DNA of 64,000 nt, from assembly GCA_001179505.1 (NCBI GenBank), contig CDMY01001057.1, positions 1 to 64,000 on the forward strand, given 5' to 3'. The notes beneath the pieces are model-generated. The model saw only the letters and a list, made by a program, of their open reading frames with translations, was not told where the DNA came from and did not search any database. This document shows positions 1-64,000 of this stretch, in pieces. This DNA comes from Vitrella brassicaformis CCMP3155 (lineage: Eukaryota; Protista; Chromerida). How positions within the stretch are numbered: the stretch's first letter is position 1; each line of letters starts with the position of its first letter. The position numbers and the translations under genes are program-made.

Positions 1-150
1 GTCTGTGGATTTTGTGGAGAGTCCACGTAGGACATGTAGTATGCGTCAGTCCATTCTGTCTGACGTCCTGTCCGCCATGGCCTGTCTCATGGAACGGACA
101 AAGACTCAACAGCCGTCCTGTCTCACAGATCAGTGGATCGTCGGTCTATG

Positions 151-174
151 AACCCTAGACCCTAAACCCTGGAC
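151..174 (+). repeat. Degenerate telomere-like heptamers (AACCCTA/GACCCTA/AACCCTG)
   Basis: aaccctagaccctaaaccctggacc. Confidence 0.5.
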
Positions 175-682
175 CGACTTGCACTTCTGACAGAAAGGTC
201 CTCACCGGCCTTTTCCCACACCGAAATTGACCTGATGTTTGTCTGATGGAACACGAACACTCCTGCGAGTGGAAGAGGAAAGATGGACTGAGGAAAAGCT
301 AGAAAAAAGAGTTTGGGTTTGCCAAGATTAAGTTTTGGCCCAGGATCATCCCATCCATGCCCATGCAGCTCGCTCCGACGGCCGGCCGCGGCGGGACAGG
401 TCATGGTGGTGGCGGTAAGGGTAATAATGGGCTGGTCATTGCAATCTCCCCCCGAGCAATGAAGTGTTGGGGTGGAGTGTTTGTTTTGTGGAGTTGACGT
501 GGCGGAGTGGCGGAAAGCCTCTCTCCTCTTTGCTGCGCCTAGTCGACGCAGGGGTACGTGCTGCCTCGGCAGATCTGCCGCATCATCCATGGCATCAACC
601 AACCACCATCGCCTGATTACTTCCAATCTCTCTTACGAGGTGATGATCCTATTGTCATGATGCGCATGCTCCAGCCGGCGGC

Positions 683-2827
683 ATGAATGACTTCGCCAAC
701 CTGCAGAAAGGCCTGGCTGGCGGCAAGAGGGCTCTCTACGAGGACAAGAACACCGAAGAGGGAGGCCATGATCCGCTGGCAGACAATCTGCGAGGGAGCC
801 GCCGTGTGTCCAAGAGCAGGAGCTATGCATCGTCGGATGCGAAGGGAGGCCTCGGCACCACAGCCACCAGCAGCTCTCTTTCGTCACCCATCGGCCCTCA
901 CCGCCCCTCCCACTCCCATGAGAAACACACACAGCTGCCTGCCAACACTGCAACCCCGGCTGTGAGCACACCAGCCGGTGTGGGGCAAGCGATTCTTAGT
1001 GGACGGAGGGGCGATTACGGTCTGGAAGGGATGCACATGCAGATGCTGCCCACCCTGGCAGACCCTGTCAAGGTGCGGACACACACGTGTGTGCACACAT
1101 CAACACACGTACACACGCACCCCACATGAAGGGATTGAATTGGCTGTGGATGTGGATGTGTGTGGGTGTGTGCACAGGCGACTCTAGTTGATGAGGAGGA
1201 CTCTCCCGCCATGTACCATGACCTTCTTGGCCTTTCAGAGTGGCGGCACGGAAAGGTGGGTGGTGCCTGCAGATGAGATGCGAAGATGCTGGATGGATGG
1301 ATGGATGGGTGGACATTATTGACTGTGGTTGTGTGGTTGCTGTGTGTGCAGTTTGATTTGCGTGAGATCAAGTGTCTGATGCGTCAGCTGCTGGAGGGGC
1401 TGCAGCACTGCCACCAGCACCACATCATACACAGAGATATCACAAGTACTCACTCGCGCCTCCCCTGCCCCCTCGACACACGTGCAGTGCAGAAGCGGCT
1501 GTGCTGTGCTCTGGTGTGTTGTGCAGCTTCCAACTTGCTGCTGACGAAGCAAGGCGAGCTCCAATTGGGCGATTTCGGTCTTGCCAGGTGAGCGAACGGC
1601 CTGGTCCATGCATTCATTCGTTGTGCATCTTTGTACTCATCAGGCTGCGTGTCAAGTCGTCCCAGCAGGGGCACTCCACCAACCGAAAACACACTGTGGT
1701 ACAGACCGCCGGAGCTGCTGCTTGGTTCGGTCAATTACGGCACCGCTGTCGACATATGGTCCGCGGGGTGGGTGGATACACACCCGGCATACACACACAT
1801 GGACAGATGGGCAGAATGCGCGCACGGACCTGTGAGTGTTCTTGCCCTTGTTTCAAGGTGCGTTTTGGCTGAGCTGATGACAGGGAAGCCTCTCTTCAAC
1901 GGCGAGAGCGACAAGCACATGCTCGATATGATATTCAGGGTGAGGCTGACCGATCGACCGATCGACCGCACTGCCGTGCGTCGGTGGGCTGGTTTGGTGG
2001 GTGTATGTTTCATGTGTGAATGAGATGCCAATACATTGATTCATTGTGCAATTGTGCGGGAGTCCTGACAGCATGACATGGAGCGAGGCGGTGCGGCTGC
2101 CCGAGTGGGAGAAACACAGGCCGGAGAGGCACTTTCCACGCACCATACGCAACAGATTCAGAGGGTAAGGACCCAGAGAGTGGGGGAGAGGGACTCTGGA
2201 CAGCACCAGGCACATCAGACGCAAATGTGTGCGTGTGTGTATGGTTTGTGTTTGATCATGCAGCTTGGATGAGACTGGCGTCGATCTGCTGGACAAGATG
2301 CTCACACTCGACCCAGGCAAGACACAGACACATACACACATACACACACACAGACAAACACACACTCCCGTAGACACATGGACAAAGAGAGCGCTGCTTT
2401 CCTTTCCGACTCGTCGGTTCCTTCAGAGTGTCGCGTCACGGCGAGTGCAGCTCTGGAGCACCCCTTCTTCACCCACAGCACCCCGCTGCCCTGCCAGCCC
2501 AGCGACATCAAGCTTCCCGAGCCGCCCCGCATTCCCTCTGACCCGTCCCAGCCACTGCCGCCACTACCTGTGCACATGTCTGCGCCGCACCACCATGAGG
2601 AGGAGGACAGCATCGTCCCTCCCATCCACCCCGACGAGGCCATGCAGATGGTGTCTGAGGTCGCGGAGCAGGCAGATGGGTCGCTTTCCCGGCCTGATGG
2701 CGGGTGGAGGGAGGAGGTCGGTGCCGGCCTCAAGCAAGGCATGCCCCATCACAGAGTCTTCTGCGTGCGCATGCGGAGCGATCACTGCGCAGTATCCGCT
2801 CCCTGGTGTCCGCCGTATAGACACGGG
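683..2827 (+). pseudogene. Degenerate CDK9/CDK12-like kinase C-lobe (multi-exon; 5' part of a chimeric gene)
   Basis: Spliced exons read MYHDLLGL..FDLREIKCLMRQLLEGLQHCH..HRDITTSNLLL..GDFGLAR..TLWYRPPELLLG..AVDIWSAGCVLAEL..CGSPD..DLLDKMLTLDPECRVTASAALEHPFF. No Gly-loop, VAIK or alphaC exon is visible, the catalytic-loop Lys is Thr, and the activation loop has an apparent frameshift. Confidence 0.8.
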
Positions 2828-2895
2828 GTAAGGAAGCACACAAAACATCCGCACAATTGGTCATGGCTGCTCTGCATGTGCCTCCCTCCGTGCAG

Positions 2896-5800
2896 CCCCT
2901 CTGTGTGTATTTGGCCGACGGGCGTGAGGCCGGCGACCCCTCCGCACCGACATCGGTATCCCCAGAGGAGAAGAGACACATCGAGACGGCCGTCCTCGCG
3001 ACGATGAAGCAGGCGTGCGAGGAGGGGCACCCCGACGAGACGGGCAGCCGCAGAGTGAACCTAGGCACAATCGTGGAGAAGGTGATGGACGAGCTGATGG
3101 ACCGCGGAGTGGTCGTCGGCGGTCACCCCAGGACCATCATCATGCTGTCAGCCGAGAAACTGCTTCTCTCTGACGTGTCGTATGACGGATCCGCCAGCGT
3201 GGTGTCTTGCAAGTGGGGCGCTTTAGCAGGGGGACTGACGCGGGAGGTGCCAGGGGAACTGACCCTGCGGTTCTACTTCGTCAGATGGAACCCCTTCAGC
3301 AGCACCACCGACAGCAGCGCGTCTTTTGTGTCGGCGGACGCGCCAACGACCATCAACACCATAGCCCTTACCCCACCCCCCTCCCCGCCCCCTCCCATAG
3401 CCCACTCGTCGGTGCAGAAGGCCACAGAGAGGCGCGACAAGCGGCGGCCAGAGGAGCCCAGCCGGCAGTCTACCAGGCTGCTAGACACAGATTTCCCCCA
3501 GCAGCAGGGCAAGGCATCTTCCCCACTCGGCAGCTCGTCGCCATTCCTCTTGTCGGCCAATCTCCGCAGCGCCATCGGCACGCCCGGCGGGCCAACTCGG
3601 TCGGCGGACACCAAGGGGACGGCTCGCGGGCGGATGCACAACGACGATGGGTCGGACGGTGAGGACGGGGGTGATGCCCACAAGCGGCACTCACGGCCCA
3701 AGAAGGGTGATTCCCGCGATGCGACGCCCGATCTGGTGGAGAGGCGGCAGGATGAGACTCTCAAGCGGATGGACCCGAACAGAAAGAAGATGAAGGCCAT
3801 GCTGCGGGCGATGCGGGAGATGTGCGCCCACGATCAGCTGGTGGCAGAAGATCAGCGCAAGGCCGTGCAGTTCAAAGAGGAGGACCTCCAGCTCCTCTCC
3901 CAGCTGCCGACTCCCTGCTTCCCCGACCTCTCCCTCATGGACGGGCTGCTCTTCCGCCACGCCCTGCAGGCGTGTGTGGTGCACGGTGCTGCCGGGTCGC
4001 TCGAGGCGCTGCTGAGGGAGACGCTCGTGAAGCCGACCGAGAAGGACAAGAAGAGGCTGGCTGTGGGTGAGGTGCGGGCCATGAAGGACGGGAAGGTGCT
4101 CCAGTGGAGTGACCTGTCGTTGGGTACTCTCGATCCATCGTGCCCGTACCGTGACGAGCCCCTCAGCCCGGTCACTGAAGGTACGCAGACGGACAGAAGG
4201 ACGGACGGACAGACAGACAGACAGATGGAAGGCCCGACACTTAGTGCACGCTGGTGCTGATCCTGCCTGTGTGTTCAGACTATGTGCCGTCCCCCCTAGT
4301 CGTGCAGGCGGTCGTGGCCAAGGCGCCCATCCATATCATGCGGGTACGTCCTGAGCCTGTCGCGCTGGCTGCGTGTAAGGATACCTCCGTGTGTCTGTGT
4401 TATGCAGACGCTGCTGGCGTACAACGCCGATGTGAATGCACGAGGGCATGCCGGCCAGAGAAAGATGACTGACTGCAAGATCAGCTACAACACATCCGCC
4501 GTCGGCAAGCGGCCAGGGAAGATATTGCTGAAGCACAGCCTCATTGCATTGCCTTCCGTGTGTGTGCAGGTGCGGCTGCATTGTGGCACCGTCCTGATCT
4601 CCTTCGTTTCCTCCTCCGTGAGGCAGGTGCCGACCCGTCCGTCCCGGCAATCGCGACGTTTGAGAGCGAACACGGTAGGTACCACAGCCCCCACCTCTCG
4701 ACAAATGACCTCATGCATCCCTGTTCGTGTCCCCTCTAGCGTTGTCAGGCCCCCCCATCATTGCTCCTCGTGACTTGCTTCAGCTGGTGTGCTTTGGCCC
4801 GCCGCCCATAGCGGCCGTGGGTGCGCAGCCGTTGGAGGTGCGACAGCAGCAGGCCCTGGCCACCATCGAGGTGCTCGATGCGGAGGGGCTGATCAAGCAC
4901 GGCGGGAGCGGCAGCGGCATCTTCGACATCAACTCCAGGGACTAATACGGCCAAACGCCTCTGCACATCGCCACCGCCAACGGCCGGTGCACTCTGGTCG
5001 AGTGGCTGCTCGAGAAGGAGGCGGACTATGGGGCTACCGACAAGTTCAACGAAAGGCCTTTCGCCCTCGCACAAAGACGCGGCCGGAAGGTCAGCTGTCA
5101 AGGAATGGCGTCCACTGAGCCGCCGCAGTGAGTGAGTCCGCCCTGTTGTGCTTCGCAGGAGTGCGAGGCCGTGCTACTGAAGCATATCTGTGCCGAGGCC
5201 GTCCGTTGGAGGCGCTCGGCCACCAACACTGCCGCAGGAGCCAGCATGGGAGCGCCTTCCATCCCCACGGCAAGCGAAGACACCGCCCCACACACATATG
5301 GCAGGGGCACACACACCCACACACAGACCGCATCCTTTGTGTGGATGGATCGATGGGCGCAGGCAGCTGCAGCTGGTGCGATGGATGAGGGCGGCGGTGT
5401 CGACTCGCCAGCGGCCGCGGCACACGAGAGGAAGAAGCAGGAGCTGCGTGAGAAGGCGACCAGGGGAGTGCTGCAGATGAGGGCCATGGCGAGAGCGATC
5501 CGGGAGGCGTGCTCACACGACCTGTTGACGCCAGAGGGGCCACGCAAGCCCGTCGAGCTTGGGGAGGACCACTCGCTGCTGTCGTCGCTGCCCAAGCCCA
5601 TGGTCTCCTACATGAACGGTTTCGTGCTGAAGCAGGCCCTCCACTCATGTGCGGTCCACGGCTCGGCGAAGTCGCTCGACACACTGCTGCAGGACAACTT
5701 CATCAAGCCGACCGAGGGCGGCAGCGAGGGGCTGCCGGTGGGCCAGGTGCGGACGGCGAGCGGGGAGATTCTCAACTGGCGTGATCTGCCACCCGCCAGC

Positions 5801-8800
5801 ATCGAGTCCTTTGAAGACGAGCGGCTCATCGACGGCAGTAAGTGAAAAGCCACACCGAAATGCCAAGAAGGGTCTGTCTGCTAACGTCTGGATGGCCTCA
5901 GATTACGTGCGGAGACCTTTGCTGATCGACGCGATCCTGGCGAACCTCGTTCGTGGTGACAATGCTCCCTCTGTGCTGCAGATCGTCAAGGTACCTCAGC
6001 AGACCGCATGACGGCACTTCGCTGCCTCTCATGCTCATGCGTCCGCCCGTCTGCCTGTCTGGCCACCTGCCTGTCTGCCTGTGTGCAGTCGCTGGTCGAG
6101 TACAATGCCGACGTCAACGAAATCGGCGTGGTGGCTTGGGATTGTAAGACCAAAAAGCTAATGATGTCATCCGCTGTCGGTGAGTGTCGAGAGGAAAGGG
6201 CGAGACAGAAGGAGAAATGCCGGAAGGATGCAGGTCTGACTTGGTGTCTTCAGGTGCTGCTTCCATGTCCCACTTGCCTGAGGTCCTCGACTACCTTCTC
6301 AACCAACCGCATGCCGACCCGTCAGTCCTCTCTGGGGGGGACTTCCTTGCGGGCCTGAACATCCTTCAGCTCGCCTGCATTGGGGAAGACGTGAACCCGG
6401 AAGGCAACCAAGATACCGAAGGTGACAAATCAATCGATTGAGCCAGACTGACGCGCGCTGACGCTCTTGTGTGTTGCCACAGCTCCCCGGCCCCCTCCTG
6501 AGCCCATGGTGGGCAGCAAGGGCCGCAAGAAGGCCGCCAGCAAGGGCAAACGGGCCGGCAACGACGGTCTTGCGCAAGAGGCGGGACAGCAGGCGGCCGG
6601 TGGGACAGCGGCGAAGGAGGCAGAGCAGAAGGAGAAGGCCCGGCAGTCGCGTGCAGTGGCCACCCTGGATCTGCTCGAACGCCGCGGCCTGACGCGCAGC
6701 GCACCGGCCGAGGGCAAGGGAGGGCGTCGCAAGAGGGCCGTCCTGAGTCTGCACTGCCGTGACAAGACGGGCTGGTCTCTGCTGCATTTTGCAGCTAGTA
6801 GTGGGTGGTCTGAGGTGATCAAGTGGCTGCTCAAGAGGGGCTTGGACGCTGAGGCCGTCAAACAAAACAAGAAGAACGAAACACCCCTCGATGTCGCCCG
6901 CCGATTCGGCCGGACGGTCAGCAGACAGGAGGAAGGCACAGCACGTCAGCCGCTTCATTTGTTTGGTGTGTTCAGCCGTGTGTGGACGTGCTGATGGCTC
7001 ATCTGGAGGCCCGTCAGAAGGCGGCGGCTGCCGATCTGCTGCGAGAAGAGGAGATCGCCCGCAAGAAGGAGGAGAAGGCCGCCAGAAAGCGCGAGCAGAA
7101 GCGTCTCAAGGTGCCCTTCCCCTGCACCGCTGCACACACGGATACTGCATGTGTGTGTCATTGCCTTCAGCGTTTGGCGACTCAGCAGGCTGAGTCAGCG
7201 GCAGATGGCGAGACGGAGGAGGCCGACGACACACAGCACGAGACTGAAGAAGTAGATCATGTGACGGGGGAAGCTGCTGCGCCGAGCTGCCCGCCAGACT
7301 CACACAGCGAGAGGTGCAGACAGAGCCACCGACACTTCTACCCAGTAGCCCCCATCTGTTGTCCCTCTTGTGTGTGGGATGCACAGTGTCGAGCCGGCCT
7401 TCTCTGACGCCCCGAGTGACCGCCACCAGCAGCGAGATGTCCTCAGCCAGAGGCCACCAGCTCATGTCGGCCCTTCGGCATTCGCTCCTCGCCCTCTCTC
7501 CCCTGCTCATGGCGCATCAGCGAGCCACTTGTTTGCTGCCCAGCGGCCGCCCAGCTCATCGTAAGGCACTCAGAGGGGACCCACCACACCGCGATCTGTT
7601 GTGTGTGTGGGTCATCCATCCATCAGGTCCTCATTTGCCGACCCGCCGGCGTCATCGACGGTCAGCACGACGCCCGCCGACCGGCCCTCCTCCGCACAGA
7701 CGTCAGCCCGACACGACCGGTGACTCCCAAACATAGCCCCAGTCGCCTGTATGGTCTGTAGCTGACGATGTGGCTGTGTGTGCGCAGGTTCTGCCCGGCT
7801 GACGTGACGGCTCAGTTGCGGGCTGACCTGAACGGATGCATCGACAAGAAGGAGAGGTCAGACAACACAACAACACGGCCATGTGTGTCATACCAATGTG
7901 TCTGTCTTATTCCGTGTGTGCAGTCTGGAGGATCAGTACAGTGATCTGTTGGCTGCCCGTCGGCGGGATGCCGATCGCGTCAAGGAGCTCAAGACGAACA
8001 TACGACGACTCAAATACGTCTCACCTAGGTGAGCGATACACACGAGGAGAGGGCCCCCCACAGTGGCTCCACTGTGTGTGCTGTTGATGCAGCCTGAGCC
8101 ACGATGTGTTGGTGTCCCTCGCCACGGCTGCCCAAGTGCGTGACTTTGAGGCAAAGATCAGCCGCGAGGAGGATCGACGAGCTCATGGAGACGGCCGTCG
8201 ACGCACAGCATGCCCTCCGGCTGCAGAGCGGCGCATCCAAACCCACAAAGGCACCCGCAGCTGAGCAGCAGAGCGCCTCAGCCGCAACTGTAGCTGCAGC
8301 GTCTGCCTCCACGCCCACATCCGCTGCTGAAGGGTGCGTGGGACTGTGAGGAAGGGGCGCCATCCATTCCCATGTCGGTGCATCTTGTGTGCACATCAAT
8401 CAGGTGTGGCGTGCCGGTGTGCGGTGCGATGCGGGTGTTGTTGGACGAGTTGTCGACTGAGGCTCAGCTGCTCGAGGCCATACAACACATCCAATACGAC
8501 ATAGACCAGTAAGAGAGGACCGTCCGTATGGCAGCCAGAACGAACTCATCGCCCTTGATCTGTCTGTCTGTCTGTCTGTCAGGCTGGAGGGTGACATCTC
8601 TCGGATGACGGACGTGTGCACCGAGGCCGAGGCCGCACTACAGCCGCTCGAGCAGGAGCACCACACACTGCAGCAAGAGGCAAAGAAACGGTAAACAAAG
8701 GCCCACCAACACACACAGACGGCCCGTCATATGCCTCTCCGTATGCCTCTCTGCCCATTGCCAGGTTGACCCCTACTCGTCTGGAGTCACTCACGAATAT

Positions 8801-9288
8801 CGCAGCGGTGGATGCCTTCAAGCGCGACATCAAGAGGGCCAAACAAGAGCTGCGAGATCTGGCCAGAGAGGCCGGCCGCCGAGAGGCTGCACTCGAGAAG
8901 GAGGAGACGGCCGCTGCTGCCGCTGCTGCTGCTGCTGCTGCTGATGGCGATGGCGGGGAGGGCACCTGCGTCATGTGCATCTCGAAGACGCCAACCGTCG
9001 TATTCTTCCCATGTCGGCAGGTCAGTCACGACACACCCAGACCGAGTTGCATACCACCTTTGTCCGTGTGTGTGTGTGTGTGTGTGTCTGCAGAAGTGTC
9101 TGTGTGAGGGTTGCTGGCGCGACATGGCGGCGGCCCACGAGGCGGCCAAGAAGGAGAAGGCGCGCCTGGAGGCCCTGCAGCGGCGAGTGCCTGACAACAT
9201 CGCCTGTGACGCCCAGCTCAAGTGTCCGATGTGCAACCAGGCGGCCCACTACGCCAGCACCGTCGACGGCATCACGACAGCCACGTGA
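2896..9288 (+). pseudogene. Ankyrin-repeat + coiled-coil + C-terminal RING protein with a duplicated N-terminal module and one in-frame TAA (4943-4945)
   Basis: ANK motifs DINSRD*YGQTPLHIATANG and CRDKTGWSLLHFAASSG..NETPLDVARRFG. RING-like CVMC..PCRQKCLCEGC..CPMC. Phase-compatible GT-AG introns link all exons. Stop TGA at 9286-9288. Confidence 0.75.
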
Positions 9289-9885
9289 GCAGCAACAGAC
9301 AGAGACAGTCGGTAGACCGACGTGTGCATAGCTGTAGCTCTCATGCGCCGACGGCGCGGACTCAAATCAGTCAGTCGTCGCTGTGTATATCCCTACCTCT
9401 ATATTGGTGGCAGACCTCTTTACTCGGCTGGATGGATGTCGTGAGTGAGATGACAGACAGTGTGTGTGCATGTGTGCCCTTTATAGTCTGTGAATACCAC
9501 TTCGCCACCGTCACACACTCACATGATGTTAAAGTTCACATTGCGCCACAAGGCAAATGGCATGTAGGGTCCACTGGTGCAGTCATGAGCCGTGTCCTCC
9601 TCCCCACCGCCACCGTTGACCGTCACGCCGGCCACATCACACACATCCGTCCACACCAACAGCAACAGACCACACAGAAAACACAGACGGGCAAAACCCC
9701 CGACTGTCTGCCTGAATGCCTGACTGTCTGACTGAGTGTCTCGAGCTAATGAAGGGTTATCTCTGCTAAGGACGGTCGGTTCGTGGCGATCGATCGCGGC
9801 CTCTCTCAATCCATATGTGAAATGAGTGCACTCATCTATTCGCACATCAGCGCCAAGTGGCATCAATTGTCAAGGCGCCATCTGT

Positions 9886-11439
9886 CTATCTAGAGGCTCT
9901 CCTCTCCTGCCTCTCGATGTCCTGCCTCCGTCTCCCCCTCAGAGCCCTCACCTCAGGCAACACACGCCATACCTGCCAAGCCAAGCCAACACACAAACAA
10001 TACACAGGTGCATATGTGTGTCTGCCCACAAACCTGTTTGCACAGTGAGGCGATGTGTGTGTCGAACAGCCTGGGCTGCCCCGGTGCGATGACCTCCGCA
10101 CCCCTGCCCCTCACTCCCAGGAAGTGATCCAGGATGGCACACGCAGCGTACGCATCGATGCCGCCCTTGGCACCTACACCACACACGAAGGGTAAAGGCT
10201 GTGGCCGGCTGTGCCTGTCTGCCTTTCTCACCGCTGATCCTCAGTGACTTGACGTACTGCGTCGAAAACTGCTCGTTGAAGAAATACACAGGCACACTCA
10301 CATCTTCTTCTCCGGCAGACCCGCCGTCGCCATCCCGCCGGCCACTTGATGTGCCACCAGCTGCCGATGGCCGGACAGAGGCCAGCCTCGACAGGCGTGA
10401 CACGGCAGCCGCCGTGCGCTGCGAGCTGGCGCCTCTCATCGCCTCTCGTGCTGCCTTTCTCCGCCGCAGAGAGGCGAGAGCTGCAACTCCACTGCTGCCG
10501 TCCTTGGCAGCTGGTGTGCCGTCGTTGTCTGCTGCTGCCCTCGAGGGACCGACGGGCGCCGCTTGAGAAGCGATTGCGTCCTTGAGTGCGTGGCAGAAGT
10601 CGCGGAAGATCATGGTGAGGAAGTCATAGTCACCGAGATAGGCCAACCTACACCCACACAGCACAGACAGACAGACCGACAGACAGACATGTGGAAGTCG
10701 TGCATACGCCTGGCTGAGCGCACCACACACACCTGGGGTTCCTCTGCACCGGTTTGCCGACCACGACGCACTCAATGCGGTTGTCCCGCACAATCCTGGC
10801 AATCACTTCGGTCACACGGGTCACGTTGCCGTCGTTGGGCAGCACAGCCATGGGCTCGGGGCTGTCCAGGCGACTCGACACCATCGCAAGACCGATCTTG
10901 CGAAGCCCGTAGTCCACACACAATAGCCGCTCGAACGACGCGACGTCGACGCCGGACTCACCCACTGTTGGAAAGGCTCCTCTCCGAGTTGCAGTCATGA
11001 CCAGAGAAGTTGTTTTGGATGGCCGCCGGCGAGTCACCTTCCTGTGGATCTTGATGAATGGCGATGGATGAATGCGTTGGCATCCGACCCACGAGAGTGC
11101 GTGTGGCCGATTTGAGGCGTCTGCTGTCCTCTGCATCCCCGGCTTCATCTTCATCAACGGTGCTTTCTGTGTCCGATATCTGTCGATCCCAGCGAATGCC
11201 GTTGCCGACACCATGTCTGCGAGAGCACCAGTAACGAGAAACAGCCCTCTTATGGCTTCAAGAAGCATCTCATATGTACATTCAAGCTCGCAGCTAAGCT
11301 CGCAGGCAAACACCAGACGAGAAAAAGATGAATGCGCAGCTGTGTGTGAGAGGTGAGGCAACAGTGAAGAATCATCACCCAAAAACTGATAGCGTTGCGC
11401 CATCAGATCTGTCTCATGCTGCTCTATGGCTCTGCTCAT
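9886..11439 (-). CDS. yqgF: YqgF/RuvX-family RNase H-fold nuclease (putative organellar rRNA maturation / Holliday junction resolvase-like), spliced
   Basis: Motifs LLCVDYGLRKIGLA, CVVVGKP, YFFNEQFST and IDAYAACAIL match the YqgF D/E/D motifs. There is a ~150-aa N-terminal extension. Confidence 0.85.
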
Positions 11440-11538
11440 TGTTTGTGTGATCTCCCTTGTGTGATCTGATCTCCCGCCTCAGGTATGGATCTGCATGATC
11501 TCTCGCTGCTTTCGTGTTGAGTGATCACGTAGGACACG

Positions 11539-14500
11539 ATGGACGGTCATCCACAAGATCCACAGGGAGATTTGCCGCCCGAGGCGCACAACGATCAACA
11601 CATGGAGGCTGAGGAAGAGGAGGAAGAGGAGGAGAGCGGACACGACCAAAGCCACTCACCGCCCAACGATGCCGGTGCGCATCAGGACGGTGATGAGGAC
11701 GAGGAGGACAGCAACGATGGCCAACAACAGCCTCACCCCGCACCCGGACCAGCGGCAGCAGCAGCGGCAGCTGAGGCGTCAGCATCCCCCGACCAGAATG
11801 GCCGCGACGAACACAACGACGTCAAAGACAACGACGTCGACGAGGGTCTCGACGAGCAGCCCAGCCACCGTGCTGCCTTCGTCGATGACGAGGCCGAGGA
11901 GGGCTCGGACGAGGAGGGTGGCGGCGGCGATGCCGATGCGGAGGCGCGAGCACGCAAGAAGAGGAAGCTCGAGAAGAAGAAGCGCAAGAAGGAGCGTCTG
12001 AAGGCCAAGCGTCGGAAGAAGAAGCGGAGGAAGGGCGAGGAGTGGGAGGGCGCCGAGGGTGAGGGCGGGGAGGGCGGCGGGGAGGACGAAAGCGATGAGG
12101 AGGAGGAGGAAGGAGAGGAGGGAGAGATTGCAGGTGCGTACGTCATCTGCCCTGCCCGCACACGACAGCACAGCACAGCAAACACATATATCGCTATCGT
12201 TGTGCCCATGTGACGTGCAGATGAGATGCGTGGTTTCATCGTGGACGCGCCTGACGAGGAGGAGGGGAGTGAGGAGGACATGGACGAGGACGAGGATGAA
12301 GACGAGCGGGGCGCCCAGGACCTCGACGACGACGACTACGAACTCATCGAGATGAACACCGGAGCAAGGGTACTCATTCACACTCTCACACCGATGGATG
12401 CCATCCATCCACTCTGTCCCTATGGTGCTTGTTCGTCAGGTGCAAAAACGCCGCCGCGACGCCGATGAGGACGAGGAGGATCGTGGTGTGCAGCGTCGTC
12501 GGCTCAAGAAGGGCACTCGTGATGTGGTCAGGGGTCAGGACGCCGAGGACCTCGAGGCGCAGCTCTTCACCGGGGCTGACGACGAGGAGGCCATGGCGCC
12601 ACCCGACCAACAGGACAGGAAAAAGGTCAGGGATGCGTCGAGGCAGGAAATGTGTGATGGTATCATTTGGCGTGTCGTCTTGGTTTGTTGTGTGTGTGTG
12701 TCTGTGTTCGGTCCAGCAGCGCCGTGATGATTTCTTCATCGAGGACGAGTATTACGACGGCGAACCAGGAGGTACGCACACACAGCAACACGCCGAGAGG
12801 CCGACAACCACACGCATGTGTGTGTGTGGATGGATGGATGGATAAACACAGAGGGTCGTGCCCGCGAGGACGCCCGTGAGGAGGCTCGCGAGCTCGAGAT
12901 GATCTTCGGCCACAACTACGAGTTCGCCCTGCAGATCCTGTCCGCCGACAAGTAAGCGACAGCCACAGCACGGCACCCATGAGTGCACTCACCGTGTGTG
13001 TGTGTGTGTGTGCGTGCGTGCGTGCAGGGGTCGTCTGGCATATGAGATGGAGCGTGAGCACCACGAGGGCGAGGAGAGCCCCCGCGACGAGGACGACGAC
13101 ATCAGACCGGCGTACGAGAAGGAATGGGTCAAGGTAATAACACAGACCAAGAGCGCCACTCTGCAATGGCTGGATTACGTACCATCCGTCGTGTCGGTTT
13201 GTGTGCAGATGGGCGAGCCCGATGAAGTCAAGCGGTAGGCGACCAGCAAAGAATAATTGCAACTGGGTTGATGGATTGATTGATGGATGGATGAATCGCC
13301 TGGTGCGCGTGTGCATGTCAGTGAGTTCATGACGGCCGAGGACGAGAAGATCAAGAAAGACAACATGCCAGAACGACTCGTCGACAGACACAAGTCAGCC
13401 AATCAACCACCCACCACCCACCCCCATCTCTCGGTGCATTTGCTGCTCGTGTGACATTACCTGTCTGTCTGACAGGGCCCACGGCGAGAGTTTGCACATG
13501 CTGACCGACGAGGCGCTGGAGTACGAGGCGAGCTGGCTGATGGAGCGGTTCAAGGACATCCCCGAGTTCGTCAAGGCCTTGAAAGACAGCGAGCTATACG
13601 ACGACCCCGCACAGGTACACACGCCACAACCTCGTAGAGAGATACGCCCATTTGGGCCTCGTGTGGGTCTGTCTGACAGATGGAGAAGGTCGCCGGCCGC
13701 GTCAAGACGGCACTCCACCTGATGCTCAGAGAAAAGAGAGAGGTGCGTCCGCGACCTCAGTCCACAGAGAGACACCCACACATCCCTCCCACCTCCCACC
13801 TCGCGCCCCCCCTCCCGCCCTTCCTCCCTCCCTCCCTCTCTCTCTCTCTCTGTGCTGCGTTGCCCCCCCGCAGGTGCCATGGATCTGGTGGCACGCCCGT
13901 GAGTTGGTTCAGGTGCGGCCGCCCAGCGACGACCTGACTTTGGTGTACCGCTACGACAGGGACGACCACAGCGGCCACTACCTCCGGCACATGGACGAGA
14001 TTATCCACTACATGCAGTTCCCCGAGGAGAGGGACCACGTAAAAGAAGCACGGAGGCAGCGCGACAACGAGGAGGAGATCGACGACGAGAAACTGGTGCT
14101 CGACGAGGTCCCGTTTGTGAGCCCCTGCCTGACCGAGGAAATGCTCTGGAAGATCTACGAGCTCGACCTCGAGGTGCGCTGGGCTACTGGGGGGTGGGGG
14201 GGTGGGCATGAAGCGAAGCGAGCATCTATGTGTGTGTCATTATCCGTCTGTTCAGTACTGGCGCTTGAAGGAGATCCATGCAGAGCTGCAGAAAGAGGTG
14301 AATGAGTTAGTTGGCGACGGAGGGTGGGTGTCACTGCATATATGTGGCGATGGTGTGTCTTCTGTCACACAGTTGGAGTCGCTGCCAGCTCCCCTGGAGG
14401 AGCCCCTCGCCTCTCTCGTCGCGCCGTTCGGCCCCGCCACCACCGCCCAAGTGCTGCAGGACGCCACGGCGTGTGTGGACTTCTACGGCCGCCTTGTGCG

Positions 14501-17500
14501 CGTCAAGCAGGAGCAGCAGCAGGAGGGCCAGGCCAAGGACGAGGGGCAGGACGACCACCTCTTCGAGGACCAGCCCGCACCAACCGTCAAGAAGGAAGAA
14601 AACAAGAAGAAGACGCTGAAGACCTTCTACACGGTATCACACCCACCCACACCAACCACCACGTGACCATCCCGGTAGTGCATGTCTGTCCATCATAACC
14701 ATCTTCCGTCGTGCCTTCACTTCATTCAACAGTTGGTTGAGGACAAGGGCCTGGCCAGCCTGGCGCAGCACTTCTGCTACTCGCCCGAGGATCTGCTCGA
14801 GAACTTCAATCTCAACGGGCCTCCCTTCAAGCGCAAGGACCTCCCCACCATCACGCGCAGGGACGCAGACGGCAACCCAATGGACCCTGAGGTCGTCGCC
14901 GATGAAGCCGACCTCAAAGAGGTCACTTTAACTCGCAACGCGCACGTGTGCCCCCATCGTGTGGCAATCCCTCTTTGTCTGTTATCCGTCTGTCAGTGGT
15001 TCGGTCAGTACGTCGATCGTCCGTTCTTGACGAGCGAGAAGGTGTCGTCGGCGGTGATGGACTACGAGGCCCGGCGGCTGGCCCGCCATCCCGGCATCCG
15101 CCAGGCGCTGCGGCAGTACTTCGTCAAACACGCCAGGCTGACCACCCGCCCCACGGCCAAGGGCCTCGAGCTCAAGGACCCCGTGCGCAAGGAGTGGGCC
15201 GCCATGCGCATCAAGGACAAACACATCGACGAGTTTCAGGTACGTCAACCACCCCATCAGACACACACACACACGTGGGAGGCGGGCCTCATTTGTCTGT
15301 GTGTGTCGGTCAGATGTTTGGTGTGGAGATGCCCGACCCGCTGCGCGTAATCCGTCCTTGCCGTGATGAGGAGCACCGCATCAACGACGAGCTCGCCGAC
15401 ATCCACACAAAGCGCAACCAGATCGAGGTCGACGTCGACAACGTCCGCAAACAGCGCGACGACCCCAACACGGCGGAGGAGCAGAAGACAGAGCTCCAGG
15501 AGACGGAGAAGAAGCTCGTGGCCGAGATGAGCGAGCTGCGCAACAAGGAGGACGAAATCAATCAGCAGGCGGCCAAGGCCAAGGCGTCGTTCGTTACCAA
15601 AGTGGTGGAGTGGGGCGATGAGGTGCGGGACCTGGGCAACGGCATGTGGCCGTCGAACATGACGCAGCGGCGGGACGGCAGGGCTGCTCGGTACAATAGC
15701 CAGGACATGGCGGTAATCCGGATGGAGATGGAGCCCTGGGAGCGGGTGCACTTCGGCATCGAGTGGGACAGAGACTTTTACTGGGACAGAGAGACCTTCC
15801 TACGAGTCAACAGAGCCGAGAAAAGTGGACTCTTGGAGGTCAGCTAACCCAAACCACGGCACCTTACCCCTCCCATGTGTGTGTGCCTGCATCTGTGTGT
15901 GTCGTCCGTCAGGTGGCCATCCACCTCAACCCGCTCGACCCAGACACCTTCCGCGAGCTGAGGGGCCAGGACGCCCTCGACGCTGAGCAGAAGGAGAAGG
16001 ACGAGCCCAAGGATGACACAGACAAGGATACAGACAGAGACAAAGACAAGGCCAAGGGCAAGGGCAGGCCTTCGTACGACCGTTGGGCGCTGAGCCGGCT
16101 GGTGGAGCGGCTCACGCGGGGGTACCTGGTGGACGAGAAGGAGGATGAGGGCGGGGAGGACCCCTTCAACGGCGTGCGCCGGCAGATTGTGAACCGGCTG
16201 CTGGACAAGGAACTCTTCCCGCTCTTCCGCAAGGAAGTCAGAGAGCTCCTGCTCAAAAGGGTACACACACAAAATTGGGGCGGGGGGCTCCATCCATCCA
16301 TCCATCCATGCATCCATGGTGTGTGTGTTGTGTGTTCTGTGTGTGTGACAGTCCCAGGATTGGGTCATCAAGCTGGCTCAGCGGTCGCTGCGGTGGCGTC
16401 TGGACCTGCAGGGCGTGCGCAAGGCCACCGACCTGCGGTACTTCGACATGCCCGAGGAGGACATCCCCGACGACTCAGAAGAGTTCTCCGAGGACGAGCT
16501 TGAGCTATACCGAAAGGGCGTGTACCGGTCAGCAATACACACACCTTCCCACACACACACACGCGCCGTGTGTGGAGTGCATCGTGTATCTGCGTGCTGT
16601 GTGGTGTTGTCAGGTCGGTTGGTGTGGTGACTGAGGATGTGCGCAACGGGACGATGACGCACTTTGTGGCGGTGGACCCCTTCGGTGAGCACCTTGACCA
16701 CCTCACCATGAGCTTCCTGCTCGACAGACGGCTCGACTACAACTCGCACATCAGGAGGCGACGCGAAAAGGAGCTCGAGACCCTCACAGCATTCTTCGCC
16801 AAAAACAGACCTGACGTGGTCGCCATCGGCGCCTGGGGGAGAAGGTGAGTGAGCAGATCATCTGTGTGTGTAACTCTGTGTGGACTGTGTGTCGTGGATG
16901 GATGGATGGATGTGTGTTGTGCTTTGTGTGTTGTGTGTTTCACCAGGACGTTTGACGTTGAGCAGGAGGTTGGTGCGGTGATCCACAGCCTCTGCAACCC
17001 CGACAGCACAACCGTCGTCCTCAGCTGGCTCGAGAAAACCATCGAGCAGGTGCGTCGGTGCAGTGCCTGACAGACGTACCACCACACCACACCACACCAC
17101 ACGAGCTCGCCGACGTGTGTGTGCATGTGGGTGCGGTGCAGGGCGTTGTGTCGAGTGGCCGTCGGCCCGTGATGACCTATGTCGGTGTGGACGTGGCCCG
17201 CATCTACGCCAAGAGCGACAAGGTGGCCAAGGAACTCAAGTCCATGCCCCCTGCCGTCCTGGAGGTCAGCCAGCGACTTACACACACACACACACACACA
17301 CACACAGGCAGACTCCCTTTCATGTGTGTGTGTGGGCTGTGTGTGGGTGTAGGCGTTGTCGATAGCGCGCTACGTGCAGGACCCGACGAGTGAGATATTG
17401 AACCTCTGGGGCGACCATGACGTCAACCCCCTGCTGCACCTCAAGCTGCACCCGCTGCAAAACATGGTCAGCAACCACACAGACGCGAGCAGGTCACAAA

Positions 17501-17512
17501 CGTGGATGCTCA

Positions 17513-17548
<36 letters not shown>

Positions 17549-20500
17549 TGTGTATGATAGATCCCGCGCGAGAAGCTCGAGGACGCCCTCCTGCAGCCCA
17601 TCATGAGCATCGTCAACAAGGTCAGCCACCGACACACACACACACACAAAGCGGTCGGTATGATGTTCGCCCACCCCACGTCAGGTCGGTGTGGACATCA
17701 ACTTGGTCCGTGACCACGCCCACCTGCAGGGCACCCTCCGGTTCGTCTGCGGCCTGGGGCCCCGCAAGGCCAGCGACATCCTGCACAAACTCATCCAAGA
17801 CGGACACACCGTCAGGGTCAGTCACTCACTCCCTCAACACCACCACCCACCACCCACCACAAACACACACACACACACAGCAACCTCTGTGTGTCTGTCT
17901 GTGTCGTTCGTTCATTCAGTCGCGTAATGAGTTTGCCCGTACTGTGGAGGTGGACGACAAGGGCTACGTGTGGACCAACTGCAAGGCCTTCATCCGGGTG
18001 GACGCGCCGTCGGTGACCGAACGCCGCGATCTCGAGGATGAAGACGACGAAGAAGAGAGGAAGGACGTACCGGACGGTGAGCGGGCTGGCTGCCACCTGC
18101 TCCTGCTGCGGCTGCTGCTGCTGCTGCTGCGTTGATTGGGGTGTGTTGTGTATGGTCACATGTGTGTGTGTGTGCAGATGTGTTGGACCACACGCGCATC
18201 TTTGTGATGCCCTATGGCCACAACAGCCTCGAGCAGGACGAAGAGGACCTGCCAACAAAGGCACAACACACACACACACAGTCTACTGCACTCGCGAGCC
18301 CAGAGCTCATCCGTTCGGGTGTGTGTGTGTGGTTGGTCGCTCAGCGGAAGTACTTCCGTAAGACGTTGATCCAGCACCTGTACAACAGTTGTTTCCTGCA
18401 GCCGGAGGAGCTGCAGCGGCGCGAGCTAGACTTCCAGCAGATGGCGGGCCACGAGAGGGACGCCATCCTCAACAACAGCGTCTGCGATATGATGCGGTAC
18501 GTTCGTACGCCCGCCTGGCTCCTGCCTTAGGCACTATTACACACATGCACTGACACGTATGTGTCTGTTGTGTGTCAACAATCAGGAAGCCCGATGACTT
18601 CGAGGCTCAGTTCGGTGAGCTGGATTTCGACGACGTCTGCAACCAATACGACGAAACCTACCGCGGCGTACACTGCAGGTCTGTCTGCCACCTCCCCCCC
18701 ACCCCCTCTGCCACAGCACATCACATCCATCACACACGTGGTATAAGCTTTCTTTGTGTGTGTCTGTTCTGTGGTGTGCGGCCTGCAGGCCGCTGTACGA
18801 CTTTGTGAAGCGCGAGTTCACCCAGCCGTACGCCGACCTCCGCATGCCCTTCTACACCGAGCTGCCCAAGGCCCTCATGTTCTACTGGATCACCAAGGTA
18901 CACACACTCACCTCACTCACACCCGTCCATCGGTGGCAGGCAACAAGATGGCTGTGTGGTGTGGTGTGGCTGGGTGTGGTGTGCGTGTACTGACTGCAGG
19001 AGGACCGTGACGAGCTGGACCACGGCACTCTGGTGTCGTGCAGGCTCGCCCGAGCCAGCGAGAAGGACACCACCAACACGGCACAGAAATCAGACCAAAT
19101 GAGAGGGGTACGCACCGCGCGCCTTCCCACCCCACCGCCACTCCCACCCCTCACCCCTCACCCCGCGCCGCATTATCGCGTTGTCCGGTCCGTGCTGTGT
19201 GTGTTTGTCTGTCGTGTGTTGTGCAGGAGATGTACGGGCTGCAGCTGCAGGTAGTGATAGAGTCCAACGACCTGGTGGTGGGCATCCGTGAGACCGACAT
19301 GTGCATCTACCTGGCCGAGATCCTCGAGAGGAGGAAGGACCCCGACTGGCTCAACCTGGCACAACAGGGCCTACGCACCGCCTCCATGCGACGGACACCT
19401 AGTGAGGAGGAATGAGGAATATAAGGAGCAATGGAGCACCCATGGCTGTGTGTGTGTGTGTGTGTGTGCAGGTTCCCGTCTTAAGGCAGTCGAAACGTCG
19501 CTCATTTTCAACCACAAGCTCTTCGGCGACTCCATCAAGAAGTACCTGCCAGAAGGTAGGTATCAACCAACGCACACGTGCACACACACACACGCAGTCT
19601 GCCTGTGAAGTGAATGGGTGGCCTCCATCTCATCTCCCCTCTGCCTCATCTATCTGTCCGTCTCCTCTGGCAGGTTCCATTCTGGACGGCCGAATCGAGG
19701 TGATATCCTTCGATCCTCCCGAGAGGATCCGTCAATCGCACGGACAGATGGTGCCGCTGCAGAAGTTCACCCCCGACGGCCGCAGGCGCCAGAGCTTTCT
19801 TATGACGGCATACTTCTCCGAATTCCTCAGCAACGACAAACTCCAGTACACTCAGACAGAGACACGGAGCGGGAGGGATGGAGGGTTGCAATATGCTATA
19901 TCTTGTCGTTTGTCTGGCTTTGGTGTGTGCAGTGACTTCTTGGAGTGCTACGAGCGTCACAAGATCGACATCCACGAGTTCCCCACTAAAGCAGGCGCAT
20001 ACAGCGAGCTGGACCAGCAGCAAAAGTGAGCTGGCACACACCCCGCCATCGATCCATCCATCCATCCATCGATGTGTTTGTGTGTGTCGATTCCAACAGG
20101 GCGGAGGGTCGTCCGCTTGCGCGTCGCAACATCCACCACCCGCACTACAGACCATGGACTGAGGAAAAGGTCAACAAAGCAGACACGCCCACCCAACCGC
20201 CCACATGCACTCCCCTTCCTCCCTCCCTCCCTCCCTCCCTGCGTCACTCACCCCTTCCTCCATGCAGAGTCACGAGGAGCTGTCCAAGGACGAGCACCCT
20301 GTCGGGCAGTGGTACGTGCGGCCGACCCAGGGCACCGGCCTCTTTCTGGACCTCAAGGTGTCCAAAAACCCCAACGTCATCGAAACCTTCCGAATCAGTG
20401 AAGACAAACTCCCCGGCAGAGGTAGGTAAAGGGACGATGAGATGGTGGGCTGGGCGGGGCGGCTGATTGATGGATCACCTGCCCTTGACGTGATGTGGAT

Positions 20501-20950
20501 GGGTGGGTGGATGGCTGCAGGCGAGTTGGGTCACGAGTTGCGTCTAAGGTCACATTTCAACCCGGGCGTGTTGAGGGATCTGGACCAGCTGAGCTCTCAG
20601 TTCATCGAGCCCCTCACACAGAACCTGGAGCAGGTCTACAGCCATGAGGTGGGTGAGTGCGTCCCGTGGGCCACACCCATGTTAACAAAGGCATGATGGG
20701 TATCGTCCGTCCGTCATCAGAAATTTGTGGATCGTTACCGGACTGTGGATGGCGATCCGTCGAGCGAGTCGCCCTACGTGGATGGCCTGCGGGCTAAGCT
20801 GACCGACGACGACGCGTACGAGATTGGGGCACAGATGAAGAGCAGATGGGGCATCTGCAGGACCGACAGGGTGAGTGTTTCCCTCCCTCCCTCCGCCCCT
20901 GCGCCCCTGCACACAGGCAGTGTGTCTTGTTCATTTGTGTGTCTTGTTCA

Positions 20951-20983
<33 letters not shown>

Positions 20984-22659
20984 TAGTCCAAGGTGCAGAC
21001 GCCTCTGACGTTTATCTTGGGCATCGTGCCCCAGCCCGAGAACAAGGACGTGCAGGACTACGACCCCATGCGCATGTCGCACAGGGGGTTCAAGCTGTGG
21101 ACACATGTACGCCACGCCACACACACTGACACCCCACGCACCTCCAGCCCCCACCCACACACGCACGTGCCTCTGCTGTGTGGTCAGGAGGAGAGGACGC
21201 TCAAGGACCTCATTGCGTGGTGGAAGCGCGAAGGATACACCAACGTAAGAAAGACCTCCCCACCCTCACACACACTCATTTGTCCCCCATTCATTCGCAC
21301 CACTCACTCCTGTGTGTGTCTCTTGTGCTTGTGTCTGTCTATCGCAGAAATACACGGAGCGTGACAAGTGGACCAAGGAGGAGGAGGCCCGGCGGCTGCA
21401 GCGGGAGCAGCTCATCCAGAAGCAGGAGGAGCTCGAGCAGCAGCGCATGAAGAACGTCAACCCACAGTACTACAACCTCTTCGGCACCGCTGTCGTCGGC
21501 GCCAACATACACCCGCAGACCGTCTACCAGGCATACGACCCCGTAAGAAGCCACCCAGCCATCCAGCCATCCATCAATCCGTCGATCTCAATGCATGGCT
21601 CTCTCTCTGTCCTGTGTGTGTGTGTGTTGTGCAGAATGGTCCTCCTGCCCCGTCTGCCCGTCCAATGGGCTACAGCCAGTACGCCGCCCCTCCTGTCCAG
21701 CAGCATCAGCAGCAGCAGCAGCCATTCGTCCCCGGCCTCGCACACGCCTACAACAGCGCGCAGCAGCCCCCAGCCATCGGCGGCGGCCTTACCGGCCACC
21801 AGGCCCTCGACATCGCCAGGCGGCTCCCCGCAGACTCGCACAAGCCACGCCCTCGTGGACCCCCCCAGCAGCCGTCCACCTTTGCAGACCAGTTCGGGCC
21901 GGCACCTGGCCTGGCCCCCCCATCGAACTCTGGTGGGCAGCGATCCAGCATGGCTGTCCCTCCAGCTCCGTCATCACAATTCTCAGGCGGTGGATCGGCG
22001 AGTGGGGGATATGGCCGTGGTGGTGGTGGTGGTGGTTATGACAACCGTGGTCGTGGAGGTGGAGGTGGCGGCTATCGGCCGTCAGGTGGGGGAGGGAGAG
22101 GAAGGGGTGGTCGGGGAGGTCTGGACCGCGGCTTTGTGAGAGCTGAGAGGCAGGGCGGCGGGTACGGCTACAGAGAGAGAGAAAGGGACACCGGCGGTGG
22201 CGGTGGGGGAGGCCGTGGGGGGTACGGCTACAGAGAGAGGGAGAGGGACACTCGTGCTGCTACTGGTGCAAATGAGGTTCCCCTCGGTCCTGGAGGTGGG
22301 TGGAGGGGGCGAGGAGGCGACACCCGCAATGGCACTGACAGAGGAGGTCAGGGACATCCGAGAGAGGCAGGCAGGCAGGCAGGCACATCCATCCCCGTCA
22401 CCAAATGTCGGTCCTGTCCTCTCTGTCTTGTCTTGTTGGTTCAGGCTATGCTGGTCGTGACAGCGGCCCTCCCCCCTCACGAGAACCCCCCGCCCCTCCG
22501 CCATGGGCTGTGAAGCCGTCCAATGGGCCACCTGCTGCCGCATTTCCTGGTGCTGCTGCTAGTGGCGGTGGACCCCCTGGCGAGCCGCCGAAAGCTGCTG
22601 CTGGTGGTGCTTCCAAACAGGCCGCCTTTCTGGACGACAACGACGACAGCTGGGAGTGA
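11539..22659 (+). CDS. SPT6: Transcription elongation factor SPT6 (many exons)
   Basis: Acidic N-terminus with GFIVD, EFMTAEDEKIKKDNMPERL, ARHPGIRQALR, YqgF-like domain (VVAIGAWG), HhH (GVDINLV..LRFVCGLGPRKA, VWTNCKAFIRV, VLDHTRI), S1-like region, tandem SH2 (WYVRP..) and an RGG-rich tail. Confidence 0.93.
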
Positions 22660-22829
22660 AGGAGAGTGGATGTGGTGGCGTGGGTGCGCTGCTACTGTGG
22701 TGTGTAAGTGCGTGCCTTGTGTAACCGTGCTGGTGGGTGGTCGATGTGAGTGACGCGTGAGTGGCTGTTTTAAACACACATGATGGACAGACGCTGCGTG
22801 TGGACATGTGGGCTGTTTGTCATGGAGTG

Positions 22830-24747
22830 CTTATTAATCTTGTGGACGCTCACCCCGTCGGCTCAATCGTACGTGTCACCACACGCACACACACACTCAC
22901 ACGCATCCGGACACTGTGTATACAATCCTCAGTCAGTCAGGCAATCCGTTGTGTGTGCATCCATCAATTGCTGCCATCCTCCCCTCTGTCCCCTCTGCTC
23001 TCACTCTTGCCCCCACCACCCACACCCGCCCTCCCCTTGTATGTGTGCTGCTGTTGTTGCTGCTGCTGTCGCTGGAGTGCCGTCCTCGCCTCGAGCATGG
23101 TAGCCACGCTCAGTGGCGGCCGCCCGGTGAAGACCTGGGGGGTGGATGATGAGGGCGGCAGGGCGATATCGGGACGCGAGGGGCGGGAGGCTGACTGCGT
23201 CATCAGCTCCATTGTCACCGACCTGCACCGAATAGACGCGGGTTGTCGTCTTGCATGCATATGATGGTTGCCAACTTACTGCAGCCTCTCCTGCAGTTTG
23301 CGTATCTCATCGTCCCGTATCTGGACCATCTGCTCCACCGCATACTCCTGAGAGGGACACCCGTCCAACGTCCATACTTGTGTGTGTATGCCGTGGTCAC
23401 CTGTGCCTCTAGGGCCGTCCACTCTGCGTCGAGAATATCATCCCGATCCGTCGCATCTACGCGCCAACACACCGGCAGAGGGAGAGAAAGAGCAGGAGCG
23501 AAATGTGTGTGTGAGGTTGTCTGTGGATGAATGGATGTCCATACGCACATGTGAGTGAGGGGTCATCTTCCAGCTGCCGCATGGCCAGCTCCCGCTGCTC
23601 CACCTCTCGATGCATCGCCTCCAGGGAGCCATACTCGCTCTCAAAACTCTGCATGCATCCGCACACCCAACACAGCAGCAATGTGTCCCGGCATCCATCC
23701 GTCCATCCATTCATATCAGTACCTCATTATCCACCCGCATCTTCTCTCTATCGTCGGCTATCTTGGCCTCCCACCTCTCCAGCTCCCTCCCCCACTCCTC
23801 CCGCTGCCCACGCCTCTCCAACACCTGACGCGCCACCTGCTCCTCACGCCCACCCAGCAAACGGCACTCACGCTCGTCAGCCATCGCCTGACTCCTCCTC
23901 TCATCAATGTCAGCCTTCTTCGCACACAGAATGGCCTCTCTCGGGGAAATCTGCTCCTCCAGCCGCTTGGTCTGCTCAAGAATGGCGCACAGCTCGGTTT
24001 CCAGCGCCGTGATGTCAGCTTGGATTGTGGTGACGAGAGCCTGATGGTTGGAGAGGCTGGCTTTGGTGTCCTGCAGGGCAGCCGCCTCCTTGTCGACGGT
24101 GGACTGCAGGTCGGCGATGGCCTGCCGGTCCTCGTCGAGGGCCTTGGCGGTAGCGGCGGTCTTGTCCAGCTGCTCGTGCAGGTGGATCTCTTTCTCTTGC
24201 AGGCGGACCAGCTGACGCACACACAGCCAAAAGAACCATATGGATGAATGGATGGATGGACAGATAGCTTGTAGAGCAGTGTGGCACATACTTGCGATTT
24301 GACTGCGTCCATTCTGGCGGCCATGTCCTCCTGGCGCCTCTTGTGCATGGCGTCCGCCCGCTTGAGCAGCTCCTCCCTCGCAGCAAAGTCCGCCCGCATG
24401 CCCTCAAACTCCTTCTGCTGCGCCGCCAAGGCCGCCTCCCTCTCCTCGGCCACACACACGGTGGTATCCCTGGTGTGCTCCCGCTGCTCGACCACCGACA
24501 GACGCCCGTTCAGCTGCATCGCCTCACGGATCACCGCAGCGCGGTCACGCTCCACCTTGCGCATCACGGCAGGCCGGCAGCGGCAGAACTTGGCCTTTGT
24601 GGCTTGGGATTCCAGCGATGCGGCCTTGGGCGCCTGCTGGTGCTGCTGGTGGTGGTGGGAGGGATGCGTCATGCTGTTTGCAGCAGCGGCAGGTTGCGAA
24701 GGATGGGATGGCGTGGGAAGGCGGAGATTGGGGCGGTTCGGCTGCAT
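22830..24747 (-). CDS. Long coiled-coil protein of unknown function (3' end approximate)
   Basis: Heptad-rich E/Q/R/A exons (ORFs 23758..24747 and 23711..24289) joined by GT-AG introns. Confidence 0.6.
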
Positions 24748-24818
24748 GATATAACGAGTGATCTAGCCAACTTCTGGATGCGAATTTACATCATGAGTGT
24801 GGGACCATCACTCTTGCC

Positions 24819-27117
24819 ATGGCGTCGGCTGCCCATGATGGCAGTCACCCCGCCACACCCCACAACCCCAGGCAGCAGCAGAACCCTCCCCAGCCCTCTG
24901 CTCGCCCTGCTGACCATCGTAATGCCTCTGAGTCAGTCCAGCAGCAGCTGCAGCAGCAGGAGCTGTCGTACCTGCCCACACCCAGTATGGAGGAGCCGGC
25001 CGTCACCGACAAGACCGACAAGACGGCAGACAAGCCACAAGCGGAGCCGTCGCCCGCACCAGCTCCAAAGGATGAACCAACTGAGCCCGCCACCGTCAGC
25101 CCACCAAACGAAGACGCCGATGAGGCCAACGACGCAGTGCCAATGACGAGGGAGGGTGGCAACGGTCAGGGCCGCCGCAGTGCAGTGGAGCCTGCAGCTG
25201 CTGGTGTGGAGCAGCCGGTCGTCATCCCCGCTGCTGCTGGTGTTGGTGCTGCGAGGGGACGCGTCGTCGTCGAGGACGCCCAGGCGTCCATCCGCACCAA
25301 AGACGGCAGAGAGCCGGTGAGCACTGCATGTCTTGGGATGGGGATGAGCAATTTGGTTCTGAGTCTGGAACCTCTTGGTCCATGTGTTTCGTTGCATTTC
25401 GGCTGTGCAGATGAAGCGGCGCCTGACCCAGCAGCAGTGGGAGGACGTCGTGATCGAGTGCCGCGTACGTATGCACACGTCATGTCCACAGGGAAGGGGT
25501 GCAGCTGCACAGACCTTGATGACATTGTGTGTCTTGTTCTCTTTGTGTACCTACCGCTGCAGAGGGCCGTGGCCAAGGCCGTCGAGAGCACCACCCTGTG
25601 CGTCGACAGCACCATCCCCACTCGTGAGGGGCTCCACGGGTTTGTGGAGGTGCTGTACGACACCACCACCAAAAGGCGGCTGGCTTACAAGATCTTCAAA
25701 CACTACGAGTGCGACGGCCGGGTATGAAGAGCGAAGAGTACCAACGGGGATTCCTGCATGTGTGAAGGTGCGGCTCCCCTTTGTGTGTGTGTGTGTGTGT
25801 GTGTGCAGGATGAGGAGGGCTTCGTGATTAACGGGTGGGACCTGGCCGCTGCCGTCGACGTGCAGCATGACAACGTCATCGCCGTCCCCCGCACCCTCAA
25901 GGTGCGAAGCCGTCACGCCACCGTCAAGGTGGTCGTGATGGCTTTCTGCAACGGTACGTGGCAGAGATTCCGAGCAATGCGATCGTCCATCGGTGCACAC
26001 ACATACTCTTCGCTTCTCGTTTGTGGTCACTCACCTTCAGGCGGCACGTTGGCGGACGACGGCTTTGTCGACGTGCTGGGGGAGGAGAGGGAGCCGGTGC
26101 TGATGCCGCTGCTGCGGCAGGCCCTGCAGGGCCTCCTGCACCTCCACAGCAAGCGGCTCTGCCACACCGACATGCTGGTAGGTGGAAGAACGACTCGCAT
26201 ATTCATTGGTCCACGCTGACTCACAGCGCTCTCATTGCGTGGTTCAGGGGGCCGAGGACTGCCCCGGCGGGAATCTGGCCCTCAGCATCGACACCGTGTC
26301 ACGGGAGGGGAGGCTGGTGATAATCGACCTCGACAGGATGGAGCAGCACGAGGAAGCGGAAGAAGACGACTTCGTAAGTCCATCAGCCAGGATTTGGAAA
26401 TGGGACGCTAATCACTTTCCCCTTTCGTTGCTCTCTGCCTGTCTGTCTGTCTGTCTGTGTATGGGTGAATGTTTGCAGCGATACGAGACCAAAGCTGACT
26501 CCAAGGCTGTCGGGTTCGTTTTCGACCACCTGCTCGGGGACAGGAAGGTGATATACACACACACGGCAGAAGCGCCGGCATGAGTGCACACTTCATCAAT
26601 ACCATGAATGCGTGCAGAGCGAGGAGGGCGAAGAGATAGTGCACCGCCTCAAGGGCGCCATCTACAGAGCTGAGCAGGTGAGGACACAGAGGCTCGCCTA
26701 ACCACACATCCACACATAGGTGTGGTTTACCCTGCACACACCGGGTTGCCTGTGTCTCTGTCGATTTCATTCACTCAGGCCGTCGAAGAGATCAACGACT
26801 ACTGGATGCCCAAGCACGGCCACCGGGCGTCCACAAAGGTGGACTTCGTCCCCCTCCCGCCCCTGCCCAAGAAGTCCTAGCTGAAGCCGCTGTCATCGTC
26901 CCCCGCCGCCCCGCCCGACACACCGCCCCCCCAGTGGGTAAAGCCCCACAGGGCGGCCATCCCCACACACGAGGAGCTGCGGAGGAGGGAGGAGAGGGCG
27001 TGGAGGGGCAGGTGGGATGGCGGCATGGTCAAGGGGGCGACGGCCAAGGTGGACACAGGCCTGCGCCGGCCAGCGGCCCGCCCCCCACCAGCCCGCCCCA
27101 GCCCCAGCCGACAATAA
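24819..27117 (+). CDS. Highly divergent protein kinase-like protein (probable pseudokinase) with a low-complexity N-terminus; TAG at 26878-26880 precedes a further 78 open codons
   Basis: Degenerate kinase motifs in the correct order: REGLHGFV (Gly loop), LAYK, HDNVI, VVMAFCNGGTL, QALQGLLHLHSKRLCHTDM..GNL, LVIIDLD. Confidence 0.65.
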
Positions 27118-27640
27118 GAAGGAGATGGAGAGCGGTCCGCCTACACAATCGCAGCAACAGGGGCTGACTGCGCATGTGTGAGTTTGTCTGGGTGTGAGTT
27201 TGTCTGGAGGAGTGCTTGGCTGTGAGTGTGCCGCGTGTGGCGGTTGAGACACCGGAGTTTGGAGCCATGATGGCAGTGGTATGAATGCTTTGAAAAAGTG
27301 AGATTCAGTCCATTCACAAAACACCACGATCGACCGTCCCGTCACAGCACGTCTCAACACGCCACCCAAACCCACAGAGATACACACCCACACACACACA
27401 CGCGGCAGGCAGCACTCTCAAAACCAAAAGCCGCCCTGCTGCCTCGAAAAGAAAACCCGTCACGTCAGCCGGCCAGCCAGTCTGGGTTGCTCTGCCCACC
27501 AATCAGTCACCCCGCCCCCCCCTCTCCCTCTCTCCCTCCCTTCTACGTGTGGATGAATTCATGAATGTATCCATCTGTGTGTGTTCTTTGTATCGTGTGT
27601 GTCCTGGGTATTGAGCATTGGTATGTGTTGCGTTAGTTGG

Positions 27641-28594
27641 TTAGTTCTCTTCTGCTGCTGAGAGAGCGGCTGCGGCGGCCGCGGGCCCCTCGGCGGCGGG
27701 CGACTGCTGCTGGGTGGCGGAGCGCACCACGTGGTCGAAGTACTGGGGTGCCTTCTCCCGCAGTCCAGCGATCTTGTTGGAAACGCCGAAGATGTCCTTG
27801 AACCAACTCAACTCACCCTGCACGCAAGCACAACACACCACAGCCCGCCACTCTCTCTCAGTCTCTCTCTCTCCTTGTGTGTATGTGTGTGTCGTGTGGG
27901 TACCTGAGTGGTGATAGTATGCAGCCCGCCGTCGAACCCCTCTTGCTGGGGCTCGGGAGGCTCCAGCTGGGCCTCGTACTCCTTCAGAATCTGGCGCGCC
28001 TCCATATCGCTCCATTTGGCTGCAGTCACAGTGCATCCACCCATCCAGGAACAGAATGGATGTGTGTGTGTTTGTGTGTGTGTGTGTTGGTGTGTGCGGC
28101 TCGGCTGAGTGGCTTACGTCCGCCAGATGGTGGCGGTGTGCGGTCTCGTGAGTTGGTGTTCTTGCGCGCCCTGATCTGCTGCCTGCATTTGTCGCACAGA
28201 CACATACACACACACATTGTGTCTGTGCTGGCTCTCGTCCCCCTCTCTCTCTCTGTGTGTGTGTGCGTGTGTGTGTGTGTATGTGGTTGGTGGAGGGGTG
28301 GGGCTTGATGTATGTGCAGACGCGTACAAACAGAAGTATGAGTCGCGGTCCAGATGCGCCAGCGCTATCTCATTCGAACCAATCCTGCAAAGGCACAAAA
28401 CACCTCAGTGAGACAAATTGCCGGCATACACACATGCGGCCATCGTCTTCCCTTGCTCTCTGTTCTCCTCCGTACCCACACTGCCGCCCCACGTCCGTCC
28501 ACACTCGACGGTCGGCGGTGGTGAGGTTGGGCCGGTCGACGATGACCTTGTGGCAGTGGCCCGTCTCCGACAACAACTCCTGCACCTCTGGAGC

Positions 28595-28625
<31 letters not shown>

Positions 28626-29521
28626 AGAGAGAGAAAGGGGAGGGATTGACACTCACGGGATGGATGGCTGGAGTGTCGGCTTACTGGTTATGCATGCCTG
28701 GTCGTCCTTGACCTTTCCTGTGATCGAGACCATCTTCCACCCGCGCTCGGCGAACGAACGGGCCAGCAGCGTCTTGCCTGACAAACATATACACACGCAT
28801 ACCAGAATACCCATAAATTCGCCATCCCTTGGTCCATCCGTGTGTGTGTCTGTAGTGTACCTGCGCCCGGGTAGCCCATGAGGACCAGCAGCCTGATGTT
28901 CTGCGTCTGCAGGAACCGCAGCAGCAGGGCCTTCTCCGCAGCGTCGAGTGCGTCCTCCTGCAGCACCACCAGGGCGTCGTGCACCTTGGCCTTGAGCTGC
29001 TCTTCGCTCCCCAGCAGCACCAGCAACTCAGGGGTGTCCATGTCCATCATCATGCCAGTGATCTGACACACACACATCCGTCACACACACATGCGCTGTG
29101 TCCATCCATCCAGCCATCGGGTCTGGTGTGGCCGTGAGGTGAGCTGAGGTGCGCATTTCACTGCACCTTGGCGGCGAGGTCGGGATGTCGTTTTGCGATG
29201 AGTGTGTGGAGTTCCTCGCCGAGGATGGCCTTCTGTTGGTCAGCCAGGGAGGCACCGAGGCCACCCACAAACGCATTATCCACCTGTACACACGTCATCC
29301 ACCCACGCGCAGGACGAGCAATGTGTGTGTGTCCATGTATGGGCCTTAGTTGATAGTCCCTCTCAGCGTGTCTCTGCCCGCCTTCTCTTCCTGCTCACCG
29401 GCGACAGTTGGTTGGCAGCCTGGCTGCTTGACGCGCTCGCTTCGTCAGCCTCACCCCCTCCCACACCCCCAGCACCATCCCCACTGCCGACCCCACCGCC
29501 GCCCCCGCCGCCCATGGACAT
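27641..29521 (-). CDS. MLLE (PABC) domain + P-loop polynucleotide-kinase-like (AAA_33/Trl1-kinase-type) fusion protein
   Basis: [24 protein letters not shown]|[34 protein letters not shown] matches MLLE. It is followed by [10 protein letters not shown]|GKT (Walker A), [27 protein letters not shown] and LEPP..EGF. Confidence 0.8.
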
Positions 29522-29550
29522 GGTGGTGCCCGTCGGCTGTCCCGGCTGGG

Positions 29551-30112
29551 TCAGGGGCGCTTGACCCTCTGGGTCTGGAAGGGCGACAGGGATTCCGCTC
29601 CTGAACGACACGCCCCCAATGAAGAACAAAGACAGGCATGGTATGGATGGCTGGATGGATGGATGGATGGCTGGATGGATGGATGGATGGATGGATGGAT
29701 GGACGGGCCGTGTCCGTTGGGTGACCGTGTTGTGTTGTGTTGTGTTGTGTATGTACCGTCGAACACCCGCATGATGGAGTCGATCATTTCGTCCGTGAGG
29801 TGGGTGGCCTTGTGGAGCTTCTTGAACCTGGCGCTCTTCTCCTGCGGGTCCACTGATGCCATCTTGATCCTCTTTATCTCCGCCCACAGCTGTGCCGCCT
29901 TATCCTCAGCCGCCGACCTCTTCATCGCATCCCTCTCGGCTGCATACCACAGCACCACAGAAAGCGCCACTGCAACCCTTATCTGCCATGGATACTGATG
30001 CACTTCCGTGCTCACCTTTGGCCTCGGCCCTGCGCCTAGCTGCCGCCGCGAACAGATTCGGCGCCGGGGGAGCCACGCCCTTCTTCTTGTAGGAGATACA
30101 CAGCCGCGACAT
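29551..30112 (-). CDS. Small basic helical protein, left copy of an inverted paralogue pair (3 exons)
   Basis: MSRL..|..[48 protein letters not shown]|[15 protein letters not shown]. Intron positions match the 30845..31408 copy. Confidence 0.6.
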
Positions 30113-30145
30113 GGAGAAACACCAACAAGCTAAGAGAACTCCACA

Positions 30146-30807
30146 ATGCTACCTGCAACCACATGTACATTCAGAGATGCACCCACAGAAGATATGTATG
30201 GATGGGATCTCGGTGATCTTGGCGTATTCGTCCGGCTTTCGGGCGCACATGTGTGTGAGCGAGTGTGAGGCGTGCATTCTCACCGGCGATGCTGTTCTCG
30301 CGCAGAAGGGCGGCCTTGCTCTTCGGAGAGCCGGTAGGGCAGCCGTTTGATGGGACCCGTCAGTGCAACGACTGCTGCCTGCAGCTGGCGAGGGAGGGCA
30401 CTCCAGGCAGACGGATATGAAGCCTTTCGGGTGGTGGAAAAGGCCCGCCGATGTGAGAATACGACAGAATGGGAGAGCCTCACTCCTCTCCTCCCGTCTG
30501 TGCGCGTCTGCGCCTTTTCCTCTCACCCCGGATGCGAGCTGAAACCCTAATCTCGACAACCCGAGACGGCGACAAGAAAAGGTGACGAAGTGTTATCATG
30601 CCCATCGTTTTTCGCTCTCGTGCGATGAGAAAAACCTGCCACTGCCCGCAGGATGGCGCCTTCTGAGGTACTTTCTCCCTCGAACCCGTCACTCTTCAGC
30701 CGCGCCATCAGCTGTGCCGGACCGAATGCCCCAAGATCACCGAGATCCCATCCATACATATCTTCTGTGGGTGCATCCCTGGCTGTACATGTGGTTGCAG
30801 ATAGCAT
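30146..30807. repeat. 85-bp inverted repeat (30146-30230 vs 30723-30807) upstream of both paralogues
   Basis: Manual alignment gives 79/85 identical bases. The blocks sit 33 and 37 bp upstream of the two ATGs. Confidence 0.92.
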
Positions 30808-30844
30808 TTCAGAGGTACAGTAGCGTTTGGGTGGCGTTTTCGTA

Positions 30845-31408
30845 ATGTCGCGGTCCTCTGCCCCTTTCCCAGTCCTCGCCGCCCGGCTGCAGAAGGACCC
30901 GGCACGTCGACACATGAGCAACGCGCAGAAGAAGAAGCAGTCCCAGGGTGAGGCGGGTGGGTTGGGCGGCTTGCGTGACCATTCATGTGGCCATCGGCGG
31001 CTGTTCTCTGTCTGCTCTGTAGCCAAGTCGCGTGCTGTCCGCGAAGCTGAGGCCGAGAAGCTGGCGGCACAACAGTGGGCGGAGATAGACAAGATCGCGG
31101 AGGCGTCAGTGGACCTCAAGGAGACGCGGGAGAGGTGGCGGGAGATCGACCAGATCAAGACGGCCGCCAACATGAGCATGAAGGAAAAGGGCGAGGCGTT
31201 CAAGCGTCTCAATAGCGGCACCCATCTCACCGACGAAATGATACAAGATATCATCAAGTTCTTCGTCGGTACAGAACCATCAGTCAGTCAGTCCATCCAT
31301 CCATCCATCCGTGTGTCATGCCTGTGTTTCTTCATCGTGTGTGTGCTGTTCGCAGGGTGTGAGCACCTCTCCCCGTTCAAGAAGCAGCAGCTCAAGGCGG
31401 CACCCTGA
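30845..31408 (+). CDS. Small basic helical protein, right copy of the inverted pair (3 exons)
   Basis: MSRS..|..[48 protein letters not shown]|CEHLSPFKKQQLKAAP*. Confidence 0.6.
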   Translation: MSRSSAPFPVLAARLQKDPARRHMSNAQKKKQSQGEAGGLGGLRDHSCGHRRLFSVCSVAKSRAVREAEAEKLAAQQWAEIDKIAEASVDLKETRERWREIDQIKTAANMSMKEKGEAFKRLNSGTHLTDEMIQDIIKFFVGTEPSVSQSIHPSIRVSCLCFFIVCVLFAGCEHLSPFKKQQLKAAP

Positions 31409-31780
31409 CCTGGCCGGCAAGGTCAGGAGATACACACACCTCACCCCCCACACACACCACGCCAGGTGTAACTCACCGCTGCTGCTGGTGTTGGTGCCGG
31501 GAGGGCACGCATATGGGTGTGGTTTACCCTGCACACACCGGGGTTGTCTGTGTCTCTGTCGATTTCATTCACTCAGGCCGTCGAGCAGATTGACACCAGA
31601 TGGATGCCCAAGCACGGCCTGCAGGCCGTGACGAAGGACAGCGCCACTGAAGCCTCTATCGTCGCCTCGCCCACCACTCCGCCTCAGCCCGCCGACACAG
31701 CAGCATTGCTGCCTACATTTCTTATCCCATTGTCTGTGTTCTTTCCTGTATCCATTTCTGTTTGTCGCAGTTAGTTGTTG

Positions 31781-31837
31781 GGGCACCACACGGATGGCTG
31801 TCCAAGATCTCCTTAGGGAGAAGGGCATCGGGATGGC
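31781..31837. repeat. 57-bp dispersed repeat, second copy at 58280-58336
   Basis: gggcaccacacggatggctgtccaagat..gggagaagg..catcgggatggc, 53/57 identical, same orientation. Confidence 0.85.
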
Positions 31838-33380
31838 GACCCACAATGTGTGATCACGACGAAAAGATGTCACGCAGCCACACACGCACCTGCGATGTCA
31901 TTCTGTTGCGGTTGCAGGCTGCGCCTTTTGCTCTTGGTCCGGGACTCTCAACTTTGGGAACTGATGGCCGGGTGGACAGATGTATGCGTGTATGGCTGCT
32001 GGCAGTAGACGTGAGGGAACTCAGCCAAAGGATGGAAAGATTGCGGACGAGAAGACAAGTGTGTGTACGATAAGGGAAAGGGAATTAAGGGGGAGCGTCG
32101 GTCTTCTCTCGTGTTTTGCCGTGGGGGGCCGTCAGACAGACGAGCAGTCGCCACTGCTGCTGTCGCGAACAGCCCGCGGTGTCTCCGATGGCGGTCGTAC
32201 GCGTCTCTCCGTCTGTGAGCAGCTGAGTGGCGCTTCCTTCTTGACGGCAAGAAGAGTGCGTGGGTGGGTGGGTGGGTGGGTTGAGGTGTTGGTAGATGGA
32301 GCGAGGCGATGTGTGACATGTGGTGGCGAGGCGATGTGCGTGTGCATGTGCATCTTGGATATGACCTGCAGGTGGGTGTTTGCGTCAGTGACGTTAATCT
32401 AATCCCCCTGCATTTCTGTTGGGTTCGGTGTGTGTGTGTGTGACCGGCGGGGAGGGTGCGAGATCAGATCGTCATGTGTGTGCGACTTTCGCTCAATCGT
32501 CTCGACTTGTGCTTGACTGACCTGAATATCGTACAAGTAAGTCATCTAAACACGCACACATATATGTGAGTATGAACTGAACAAATCGTTCGACGGAAAA
32601 CGGCACACTGTAGACGTACAGACGGTTCGCCCTCCACTACAGTACCACTGCCACCTCGTGTGGTGCACACAAGGAATTAGTTAGAATAAGGGTGGCAGCC
32701 TTATGACAGCCAGCATGAAAAGGGCCACCAGGACCGCAGCGACACCACCGCCCACCACCGTTACGTTACAGCGACTGCCAAAACTCTGACACCCCATTTC
32801 TTCAGAGGCTCTGCACACACACACACACACACACACGAACACACATATATGCAGAGAGAGACAGAGAGAGAGCCGTGTGTGTGTGTGCGAGTCTGCGTGC
32901 CTTCTGTCTGCATGACGAGCTGCTGCCGCCATTCAAAGAGGGATGAAGCCCATGTCCTTCGCGAGTGCATCCAGCTGCCGGTCCACCTCAGCTATCTCCC
33001 TGTACACATCGACCTTCACACACACACACACACACACAGCCGTACTCCGGCATCTCATCTCGCTTGACCTCACCGACCTTGTCGGATCTCATCGCAACGA
33101 TGTGGTTGGCACGACGGCTGGGGCGGCCGGGTGTGTTGCGGGAGAGGCGGACTGCCGGCGGGTGCACGCACAGCAGCAGATCTCAGCCAGGGGAAGAACA
33201 AGAGCATGACCAAAGAGGATCAGCACCAAGACGGACAAGCTCCACATCAGTGCAACAAGGCCGTCGTCGTCAGAAGTCGGCTATTGATCAGCTGCAGGCC
33301 GCTTGACGCAAGAACAACAATGGGCGCGAAGAATCTCATCTTGCTGGTGCGTCCATCACAACCGCGCTCACTGTCGGCAG

Positions 33381-33413
<33 letters not shown>

Positions 33414-33958
33414 CTAGAGGGCCAATGTCAGATCTTCGTCCCATGCCGGATTTGCTCTGGACTCGCAACCCAGTAATAATAATCGCTGCTCATCATCCCA
33501 ACATACATAAACACTCGCTGTCGGTGATTATTGCTGCAATGGCCGAGCTCATGGAAGGAAAACCCCATAGAGCCCGCGGAATGAGTGGTGGATGTGTGTC
33601 GCTGGTTGGATGCTGCTGCTCGGGCAGGCGCCGCACACGCAATAGTCAGGGACCGAGAAAGTCTCACTGGTGCATACTGCATCAGCGAGAAAGCAACACG
33701 CACCGCTGCCTGCGTCCATCCATGCAGCTATGTATACATTAGCATGCAAGTCATGCGGTCGGTCGGTCGGTCAGTCAGTCAGTCATGCGCGCAGCCTGTG
33801 ACGCAGGCACATTTGCAGGCAGCAGCACGACATGCCACACCACACCGATAGACAGCCAAAGATGTACACAATGATGTATGTCGGTGGGATGTCCCGAACC
33901 CAAAAAAGAAATGACAGCAACGCTCTCACCCAAACACCCAAACGTCCACCTCACTCAC

Positions 33959-36132
33959 TCACTCACTGACGTGACAACGGCACGCCAAACCACAGCTGGT
34001 CATCCATCCATCCGCCCCCCCTCTGACCGCCGACTTGATGGCCGTTTCCGCCCCCCCGCCCTTGATCTCGGCCGTCAGCCACTGCCACCGCATGCTGAGG
34101 TCTTGTTTGGCCGATCTGACCTCCCAAAGCCCCGGATGGCTACTGCTGGGCTGCCACAACTCCCAGACCCCGTTGATGGGGTTCCAGACCCACCCGCCGT
34201 GGATTGGCCGCCCGCCCACAGTGACCAGCTTGGCCTGGCCGGGCGTGTACGGCAGCTCGTGTGCGGGGATGAGCCTGGTGGGGTCGTTGGGGTCGACGGT
34301 CATGGGGATGAGGATGGGGGGAGGTGCTGCTGCTGTGGTGGCAGGTGGGGGTGGCGGTGTGGGCGGTGGTTGGGCCGGGAAGCCCACATGGTGTGGCGTT
34401 ATCTCGGGCAGCTGGGCTGGGGGCGGGCCCTCGTCCACGACGGCGGCATTGTCGTCCTCTATCTCATCATGACCCCCACCAGCAGTGGGGCCTTGAGTAG
34501 GTGTTGGTGACGCTTCGGCAGCGAACGAGGAGGCGGCGTTCACCTCTTCTGTCGCCTCCACATCACCCCGAGGCAGCTCGGCGGGCACCATGCTGATGCG
34601 ATGGTAGGAGGGGAGTGGGGGGGAGGGGGCTGTCGTGTCGTCCATGGCGGCCTTGGTTTCCTGGAGGACGGTGCGGGCCGCCCGGAGGTTGCTGATGACG
34701 TCAGCCATGGCGCAACGGCTGCAGGGGTCGGTGCAGATGCCCTCGGCTGAGATGGCCGCCACCTGCCCCACCCACTTGTCCACCCAGGCGAAGGCGGACT
34801 CGCCCCTGAGGCTGTAGAGTGGGCAGGCCAAGTAGCGGTCACGTTGCTCCTCGCCCCATAGATAGTGGTCCAGGCCGTCCAGCAGTGGCCGCCCCTTCTC
34901 CGTCATGGCCGCCTCAGACACGACCTCCCAGCACACCGTTGTGAAGAGGTCTTGGTCGCTGTCGTTGCCTCCGTGGATCTCGAGCTGGGGCAAGAGGGGC
35001 AGGAAGCCCCGCAGGACGCGCTGGGTGAGCTTGGCGAAGCTGTAGATGGCAGTCCGCTCTCCCAGCAGCACCCGCTCCCTCTCTCCCTTGCCCACCAGGA
35101 CGCCCCTCTCCCTCAGTCCCTCCTTCATCCCCTCCACTGCCTGCTCCAACGACACCTCCTCCTCTCCTACCGTGGGCAGCATGGACTCCTCCGATGGCCA
35201 CCTCCCGTTGACGAGCAGCTGCTCAGGCGGCCGCTGATATGGCGTGCCCGCCGGCATCATCCGCTGCGCTCGCTGCCTGCCGCGGTCGAGGGGCACCATC
35301 GCTCCCGGCCCGCCAGGAAGTCGTCGGCGGAAGAGGCTGCTCAACTTCCGCGGCCTCACAACGACGCTGTTGGCGAGGTCTATGATGCGGGTGGCTTCGG
35401 CTGCTGGGGGTGTGGGTGTGAATGGGTCGGGGGAGAGGGCTGACCATGCGATGAAGATGTTGGCTATGAAGGCATCCAGACAGAAGACACCCCTCGAGAG
35501 CGCCTCCATGTGGGCCTCAGCGGTCAGCTCGAGCGCCTTGTTGAGGACAGTGAGCTCGCCGATCAGCAGCCTCTCTGCGGCCGCTGCTCCATCGGCGTCG
35601 CGGCGCTCCAGGTAGCGGTGCACGACCTCCTTGAGCCTGAGGCGGTCGTGGTGGAGGCGGTCCTTCTGGGGCCGCAGGAGTTCTTGCAACTCCACCCACA
35701 CGCCATCTGCAGACACACAGGACAACACACCACCACACAACATGTCTGTTTGCAGTGCATTCGTGAACGTGTCGCCAACTCACCCTGCAGCAACTCCATC
35801 GCCAAGCACACGCACGGCACCCTCTCGCCCTCCTCGGTGACGAAAGTCCCCGGCCCCGACGCCAGGCACTTGAGGAAGGGAGGCCGCCCGCCGAAACGGC
35901 GCATGCGGTCGGCCTCCACCTCCATCTCGAGCTTCCTCCTCTCGCTGAAGTCCTCCCCCTCCTGCCCCTCCAGCAACGCTATTTTAAACACCGCCTCGCG
36001 TGGCGCCTCGAGGCTGAAGTATTTCGGCGGGAGGACGCCTCGGTAGACAATGGCAGTGCCGCCCTCGCCGAGTTTGGAGTCTTCGTCGAATGCGATGGGA
36101 GGGCGGCGCTCCAGGATGAGTGTGCAGGGCAT
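33959..36132 (-). CDS. Highly divergent protein kinase-like protein (2 exons) with Pro-rich linker and Trp-rich C-terminal domain
   Basis: KLGEGGTAIVYRG (Gly loop), AVFK, MEVE, CLAMELL (hinge), GVFCLDAFIANIF (catalytic-loop position), IIDLAN (DFG position), TAIYSFAKL, DPCSRCAMADV. Confidence 0.7.
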
Positions 36133-36356
36133 TTTGCGGTGCTGCTGCTGTCGGCTGCTGTTCCTTCGGGGTTGCACGGGGAATTTTGCAACTGTAAGGC
36201 GGGAAGCAATAGGCGAGATGTTTTGAAAGATCTCGCCGCGCGACTGTTTAAACCCTGCAAACCCTACCAAAGAAAACGCCTAATGGTAGCGTACGCGTGC
36301 GCAGCACAGCGATCGCGTACATACGCGCCGCGTGCGAGAGCGACCCGATCGACATC

Positions 36357-36417
36357 ACACCGTCTCCAGCTCGCATCTGCGCCTGGCAGGCAAGCGCATC
36401 CAAGTGATTTTTCGCAC
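36357..36417 (+). repeat. Left terminal direct repeat (A1) of the YR retroelement
   Basis: acaccgtctccagctcgcatctgcgcctggcaggcaagcgcatccaagtgatttttcgcac. Confidence 0.9.
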
Positions 36418-36441
36418 TTTTACACCGTCAAATGTATCACC

Positions 36442-37608
36442 ATGAGGTCCGCCATAGCCATGGTGACACTTCTGATGCTAAGGGCAGCCGCCTCGAAGAA
36501 GCGGCATGAGACGCGCCAGACCCGCCCCGCCGAGAACACCACGTTGCCGCTGCCAGTGTGCCCCGCCAACGCCTCCATCAACATCACCCACCCGCCCCCG
36601 GAGGCCGAGGAAGAAGACGACAACCAGGGGCACCCTGGCGACGAGGGAGGAGGGGCCACCGGCTCGGGAGCAGCCTTCCAGTTCATCGACTTCGCCGCCG
36701 ACATCGCCTCCTTGTACCTCATTGGGGGTGCCACAGACGGCGGAGACGGTCCGCCGGGAGGCCAAGGACCTCGAGGTCTGTCGAAGGCGGCGAGGCAGCG
36801 GATCACTGCCTTGCTCGCCGTCAAGGTCCTGAGCAGGGACTCTAGTCGGTGGGCGAGGTGGGACAAGAAAATACGCCAGACCCTGAAGGACTTCCTCGCC
36901 AACTTGCCCATCAAAAACCCGTTCAAGACACCTCTTTTTAGCCTGAAGAAACAGCACTTCGACAAGGCGAAGTGGATCGTCAACGGCGTCTCCGACCTCC
37001 TCACCAGCTTCATGAGCGGCGACCTTAGAGAGCTGATAGTTTTCGCAATGTCCCGTGAGGCGAGAGCAGCAGCTGTCACACAGCGGACCCAAGAACAACA
37101 ACAACAGCAACAACAGCAACAACAACAGCAACCCAACAACCCAGCCACGGCAGCCGGAGCCTCAGCACTCTCAGCACCGACCCAGCCAACGGGGGACGAC
37201 GCGGACAGCGCCAATCCGAGCACCGGCCAAGTCGGCGGACCACCCGCAGCCGCAGCGGCAGCCAGCCGTCCGACACAGCAACCGCCAGTCAGGACAACAG
37301 AACCCCCACCGGTCGGCTCTAACCGTGCGGCACTGCTTCAAGAAATGCAGGACAACCCGACCGCCATTGAGGCTCTGCAACAAGAACAGCTACAACGGTC
37401 GCGAGATGGCGGAAGACCACAGGACGAGTTCGTGATGGACGACAACGGCAACACGATCGGGCGATCAGACCTGACGGGACAGTGCAGGACTTACATGGTT
37501 TTGCAATCGACACAGACTACTATATGGGCAATACAAGGCCCAGGCAATGTCCACGGCGAGAGGGAGGCCCAACAGACGGGCACCACCTCCCACTCGTATA
37601 CCACATAA
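36442..37608 (+). CDS. Accessory ORF0 inside the retroelement; hydrophobic N-terminus, poly-Q, unknown function
   Basis: Uninterrupted ~388-codon ORF starting MRSAIAMVTLLMLRAAAS, located downstream of A1. Confidence 0.55.
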   Translation: MRSAIAMVTLLMLRAAASKKRHETRQTRPAENTTLPLPVCPANASINITHPPPEAEEEDDNQGHPGDEGGGATGSGAAFQFIDFAADIASLYLIGGATDGGDGPPGGQGPRGLSKAARQRITALLAVKVLSRDSSRWARWDKKIRQTLKDFLANLPIKNPFKTPLFSLKKQHFDKAKWIVNGVSDLLTSFMSGDLRELIVFAMSREARAAAVTQRTQEQQQQQQQQQQQQPNNPATAAGASALSAPTQPTGDDADSANPSTGQVGGPPAAAAAASRPTQQPPVRTTEPPPVGSNRAALLQEMQDNPTAIEALQQEQLQRSRDGGRPQDEFVMDDNGNTIGRSDLTGQCRTYMVLQSTQTTIWAIQGPGNVHGEREAQQTGTTSHSYTT

Positions 37609-37772
37609 CAATGAACAATCCCACGAGACCCTTGCTGGGGTCGCGAGACAACAGCCACACGCACGGCAACAGCCACGCATACGGCACCCCCCTTGTGGGG
37701 TTCACACACCACACGCAAGGCAACCACCTTGCCCCGGGCCTGGCCCCACCACAGACGAATGGCTCCGCCGTT

Positions 37773-38400
37773 CTACACCCAACACCGCAAGTGAGCGGGA
37801 CGGGGGAGGAGAAACAACCGAACAGACACGAACTGGTGTCTCTGACCCTACTCTCCGTCAGGGCACGGGCAAAGGTCAGATGCACCAAGACACGAGCGGT
37901 CCCGCCTTATTCTTCCCCACACTGCAAGTGAGTGGGATGGGAAAGAAGAAACAACTGAACAGACACGGACTGGTGTCTCCGACCCTACTCGCACGTCAGG
38001 GCACGGGCCAAGGTCAGGCATACCAACAAACGGGCCAAGGTCAGGTTTACCAACAAACGAGCGGTCCCGCTTAACTGTTTCCCACACCGCAAGTGAGCGG
38101 GCTGGGAAAGAAGAAACAACTGAACAGGCACAAGCTGGTGTCTCTGACCCTACTCGTACGTTAGGGCACCGACCAAGGTCAGGCACACCAACAAACGAGC
38201 GGCCCCGCCCTACTGTTTCCCACAACGTAAGTGAGCGGGATGGGAAAGAAGAAACCACTGAACAGACACGGACTGGTGTCTCTGACCCTACTCGTTCATT
38301 AGGGCACCGACCAAGGTCAGGTGCACCAACGAACGGGCGATTCCGCTCTACTATTGCCCACACCGCAAGTGAGCGAGACGGGAAAAAAAGAAACAATCGG
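37773..38400 (+). repeat. Tandem array of ~138-bp units (4 full + 1 partial) inside the retroelement
   Basis: Anchor c(t)aagtgag recurs at about 37788, 37926, 38090, 38228 and 38367. Unit 2 carries an extra ~26-bp internal duplication. Confidence 0.9.
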
Positions 38401-38432
38401 TCAGACAATGACCCACGTCTCTATCCCTGCTC

Positions 38433-39785
38433 GTGCGTCAGGGTGTCAACTCTGGCAATATGCGCGGTGAGGGAGTGAGCACGTTGCGACACGGGTTCCT
38501 GACGGCGCAGACTTCAGGCCCGAGGTATTCCAACCCGGCCGAGCACGGACCGGCCCCTTTAGCGTGGGGTGCGCCGTCGCTCACACAGCCGGGCGTTACG
38601 ATAGCCGGCGCGGGCACCTCTGCAACAATCCCCCCGGCATACGGAGTCGGCCAGGGAACTAACCCAGTCCCACTCGCACCGCTGGCACCCAGAGGGGCCC
38701 AGGCGCTAGCGGCTCACATAGGGGCCACGCCTTTTGGAACGAACACGGTGCAGGCCGTCCAACCGGTACGCAAACGGACCATCTACCATCAACGCCACTC
38801 GCTCAGTGGCTGGCTGGCTGTGTCTCTACCACAGGCGGCCGCTCCAGGCAGCGGCATGTGGTGGATACTAAGAGGCCGACAGGCAGGGCAGCCCAGCCTA
38901 ACGTCGGACCTGGACGCACTTCTGCTTACCCCGGAGGTAGCAGACAACGACCTCGTCAGAAGGGTGGTGTCCGCGCTACGAGACATCCGCCAAACCGTCT
39001 ACCAACAAGAGCAGCTACTGAACGGCAATCCACTGCCGTACTACCTCCCGGACCAGCTGCAGCAGTCCCTGGTGGCATGCCTGGCCGTCAATGAGAGGAC
39101 GCCGGCACAGAAGGACTCGGCCTCAGCCACACAGGGCGACGCCGTTATCCTCACAAACACAGACGCACAGAAGATTACCGCGACAACCGTCCTAGAGGCA
39201 CTGGAAGTGTGCGACAGCGAGTACCGCGGATCGCACTTCGAACAAGACAGGGCTCAGGCCGACCACTTTGCGGACTTCCGCTCTGCCCTCCAGGCATGCT
39301 CGGCGGCCCACTCCCACCGGCATGTGTGGGCAGGGACTGTCGTGGCCGCCATACGGCAGAAGGGAGGGCTGTACTCGGGAACCCGCTACCCAATGACCCT
39401 CGACCATAGCATGGTTAGAAGACTGGGGCAGACAGCGCTGACGCGAACGAACACACTCCCGGCGGCTGCGCCCGCAGCGAGCAACACGGCGAGACCACTC
39501 ACGAGTGCGGGCAGCCGCGCAACAGCCCGTCCGCTCAGAGCACTGGCCGCGCAAACCGCCCAGACGTCGGCCACCACAACAACCCCCAACGCGAGCGGGG
39601 TCCCGCTGGGACAGTGCGTCAACTGCATTTTGGGACACGGCAAGGCACCCAACACCGAAGAGGTGAAACACTCAGTGCGACAGTGCCAGGAGGAATGTAG
39701 GATCCAGTGCAAGTACTGCGGCCTGCATCATTTTCACCACCAGTGCCCCAAGAACCCGCACTTCGACGTCAACAAGGGTACGTAA
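38433..39785 (+). CDS. gag: Gag-like ORF with C-terminal Cys/His zinc knuckles
   Basis: CVNC..HSVRQC and CKYCGLHHFHHQC at the C-terminus; position upstream of RT. Confidence 0.7.
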   Translation: MRQGVNSGNMRGEGVSTLRHGFLTAQTSGPRYSNPAEHGPAPLAWGAPSLTQPGVTIAGAGTSATIPPAYGVGQGTNPVPLAPLAPRGAQALAAHIGATPFGTNTVQAVQPVRKRTIYHQRHSLSGWLAVSLPQAAAPGSGMWWILRGRQAGQPSLTSDLDALLLTPEVADNDLVRRVVSALRDIRQTVYQQEQLLNGNPLPYYLPDQLQQSLVACLAVNERTPAQKDSASATQGDAVILTNTDAQKITATTVLEALEVCDSEYRGSHFEQDRAQADHFADFRSALQACSAAHSHRHVWAGTVVAAIRQKGGLYSGTRYPMTLDHSMVRRLGQTALTRTNTLPAAAPAASNTARPLTSAGSRATARPLRALAAQTAQTSATTTTPNASGVPLGQCVNCILGHGKAPNTEEVKHSVRQCQEECRIQCKYCGLHHFHHQCPKNPHFDVNKGT

Positions 39786-40017
39786 GGCACACACCGGGAA
39801 CACATAGACAGGCCGAGACAAAAGGCCTAAAGAGCCCAGTTTTAGTAGTCGAGTCTGATGCGAGGGAGTTACGGTCTGCCAACATGAGAGGGGTTGCGTT
39901 GGAGGGAGAGAAGGCAGCAGACTAGCAAACGTGAAAGACAACCGATGCGAAAGCAAATGTGCGAACTCCATACCTCAAAGCACTGAGACATGTTGAATTC
40001 GTTGAATTCGCATACAA

Positions 40018-42349
40018 TTGGAGATCACACCACCCGACACTCGGCCACATACGTGTGCACGCCTCATCGTGGCAGGCTCACGGCCCCATGTCTCCTCCCA
40101 ATGTGATGTCTCTGCAGGCGTCATCATGTCTCTAGAGGTGATAGTCTCGGCACTTGGAGACAGGCTCACAAATCCGAGGGCTAGGCGGGCAATCGCGTAT
40201 CAGCTCCCACAGAGCTTCACAGAAGCCTTTGGTCATTCAACTATAACGGTACCGTCTAACAACCCGATCACGCCCTGGACCGCGGGCAGGCGACTGTCGG
40301 CCACGGGCGCCGAATCGCTCGGCTTCAACAACGCATTTTGCCAGGCCATCCACAACGGGGTGCCCCTGCTCGTATGCCGAAACATTGCATCTTACCACAG
40401 AGAGAACTACCGGTCAGTGGAGACACACCTGGACAAGGTGGCGGGAGAAAGACAGTGGCTAATCGACAAGGGATACGTGGAGGAGTGTATCTGCCGGCCC
40501 TACGTGGTGTCTCCGCTGGGCGCTATCGTTAAAACAGCCCAGCGCTATCGTTAAAACAAAGCCGACGCCTCCCGACTCCTCAGACACGCCGGCAATCAAA
40601 GTACGGTTGGTCATGGACTTCACGAAGTCCGGGGTCAACGCGGCAGTCTTCCCACCGCCCTTCGACCTTCCGAAAATACACACAGCACTCTCCCTGCTCA
40701 AACCGGGCTTTTTTCAAGCCAAAATCGACATGAAAGACGGATTCCTACACCTGCCAGTCGACCCGCGCGAGGCGGACCTTCTGGGGTTTCAGTCACCCAT
40801 CAATGTCAAGTATTACCGTTACCAATTCGTCCCGTTCGGCCTCGCAACAGCGCCCTGGCTGTTTTGTCACCTAATGGAGTACGTCAAGACAAGACTGAGC
40901 GAACGAGGCGTACACGCCGTGCTGGTGTACGTCGACGACTGGTACTTCGTTGGACAGACACACGAAGACGTGCAACACGCGTTGGACGTTGCGAGAGAGG
41001 TGTTCGCTGTCATGGGCTTAGAAGAGAGCGTGGAGAAGGCCGAAGAGCCCACCACGAAGACCGACTTCGTCGGCCTCGTTATAGACACCAGACAACGCAC
41101 CATCTCGATGAAGGAGAGCAAGAGAGACAAGCTTCTTGCGGACATAGATCAGCTGCTGGACAATCGCCGACAGGAGACTCACAAGCTGCAGCACGTACTG
41201 GCCACGGTCGGCAAGCTAACGCACTACGCCTTCCTACACCCGGCGGGACGGCACAAGTTGCGGCGGGCATGGGACATACAAGCAGCACTGGTGCAAGAAC
41301 ACTGCGTCTCGGCCACTCAAGGCAGCCGCAAAGACCAGCCAAGCGTACAGATCTCGAGAGAAGATCAAGTGTGGGGAGACATGAGGTGGTGGAGACAACT
41401 CATCAACAGAGGCCCAAGCAGACCACTCCACGTGGGGCACGACGGTCATTTCTTCCTGTGGGAACCAACGTCACACCTCACGAGTGCCCTACAAGCGGAC
41501 GTCCTCTCCCTGGACCCGCAACGGGCAGCAGCGACAGCCGAACAAGGCCTGGTCGTGTTGTTTACCGACGCCTCGGATCGCGGATGGTCAGGCACCGTGG
41601 GCAGCCGCAAATGGCAGGGCGCGTGGTCAACGTCTTCGCACGAGGACCTCCCGTCCATCAACTTCCGAGAACTGCTGGCCGTCCTTTTCTCCATTCAGCG
41701 GTTGGTTAAGACGCTGAACAAAGGCGCTCGACTGTTGGTTCGATCGGACAGCGTGTCGACAGTGGGCTGGATCAACGACAAGGAGGAAAGCTCTCCGGCG
41801 GTGCAGCGCGTACTGGCACGCATCTTCGCCCTCCTGGAGGCAGTCAACGGAGAGATAGTGGCGGTCCACATACCCGGAAAAGACAACACCGTAGCGGACG
41901 AACTCTCCCGCTTCTCACTCTTTGCCGACTCACGAGGGACACGTCTCTCAGCACCCTCTGTGGAGACGCTCGCCACTGCGGTGCGACTGCCGCGCAAGGA
42001 CCTCGAGTTCCTCCCTCAACTGCAGCTCCAACAGGCATGGCCCCATCCGGCGGAGACCGAGGGATCAGCCGTCATCCTCGCCCTCACACCAGAGGACGTC
42101 AAGGCCGCAGGCGCATGGATGCGACACGCACTTCTGTTCAGCAAAAAGCCACACCTCGCGGTCGTACCAAGCTCACTGTCCACGTTCCTTACGGAAGAGC
42201 CCGGGCATGCATGTGAGTTCAAGTTCACGTGGCCGGCCGGCAAAGCCTTCTTCGACGTCATAGCTTCAACGCCAGACTGCGAGGCAACAGAGAATTGGAG
42301 GGAGGCGACTCCAACACAAGTCGCCCTGGACGTATTCTTACAAACATAA
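40018..42349 (+). pseudogene. pol: Reverse transcriptase / RNase H ORF, frameshifted by a 22-bp insertion at 40520-40558
   Basis: SPLGAIVK..RLVMD, DMKDGFLHLPV, PFGLATAPWLF, VYVDD, FVGLVID; RNase H motifs FTDAS, INFRELLAV, VRSDS, HIPGKDNTVADELSR. Confidence 0.92.
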
Positions 42350-42530
42350 GGACACCCAGTCGACATGCCAGAGAGGTGTACGAACAGACGGGCATAAAGA
42401 CAAACGCTCTCGAAGAGCACGATGACCCAACCCCAAAAGCGCTCGAAGTGAACTATGGATTTAACCCACCACGTACAAAATGTAACGCCGAGCAAACGGC
42501 AAAGCCCGCAGTCTCAATATCACAGCCGGG

Positions 42531-43628
42531 ATGTTTCCCGAGCAGCCTCACCAGTGCGTAGTGTGCAAGGGCACCGGCTTCCTGCGCGTCAACTTGTCAA
42601 ATAGAAACGGGGCCACGGAGCACTTCAGCTCGGCCCTCCGATGCCCATGCCGTCTCGGCGCAGGAGGGCAGCAATGCGAGAAGACCGCAAGAATGGCGGA
42701 GGTCATCAACACCGCCTTTCGAGCCACGCTGCAGCCATCCACGGTGCGGGACTACGAGCGCGTCATTGAGACGTGCATGCAGGCAAGGGAGCTGTTCCCG
42801 CTGGACTCACCGGAGAAGATTATGTGCATCTTCTCCCTGTTCCTGCCGTGCCACACCACGCGCTTCCCTCGGGTCCGCGCGGCACTGAAGCTGTGGCACG
42901 AGATGCATAACTTCGCCGAACCGCCATTTGAACATGCCCTTGTCAAGAGGTTTCTTCGAGGGCTCCAGGTACACCCGGAGGTGTCGGCCACTCGACACGA
43001 GACGGACGTCTTCCCATGGAAGGCCGTCCCACCGCTGCTGAAGCTATGGTTGCTACCGCGGCCAGGACAGCAGTCACCGTCGCTGACATGCCTCCGCAAC
43101 GGAGCCATCTTCCTGCTGCAATTCTTCGCCGTGAAGCGCATTCGAGAAATCCTCGACCTCACCGCAGCAGACCTCATCTTGACAGCGGACAGCATCGTCC
43201 TCTACATACGCAAGAGCAAAACCGACCGCACGGGGAAGGGATTCCACATGCGAATCCCACCCACCAACTCGCTCTTCCCCCAGCTGTCAACAGCACTCCG
43301 AGCATACCTCGAGGTCGCCCCGCAGGAACCGACACAACATCTGTTCCAGTCAACAGATCCCACGGGCACGAGGTGGACAGGCCGGCGGCTGTGCCCCTCC
43401 TCGTTCAACTGCGCTCTCAAGAGGACGGCCGAAGCGGTAGCTGTCACAGGCAAGATTGCCTCGCACAGCCTCAGGAAAGGGGGCGCATCGTGGTATCTAC
43501 TGAAGGGCAACCCGCCTGAGCTGGTCAAGCGAGTGGGCAACTGGAAAGGCCCATCGTGGGAGATCTACGCTAAGTTCTCACTGGAAGACATGGCAGCTAT
43601 GCTGCAAGAAAACGATGATGATGAATGA
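42531..43628 (+). CDS. Tyrosine recombinase (DIRS-type) with N-terminal CxxCxGxG..CxC motif
   Basis: Catalytic residues in order: FFAVKRIRE (R), IRKSKTD (K), SHSLRKGGA (HxxR), GNW (W), EIY (Y). Confidence 0.93.
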   Translation: MFPEQPHQCVVCKGTGFLRVNLSNRNGATEHFSSALRCPCRLGAGGQQCEKTARMAEVINTAFRATLQPSTVRDYERVIETCMQARELFPLDSPEKIMCIFSLFLPCHTTRFPRVRAALKLWHEMHNFAEPPFEHALVKRFLRGLQVHPEVSATRHETDVFPWKAVPPLLKLWLLPRPGQQSPSLTCLRNGAIFLLQFFAVKRIREILDLTAADLILTADSIVLYIRKSKTDRTGKGFHMRIPPTNSLFPQLSTALRAYLEVAPQEPTQHLFQSTDPTGTRWTGRRLCPSSFNCALKRTAEAVAVTGKIASHSLRKGGASWYLLKGNPPELVKRVGNWKGPSWEIYAKFSLEDMAAMLQENDDDE

Positions 43629-43667
43629 ATACGTGCGAACACCGATTCCAACTACAGCCTCATCAGA

Positions 43668-43728
43668 ACACCGTCTCCAGCTCGCATCTGCGCTTGGCAG
43701 GCAAGCGCATCCAAGTGATTTTTCGCAC
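43668..43728 (+). repeat. Right direct repeat (A2) of the YR retroelement
   Basis: 60/61 identical to 36357-36417. Confidence 0.9.
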
Positions 43729-43886
43729 CCACCCCCCCAACCCGCCGGTCCCCCCCGGGCACGCCACGTGCACGGGCATGGGACCGGATTGGGCCCTGCC
43801 ACTTTTATGCGGTATGACAGTGGAGACACGTTGCGGCAGCGCAGCGTGCGGATCCGACAGCGGCGACGGGCAGTCGGCGCAACCCC

Positions 43887-45787
43887 GTGGAAGCGGAGCG
43901 CGCCGAGCGTATGAACCTGAGCGTTCTGGTGCAAAGGAGTCTGGATCCTCCACTTTTTTTCCTCGACGACTTGAAGCTTGTTTTCGCTAGCAAAGAGCCT
44001 CGGCTGTTACCTGATTGCTGTCCGGACCATCATGTCGTTTCTGAAATGCAAGGCCAGTGGAGGAAGAACGCTCAGGGCAAGGGCAATGACGACTCGGCGG
44101 TAAGCGAGAGGACCACAGGGCAGTGATGGTTGAATGTATGGTTATGTGTCCATTCCATGGTGCAGGGCGCGACGGGGGCGACAAGTCGACGGTATGCAGC
44201 ACACAAGGATCTGTGTCTGTGTGCTGGACTGGCGATTCCCCTTGTGCAGCTGTATCGACACAACGGCCCAGGTCAAGAAGGCCAAGGAGCTCAAGACTGC
44301 CAAGAAAAAGATCTCCCAGGCAAGATCAGATGGGCTGCTGGAATGATGGAAACATGGGCGACGATGGATGGATGGATTAATGGATGGATGGATGGATGGT
44401 TCTGTGCGTGCGTGCCGAATGTGTGGTGCACGCGGACGAATGGGAATGGATGCCTTGCAGAAGAAGCAGGACCAGGTGGGAAGTGCGTCCATCTCATCTA
44501 GCACAGCACATGTGCATCCACCTCTGTCTCGACACACCACACCCCTTTCTCTCTTGCAGACGACGCAGGAGAAGAAAAAGGCTGAGCAGGACTTTGACAG
44601 ACGCATGCAGGTGGGCTGGCAGAAACGAGGGAGGGAGGGAGGAGCGAGAGGAGGGGATACACAGAAACACAGATGACCATCCGTGAGTCCTTTGGCTGAA
44701 TGGCTGGCTTCTCAGACAAAGTCGATGGTGCTCAAGGACGACGACGAAGAGGACGACTAACGACTACGAAGATACTACGGAGGTAGGCGGATAGACCCCC
44801 CAACACACACGCACACACGTGAATTGTATCGACGAACCACAACACACACACCTTGTCTCCCTCTGTGGTGTCTGTGTGTGTGTGTGTGTGCGTGTGCGTG
44901 TGTGTGTTAGGTACATCCGTGACGTCTGATACACACCGAATCAGACACATACGGCAGCTGCTGTGGCCTGTACAGGGTGGCGAGGATATGCGTGTGACTG
45001 AGGACGACTACCAGAAATCTCCCAAGACGATCGTACCCGGTAGGCAGCGACTGCACCACACTCACACACACGAGGGGGGCCCCACACACGCCAACACGAT
45101 TGAGTGGCTGCACTGTCGCGTGTGCCAGGGCTCGGGTAGATGATGGGCAAGATGAGCAGTTTCTTCACCGGTGGCGGCGGCGGCGCTGCTGACAGTAGCG
45201 GGCAGAAGAAGCCCGTGGGACGTGACGCCCTGGGTACACACACGTAAACCACACCACAAGGAAGGCCTGCATCTGTCTGTGTTTCAGGGCGTGTGGTTAA
45301 GGAGCAGGAGGAGGTCGACCAAGCTGCGAAGAAACACACAAAGCACACGACGGGAGGACTAGTAAACACCTCCAAGCACCAAACACGCCCAGACAAACAA
45401 ACAAACAAACATCCGCGCTTCAAGAAACGCGTCGCTGTCGTGTTTTGTTGATGTCAGCTTGGCATCCCGCTCTCCTTCCCGCCCATCAAGACGCAGGGCA
45501 AGAGTATGCAAAGACACACAAAGACAGACAGACAGATGCACCCTCATGTCGCTGTGTGTGTGTCTTGTCAGAACCGGCTCCTCCTCCGAAGCCCAAGGTA
45601 GCCAGCCCCCACACAACAAACACACCAGTGAGCGTGTGTGTTGTCTTTCTGCGTCGGCTGCGTGTACGTACGTATTGTGCAGGTGGTCCGACAGCCGGAG
45701 TTGAAGGTGGGGCGGGAGATCCACACCACGTGGTCGGACGATCCGGCCCCCAGGCCCTACACCTCCGTCCTGCCCAGGTCGGAGTAG
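43887..45787 (+). CDS. Hypothetical multi-exon charged protein(s)
   Basis: Small exons flanked by GT/GC-AG introns (VKKAKELKTAKKKISQ, TTQEKKKAEQDFDRRMQ, VVRQPELKVGREIHTTW). Exon chain unresolved and may be two genes. Confidence 0.35.
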
Positions 45788-46404
45788 GGCAAATACGACA
45801 ACACCAACTAAATCCACCACACACCGTTTTTCAAACGGTGACTGGATGCGTTCGTAGCGTGTGGGCGTGAACAATCTGCCTGTCTTGTCTCTCTCTTGTC
45901 TGTCTGGCCGCCTGGTTTGTGCGATGTCGTTCGTGCTGCTGGCCTCCCACACAGAAGGGCAGACACACCGGCCCACACAGATACGCCACCCACCCTCCCT
46001 CCCCACGTAGCTACGGCAGGAATCGATATCGATGGATCACTGGATGAATGGCTTACACACGTGCGGTCGGCCTTGCCTTCTCTGTCCCACTGTCTATTTG
46101 ACCACGTGTGTATTTTAAGATGCATTGATTGACGTGTGCTGTGGGTCTGTCTGCAGTGAGTGTGATGATATGTATCTAGCTCTCTCCTCCCCGCGCTTCT
46201 CAAGTGGCAGACACAGAGGACCACCCCACCACACAGCCACCCCACCACACAGACAGAGGGATGGGTGTGGAGGCAGACAGACAGACAGACCTCTGTCGGT
46301 GTCTCCCTCCCTCTCTGCAGGCTGCCTTCCCAGCAGTATCGCTGTCTATATTTTATATCCCGACGTTTGTGTGAATGTATCCGTGCGCCGTGCGGTCAGA
46401 GGAC

Positions 46405-47068
46405 ATGCAAATGTGGGACTCAATGCGTACAGATGAACCCTCAGATAGCGGACTGATCCATGAATCAGATGCCTGCAAAACGCACACACACACGACATGC
46501 GATGTCATCTCTCACTCCATTCTTCCTTTGTCGCCTTTGCCCTTCTTCTCCCTTTGCGATCGGCTTGCGAGCTTGAAGCGCAGATCCCTGACAAGAGAGG
46601 AGAAACTTCCCTACATCCGAGGACAGGAAACATCAGCCTTCATCTGCCCTGGGAGCGAAGCGCAGCTAGCGTCAGATCTTCCCCGGATTCTCCACATCGT
46701 GTCCGTGTGGAGCGGTGTGCCAGCAGGCATGGCCTTTCTGGGCGCCATAGCGTTTGTGTGTTTCGCGTCGTCGCTGGTGTCATCGCTGCATCAGATCAAG
46801 CAGCACCTGAAGCACTTCCACCAGCCGGAGTTCCAGCTGCACGTCTGCAGGATACTGCTCATGGTGCCGGTGAGATGGTGATGTGCGCATGGGCATGGAA
46901 GGCAGAACGAGCCCAGACACGTATGGCTGGCGGCTTTGCGTCTGCGTGTGTGTTCAGATCTATTCATTTCAGTCGTACCTGTCATTCCTGTTCCCGCGCT
47001 ATGCCGTCTTCTTCGATACCGTTAGAGACTGGTAGGCCACAAGCACTCCGAGCTGCTCATCTGCTTTG

Positions 47069-47104
<36 letters not shown>

Positions 47105-48638
47105 AGCTATGAGGCGTACGTGGTGAACATCTTCTTTCAGCTTCTTGTACAGTACCTGGGAGGCGAAAACGTCATCGTACTGCACTTCGAAATGAAGGTA
47201 GGTACATCACTCAACCATACACTCGTGCATCCATCTGCGCGTGAATGTGCTGCGTCAGGGCCGCATCCGGCATCCATGGCCGATTCGGAAGTTCATACCG
47301 CCAATCAGCACCAACAGGTAAGTGTGCAGCGATGACACCATGGCACACACACCATGGCCGCCGCCCAACCGTGCTTCGTGTGTCGGGCCAGGCGATTCTT
47401 TCGCAATGTCAAGAAGGGCGTGCTGCAGTTCGCAATCATCAAACCGGCAGCATCGGTCAGTGCTCAATGGATGTCAGCACACGCACGGCCCTATCGATGG
47501 GTGTACGTGTGCAGATCCTGGGATTGGTGCTGGAGGTGTTTGATCTGTATGAGGGCGGCAAGTTCAAGCTGCAGAAGGGCTTCCTCTACCTCGCCATACT
47601 CATGAATTTCTCTGTTTGGGTATGTGTGTGAGTGAGTGAGTCTCCATCGGCTCACGAGTGCATATATGGTGTCCGTTGTGTCGCCTTGATTGGACGCAGA
47701 CGGCCATGTACTCATTGATCCTGTTTTACATGGCCACTGAGGATCGGCTGGCGCCCTTTCGTCCACTGGCCAAGTTCCTGTGCATCAAAGCCATCATATT
47801 CTTCTCTTTCTGGTGTGCACGTCGTTGACACAACCTGCTCGTAATTGGTATCTACCCGTCCGTGTGTTTCGTGTGGGTTGTGTGGTTGTTCAGGCAGTCG
47901 TTGCTGCTGGCCTTCCTGGTGCAGTCGGGTGTAATCGGTGACCTCACATCGATGGGACTCGATGCACACCACAACGCACAAAGAATAGAGGTGCTTCAGT
48001 CGCCACACACGTGCTGGCATGGCAACAGATGCATGTGTGTGTATTGGATTGGATGTGTCGGGATGTGTGTGTGTGTGTGTGTGTGTGTGTAGGATTTCTT
48101 GGTGTTGCTGGAGATGGTCGGTTTTGCGATAGCGCACAGCTACGCCTTTTCGTACCGCGACTTCGCCGACCCCGACAGGCGGCACAACAGACCGCTGCTC
48201 CACAACCTACAAAAGGTCAAATGCCCCACCCACATACAGGAGATGAGTACACTGCATGTATGCATCTGATGCAGGTGTTGAATGTTGAGGACGTGTTGAA
48301 GGATGCCCACCAGACCTTCTGGACCAAAGGGGACAAAAGGGAACTGCCACTCAAAGTACGACAGACAGACAGAGTGACAACGAGAATGGGAATGTCGTGT
48401 TGTTCCTCAATCCCTGGATATGCCATCCATTCGTCCACCGATCAGGACCTGAAGAGCGCCCACAAAATCGACGCATCATCCGACAGCGACGAGGTGCGGC
48501 CGACCAAGCCGAACATCCAACCATTGATTGCACTGATGTATGCGTGTTGTGTGTCCGCAGGAGGACGAGCTTGAGTTGCTGATAGCGCAGGATGCGCACA
48601 GCAGTGTATCACTCATGAGGAACCAAGACTCACTCTGA
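46405..48638 (+). CDS. TMEM184: TMEM184 / organic solute transporter alpha (OST-alpha, LAZ1-like) membrane protein
   Basis: [85 protein letters not shown]. Start approximate. Confidence 0.92.
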
Positions 48639-48898
48639 CACACGGGCCGGCTGAGGATGGGCGCGCTGGGTGGGTGGTGCTGTGTCGTTGCTGTGTACAG
48701 GGAGGGAGGACGGAAGGTCAGTATGTAAGTCGTGTCCTTGTGTGGTTGGTGGCACTGCCCGCCGAGCAGCCAGCCGGTGAAGGTGTGTGTGAGGGCGGGT
48801 GGGCGTCCGAGTGTGGATATTCTTCTCTACGATGTTTGTGTGTACATCTCTAATGAATGGACGTGACGAATTGCATGGGACCATTACGCGTATATATG

Positions 48899-50545
48899 TC
48901 ATGTCTTATTGTCAATGTCGTTCTTTATACACACGCTCGTGGCTCGTGGCACATTAGCTAAGCCCTCATCAATCACAAACGTCCCAGCGCCTCCCCCGCT
49001 CCCTCCGTCCCATGTCTCTCACTCACCTGGGTTCAACGACACATTCATAGTTAGCGATTTGGTGTTGATGTTGACATTGGCCGAGTCCTTCTGCTCACCC
49101 TTCGCCGCCTCCGTCTCTGTTGGCTCATTCCCCTTCTCCTTTTTGCTGTCCTCGGGGGTGGTCTCGCTCTCTTTGCTGACGACCTCTTGCTTCTTGCCGG
49201 CTGCGGTGCCCTCCATGTCTTGCTTGTCTGGTTCTTCCTTGTTCACGACTGCCGTCCCTTTGTTTGTTTGCTGTTGCTCAGTCGCCTCCTTCGTCTTTTC
49301 CTCTTCCTTCTTCTCAATGTCCTTGCTGGGCGCTGCAGAGGCTGGCGGTGTCTCGGCAGTGCCCTCTATGGTCACGGTCTGGCTGGGCGTCTCATTCTCT
49401 TTCGTCTCTGTTGGTTTCTCTTGCGTCTGTGGAGTCGCTGGCTGAGTCTCCTCCGTCTCCTTGGCCTGGCCATTCGCCTCCGTGGATTTACTCTGGTCTG
49501 CATTCTCCGCTTCTGGCTTCGTCTCGCTCTCTTTGTTGACCTCCTCCGTGTTGCTTACTGTCTCAGCTGTGGTGCCCTTCTTGTCTTGATCTTCCGTCTT
49601 GCCGGCTGCCGTGTTTTTGTCGGGTGGCTCTTGCTCAGTCGCCTCCTTTGCCGTGTCTTTGTCCGCATCGGACTCCGTGGACGATGCAGGCTTGGCATCA
49701 CCTCCATCATTTTCTTCTGATACGGTGACCTTCTCCTGGTCCGCCACCTCTTCCTTGGCCTTCTTAGAGCCGCCTCCCAGGCTGTCCTCGTCCCATGTCA
49801 TCGGCTCCTCACCGGGAGAAAGGCCCCATCCGCCCCCTTCTGGAGAGGCCGCTGGCCGCTCGCGCATCTCTGGTGTCTCCCCCTGAAGGGAGATCTGGCT
49901 CCCCTGACCTGATTGAGCGGGTAAAGGGGGGACAAGAAGGGCTGTCTGTCTGATGGGCGATTGTGAACCATTGCACTTGGCACTTACATTTGTGGTCGCG
50001 GCACCAGGACGCGCAGCACTCCTACAACAAATAAAAGGTGAGAAATTAGAACATACACAAGTTTCTTTTTTGAGAGGGTTTTGTTATCACCCAGTTTTCG
50101 TCGCAGTGAGCGTGGTTCCTGCGGCAGTCTGTGCCTTCGGTGCTGCCTGCGACAGAACCAGCACTCTATGACGGCCGTAACGATGGACCTGCTGCACAGA
50201 GCTTACATTTTCCGTTGACGCATTTGAAGCCTCCACACTCTTGTTCGACATTGTGGCCATCACACGGGTCGCCCAGCGCACCTGTGCATGTTGATGTCGG
50301 AATGTGGACGGTCCGGCTGCAGCACACAGGGCTGCTGTCCCGTGTGGCCTGCTCGCCGCCCTCCTTGCACGCTGCATGCCGTGAGTAACAAACAACAGTG
50401 AAGTGAACATGTGAGCCGCGTGTGTGGGCGGTCTCTTACCCTTCCATCGTTCGCAGGAGCCGTCCGATCTGTACTCTTCGCACACCTTCCTGTTTGCAAT
50501 CGTCGGAAGGGTCAGCATAAGCCACACGAGGAAGACCACGACCAT
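48899..50545 (-). CDS. Secreted cysteine-rich protein with knottin-like motif and long T/E/K-rich stalk
   Basis: Signal-peptide-like MVVVFLVWLMLTLPTIA. Phase-consistent exons give ..GDPCDGHNVEQECGGFKCVNGKC STEGTDCRRNHAHCDENWECCASWCRDHKC.., which joins in frame to ORF 49019..49867. Confidence 0.7.
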
Positions 50546-50602
50546 GTTGACGAATGCATGCAACACCGCCCCCACGCCCCCAGTCTCGCGTTTTGTCGCA
50601 AG

Positions 50603-51341
50603 ATGCGTCCTGCCACCAGACTGCTCACGATCACTGCAGCAGTGGCCATATTTGTCGTGGCCGCATCGCATGACACAGGTACATCAGCGAGGCAAGGCCA
50701 CAATGTCATCCCCTGGACCATAATGTTGTGTTTGCAGACCCATCAGATGTGGTGATTGAGGAGGAGACCATCATTGCAGAGGGCATCACGGACGGCGGAC
50801 AAACGCTCTATGGCGTAGTGGAGCAGGACATTGTCGAGCTCCCTGCCTCGCCCACAGCCGTTAATGATCCATCAGCAGGGAACAGCCAAAGTGACGAACT
50901 GGAGATGCTGGTGATGTACGAGACAGAGCCTAAGAAGGGTGACTCGTCTGTTGGTCTGCACTGCGACAAACGCCTAAGACGGCTACAGGGCATCAGTAAG
51001 CAGAGGGCAAGGTGGACAGAGACAGGGGGATGTGTCGACTCTGTGTCTCTGTTCAGTTGACCCAAAGGACACGCCTGGCGGAAGTAAGGACAGAGGGATG
51101 TCATGACATCACCCGAGGAGACCTCCCGATTGTTGCCTGTATGTGTGCATGGGTGTGTGGATGTGTGTATGCAGAGCGCAAGCATCCGAAAACATCTATG
51201 TTGGAGGACATCATCGGCGCCAACTGGTACAAAAACGACCTCAACTACTTCGCATACGCCAGCACCGCCACACGCAGAGGAGCGATAATGACGAGGGTAC
51301 CTGTTTTGACAGCACTCTTGTTGCTGTTCGCTTTGTGGTGA
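50603..51341 (+). CDS. Small surface protein with signal peptide and GPI-signal-like C-terminus
   Basis: MRPATRLLTITAAVAIFVVAAS.. and terminal RVPVLTALLLLFALW*; four exons. Confidence 0.65.
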
Positions 51342-51638
51342 TGGTCGATATGGACTGTAAGTTGTGATGACATCTCATCTGTGAGTTTGAAGGCCACTCT
51401 GACACGCACACAGCAGTCCAAATGAGGCGGGCAGAACTCTCATGCACTGAACGACACAGCTACAATATGCGAATGTATGTCCTTACTATCCTCAGACACA
51501 AAATCTGCTCGTATATGTTGTGTCGGACACATCTCACAAACTCACAAATACAAAGAGACACCCCCCTGTTGGCGTTCGTGGCATGGATACACAGACAGCT
51601 GAGTGCATGCACGCCGGGTGGATGAGGGCACACATGAC

Positions 51639-54600
51639 TCATTTGTCTGTGAGTATCCTGTATCCCTCCCAGTCTGGCGGGGCCTGGTAGTTGAAGTCCC
51701 TCATGTGATTGAGCAGCACCAGCGACGGGCCATCCTCCGCTGGGCCAGGCAGCTCATCCTTCAACCTGATAATGACACACATCAGTCGCTACAGACAGCG
51801 ACATTGCGCTTACTGCAGATCTGCATACTTGTCCAGCATGTCTCTTGCCTCTATCCAGCTGCCCTTTTCATAGCAACTGAATGCCTCGCTGCAAGTGTAT
51901 AGGGGAAGGAAGGAAAAACACCCATGGAAAGGGGCACTCATATGAATCATAGTGGCTGGCTCACTTGAATCGCCCCACGAATCCCTTGGGTATGTATGCC
52001 CGCATGCTGCGGAGGTCCACATCGGTTTGAAACATACCCGCTATCTGCACAGCAACAAGACAACAGCCGCAAGTGACTACCACTTCTTTTGTGCCTCTCC
52101 CTCCTTCCTTTCGTCGTACATCGTTGTCTGGGTTCCAGAAACCTCTTTTGCGCATCGCTTTCCGCTTCGACTCCTTCAGCTTCTTGTGCGCCATGTATGC
52201 CTTGTAGTGATCCGGGTCGCTTGCGGCCAGCTGCTTTTCTTTCGTATCGGCCTTGACCTTGCCCGTTGACGACTGAAGACCACACGCAAAACGAGGCAAG
52301 GAAAGGAGATATGCACATTCACATTGGATGAACGGATGGTGGCACTCACCCGCAGGGCGTCGGCATTGAGGTCAACTGTCCAGAGGTGCATGGGCCTCTT
52401 GGAGCCCTTGACGGTCACACAATCGATGTGACGGCACTCTTCCTGCGTGGAGGCATTCAAACATCACACATGCGGACGGACCGAGAAAAGCGCCTCTCTG
52501 CTTGTTCACCCTGAAGGTGGGCGTCATGGTATCGACAATCTCGCCCGAGACAAGAATGGGTACGCCAAACTGCTTGGTGGCCGCCTCGAGCCGCGACGAT
52601 ATGTTGACGTTGGGGGAAAGGTAGGAGGCGTCGATCTTGTACATGGACCCGATTGCACCCTCGATGGCCCAGCCCATGTGCAGACCGAAGCCCATGCGGA
52701 CGCGGTAGTTCTTGCCCAGACGGGCAAGCAGGCCCTCATGGCGGCTGTAGGCGGAGATCACCTCAGACTGACAAAGGCGACACTCCAATCCACTCACTTG
52801 TGCGTGTGTGTCATCTCTCATTAACGGCACCGACAGTGATCTCTCACCTTCTTCATCTCAGAGATCATTTTGAGGTAGGACATGAGCGCGAGCTCGGCCA
52901 GTCGGGCGACAATGTCGTTGTCGATGACCTGCCGTATCAGCGCGCTGGGGTTCTGCGGGTCGTCTTTGTCAGCCACGAGACTGAACTCGACTTCCTTGCC
53001 TGTCCACGGGTGTCTCTCGGGTATCTTCCACACCAACAGAAAGGCATCCCCGATGTTCTTGTTGGCCGTGCCGCTGAAATCGTCACAGATGCCGTGGACC
53101 ACCTCGGCTATCTGGTTGACGAACACCATCACCTGACACACACATACACAACGCAAGACAAGAGCAGTCAGAGCTGGGGGGAGTGTTCGTGTCCTCTGTG
53201 TGTGAGTTCACTCCTTCTTTGAGTATCTCGGTGGCATCAGTGAAGTTGCGGATGTCGCAGAACCCGAAGATGCAAGTCACTTTGCGGCCGGGGATGAGCG
53301 GGTCGACTGTCTCGGCGGACTCGATGTTCTTGCTGATGATTGCCGTGCCGGCCTCTCCGAAGCCGAGAGCCATTAATGTGCCGATCTTGACAATCGTCTT
53401 CTCGAGTAACACAGTCTCCATTGGCTCGGTTTCCTGTTTTTTGCCCACGGGGTTCATGCCGACCATTCCATAGAAGCAGTTCTGCATACCGAGAAAACAG
53501 CGCTGCCACCTGATAAAAGGGACACGGCACGGCTGTGTTCGCATCCAATGGTGGGCAAGCTCGTTGTCTATCTGCCTACACGAGCAGCGCCCTGGGCGTG
53601 CCGGCATGGCTGTCTTGTCGTGTCATTGCTCCAGTCTGCTGCGGGGCGATCTTGGTGGTGCGGCGACGAGATGTTTTGCGCGACTTCTTGAACTCGCTGA
53701 CTTCTTTTTCCAGGAACTCGTGCTCCATCTTGGCCGCCTCAAGAGGATTGCGGCTGCATTGACACGGGTCTTTCATTACCATATGCACGTTCGCATCTGT
53801 GCCGTTGTTATTGTACCGGATGACGTCGAGCCGATTCATCATCTTCTCAAGGGGATCGAGGACCAATGTCTGGGCATCGTTGGAAAACATGATGGCACCT
53901 GATTGAGACACACACACGAAGGGATTGTGTGATTCATCTGCGGTACATGCAAGCGTCAGATACTCTACCAGCTGCGACAATCTGTGAGGACACATAACAG
54001 AGACACGCACAGGTACGCGTGAAGGAGGATGTCTCGTGAATGGATGTCTCGTGCATCCATCATTGCATTCACTCCTCACCACACAGATGAAGACGGTCTG
54101 AGCAATGGAGAGGGCGGCTTGAAAGGTCGTGAACGGACGCAAATCAAAGGTCACCTACACACCAAACAAAAACCAAGACTCTCTTCAACGCACAAGTCGT
54201 CTATTCCTTCTTTCAGGTGTCGCACTTCGTGGAATTCTCCCTCGACGAGCATCATCTCGCTGCGCCGCAAGTCATCGAGGCTGTCTATCACGTCAGTGAC
54301 CAGCACACCATCCTCGCTCGCCGCCTCAACAGACGTAAGAGCGGCCAACGGCTTCTGCACCCAAACACAGGTGTGGCCAGCTTCCTGACAGCTGCATATA
54401 CGCGTTGGACGTTGGGTTAACACACATACCGCATCGTCGAAGGTGAATAGGACGAAATCAGCGCCATTGACATCAACTTCTGATCTGTCCACTGGTGCTG
54501 CCGCCAGTGGCACAGGCAGCCTCATCTGCACCGCATAGCCGTGTGTGCCATCGTCCTGATCCGAAGCACATACACACAGAAGGCCATGCTGGCCGGCGGC

Positions 54601-57050
54601 AAAGTGAGTTGGAAGCGACCTTGTGGAAGGAAAGGAAGCTCAGCACGCTGGTGTTCCACCCGGCATTCGTGACGACAGGATCGATCGCCCACATCCTGGA
54701 AACAACCAGAGGGGAAGAAGAAATGTGAACACATCCATCACATGTATTCGCCTCCCGGTGTGTATCTCACGCACACGTCAAGCTGTTGGACTCCATAGAG
54801 ACTCGAAACTGCAAACTGCTCGCGCCACAGATTCTGAGAGGCAGCAGAGTGGCAAAGACAAGGAAGAGACGGACAGCGTATCGTGTCTCAGCCTGATGAT
54901 GCGCACCGTACCGCATCGAAGAGTGGTATGAGTAGCAGCATGGCCAGCACCATGACAATCACACGCTTGGTGGTGCGGTCAGACAGCTTCTTGCCCACAC
55001 GGGTCTCGGGAAGCTGTATGCACACATACACACATACACACATACAGGCATAGACACACCAGAGCAGAGCCCTTTCTAATGTCTGTTTCCTACCCCTTCC
55101 GCCACTGTCGTGTGCGTCAAACTTGCAGGCGGCTCATTCACCTCCAGGTCCATCTCTAGCTCGTCACCAGCCTTCAAATCCTGTGCCTGCGGCAAGGCCA
55201 GGTCGTTAAGCTTGCCACGAGTCAGCATGTTCTTACTTTCTGCTTTTCCTGTTTGTCTTCGAGCTTCTCGTGTTCTTTGTGATCAATTCGCATCACCGCC
55301 ACCTTGTACAACTTGATGATACGCACGAGACGAATTATGCGGCCGGCCCGGCTGCCCGCACGTGCGGCCCGGCCGGCGCTGGATGCGGTCGACGTGCCCA
55401 TTTGGCCCTGAAGAGCGGCGTCGACCGCAGAGATATCAAGGATCATGGATGATGTAGCGATAAAGTCCTGCAAGAGACATAGATGTGGAGACGCATGACG
55501 AGGCGTGTTTGTCACTATCGCGGTTTCTGTCGTGCTCTCATCTCCTTACAGTCCAGAAAAAGAAGTGGGGGAAGTAGTCTTTTTGGCCGATGGACAGCAG
55601 GATCATCTCCAGAGCAAAACACACGATGCCAATGATCGTCAAATAGTCCAGAGCAATGTCTTCATGCTGAGCGGAGCACACACTCGTGACGAGGCGGCTC
55701 CGCAATCAGGTCACATTCTTACGGCTGAAAGGCCCGCCAGCCACACGTCCTTCCCGAAAAGAGCGAAAACGACCAGTACGGTCATGAAGGTTGTGGTGTA
55801 CGGATTGTCAGTCAACTTGCGGCAGACGACCTGCAACAAGGAACACGGCAAGGAGACATGTCCTACCCTTCTTCTGTACCCATCCCCGCCTACACAGTTA
55901 CTTTGTATGTGGGCTCTTTGGTCTCCCCCATAAGCGATCGTTGCCAGAAGCTGGTGGCCACACTCTTCATCGACCGCTCCTCCTCTTCCTGCGGCGAGTC
56001 CAGCTGACTCAGCCGCATTTTTGCCGAGTCCCTTCTCTTGCCTTTTTCATCCGTCGCTGTGGAGGGACTGTCCTCTCCGGCATAGTGATGGGCGTCGCCG
56101 AAACTGATGCTGGGAACGCCCATTTGGTGCTCGGCAAACAGGGTCCGCACAGGGATGGGTGGTGCGGAATGATCCGCCCTCAGCAGCGGTGGCAGTGCGG
56201 CATGGTCGGTGATAATGGTATCCCGGTGCTGAGAGGCCATGCCGATGTAGTACCTCTCCTCCTCGCAGTCATCGTTCCTGGAGAGGTTTGACTTTGAGAG
56301 CTCCCTGTCGCTTTCAGTTTCTGGGGCGTGAGGGAGGAGGTGCGGAGGGCCTGGTCCGTTGTCGTCAGCCGGCAGGAAGACGCCAGGTTCGGAATGGGCG
56401 GAACGGGCGCTCATGGGTGAGGGGGGCGAAATACTGAGCCTCAGCTGTGGAGGAGCCTCGCCATTCATGTGGATCTCTCTCTGAAGGGAAACAGGCTGAT
56501 GGACGAACGGAGTTGTGGGTGTGGGGCGAAATCATGCCCCCCGTCTCGCGATCCACGGAGCGGTAATGATGGAGACGGTCCAGCTGCTCACGGAGGAGGA
56601 AGACCAGCCGACATGGTGCCTGTTTGATGTGTCGGCATGCATACGTCGCCGCTTCTATCGCTTCCTCGAATCGATTTTCATCATCCTTGTCATCTTGCTG
56701 CTCTGCTGCTGCGTCTGCTGCTGCTTTATCGTGTATGGCCGAGACCTCACCCGCATGTTGCTGAACGGCGTCGAGGTGCCCGACTGGATGATGAGAGATC
56801 TATTCCGCTCCGAGAGAAGGTCCGACCCGGCGAGCAGTGCAGATGAGGTTGACGAGTCCCGCCGCCGATGGTCGAGCGGGGAGAGCAGGGCTGTGTCTGA
56901 GAGTGTGGCTGCACCGCGTACTAGGCGGTCGTCCCGTGCGTCAGCCAGCCGTCCGTCGATAGTCTCTGTATCCGTAGCATCGTCCAGCCGCCCGTCTGCC
57001 GGCTCGAGAGAAGCGTCACGAACAACGTCGTAGAATTCTATGTAGCATTG
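51639..57050 (-). CDS. Ion-channel-like TM domain fused to class III adenylyl cyclase (alveolate AC-alpha type); 5' end uncertain
   Basis: S4-like AGRAARAGSRAGRIIRLVRIIKLYK. Cyclase motifs FGFCDIRNFT, NKNIGDAFLLVW, GFGLHMGWAIEGAIGS.YKIDASYLSPNVNISSRLE; the K and D specificity residues indicate ATP. TPR-like C-terminus. Confidence 0.92.
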
Positions 57051-57657
57051 CATGTGCCTGCTATGGGAGCAGCTGTACATCGTAACATCCGTGACCCCAC
57101 CTGTCCGCGTCTGTCTCGTTCCATGTGTGTGCATCATGCACCGCACAATCCATTCGCCATCACGTGACTGACTGCACACACACACCCACAGGCAACAGCC
57201 CCCAACACCCCAACGCATTCATTCACTGGAGAACCAGAAGCAAGGAGTGAAGTACATCGGTCATTGTCGGCCAATCAGCGTGTCTATTGTCATGGGTGGA
57301 ACGGCAGGCAGGCAGGCAGGCAGGGAGAGAGAGAGAGAGAGAGAGAGGGAGACACGCAGATAAGAATCTGGCCATTCCAACACAGCAGCACAAAACCGGT
57401 ATGCAGAATGACGGGTTCGTCGCCATCTCTCGGACAGAAAAACACACGCTCTCGCGGCAAAGTGGTCGTCTCTCTGTTCTCGTGTCTGCCAGCACAGTTG
57501 CTGGCAGTGTACACACGCACCATGCATGGATATAACATCCTTTTGATACACAATCAGGTAGGTAGGTAGTTGCTCACACAAATAGTCTGTCTGACCAATC
57601 AGCAGCTCACTTGCCTCACTCACTCAAGTCAGGTTGAAAGTATGAAGTGTCCCAACC

Positions 57658-57957
57658 NNNNNNNNNNNNNNNNNNNNNNNNNNNNNNNNNNNNNNNNNNN
57701 NNNNNNNNNNNNNNNNNNNNNNNNNNNNNNNNNNNNNNNNNNNNNNNNNNNNNNNNNNNNNNNNNNNNNNNNNNNNNNNNNNNNNNNNNNNNNNNNNNNN
57801 NNNNNNNNNNNNNNNNNNNNNNNNNNNNNNNNNNNNNNNNNNNNNNNNNNNNNNNNNNNNNNNNNNNNNNNNNNNNNNNNNNNNNNNNNNNNNNNNNNNN
57901 NNNNNNNNNNNNNNNNNNNNNNNNNNNNNNNNNNNNNNNNNNNNNNNNNNNNNNNNN
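57658..57957. other. Assembly gap (300 N)
   Basis: Run of n characters. Confidence 1.
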
Positions 57958-58871
57958 CCTCTCTGTCTCTTTGCGTGCCTTGCTCGCCCATCGATATGGA
58001 TGGCTTGCCACACACGCATGGTCCGTCGGTCGATCGGCCACTCTCCTCACCTTTCAGGAGGGAGGGAGGGAGCATTCATCCATCAATCCATTCATCCATA
58101 CAGGTCAGTCAGGTTCATTGCCAACAACACACACACACACACACATATACATACACACAGTCGTCACTAGGAGGAGCGATTCAAGATGGCCATGAATGGG
58201 GGAGGGTAGGGGGACAGGCAGGCAGGCAAGCACACGGGGGTCTTCCCAAAGGAGCCGCCTCTGTTTGTAGCACTTGTTCGGGCACCACACGGATGGCTGT
58301 CCAAGATAACCTTCGGGAGAAGGTCATCGGGATGGCCGTCCTTTGGCTTCTCGAACAAGCGCGACGAAAGCAAGAGGGAACTCCGCACACAGAAGTGGGC
58401 ACTCGTCCGAGAAAATTGGCGCTCACTGCGATAAAGAGCATCCCCTTCAGACTGCTACAGCGCCACTCAAAGACAGACAGACAGACGGACAGACAGACAT
58501 TTCGCCACTCTCACGCGCAGTTCAGCATAGCCCACAGTCGATCGATCCATCGATCCATCACGACTGCGAAAAATTCGCACCCCCGCCGGCCTATCACTCT
58601 CTTTTCGCCCACCCCGCAGAGCCCGCCAGCTGCACTCGCCCCCGCCAAAGCAACACAAAGAGGGGATTAGACACATAGGTCATGACATGAGTGGGAGGGG
58701 TGGTGGAGCAGGCAGGTTAGGTGCGGCTACAGCAGCACTCAGCCAGCCATTGCGCAAAATGGCCATCCATCCATCGAGGCCACGAAAAAGCTCCCGGAAC
58801 AGAGAAAGAGAAAGGGTGAAGGCAATAGGAAAGGAATAGATGGCGAGGCCGCGACGATCGGCGCCCTTAGG

Positions 58872-60747
<1,876 letters not shown>

Positions 60748-60908
60748 CTCGAGAGCGATATGCCAGCCCGCTTCGTTTGTTTTTTGCTGCTCTAACTCCT
60801 GCGAGCTTAGCGGCAAGAGCGTTGTTGTCGGCCCTGTTCCGTGCTCAGCCAACAGGAGAAGCAGCGGGCCGGTGCCGCTGTGCCGAGATCTGGGACTCAG
60901 ATGGACCA

Positions 60909-62626
60909 ATGGCTGTGCTGAAGCGCATCGGGACCTTCCTGCTCTTCGTCGGGGCTCCAGTGGCTGCAGGAGCCGCAGCATCGGCCTATCGCGAGGCCAA
61001 CTTGCCGCCACGAGGCCCCTACCAAAATGTCAAGGATCTCAAAGACGCCATCGTCGTCGTGACGGGCGCCAACACGGGCATCGGCAAGGCCGCCGTCCAC
61101 CAGCTGGCGCAAAGGGGCTGCCACGTCATCATGGCATGCCGCGATGTCGAAGCGGGGCGCAGGGCGAGAATGGACATCGAGCAGGCCCTGGCCAACCCAG
61201 ACTCGGTCCACATAGAGGTCATCAGGTGCGACCTGGCGGACCTGCACTCGATCAGGCACTTCGTCGATGAGGTGTCCACGCGGTACCACCGGATCTACGC
61301 CTTGGTCAACAACGCGGGCTGCATCCAGTACCACCCGACGCGGACGAGGGACGGCGCCGACCCGACTCTGTACGTCAACTTCCTGGGCCCGGCCCTGCTG
61401 ACGGAGCTGATGCTGCCCTGCCTCAGGCGGGCTGGCACACAGGAGAGGAAAAGCCGAGTGGTGCACGTCAACTCCAGGTAGGTACGTGAGGGACGGATGA
61501 AGGAGAAAGGAGAAAGGACGAAGGGCATACACAACCAACAGGGAGGCAGACATTTCATTTGTCGACCGACCGACTTGTTTTGGATGTTTTGACTGCATGC
61601 AGGTTGCAGTACATCAGCCAGCTGGATGCGACGGCCATCCAGCAGCTGATGAAGCGGCGCACCTCCTACATGCCCACAGATGTCATCCGGGAACTCGCAA
61701 AGGCCGAGCACGAGGCCGCCGCGTCCTACAGCACCCAGCCGCAGCCCACTCAACGAGACTACGCCAGCTACTATGGCGTCCACCGAGACGATGACGACCG
61801 ACCCGCAGAGCCCGACCTCCCCCCTCTGCACAGCCGACTCATGGCGCGCTTCCGGCGGTATGGGGAGGCGCTTCAGGGCTATGCAGAGAAGGCGTATGGC
61901 GTGGCGTCGACAGGGGTGAGGGACTCGCTGCGGATGGTGGGTGCCAAGGCTGAGGGCGAGGAGGGGCTGCGGGGTGTGGGGAAGCAGCGGTGGAACAGCT
62001 CGGCTGCATACGCCAACTCCAAGCTGCTGCAGATGATGCACTGCAAGGAAATGGCCAAGCGGTTCAGAGAGGAAGGGGCGCCCATCACATGTGCGTCTGC
62101 GAGAGAGGGGAATGAATGAACAGCGCAGCAATCGATGTGTGTGTGTGTGTGTGTGTGTACGTATGGTGCTTCCTTCCCCTCAGGCAATGCGGTGACGCCC
62201 GGGATGGTCAACACGGATCTGTTCCGGTCCTACCCCATGGCAGTCCGCGTCCTCACCGCCCCCATACGCAGAATGTTCATGAGGTCAGCCATCCCCTCAA
62301 CCACCCAACCAGAGAGGGAAATGCCTGGATGAATGGCCGTCTTCATGTCGTGTGCAGGACGCCATCTGAGGGTGCGGAGCTGCTCACGTGGGCCGTCACG
62401 AGCGAGGAGCTCAACGACAGCAACGGCGAGTTCTTCGCTGACCGGAAGGTACCCAAGGGGGCATGCATCTGGACGGCGATCGAGACACGTGTCTGTGTTT
62501 GGCTGTGTGTGTCAGGCCGTGCGGGTGAATGATGCTGCGAAGGATGAGTTCCTCGTGGACATGGTGGCGTCGCTGTGGAGGCAGACCGCGAGACAGATGT
62601 TTGTGCTGGCCGATGAGGCGGGCTAG
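60909..62626 (+). CDS. Classical short-chain dehydrogenase/reductase (retinol dehydrogenase RDH12/13-like) with large insertion
   Basis: VVVTGANTGIG, MACRD, CDLADL, LVNNAG, VNFLG, AYANSK (YxxxK), VTPGMVNT. Confidence 0.92.
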
Positions 62627-63050
62627 TGTTGGATGGGGGAAGAAGCAGACAGGCTCGGCCCCGTGTTGGTTTCGTGTGTGACATAGGACATTTAGTGTAT
62701 TGGGACGTGCGTGTGGATTGTATGGCAGTCGATGGCTGTGCTTGTGCTCACCTGTCTGACGGGCTCGGCAAACAGAGTGCACCGTCTCACCGCGGTGGCT
62801 CTTGTTTGTGGAACTCATCGCGCAGGCCAGTACAAGCGTAGTCCATCAGACTGATGCCAAGAAAGACTCATCGCTTCATTCGACCAGTAAAATGATCCCG
62901 CACATGAATGACTCTAGCTGTACACACGAATGGTCTCATCCATGACTGTACAGCACCACGAAGCCTCCCAACTGTACACACACTCGCACGCACGTCTCTC
63001 TCCACAACAGGCAGGCTATGCAGCTATCCATCGTCCCTCCGCTATTATAT

Positions 63051-64000
63051 TTACACGTCCTCCTGCACATTGCCCGTCCCCAGCTTCACATACGCATCAC
63101 CCACCCTACTCAGCAAGTCAACATCCGTCAAATCAAGTGGCGTCGAATCGTTGCCCCGCATCACCGTCTCAGCAACATAGCTCTTCCGGTGACCCGAATA
63201 CGCCCCGGCCTTCTCCAGCCACAGACAGCAAGACGGATATTGGCAGCCGGCACCAGCCTCGGGCGCCCCGTCTGGCAGCCGCTGCACCGCACACCCAGGC
63301 AGGTACCTCTCGGCCGCGGCGGCCTGCTCGATCGTCCACAGGACGCAATTGTTGCTCCAGTCCTCGGCAAAGAAGCCAGTGAACCCGGTGGCGAACCAGG
63401 CGTAGACGAGGCAGTGCTGCGTCTCGGCGCAGGTGGCCTTGCACTCGAATTGCGACGAGGTGGTGAAGGCCCACACGGACGCATATCTGAGCTCGGGGTG
63501 GGCGGCTGCCGTGCCGGGGGCCCCTGGGATGGGCGTGAGGTTGCTGTAGTCCTCAAAGTCGGTCAGGAAGGCCTCAGTGCCGTTGTACGAGACGAAGGGG
63601 AACACCGACCCATAGACACCGGCCGTGGGCTGCCACGAATCGACGAGAAGGTGGGAGAAGCCAGAGTTGGGTGGCAGCGGGGCCAGCTGTGTTGTGAGGC
63701 TGGAGAGATAGTCCTGGACAGCTCCGGCGAGGTGGGTGAAGCAGTAGGTCTGCTGTGTGAAGGTCACGCACCGACCCCGCCACGACAGAGGGATGGCCGG
63801 CAGCTGGAACTGCGAGAAGGGCGTGTCTGTGGTGGCGTTGGCGGCCACGAAGGCCTCGTGCCACACACTGACCACACACCCGCCCCCATCGGTCCGGCTC
63901 GCACACGACTGCTCACATTCACTTCTCGTCGCCGTGTAGGGCCAAGCCCAGCCCTCAGTGGCCTCCAATTGTAGGCGATAGAAGCCGTCTGTCCGGTTCT
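63051..64000 (-). CDS. PAN/apple-domain extracellular protein, 3' portion (runs off the window)
   Basis: Two PAN-like motifs: SECEQSCASRTDGGGCVVSVW and FECKATCAETQHCLVYAW..NNCVL. The frame stays open to base 64000. Confidence 0.65.
   Translation of the reverse strand, partial: NRTDGFYRLQLEATEGWAWPYTATRSECEQSCASRTDGGGCVVSVWHEAFVAANATTDTPFSQFQLPAIPLSWRGRCVTFTQQTYCFTHLAGAVQDYLSSLTTQLAPLPPNSGFSHLLVDSWQPTAGVYGSVFPFVSYNGTEAFLTDFEDYSNLTPIPGAPGTAAAHPELRYASVWAFTTSSQFECKATCAETQHCLVYAWFATGFTGFFAEDWSNNCVLWTIEQAAAAERYLPGCAVQRLPDGAPEAGAGCQYPSCCLWLEKAGAYSGHRKSYVAETVMRGNDSTPLDLTDVDLLSRVGDAYVKLGTGNVQEDV

What the first reader, a model, noticed from the sequence alone, without database searches (positions are those of the whole stretch)
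36357..43728. Near-complete tyrosine-recombinase retrotransposon with an atypical four-ORF layout in a probable chromerid
Layout: A1 - ORF0 - 138-bp array - gag - RT/RH+extension - ZnF-YR - A2. The repeats are direct, as in split-direct-repeat Ngaro/PAT elements, not inverted as in DIRS-1. They are 60/61 identical and the RT, RNase H and YR catalytic residues are intact, implying a recent insertion. Parasitic apicomplexans are largely free of transposons, so an element in a free-living relative is informative. The accessory ORF, internal array and zinc-finger YR together may define a new clade. I cannot check whether it has already been catalogued.
Basis: partly seen in the sequence, partly recalled or inferred. 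Interest (0 to 1): 0.75.

Follow-up and report, generated by a model that had tools for sequence, protein, structure and literature searches.

The report
Damaged tyrosine-recombinase retrotransposon in Vitrella
This is a real 7.6-kb retrotransposon of the tyrosine-recombinase (DIRS) kind in the alga Vitrella brassicaformis, whose published repeat table lists none. This copy is damaged, and its kind is already known from other alveolates.

Summary

Three corrections:
- **Ends:** the element runs 36283-43913, not 36357-43728. The left end is 135 nt, and the right end is A plus a linker plus a 157-nt B repeat.
- **Repeats:** this copy lacks the internal B1 and the first 74 nt of A2, so its split direct repeats are incomplete.
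- **pol:** a 22-nt insertion holding a 17-nt duplication (40520-40563) splits pol into two frames.

The genome is Vitrella brassicaformis CCMP3155, whose published TE table gives DIRS = 0 bp. This is the only coding copy of its family. Two enzyme-less elements (contigs C802 and C548) share its termini. More distant YR elements (C499, C620/C610, C33) carry canonical A1...B1-A2-B2 repeats.

There is no methyltransferase domain. The nearest RT/RH among 1.84 billion representatives is 34-37% identical, so Ngaro versus PAT-derived could not be decided.

ORF0 is an orphan, but C620/C610 carry an ORF at the same position with a similar hydrophobic leader.

The scan had already noted other YR-type elements in this genome.

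Verdict: new variant of a known kind, moderate interest.

The parts
36283..36417 (+). The element starts at ATGGTAGCG.
   Evidence: It is 89-92% identical over 133-136 nt to the left ends of the elements on C802 (two copies) and C548. Partial copies lie on C396, C655 and C453. DNA to the left is unique in the genome.
36442..37608 (+). ORF0, 388 codons from the first ATG after A1. It has an MR + hydrophobic leader, three N-x-S/T sites at residues 32-49, and a poly-Q run (37096-37131).
   Evidence: The first 213 codons have GC3 0.78 and GC2 0.50, like gag, pol and YR. It has no Pfam match and no paralogue in the genome. The Atlas model is disordered, pLDDT 0.39. A positional analogue with a similar leader exists in C620/C610.
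37628..37725 (+). Spacer segment shared with the enzyme-less element on C548.
   Evidence: It is 84-91% identical to three or four repeated segments (the middle one matched in two pieces) at C548:41580-42110.
37737..38443 (+). Tandem array of about five units of 137-165 nt. It ends at the start of gag.
   Evidence: TRF scores 498-825, 83-85% matches. Its codon-position GC is not coding-like and its RNA fold is not significant, z -1.1. One solo unit plus the start of gag lies at C697:12304-12481, 85% identical.
38460..39785 (+). Gag-like ORF (441 codons) with a CX2CX3HX4C knuckle at 39708-39746.
   Evidence: It has no Pfam match. Relatives in the genome: C324 (48% identity), C264 (79%), C741, C602, and next to RT/YR on C610 and C620.
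40126..40554 (+). N-terminal piece of pol, in a different frame from the RT piece.
   Evidence: Residues 27-182 of the open frame align with residues 147-301 of the single 881-codon pol frame on C499, 41% identity, E 5e-31.
40520..40563 (+). The break in pol: a 17-nt exact duplication with 5 nt between the copies (22 nt extra), which shifts the frame by +1.
   Evidence: The sequence was read directly. The peptide AIVKT is encoded twice, once in each frame.
40607..42349 (+). pol RT/RNase H piece plus a ~130-residue C-terminal extension (41951-42346). YVDD is at 40928-40939 and the RNase H motifs at 41561-41911.
   Evidence: Pfam RVT_1 and RVT_3. The AlphaFold model has pLDDT 78, and Foldseek top hits are caulimovirus, MLV and Ty3 RTs. 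The extension has no Dam/MT match by Pfam or hhalign. P521 is invariant and W564 nearly invariant in the 19-sequence alignment.
42531..43628 (+). Tyrosine recombinase (365 codons) with an N-terminal CxxCxGxG...CxC motif (42555-42650).
   Evidence: Pfam Phage_integrase. The Cys motif is conserved in the YRs of C499 and C33 and absent from seven outside YR or RT-YR proteins. Atlas structural matches start only at residue 36-52.
43668..43728 (+). A2, a 61-nt copy of the last part of the left repeat. Its first 74 nt (X) are missing, and so is the preceding B1.
   Evidence: no second X or B anywhere in 36000-44200.
43729..43913 (+). Linker (28 nt) plus the right terminal repeat B2 (43757-43913). 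The element ends at GAGCGTATG.
   Evidence: 43757-43913 is 78-81% identical to both B1 and B2 of the C802 element, and its last 64 nt are 89% identical to the C548 right end. DNA to the right is unique.

Best explanation
Window 36283-43913 is one inserted copy of an autonomous retrotransposon of the DIRS order, the retrotransposons that integrate with a tyrosine recombinase. It belongs to a lineage so far seen only in Vitrella brassicaformis.

**Coding content.** From left to right it encodes:
- an orphan 5' ORF (ORF0);
- a gag-like protein with a zinc knuckle;
- a pol with reverse transcriptase, RNase H and a conserved C-terminal extension that is not a methyltransferase;
- a tyrosine recombinase with an extra N-terminal four-cysteine motif.

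**Inferred life cycle.** This follows the model published for split-direct-repeat elements. The element is transcribed and the RNA is copied into cDNA. The cDNA ends are regenerated and joined using the repeated A and B segments. The recombinase then inserts the closed molecule without a target-site duplication.

**What is shown here.** The coding capacity and the terminal architecture are shown. So is the absence of a target-site duplication. In the related element on C802, the internal B1-A2 junction reads as the element's right end followed directly by its left end.

**State of this copy.** It is most likely no longer able to move by itself. pol is frameshifted by a 22-nt insertion. The internal B1 and the first 74 nt of A2 are missing, most simply through a deletion of about 240 nt.

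**Related elements.** Enzyme-less elements with the same ends (C802, 7.8 kb; C548, 4.6 kb) were probably mobilised in trans by enzymes of this family.
For: - **Domains and motifs:**
- **Break in pol:**
- **Ends and lack of a target duplication:** one search gives the left flank ...CGCCTA|ATGGTAGCG and the right end GAGCGTATG|AACCTG. The flanks are unique in the genome.
- **Family termini:**
- **C802 element:** A1/A2 are 96% identical over 160 nt and B1/B2 100% over 169 nt. The internal junction reads ...GAGCGTAT-GGTAGCG.... No RT or YR lies inside.
- **C548:** it is colinear with C802.
- **Canonical repeats elsewhere:** the distant YR elements on C620 and C33 have A1...B1-A2-B2.
- **No methyltransferase:**
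- **Tree:** the window's RT/RH is sister to C499's (support 99-100). They sit in a mostly MT-less clade nested among MT-bearing proteins.
- **Published definitions:** PMC9210276, PMC6681497, PMC4157794.
Against: - There is only one coding copy of this family, so no consensus exists against which to tell copy-specific damage from family features.
- The genome is a short-read, gap-closed assembly. The 22-nt insertion could therefore be a gap-closing artefact.
- Family copies sit next to assembly gaps or contig ends, so copy number is probably underestimated.
- There is no transcript, circle-junction or empty-site evidence.
- Trans-mobilisation of C802 and C548 rests on terminal similarity of only 78-92%.
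Confidence: 0.85

Rival explanations
1. The copy is intact and possibly active. On this reading the 22-nt insertion in pol is an assembly or gap-closing artefact, or is bypassed by +1 frameshifting. The 61-nt A repeat alone would then give enough terminal redundancy.
For: All catalytic motifs are intact. ORF0, gag, YR and both pol pieces are otherwise open. A1 and A2 are 60/61 identical. The assembly used velvet with GapFiller and IMAGE, which can create small duplications; that last point is my own knowledge.
Against: The 17-nt duplication with 5 nt of filler is a typical mutational insertion. The break lies inside the conserved start of the RT domain, not at a gag-pol boundary where programmed frameshifts occur. 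B1 and X are also missing. No second copy of the family with coding capacity exists.
Confidence: 0.2
2. The 61-nt repeats are crossover products. A circular cDNA carrying a single A recombined with the A segment of a pre-existing solo terminal remnant (X-A-linker-B). On this reading X and B are older target DNA rather than parts of this copy.
For: The sequence X-A-linker-B occurs uninterrupted as A2-B2 on C802. At the single A1/A2 difference, A2 carries the state seen in all relatives. DIRS-type elements are reported to insert into their own kind; that is my own knowledge, not checked here.
Against: It needs a solo remnant at exactly this unique site and a truncated circle. One informative base is too little. 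X and B are exactly the outer ends of the related elements, as expected if they are this copy's own ends.
Confidence: 0.1
3. It is a true Ngaro-group element, rather than a lineage derived from MT-bearing PAT- or DIRS-like ancestors by loss of the methyltransferase.
For: Structure: gag, RT/RH and YR in that order, no methyltransferase, and split direct repeats in the family. This matches the published definition.
Against: 86 of the 150 best RT/RH relatives carry the Dam-like MT domain. The window's clade is nested among them in trees rooted with one LTR-type outgroup. Loss of MT from Pat1-like elements, mimicking Ngaro, has been described, and structural features are homoplasious (PMC4157794). 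No named Ngaro sequence could be included.
Confidence: 0.3

Closest known systems
Ngaro-like elements (DIRS order; Goodwin & Poulter 2004, as summarised in PMC9210276 and PMC6681497)
   Same: The ORF order is gag-like, RT/RH, YR. There is no methyltransferase domain. The family has split direct repeats A1...B1-A2-B2 (canonical on C802, C620 and C33). An extra ORF is tolerated: Xenopus Ngaro elements carry a fourth ORF.
   Different: The extra ORF here lies 5' of gag and has no known domain; it is not an SGNH hydrolase after the YR. This copy lacks B1 and part of A2. The YR has an N-terminal Cys4 motif. RT/RH affinity to named Ngaro references is untested, and the nearest relatives include many MT-bearing proteins.
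PAT-like elements, including the MT-less Pat1 derivative of Caenorhabditis briggsae (PMC4157794)
   Same: They have split direct repeats and a zinc-knuckle gag. Loss of MT inside an MT-bearing radiation, as in C. briggsae, fits the tree found here.
   Different: PAT-like elements are defined by having the MT domain, which is absent here. The one nematode protein available as a presumed (not confirmed) PAT-type anchor (C. remanei, P0161) falls in another clade.
Symbiodinium DIRS-type retrotransposons, with and without DNMT (PMC5890265)
   Same: The host is an alveolate (myzozoan). The repeat arrangement is A-coding-B-A-B, and the YR is in a separate ORF.
   Different: There is no cytosine methyltransferase here. 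Sequence relationship could not be tested because no Symbiodinium sequences were on hand.
DIRS-1 of Dictyostelium and DIRS1-like elements
   Same: They share RT/RH plus YR and insertion without a target duplication.
   Different: DIRS1-like elements have inverted terminal repeats, an internal complementary region and an MT domain. None of these is present here.

Membership tests
DIRS order (tyrosine-recombinase retrotransposons) | RT/RNase H and a tyrosine recombinase encoded together, with no DDE integrase or endonuclease | tested here: met
   Pfam RVT_1/RVT_3 and Phage_integrase lie on the same strand inside one repeat-bounded unit. The RT fold is confirmed.
DIRS order (tyrosine-recombinase retrotransposons) | Insertion without a target-site duplication | tested here: met
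   The flanks CGCCTA / AACCTG differ. Only the element's own ATG is seen at both ends.
DIRS1-like | Inverted terminal repeats plus an internal complementary region | tested here: not met
   The terminal repeats are direct. The only inverted repeats are 20-27 nt at 72-86% complementarity, chance level.
DIRS1-like / PAT-like | Dam-like methyltransferase domain after RNase H | tested here: not met
   There is no PF05869 match at E <= 1. An iterated profile that finds the domain in 88 related proteins misses the window protein. hhalign of the extension against the MT domain gives probability 1.5%.
Ngaro-like / PAT-like / VIPER-like | Split direct repeats A1 ... B1-A2-B2 | tested here: inconclusive
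   This copy has A1, a truncated A2 and B2, but no B1. The enzyme-less relative on C802 has the full pattern. So do the distant YR elements on C620 and C33.
Ngaro-like | RT/RH (and YR) group with named Ngaro references in a phylogeny | not testable with these tools
   No named Ngaro, VIPER or DIRS-1 sequences could be obtained.
VIPER-like | Kinetoplastid lineage; RT/RH group with VIPER/TATE | not testable with these tools
   No reference sequences were available. The host is an alveolate.

The most novel reading that the evidence does not exclude
The 5' ORF with an MR + hydrophobic leader and clustered N-x-S/T sites is a functional secreted or membrane protein. It is present in this element and, at the same position, in the unrelated-in-sequence C620/C610 family. 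That would make Vitrella's YR retroelements carriers of an envelope-like or host-interaction gene. This family would also move enzyme-less partners, one of which an earlier unchecked note reports to carry an intron-bearing host-type gene.
Probability: 0.07. Interest if true: 0.75.

Novelty: new variant of a known kind. Interest (0 to 1): 0.4.

Why it matters
- **It corrects the published picture.** The genome paper's TE table gives DIRS = 0 bp for Vitrella. In fact Vitrella holds several diverged lineages of tyrosine-recombinase retrotransposons.
- **It gives an enzyme-bearing relative to the enzyme-less elements.** Split-repeat elements elsewhere in the genome had looked like orphans. This element shares their ends.
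- **It may help trace transposon loss.** Chromerids are the free-living sisters of apicomplexans, so the inventory helps reconstruct which transposons the common ancestor had and lost.
- **The lineage features are cheap to test.** These are the Cys4-YR, the non-MT extension of pol and the 5' leader ORF. None of them overturns what is known about the DIRS order.

Tried and rejected
- **Small-RNA gene as an insertion target.** I asked whether the repeated X-A segment is a small RNA gene (snRNA or spliced leader). Rfam at E <= 1 on four loci found nothing.
- **YR remnant upstream of C802's A1.** A short LVKR-like resemblance and a 10-mer shared with the window were not supported (tblastn; blastn E 0.03). 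I treat them as chance.
- **The pol extension as a degenerate methyltransferase.** Rejected.
- **A structured RNA in the array unit.** The fold z-score is -1.1.
- **An intron as the cause of the pol frame break.** The only GT...AG spans I could pick out by eye with the right phase are 34 nt. The peptide AIVKT is encoded twice, so an insertion is the simpler reading. This was not tested with RNA data.
- **Homology of ORF0 to the first ORFs of C620 and C33.** It is not significant for C620 (z 1.2-3.6, driven by low complexity). For C33 it is weak: one 33-residue motif, 5 of 1000 shuffles reach the score.
- **dN/dS of the C620/C610 5' ORF.** The ratio is 0.8, against 0.7-1.0 in the other frames, so it is uninformative.
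- **Naming the nearest relatives.** Cluster look-ups gave no names or taxa. The word-based searches found almost nothing. The metagenome scan gave only 24-42% identical fragments on short contigs.
- **Empty-site paralogue.** None exists; both flanks are unique.
- **Steps deliberately left out.** The pieces were searched apart.
Full report
**Observation**

- The repeat finder gives a 61-nt direct repeat at 36357-36417 and 43668-43728 with one mismatch. The mismatch is C/T at 36383/43694.
- A tandem array of about five units of 137-165 nt lies at about 37737-38443.
- On the + strand lie ORF0 (36442-37608 from the first ATG after A1), a 441-codon ORF with a zinc knuckle (38460-39785), an RT/RNase H ORF (40607-42349; Pfam RVT_1 1e-12, RVT_3 3e-4) and a tyrosine recombinase (42531-43628; Phage_integrase 6e-10).
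- The RT YVDD, the four RNase H acidic positions and the YR R/K/HxxR/W/Y positions are in place.
- A model of the pol piece has pLDDT 78 and matches caulimovirus, MLV and Ty3 reverse transcriptases.

**Host**

The assembly has 72,700,666 bases in 1064 contigs. That is exactly the published Vitrella brassicaformis CCMP3155 assembly (PMC4501334). That paper's TE table lists DIRS as 22,842 bp in Chromera and 0 bp in Vitrella.

**Correction 1: pol is broken**

- Stop-to-stop frames show pol in two pieces, 40006-40551 and 40463-42346, in different frames.
- Both pieces align end to end with a single 881-codon open frame on contig C499. The first piece's residues 27-182 match C499 residues 147-301. 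The second piece's residues 46-504 match C499 residues 299-755.
- At the break the sequence holds an exact 17-nt duplication separated by 5 nt, 22 extra bases in all at 40520-40563. The peptide AIVKT is encoded twice, once in each frame.
- This is a frameshifting insertion at the start of the RT domain.
- It could be a gap-closing artefact, because the assembly is short-read and gap-filled. Only reads can settle that.
They were searched apart.

**Correction 2: the ends**

- Aligning the flanks of the 61-nt repeats with weaker matches elsewhere in the genome shows that the left repeat really begins at 36283. This adds 74 nt, which I call X.
- The right terminus continues to 43913. It consists of a 28-nt linker and a 157-nt segment, B.
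- Outside these limits the DNA is unique in the genome.
- There is no target-site duplication.

**Related elements that share the ends**

*C802.* On the minus strand, 242586-234784, lies a 7.8-kb unit with the textbook split-direct-repeat layout.
- A1 and A2 are 96% identical over 160 nt. B1 and B2 are 100% identical over 169 nt.
- The order is A1 ... B1-A2-B2, and the interior is mostly tandem repeats.
- It has no RT or YR.
- Its A is 89% identical to the window's X+A, and its B is 78-81% identical to the window's B.
- Its internal B1-A2 junction reads as the right end followed directly by the left end. The window's two ends overlap that junction by ATG. This is what the published circle or junction-copy model for such elements predicts.

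*C548.* Region 40802-45406 is colinear with the C802 unit. It also contains repeats of a 98-nt segment found between ORF0 and the array in the window.

So the enzyme-less type exists in at least two copies, and it has an enzyme-bearing relative in this window.

My results add a second copy and a candidate autonomous partner.

**Correction 3: incomplete repeats in this copy**

A sensitive self-search finds no second X and no B1 anywhere in 36000-44200. The copy therefore reads X-A1 ... A2(61 nt)-linker-B2.

The simplest account is loss of about 240 nt (B1 plus X). An alternative is recombination of a one-A circle with a solo remnant. It cannot be excluded, but it rests on one informative base.

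**Other YR elements in the genome**

Protein searches find relatives at 30-40% identity:
- C499, the best preserved, with open frames of 881 codons (pol) and 502 codons (YR), cut by the contig start;
- C33;
- C620 and C610, which are about 95% identical to each other;
- C863 and C929.

C620 and C33 have canonical A1...B1-A2-B2 repeats. At the DNA level the window element is single-copy. Fragments of closer relatives survive:
- gag pieces on C324, C264, C741 and C602;
- one array unit plus the start of gag on C697;
- X fragments next to gaps or contig ends.

Because of those gaps and contig ends, copy number is probably underestimated.

**Classification**

- There is no methyltransferase. Pfam finds none at E <= 1. 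A profile that detects the Dam-like domain in 88 related proteins misses the window protein. hhalign gives probability 1.5%.
- The ~130-residue extension is nevertheless conserved in the nearest clade: P521 is invariant and W564 nearly invariant in the 19-sequence alignment (residue-level alignment of five of them).
- Against 1.84 billion representatives, the best non-self hits are 34-37% identical.
- In trees the window and C499 are sisters (support 99-100). They sit inside a mostly MT-less group, which is itself nested among MT-bearing sequences.
- The nearest relatives are unnamed metagenome or SRA proteins.
- By structure the element is Ngaro-like, using the definitions in PMC9210276.
- By sequence neighbourhood it may equally be a PAT- or DIRS-derived lineage that lost MT. 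That route is described for C. briggsae in PMC4157794, which also warns that these structural traits are homoplasious.
- Named references were not available, so membership stays open.

**ORF0, the array and the zinc-finger YR**

*ORF0*
- Its first 213 codons have coding-like codon-position GC.
- It has no Pfam match, no paralogue, no outside relative and a disordered predicted structure.
- It starts with MR, then a hydrophobic stretch, then three N-x-S/T sites.
- The C620/C610 family has, at the same position right after A1, a 435-codon ORF that is open in both copies. It has a very similar MR + hydrophobic leader and a poly-N run instead of poly-Q, but no significant sequence similarity.
- C33's first ORF shares one weak motif with ORF0.
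- A 5' ORF is therefore recurrent in Vitrella YR elements, but its function is unknown.

*Array.* It does not look coding or structured. Its unit and the neighbouring spacer occur in relatives, so the sequence belongs to the family. The five-fold amplification may be specific to this copy.

*YR Cys motif.* The CxxCxGxG...CxC motif is conserved in three Vitrella lineages. It is missing from the few outside YRs available. It lies outside the part that matches other eukaryotic YR structures.

**What is known**

- YR retrotransposons with the A-coding-B-A-B layout are described in Symbiodinium (PMC5890265).
- Perkinsus is listed among DIRS1-like hosts (PMC3266345).
- The kind is therefore known in alveolates. 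Its presence in Vitrella, the lineage features and the autonomous/enzyme-less pairing are new.

**Limits**

- No RNA data or reads were available.
- The neighbouring window ORFs gave no Pfam matches.

Noticed in passing
G000:C802:234784-242586 (minus strand; loci L016, L007, L008): A 7.8-kb enzyme-less element with canonical split direct repeats (A1/A2 96%, B1/B2 100%) and a tandem-repeat interior. Its termini are 78-89% identical to those of the window element. By length and layout it appears to be the unit of earlier notes s1-226929 and s1-235845.
   Followed up: yes
G000:C548:40802-45406 (locus L017): A 4.6-kb unit colinear with the C802 element. It has one X-A at the left and only the last ~65 nt of B at the right. 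It also holds repeats of the window's 37628-37725 segment.
   Followed up: partly
G000:C499:1472-5187 (locus L013): The best-preserved relative: an uninterrupted 881-codon pol frame overlapping a 502-codon YR frame with the same Cys motif. It is cut off by the contig start, so gag and the left repeat are missing.
   Followed up: partly
G000:C620:19515-28005 and G000:C610:32980-42841: Two ~95% identical copies of a distant YR family with canonical A1...B1-A2-B2 repeats, internal duplications of the RT/YR region and several assembly gaps. Both keep a 435-437-codon 5' ORF with a hydrophobic leader.
   Followed up: partly
G000:C33:20289-28514 (minus strand): Another distant YR element with canonical split repeats (A1/A2 98.6%), RT in two pieces and a duplicated YR region with gaps. 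More repeat copies lie at 17134-17822.
   Followed up: no
G000:C697:12304-12481; C324:17440-19724; C264:134470-135648; C741:2927-3127; C602:12298-12429: Isolated fragments of closer relatives of the window element: one array unit plus the start of gag (85% DNA identity), and gag pieces (48-79% amino-acid identity). No RT or YR lies nearby.
   Followed up: no
window 36420-37223 (minus strand): Long antisense ORFs (267 and 217 codons) overlap ORF0. They are most likely a by-product of high GC and the CAA/CAG run at 37090-37140.
   Followed up: no
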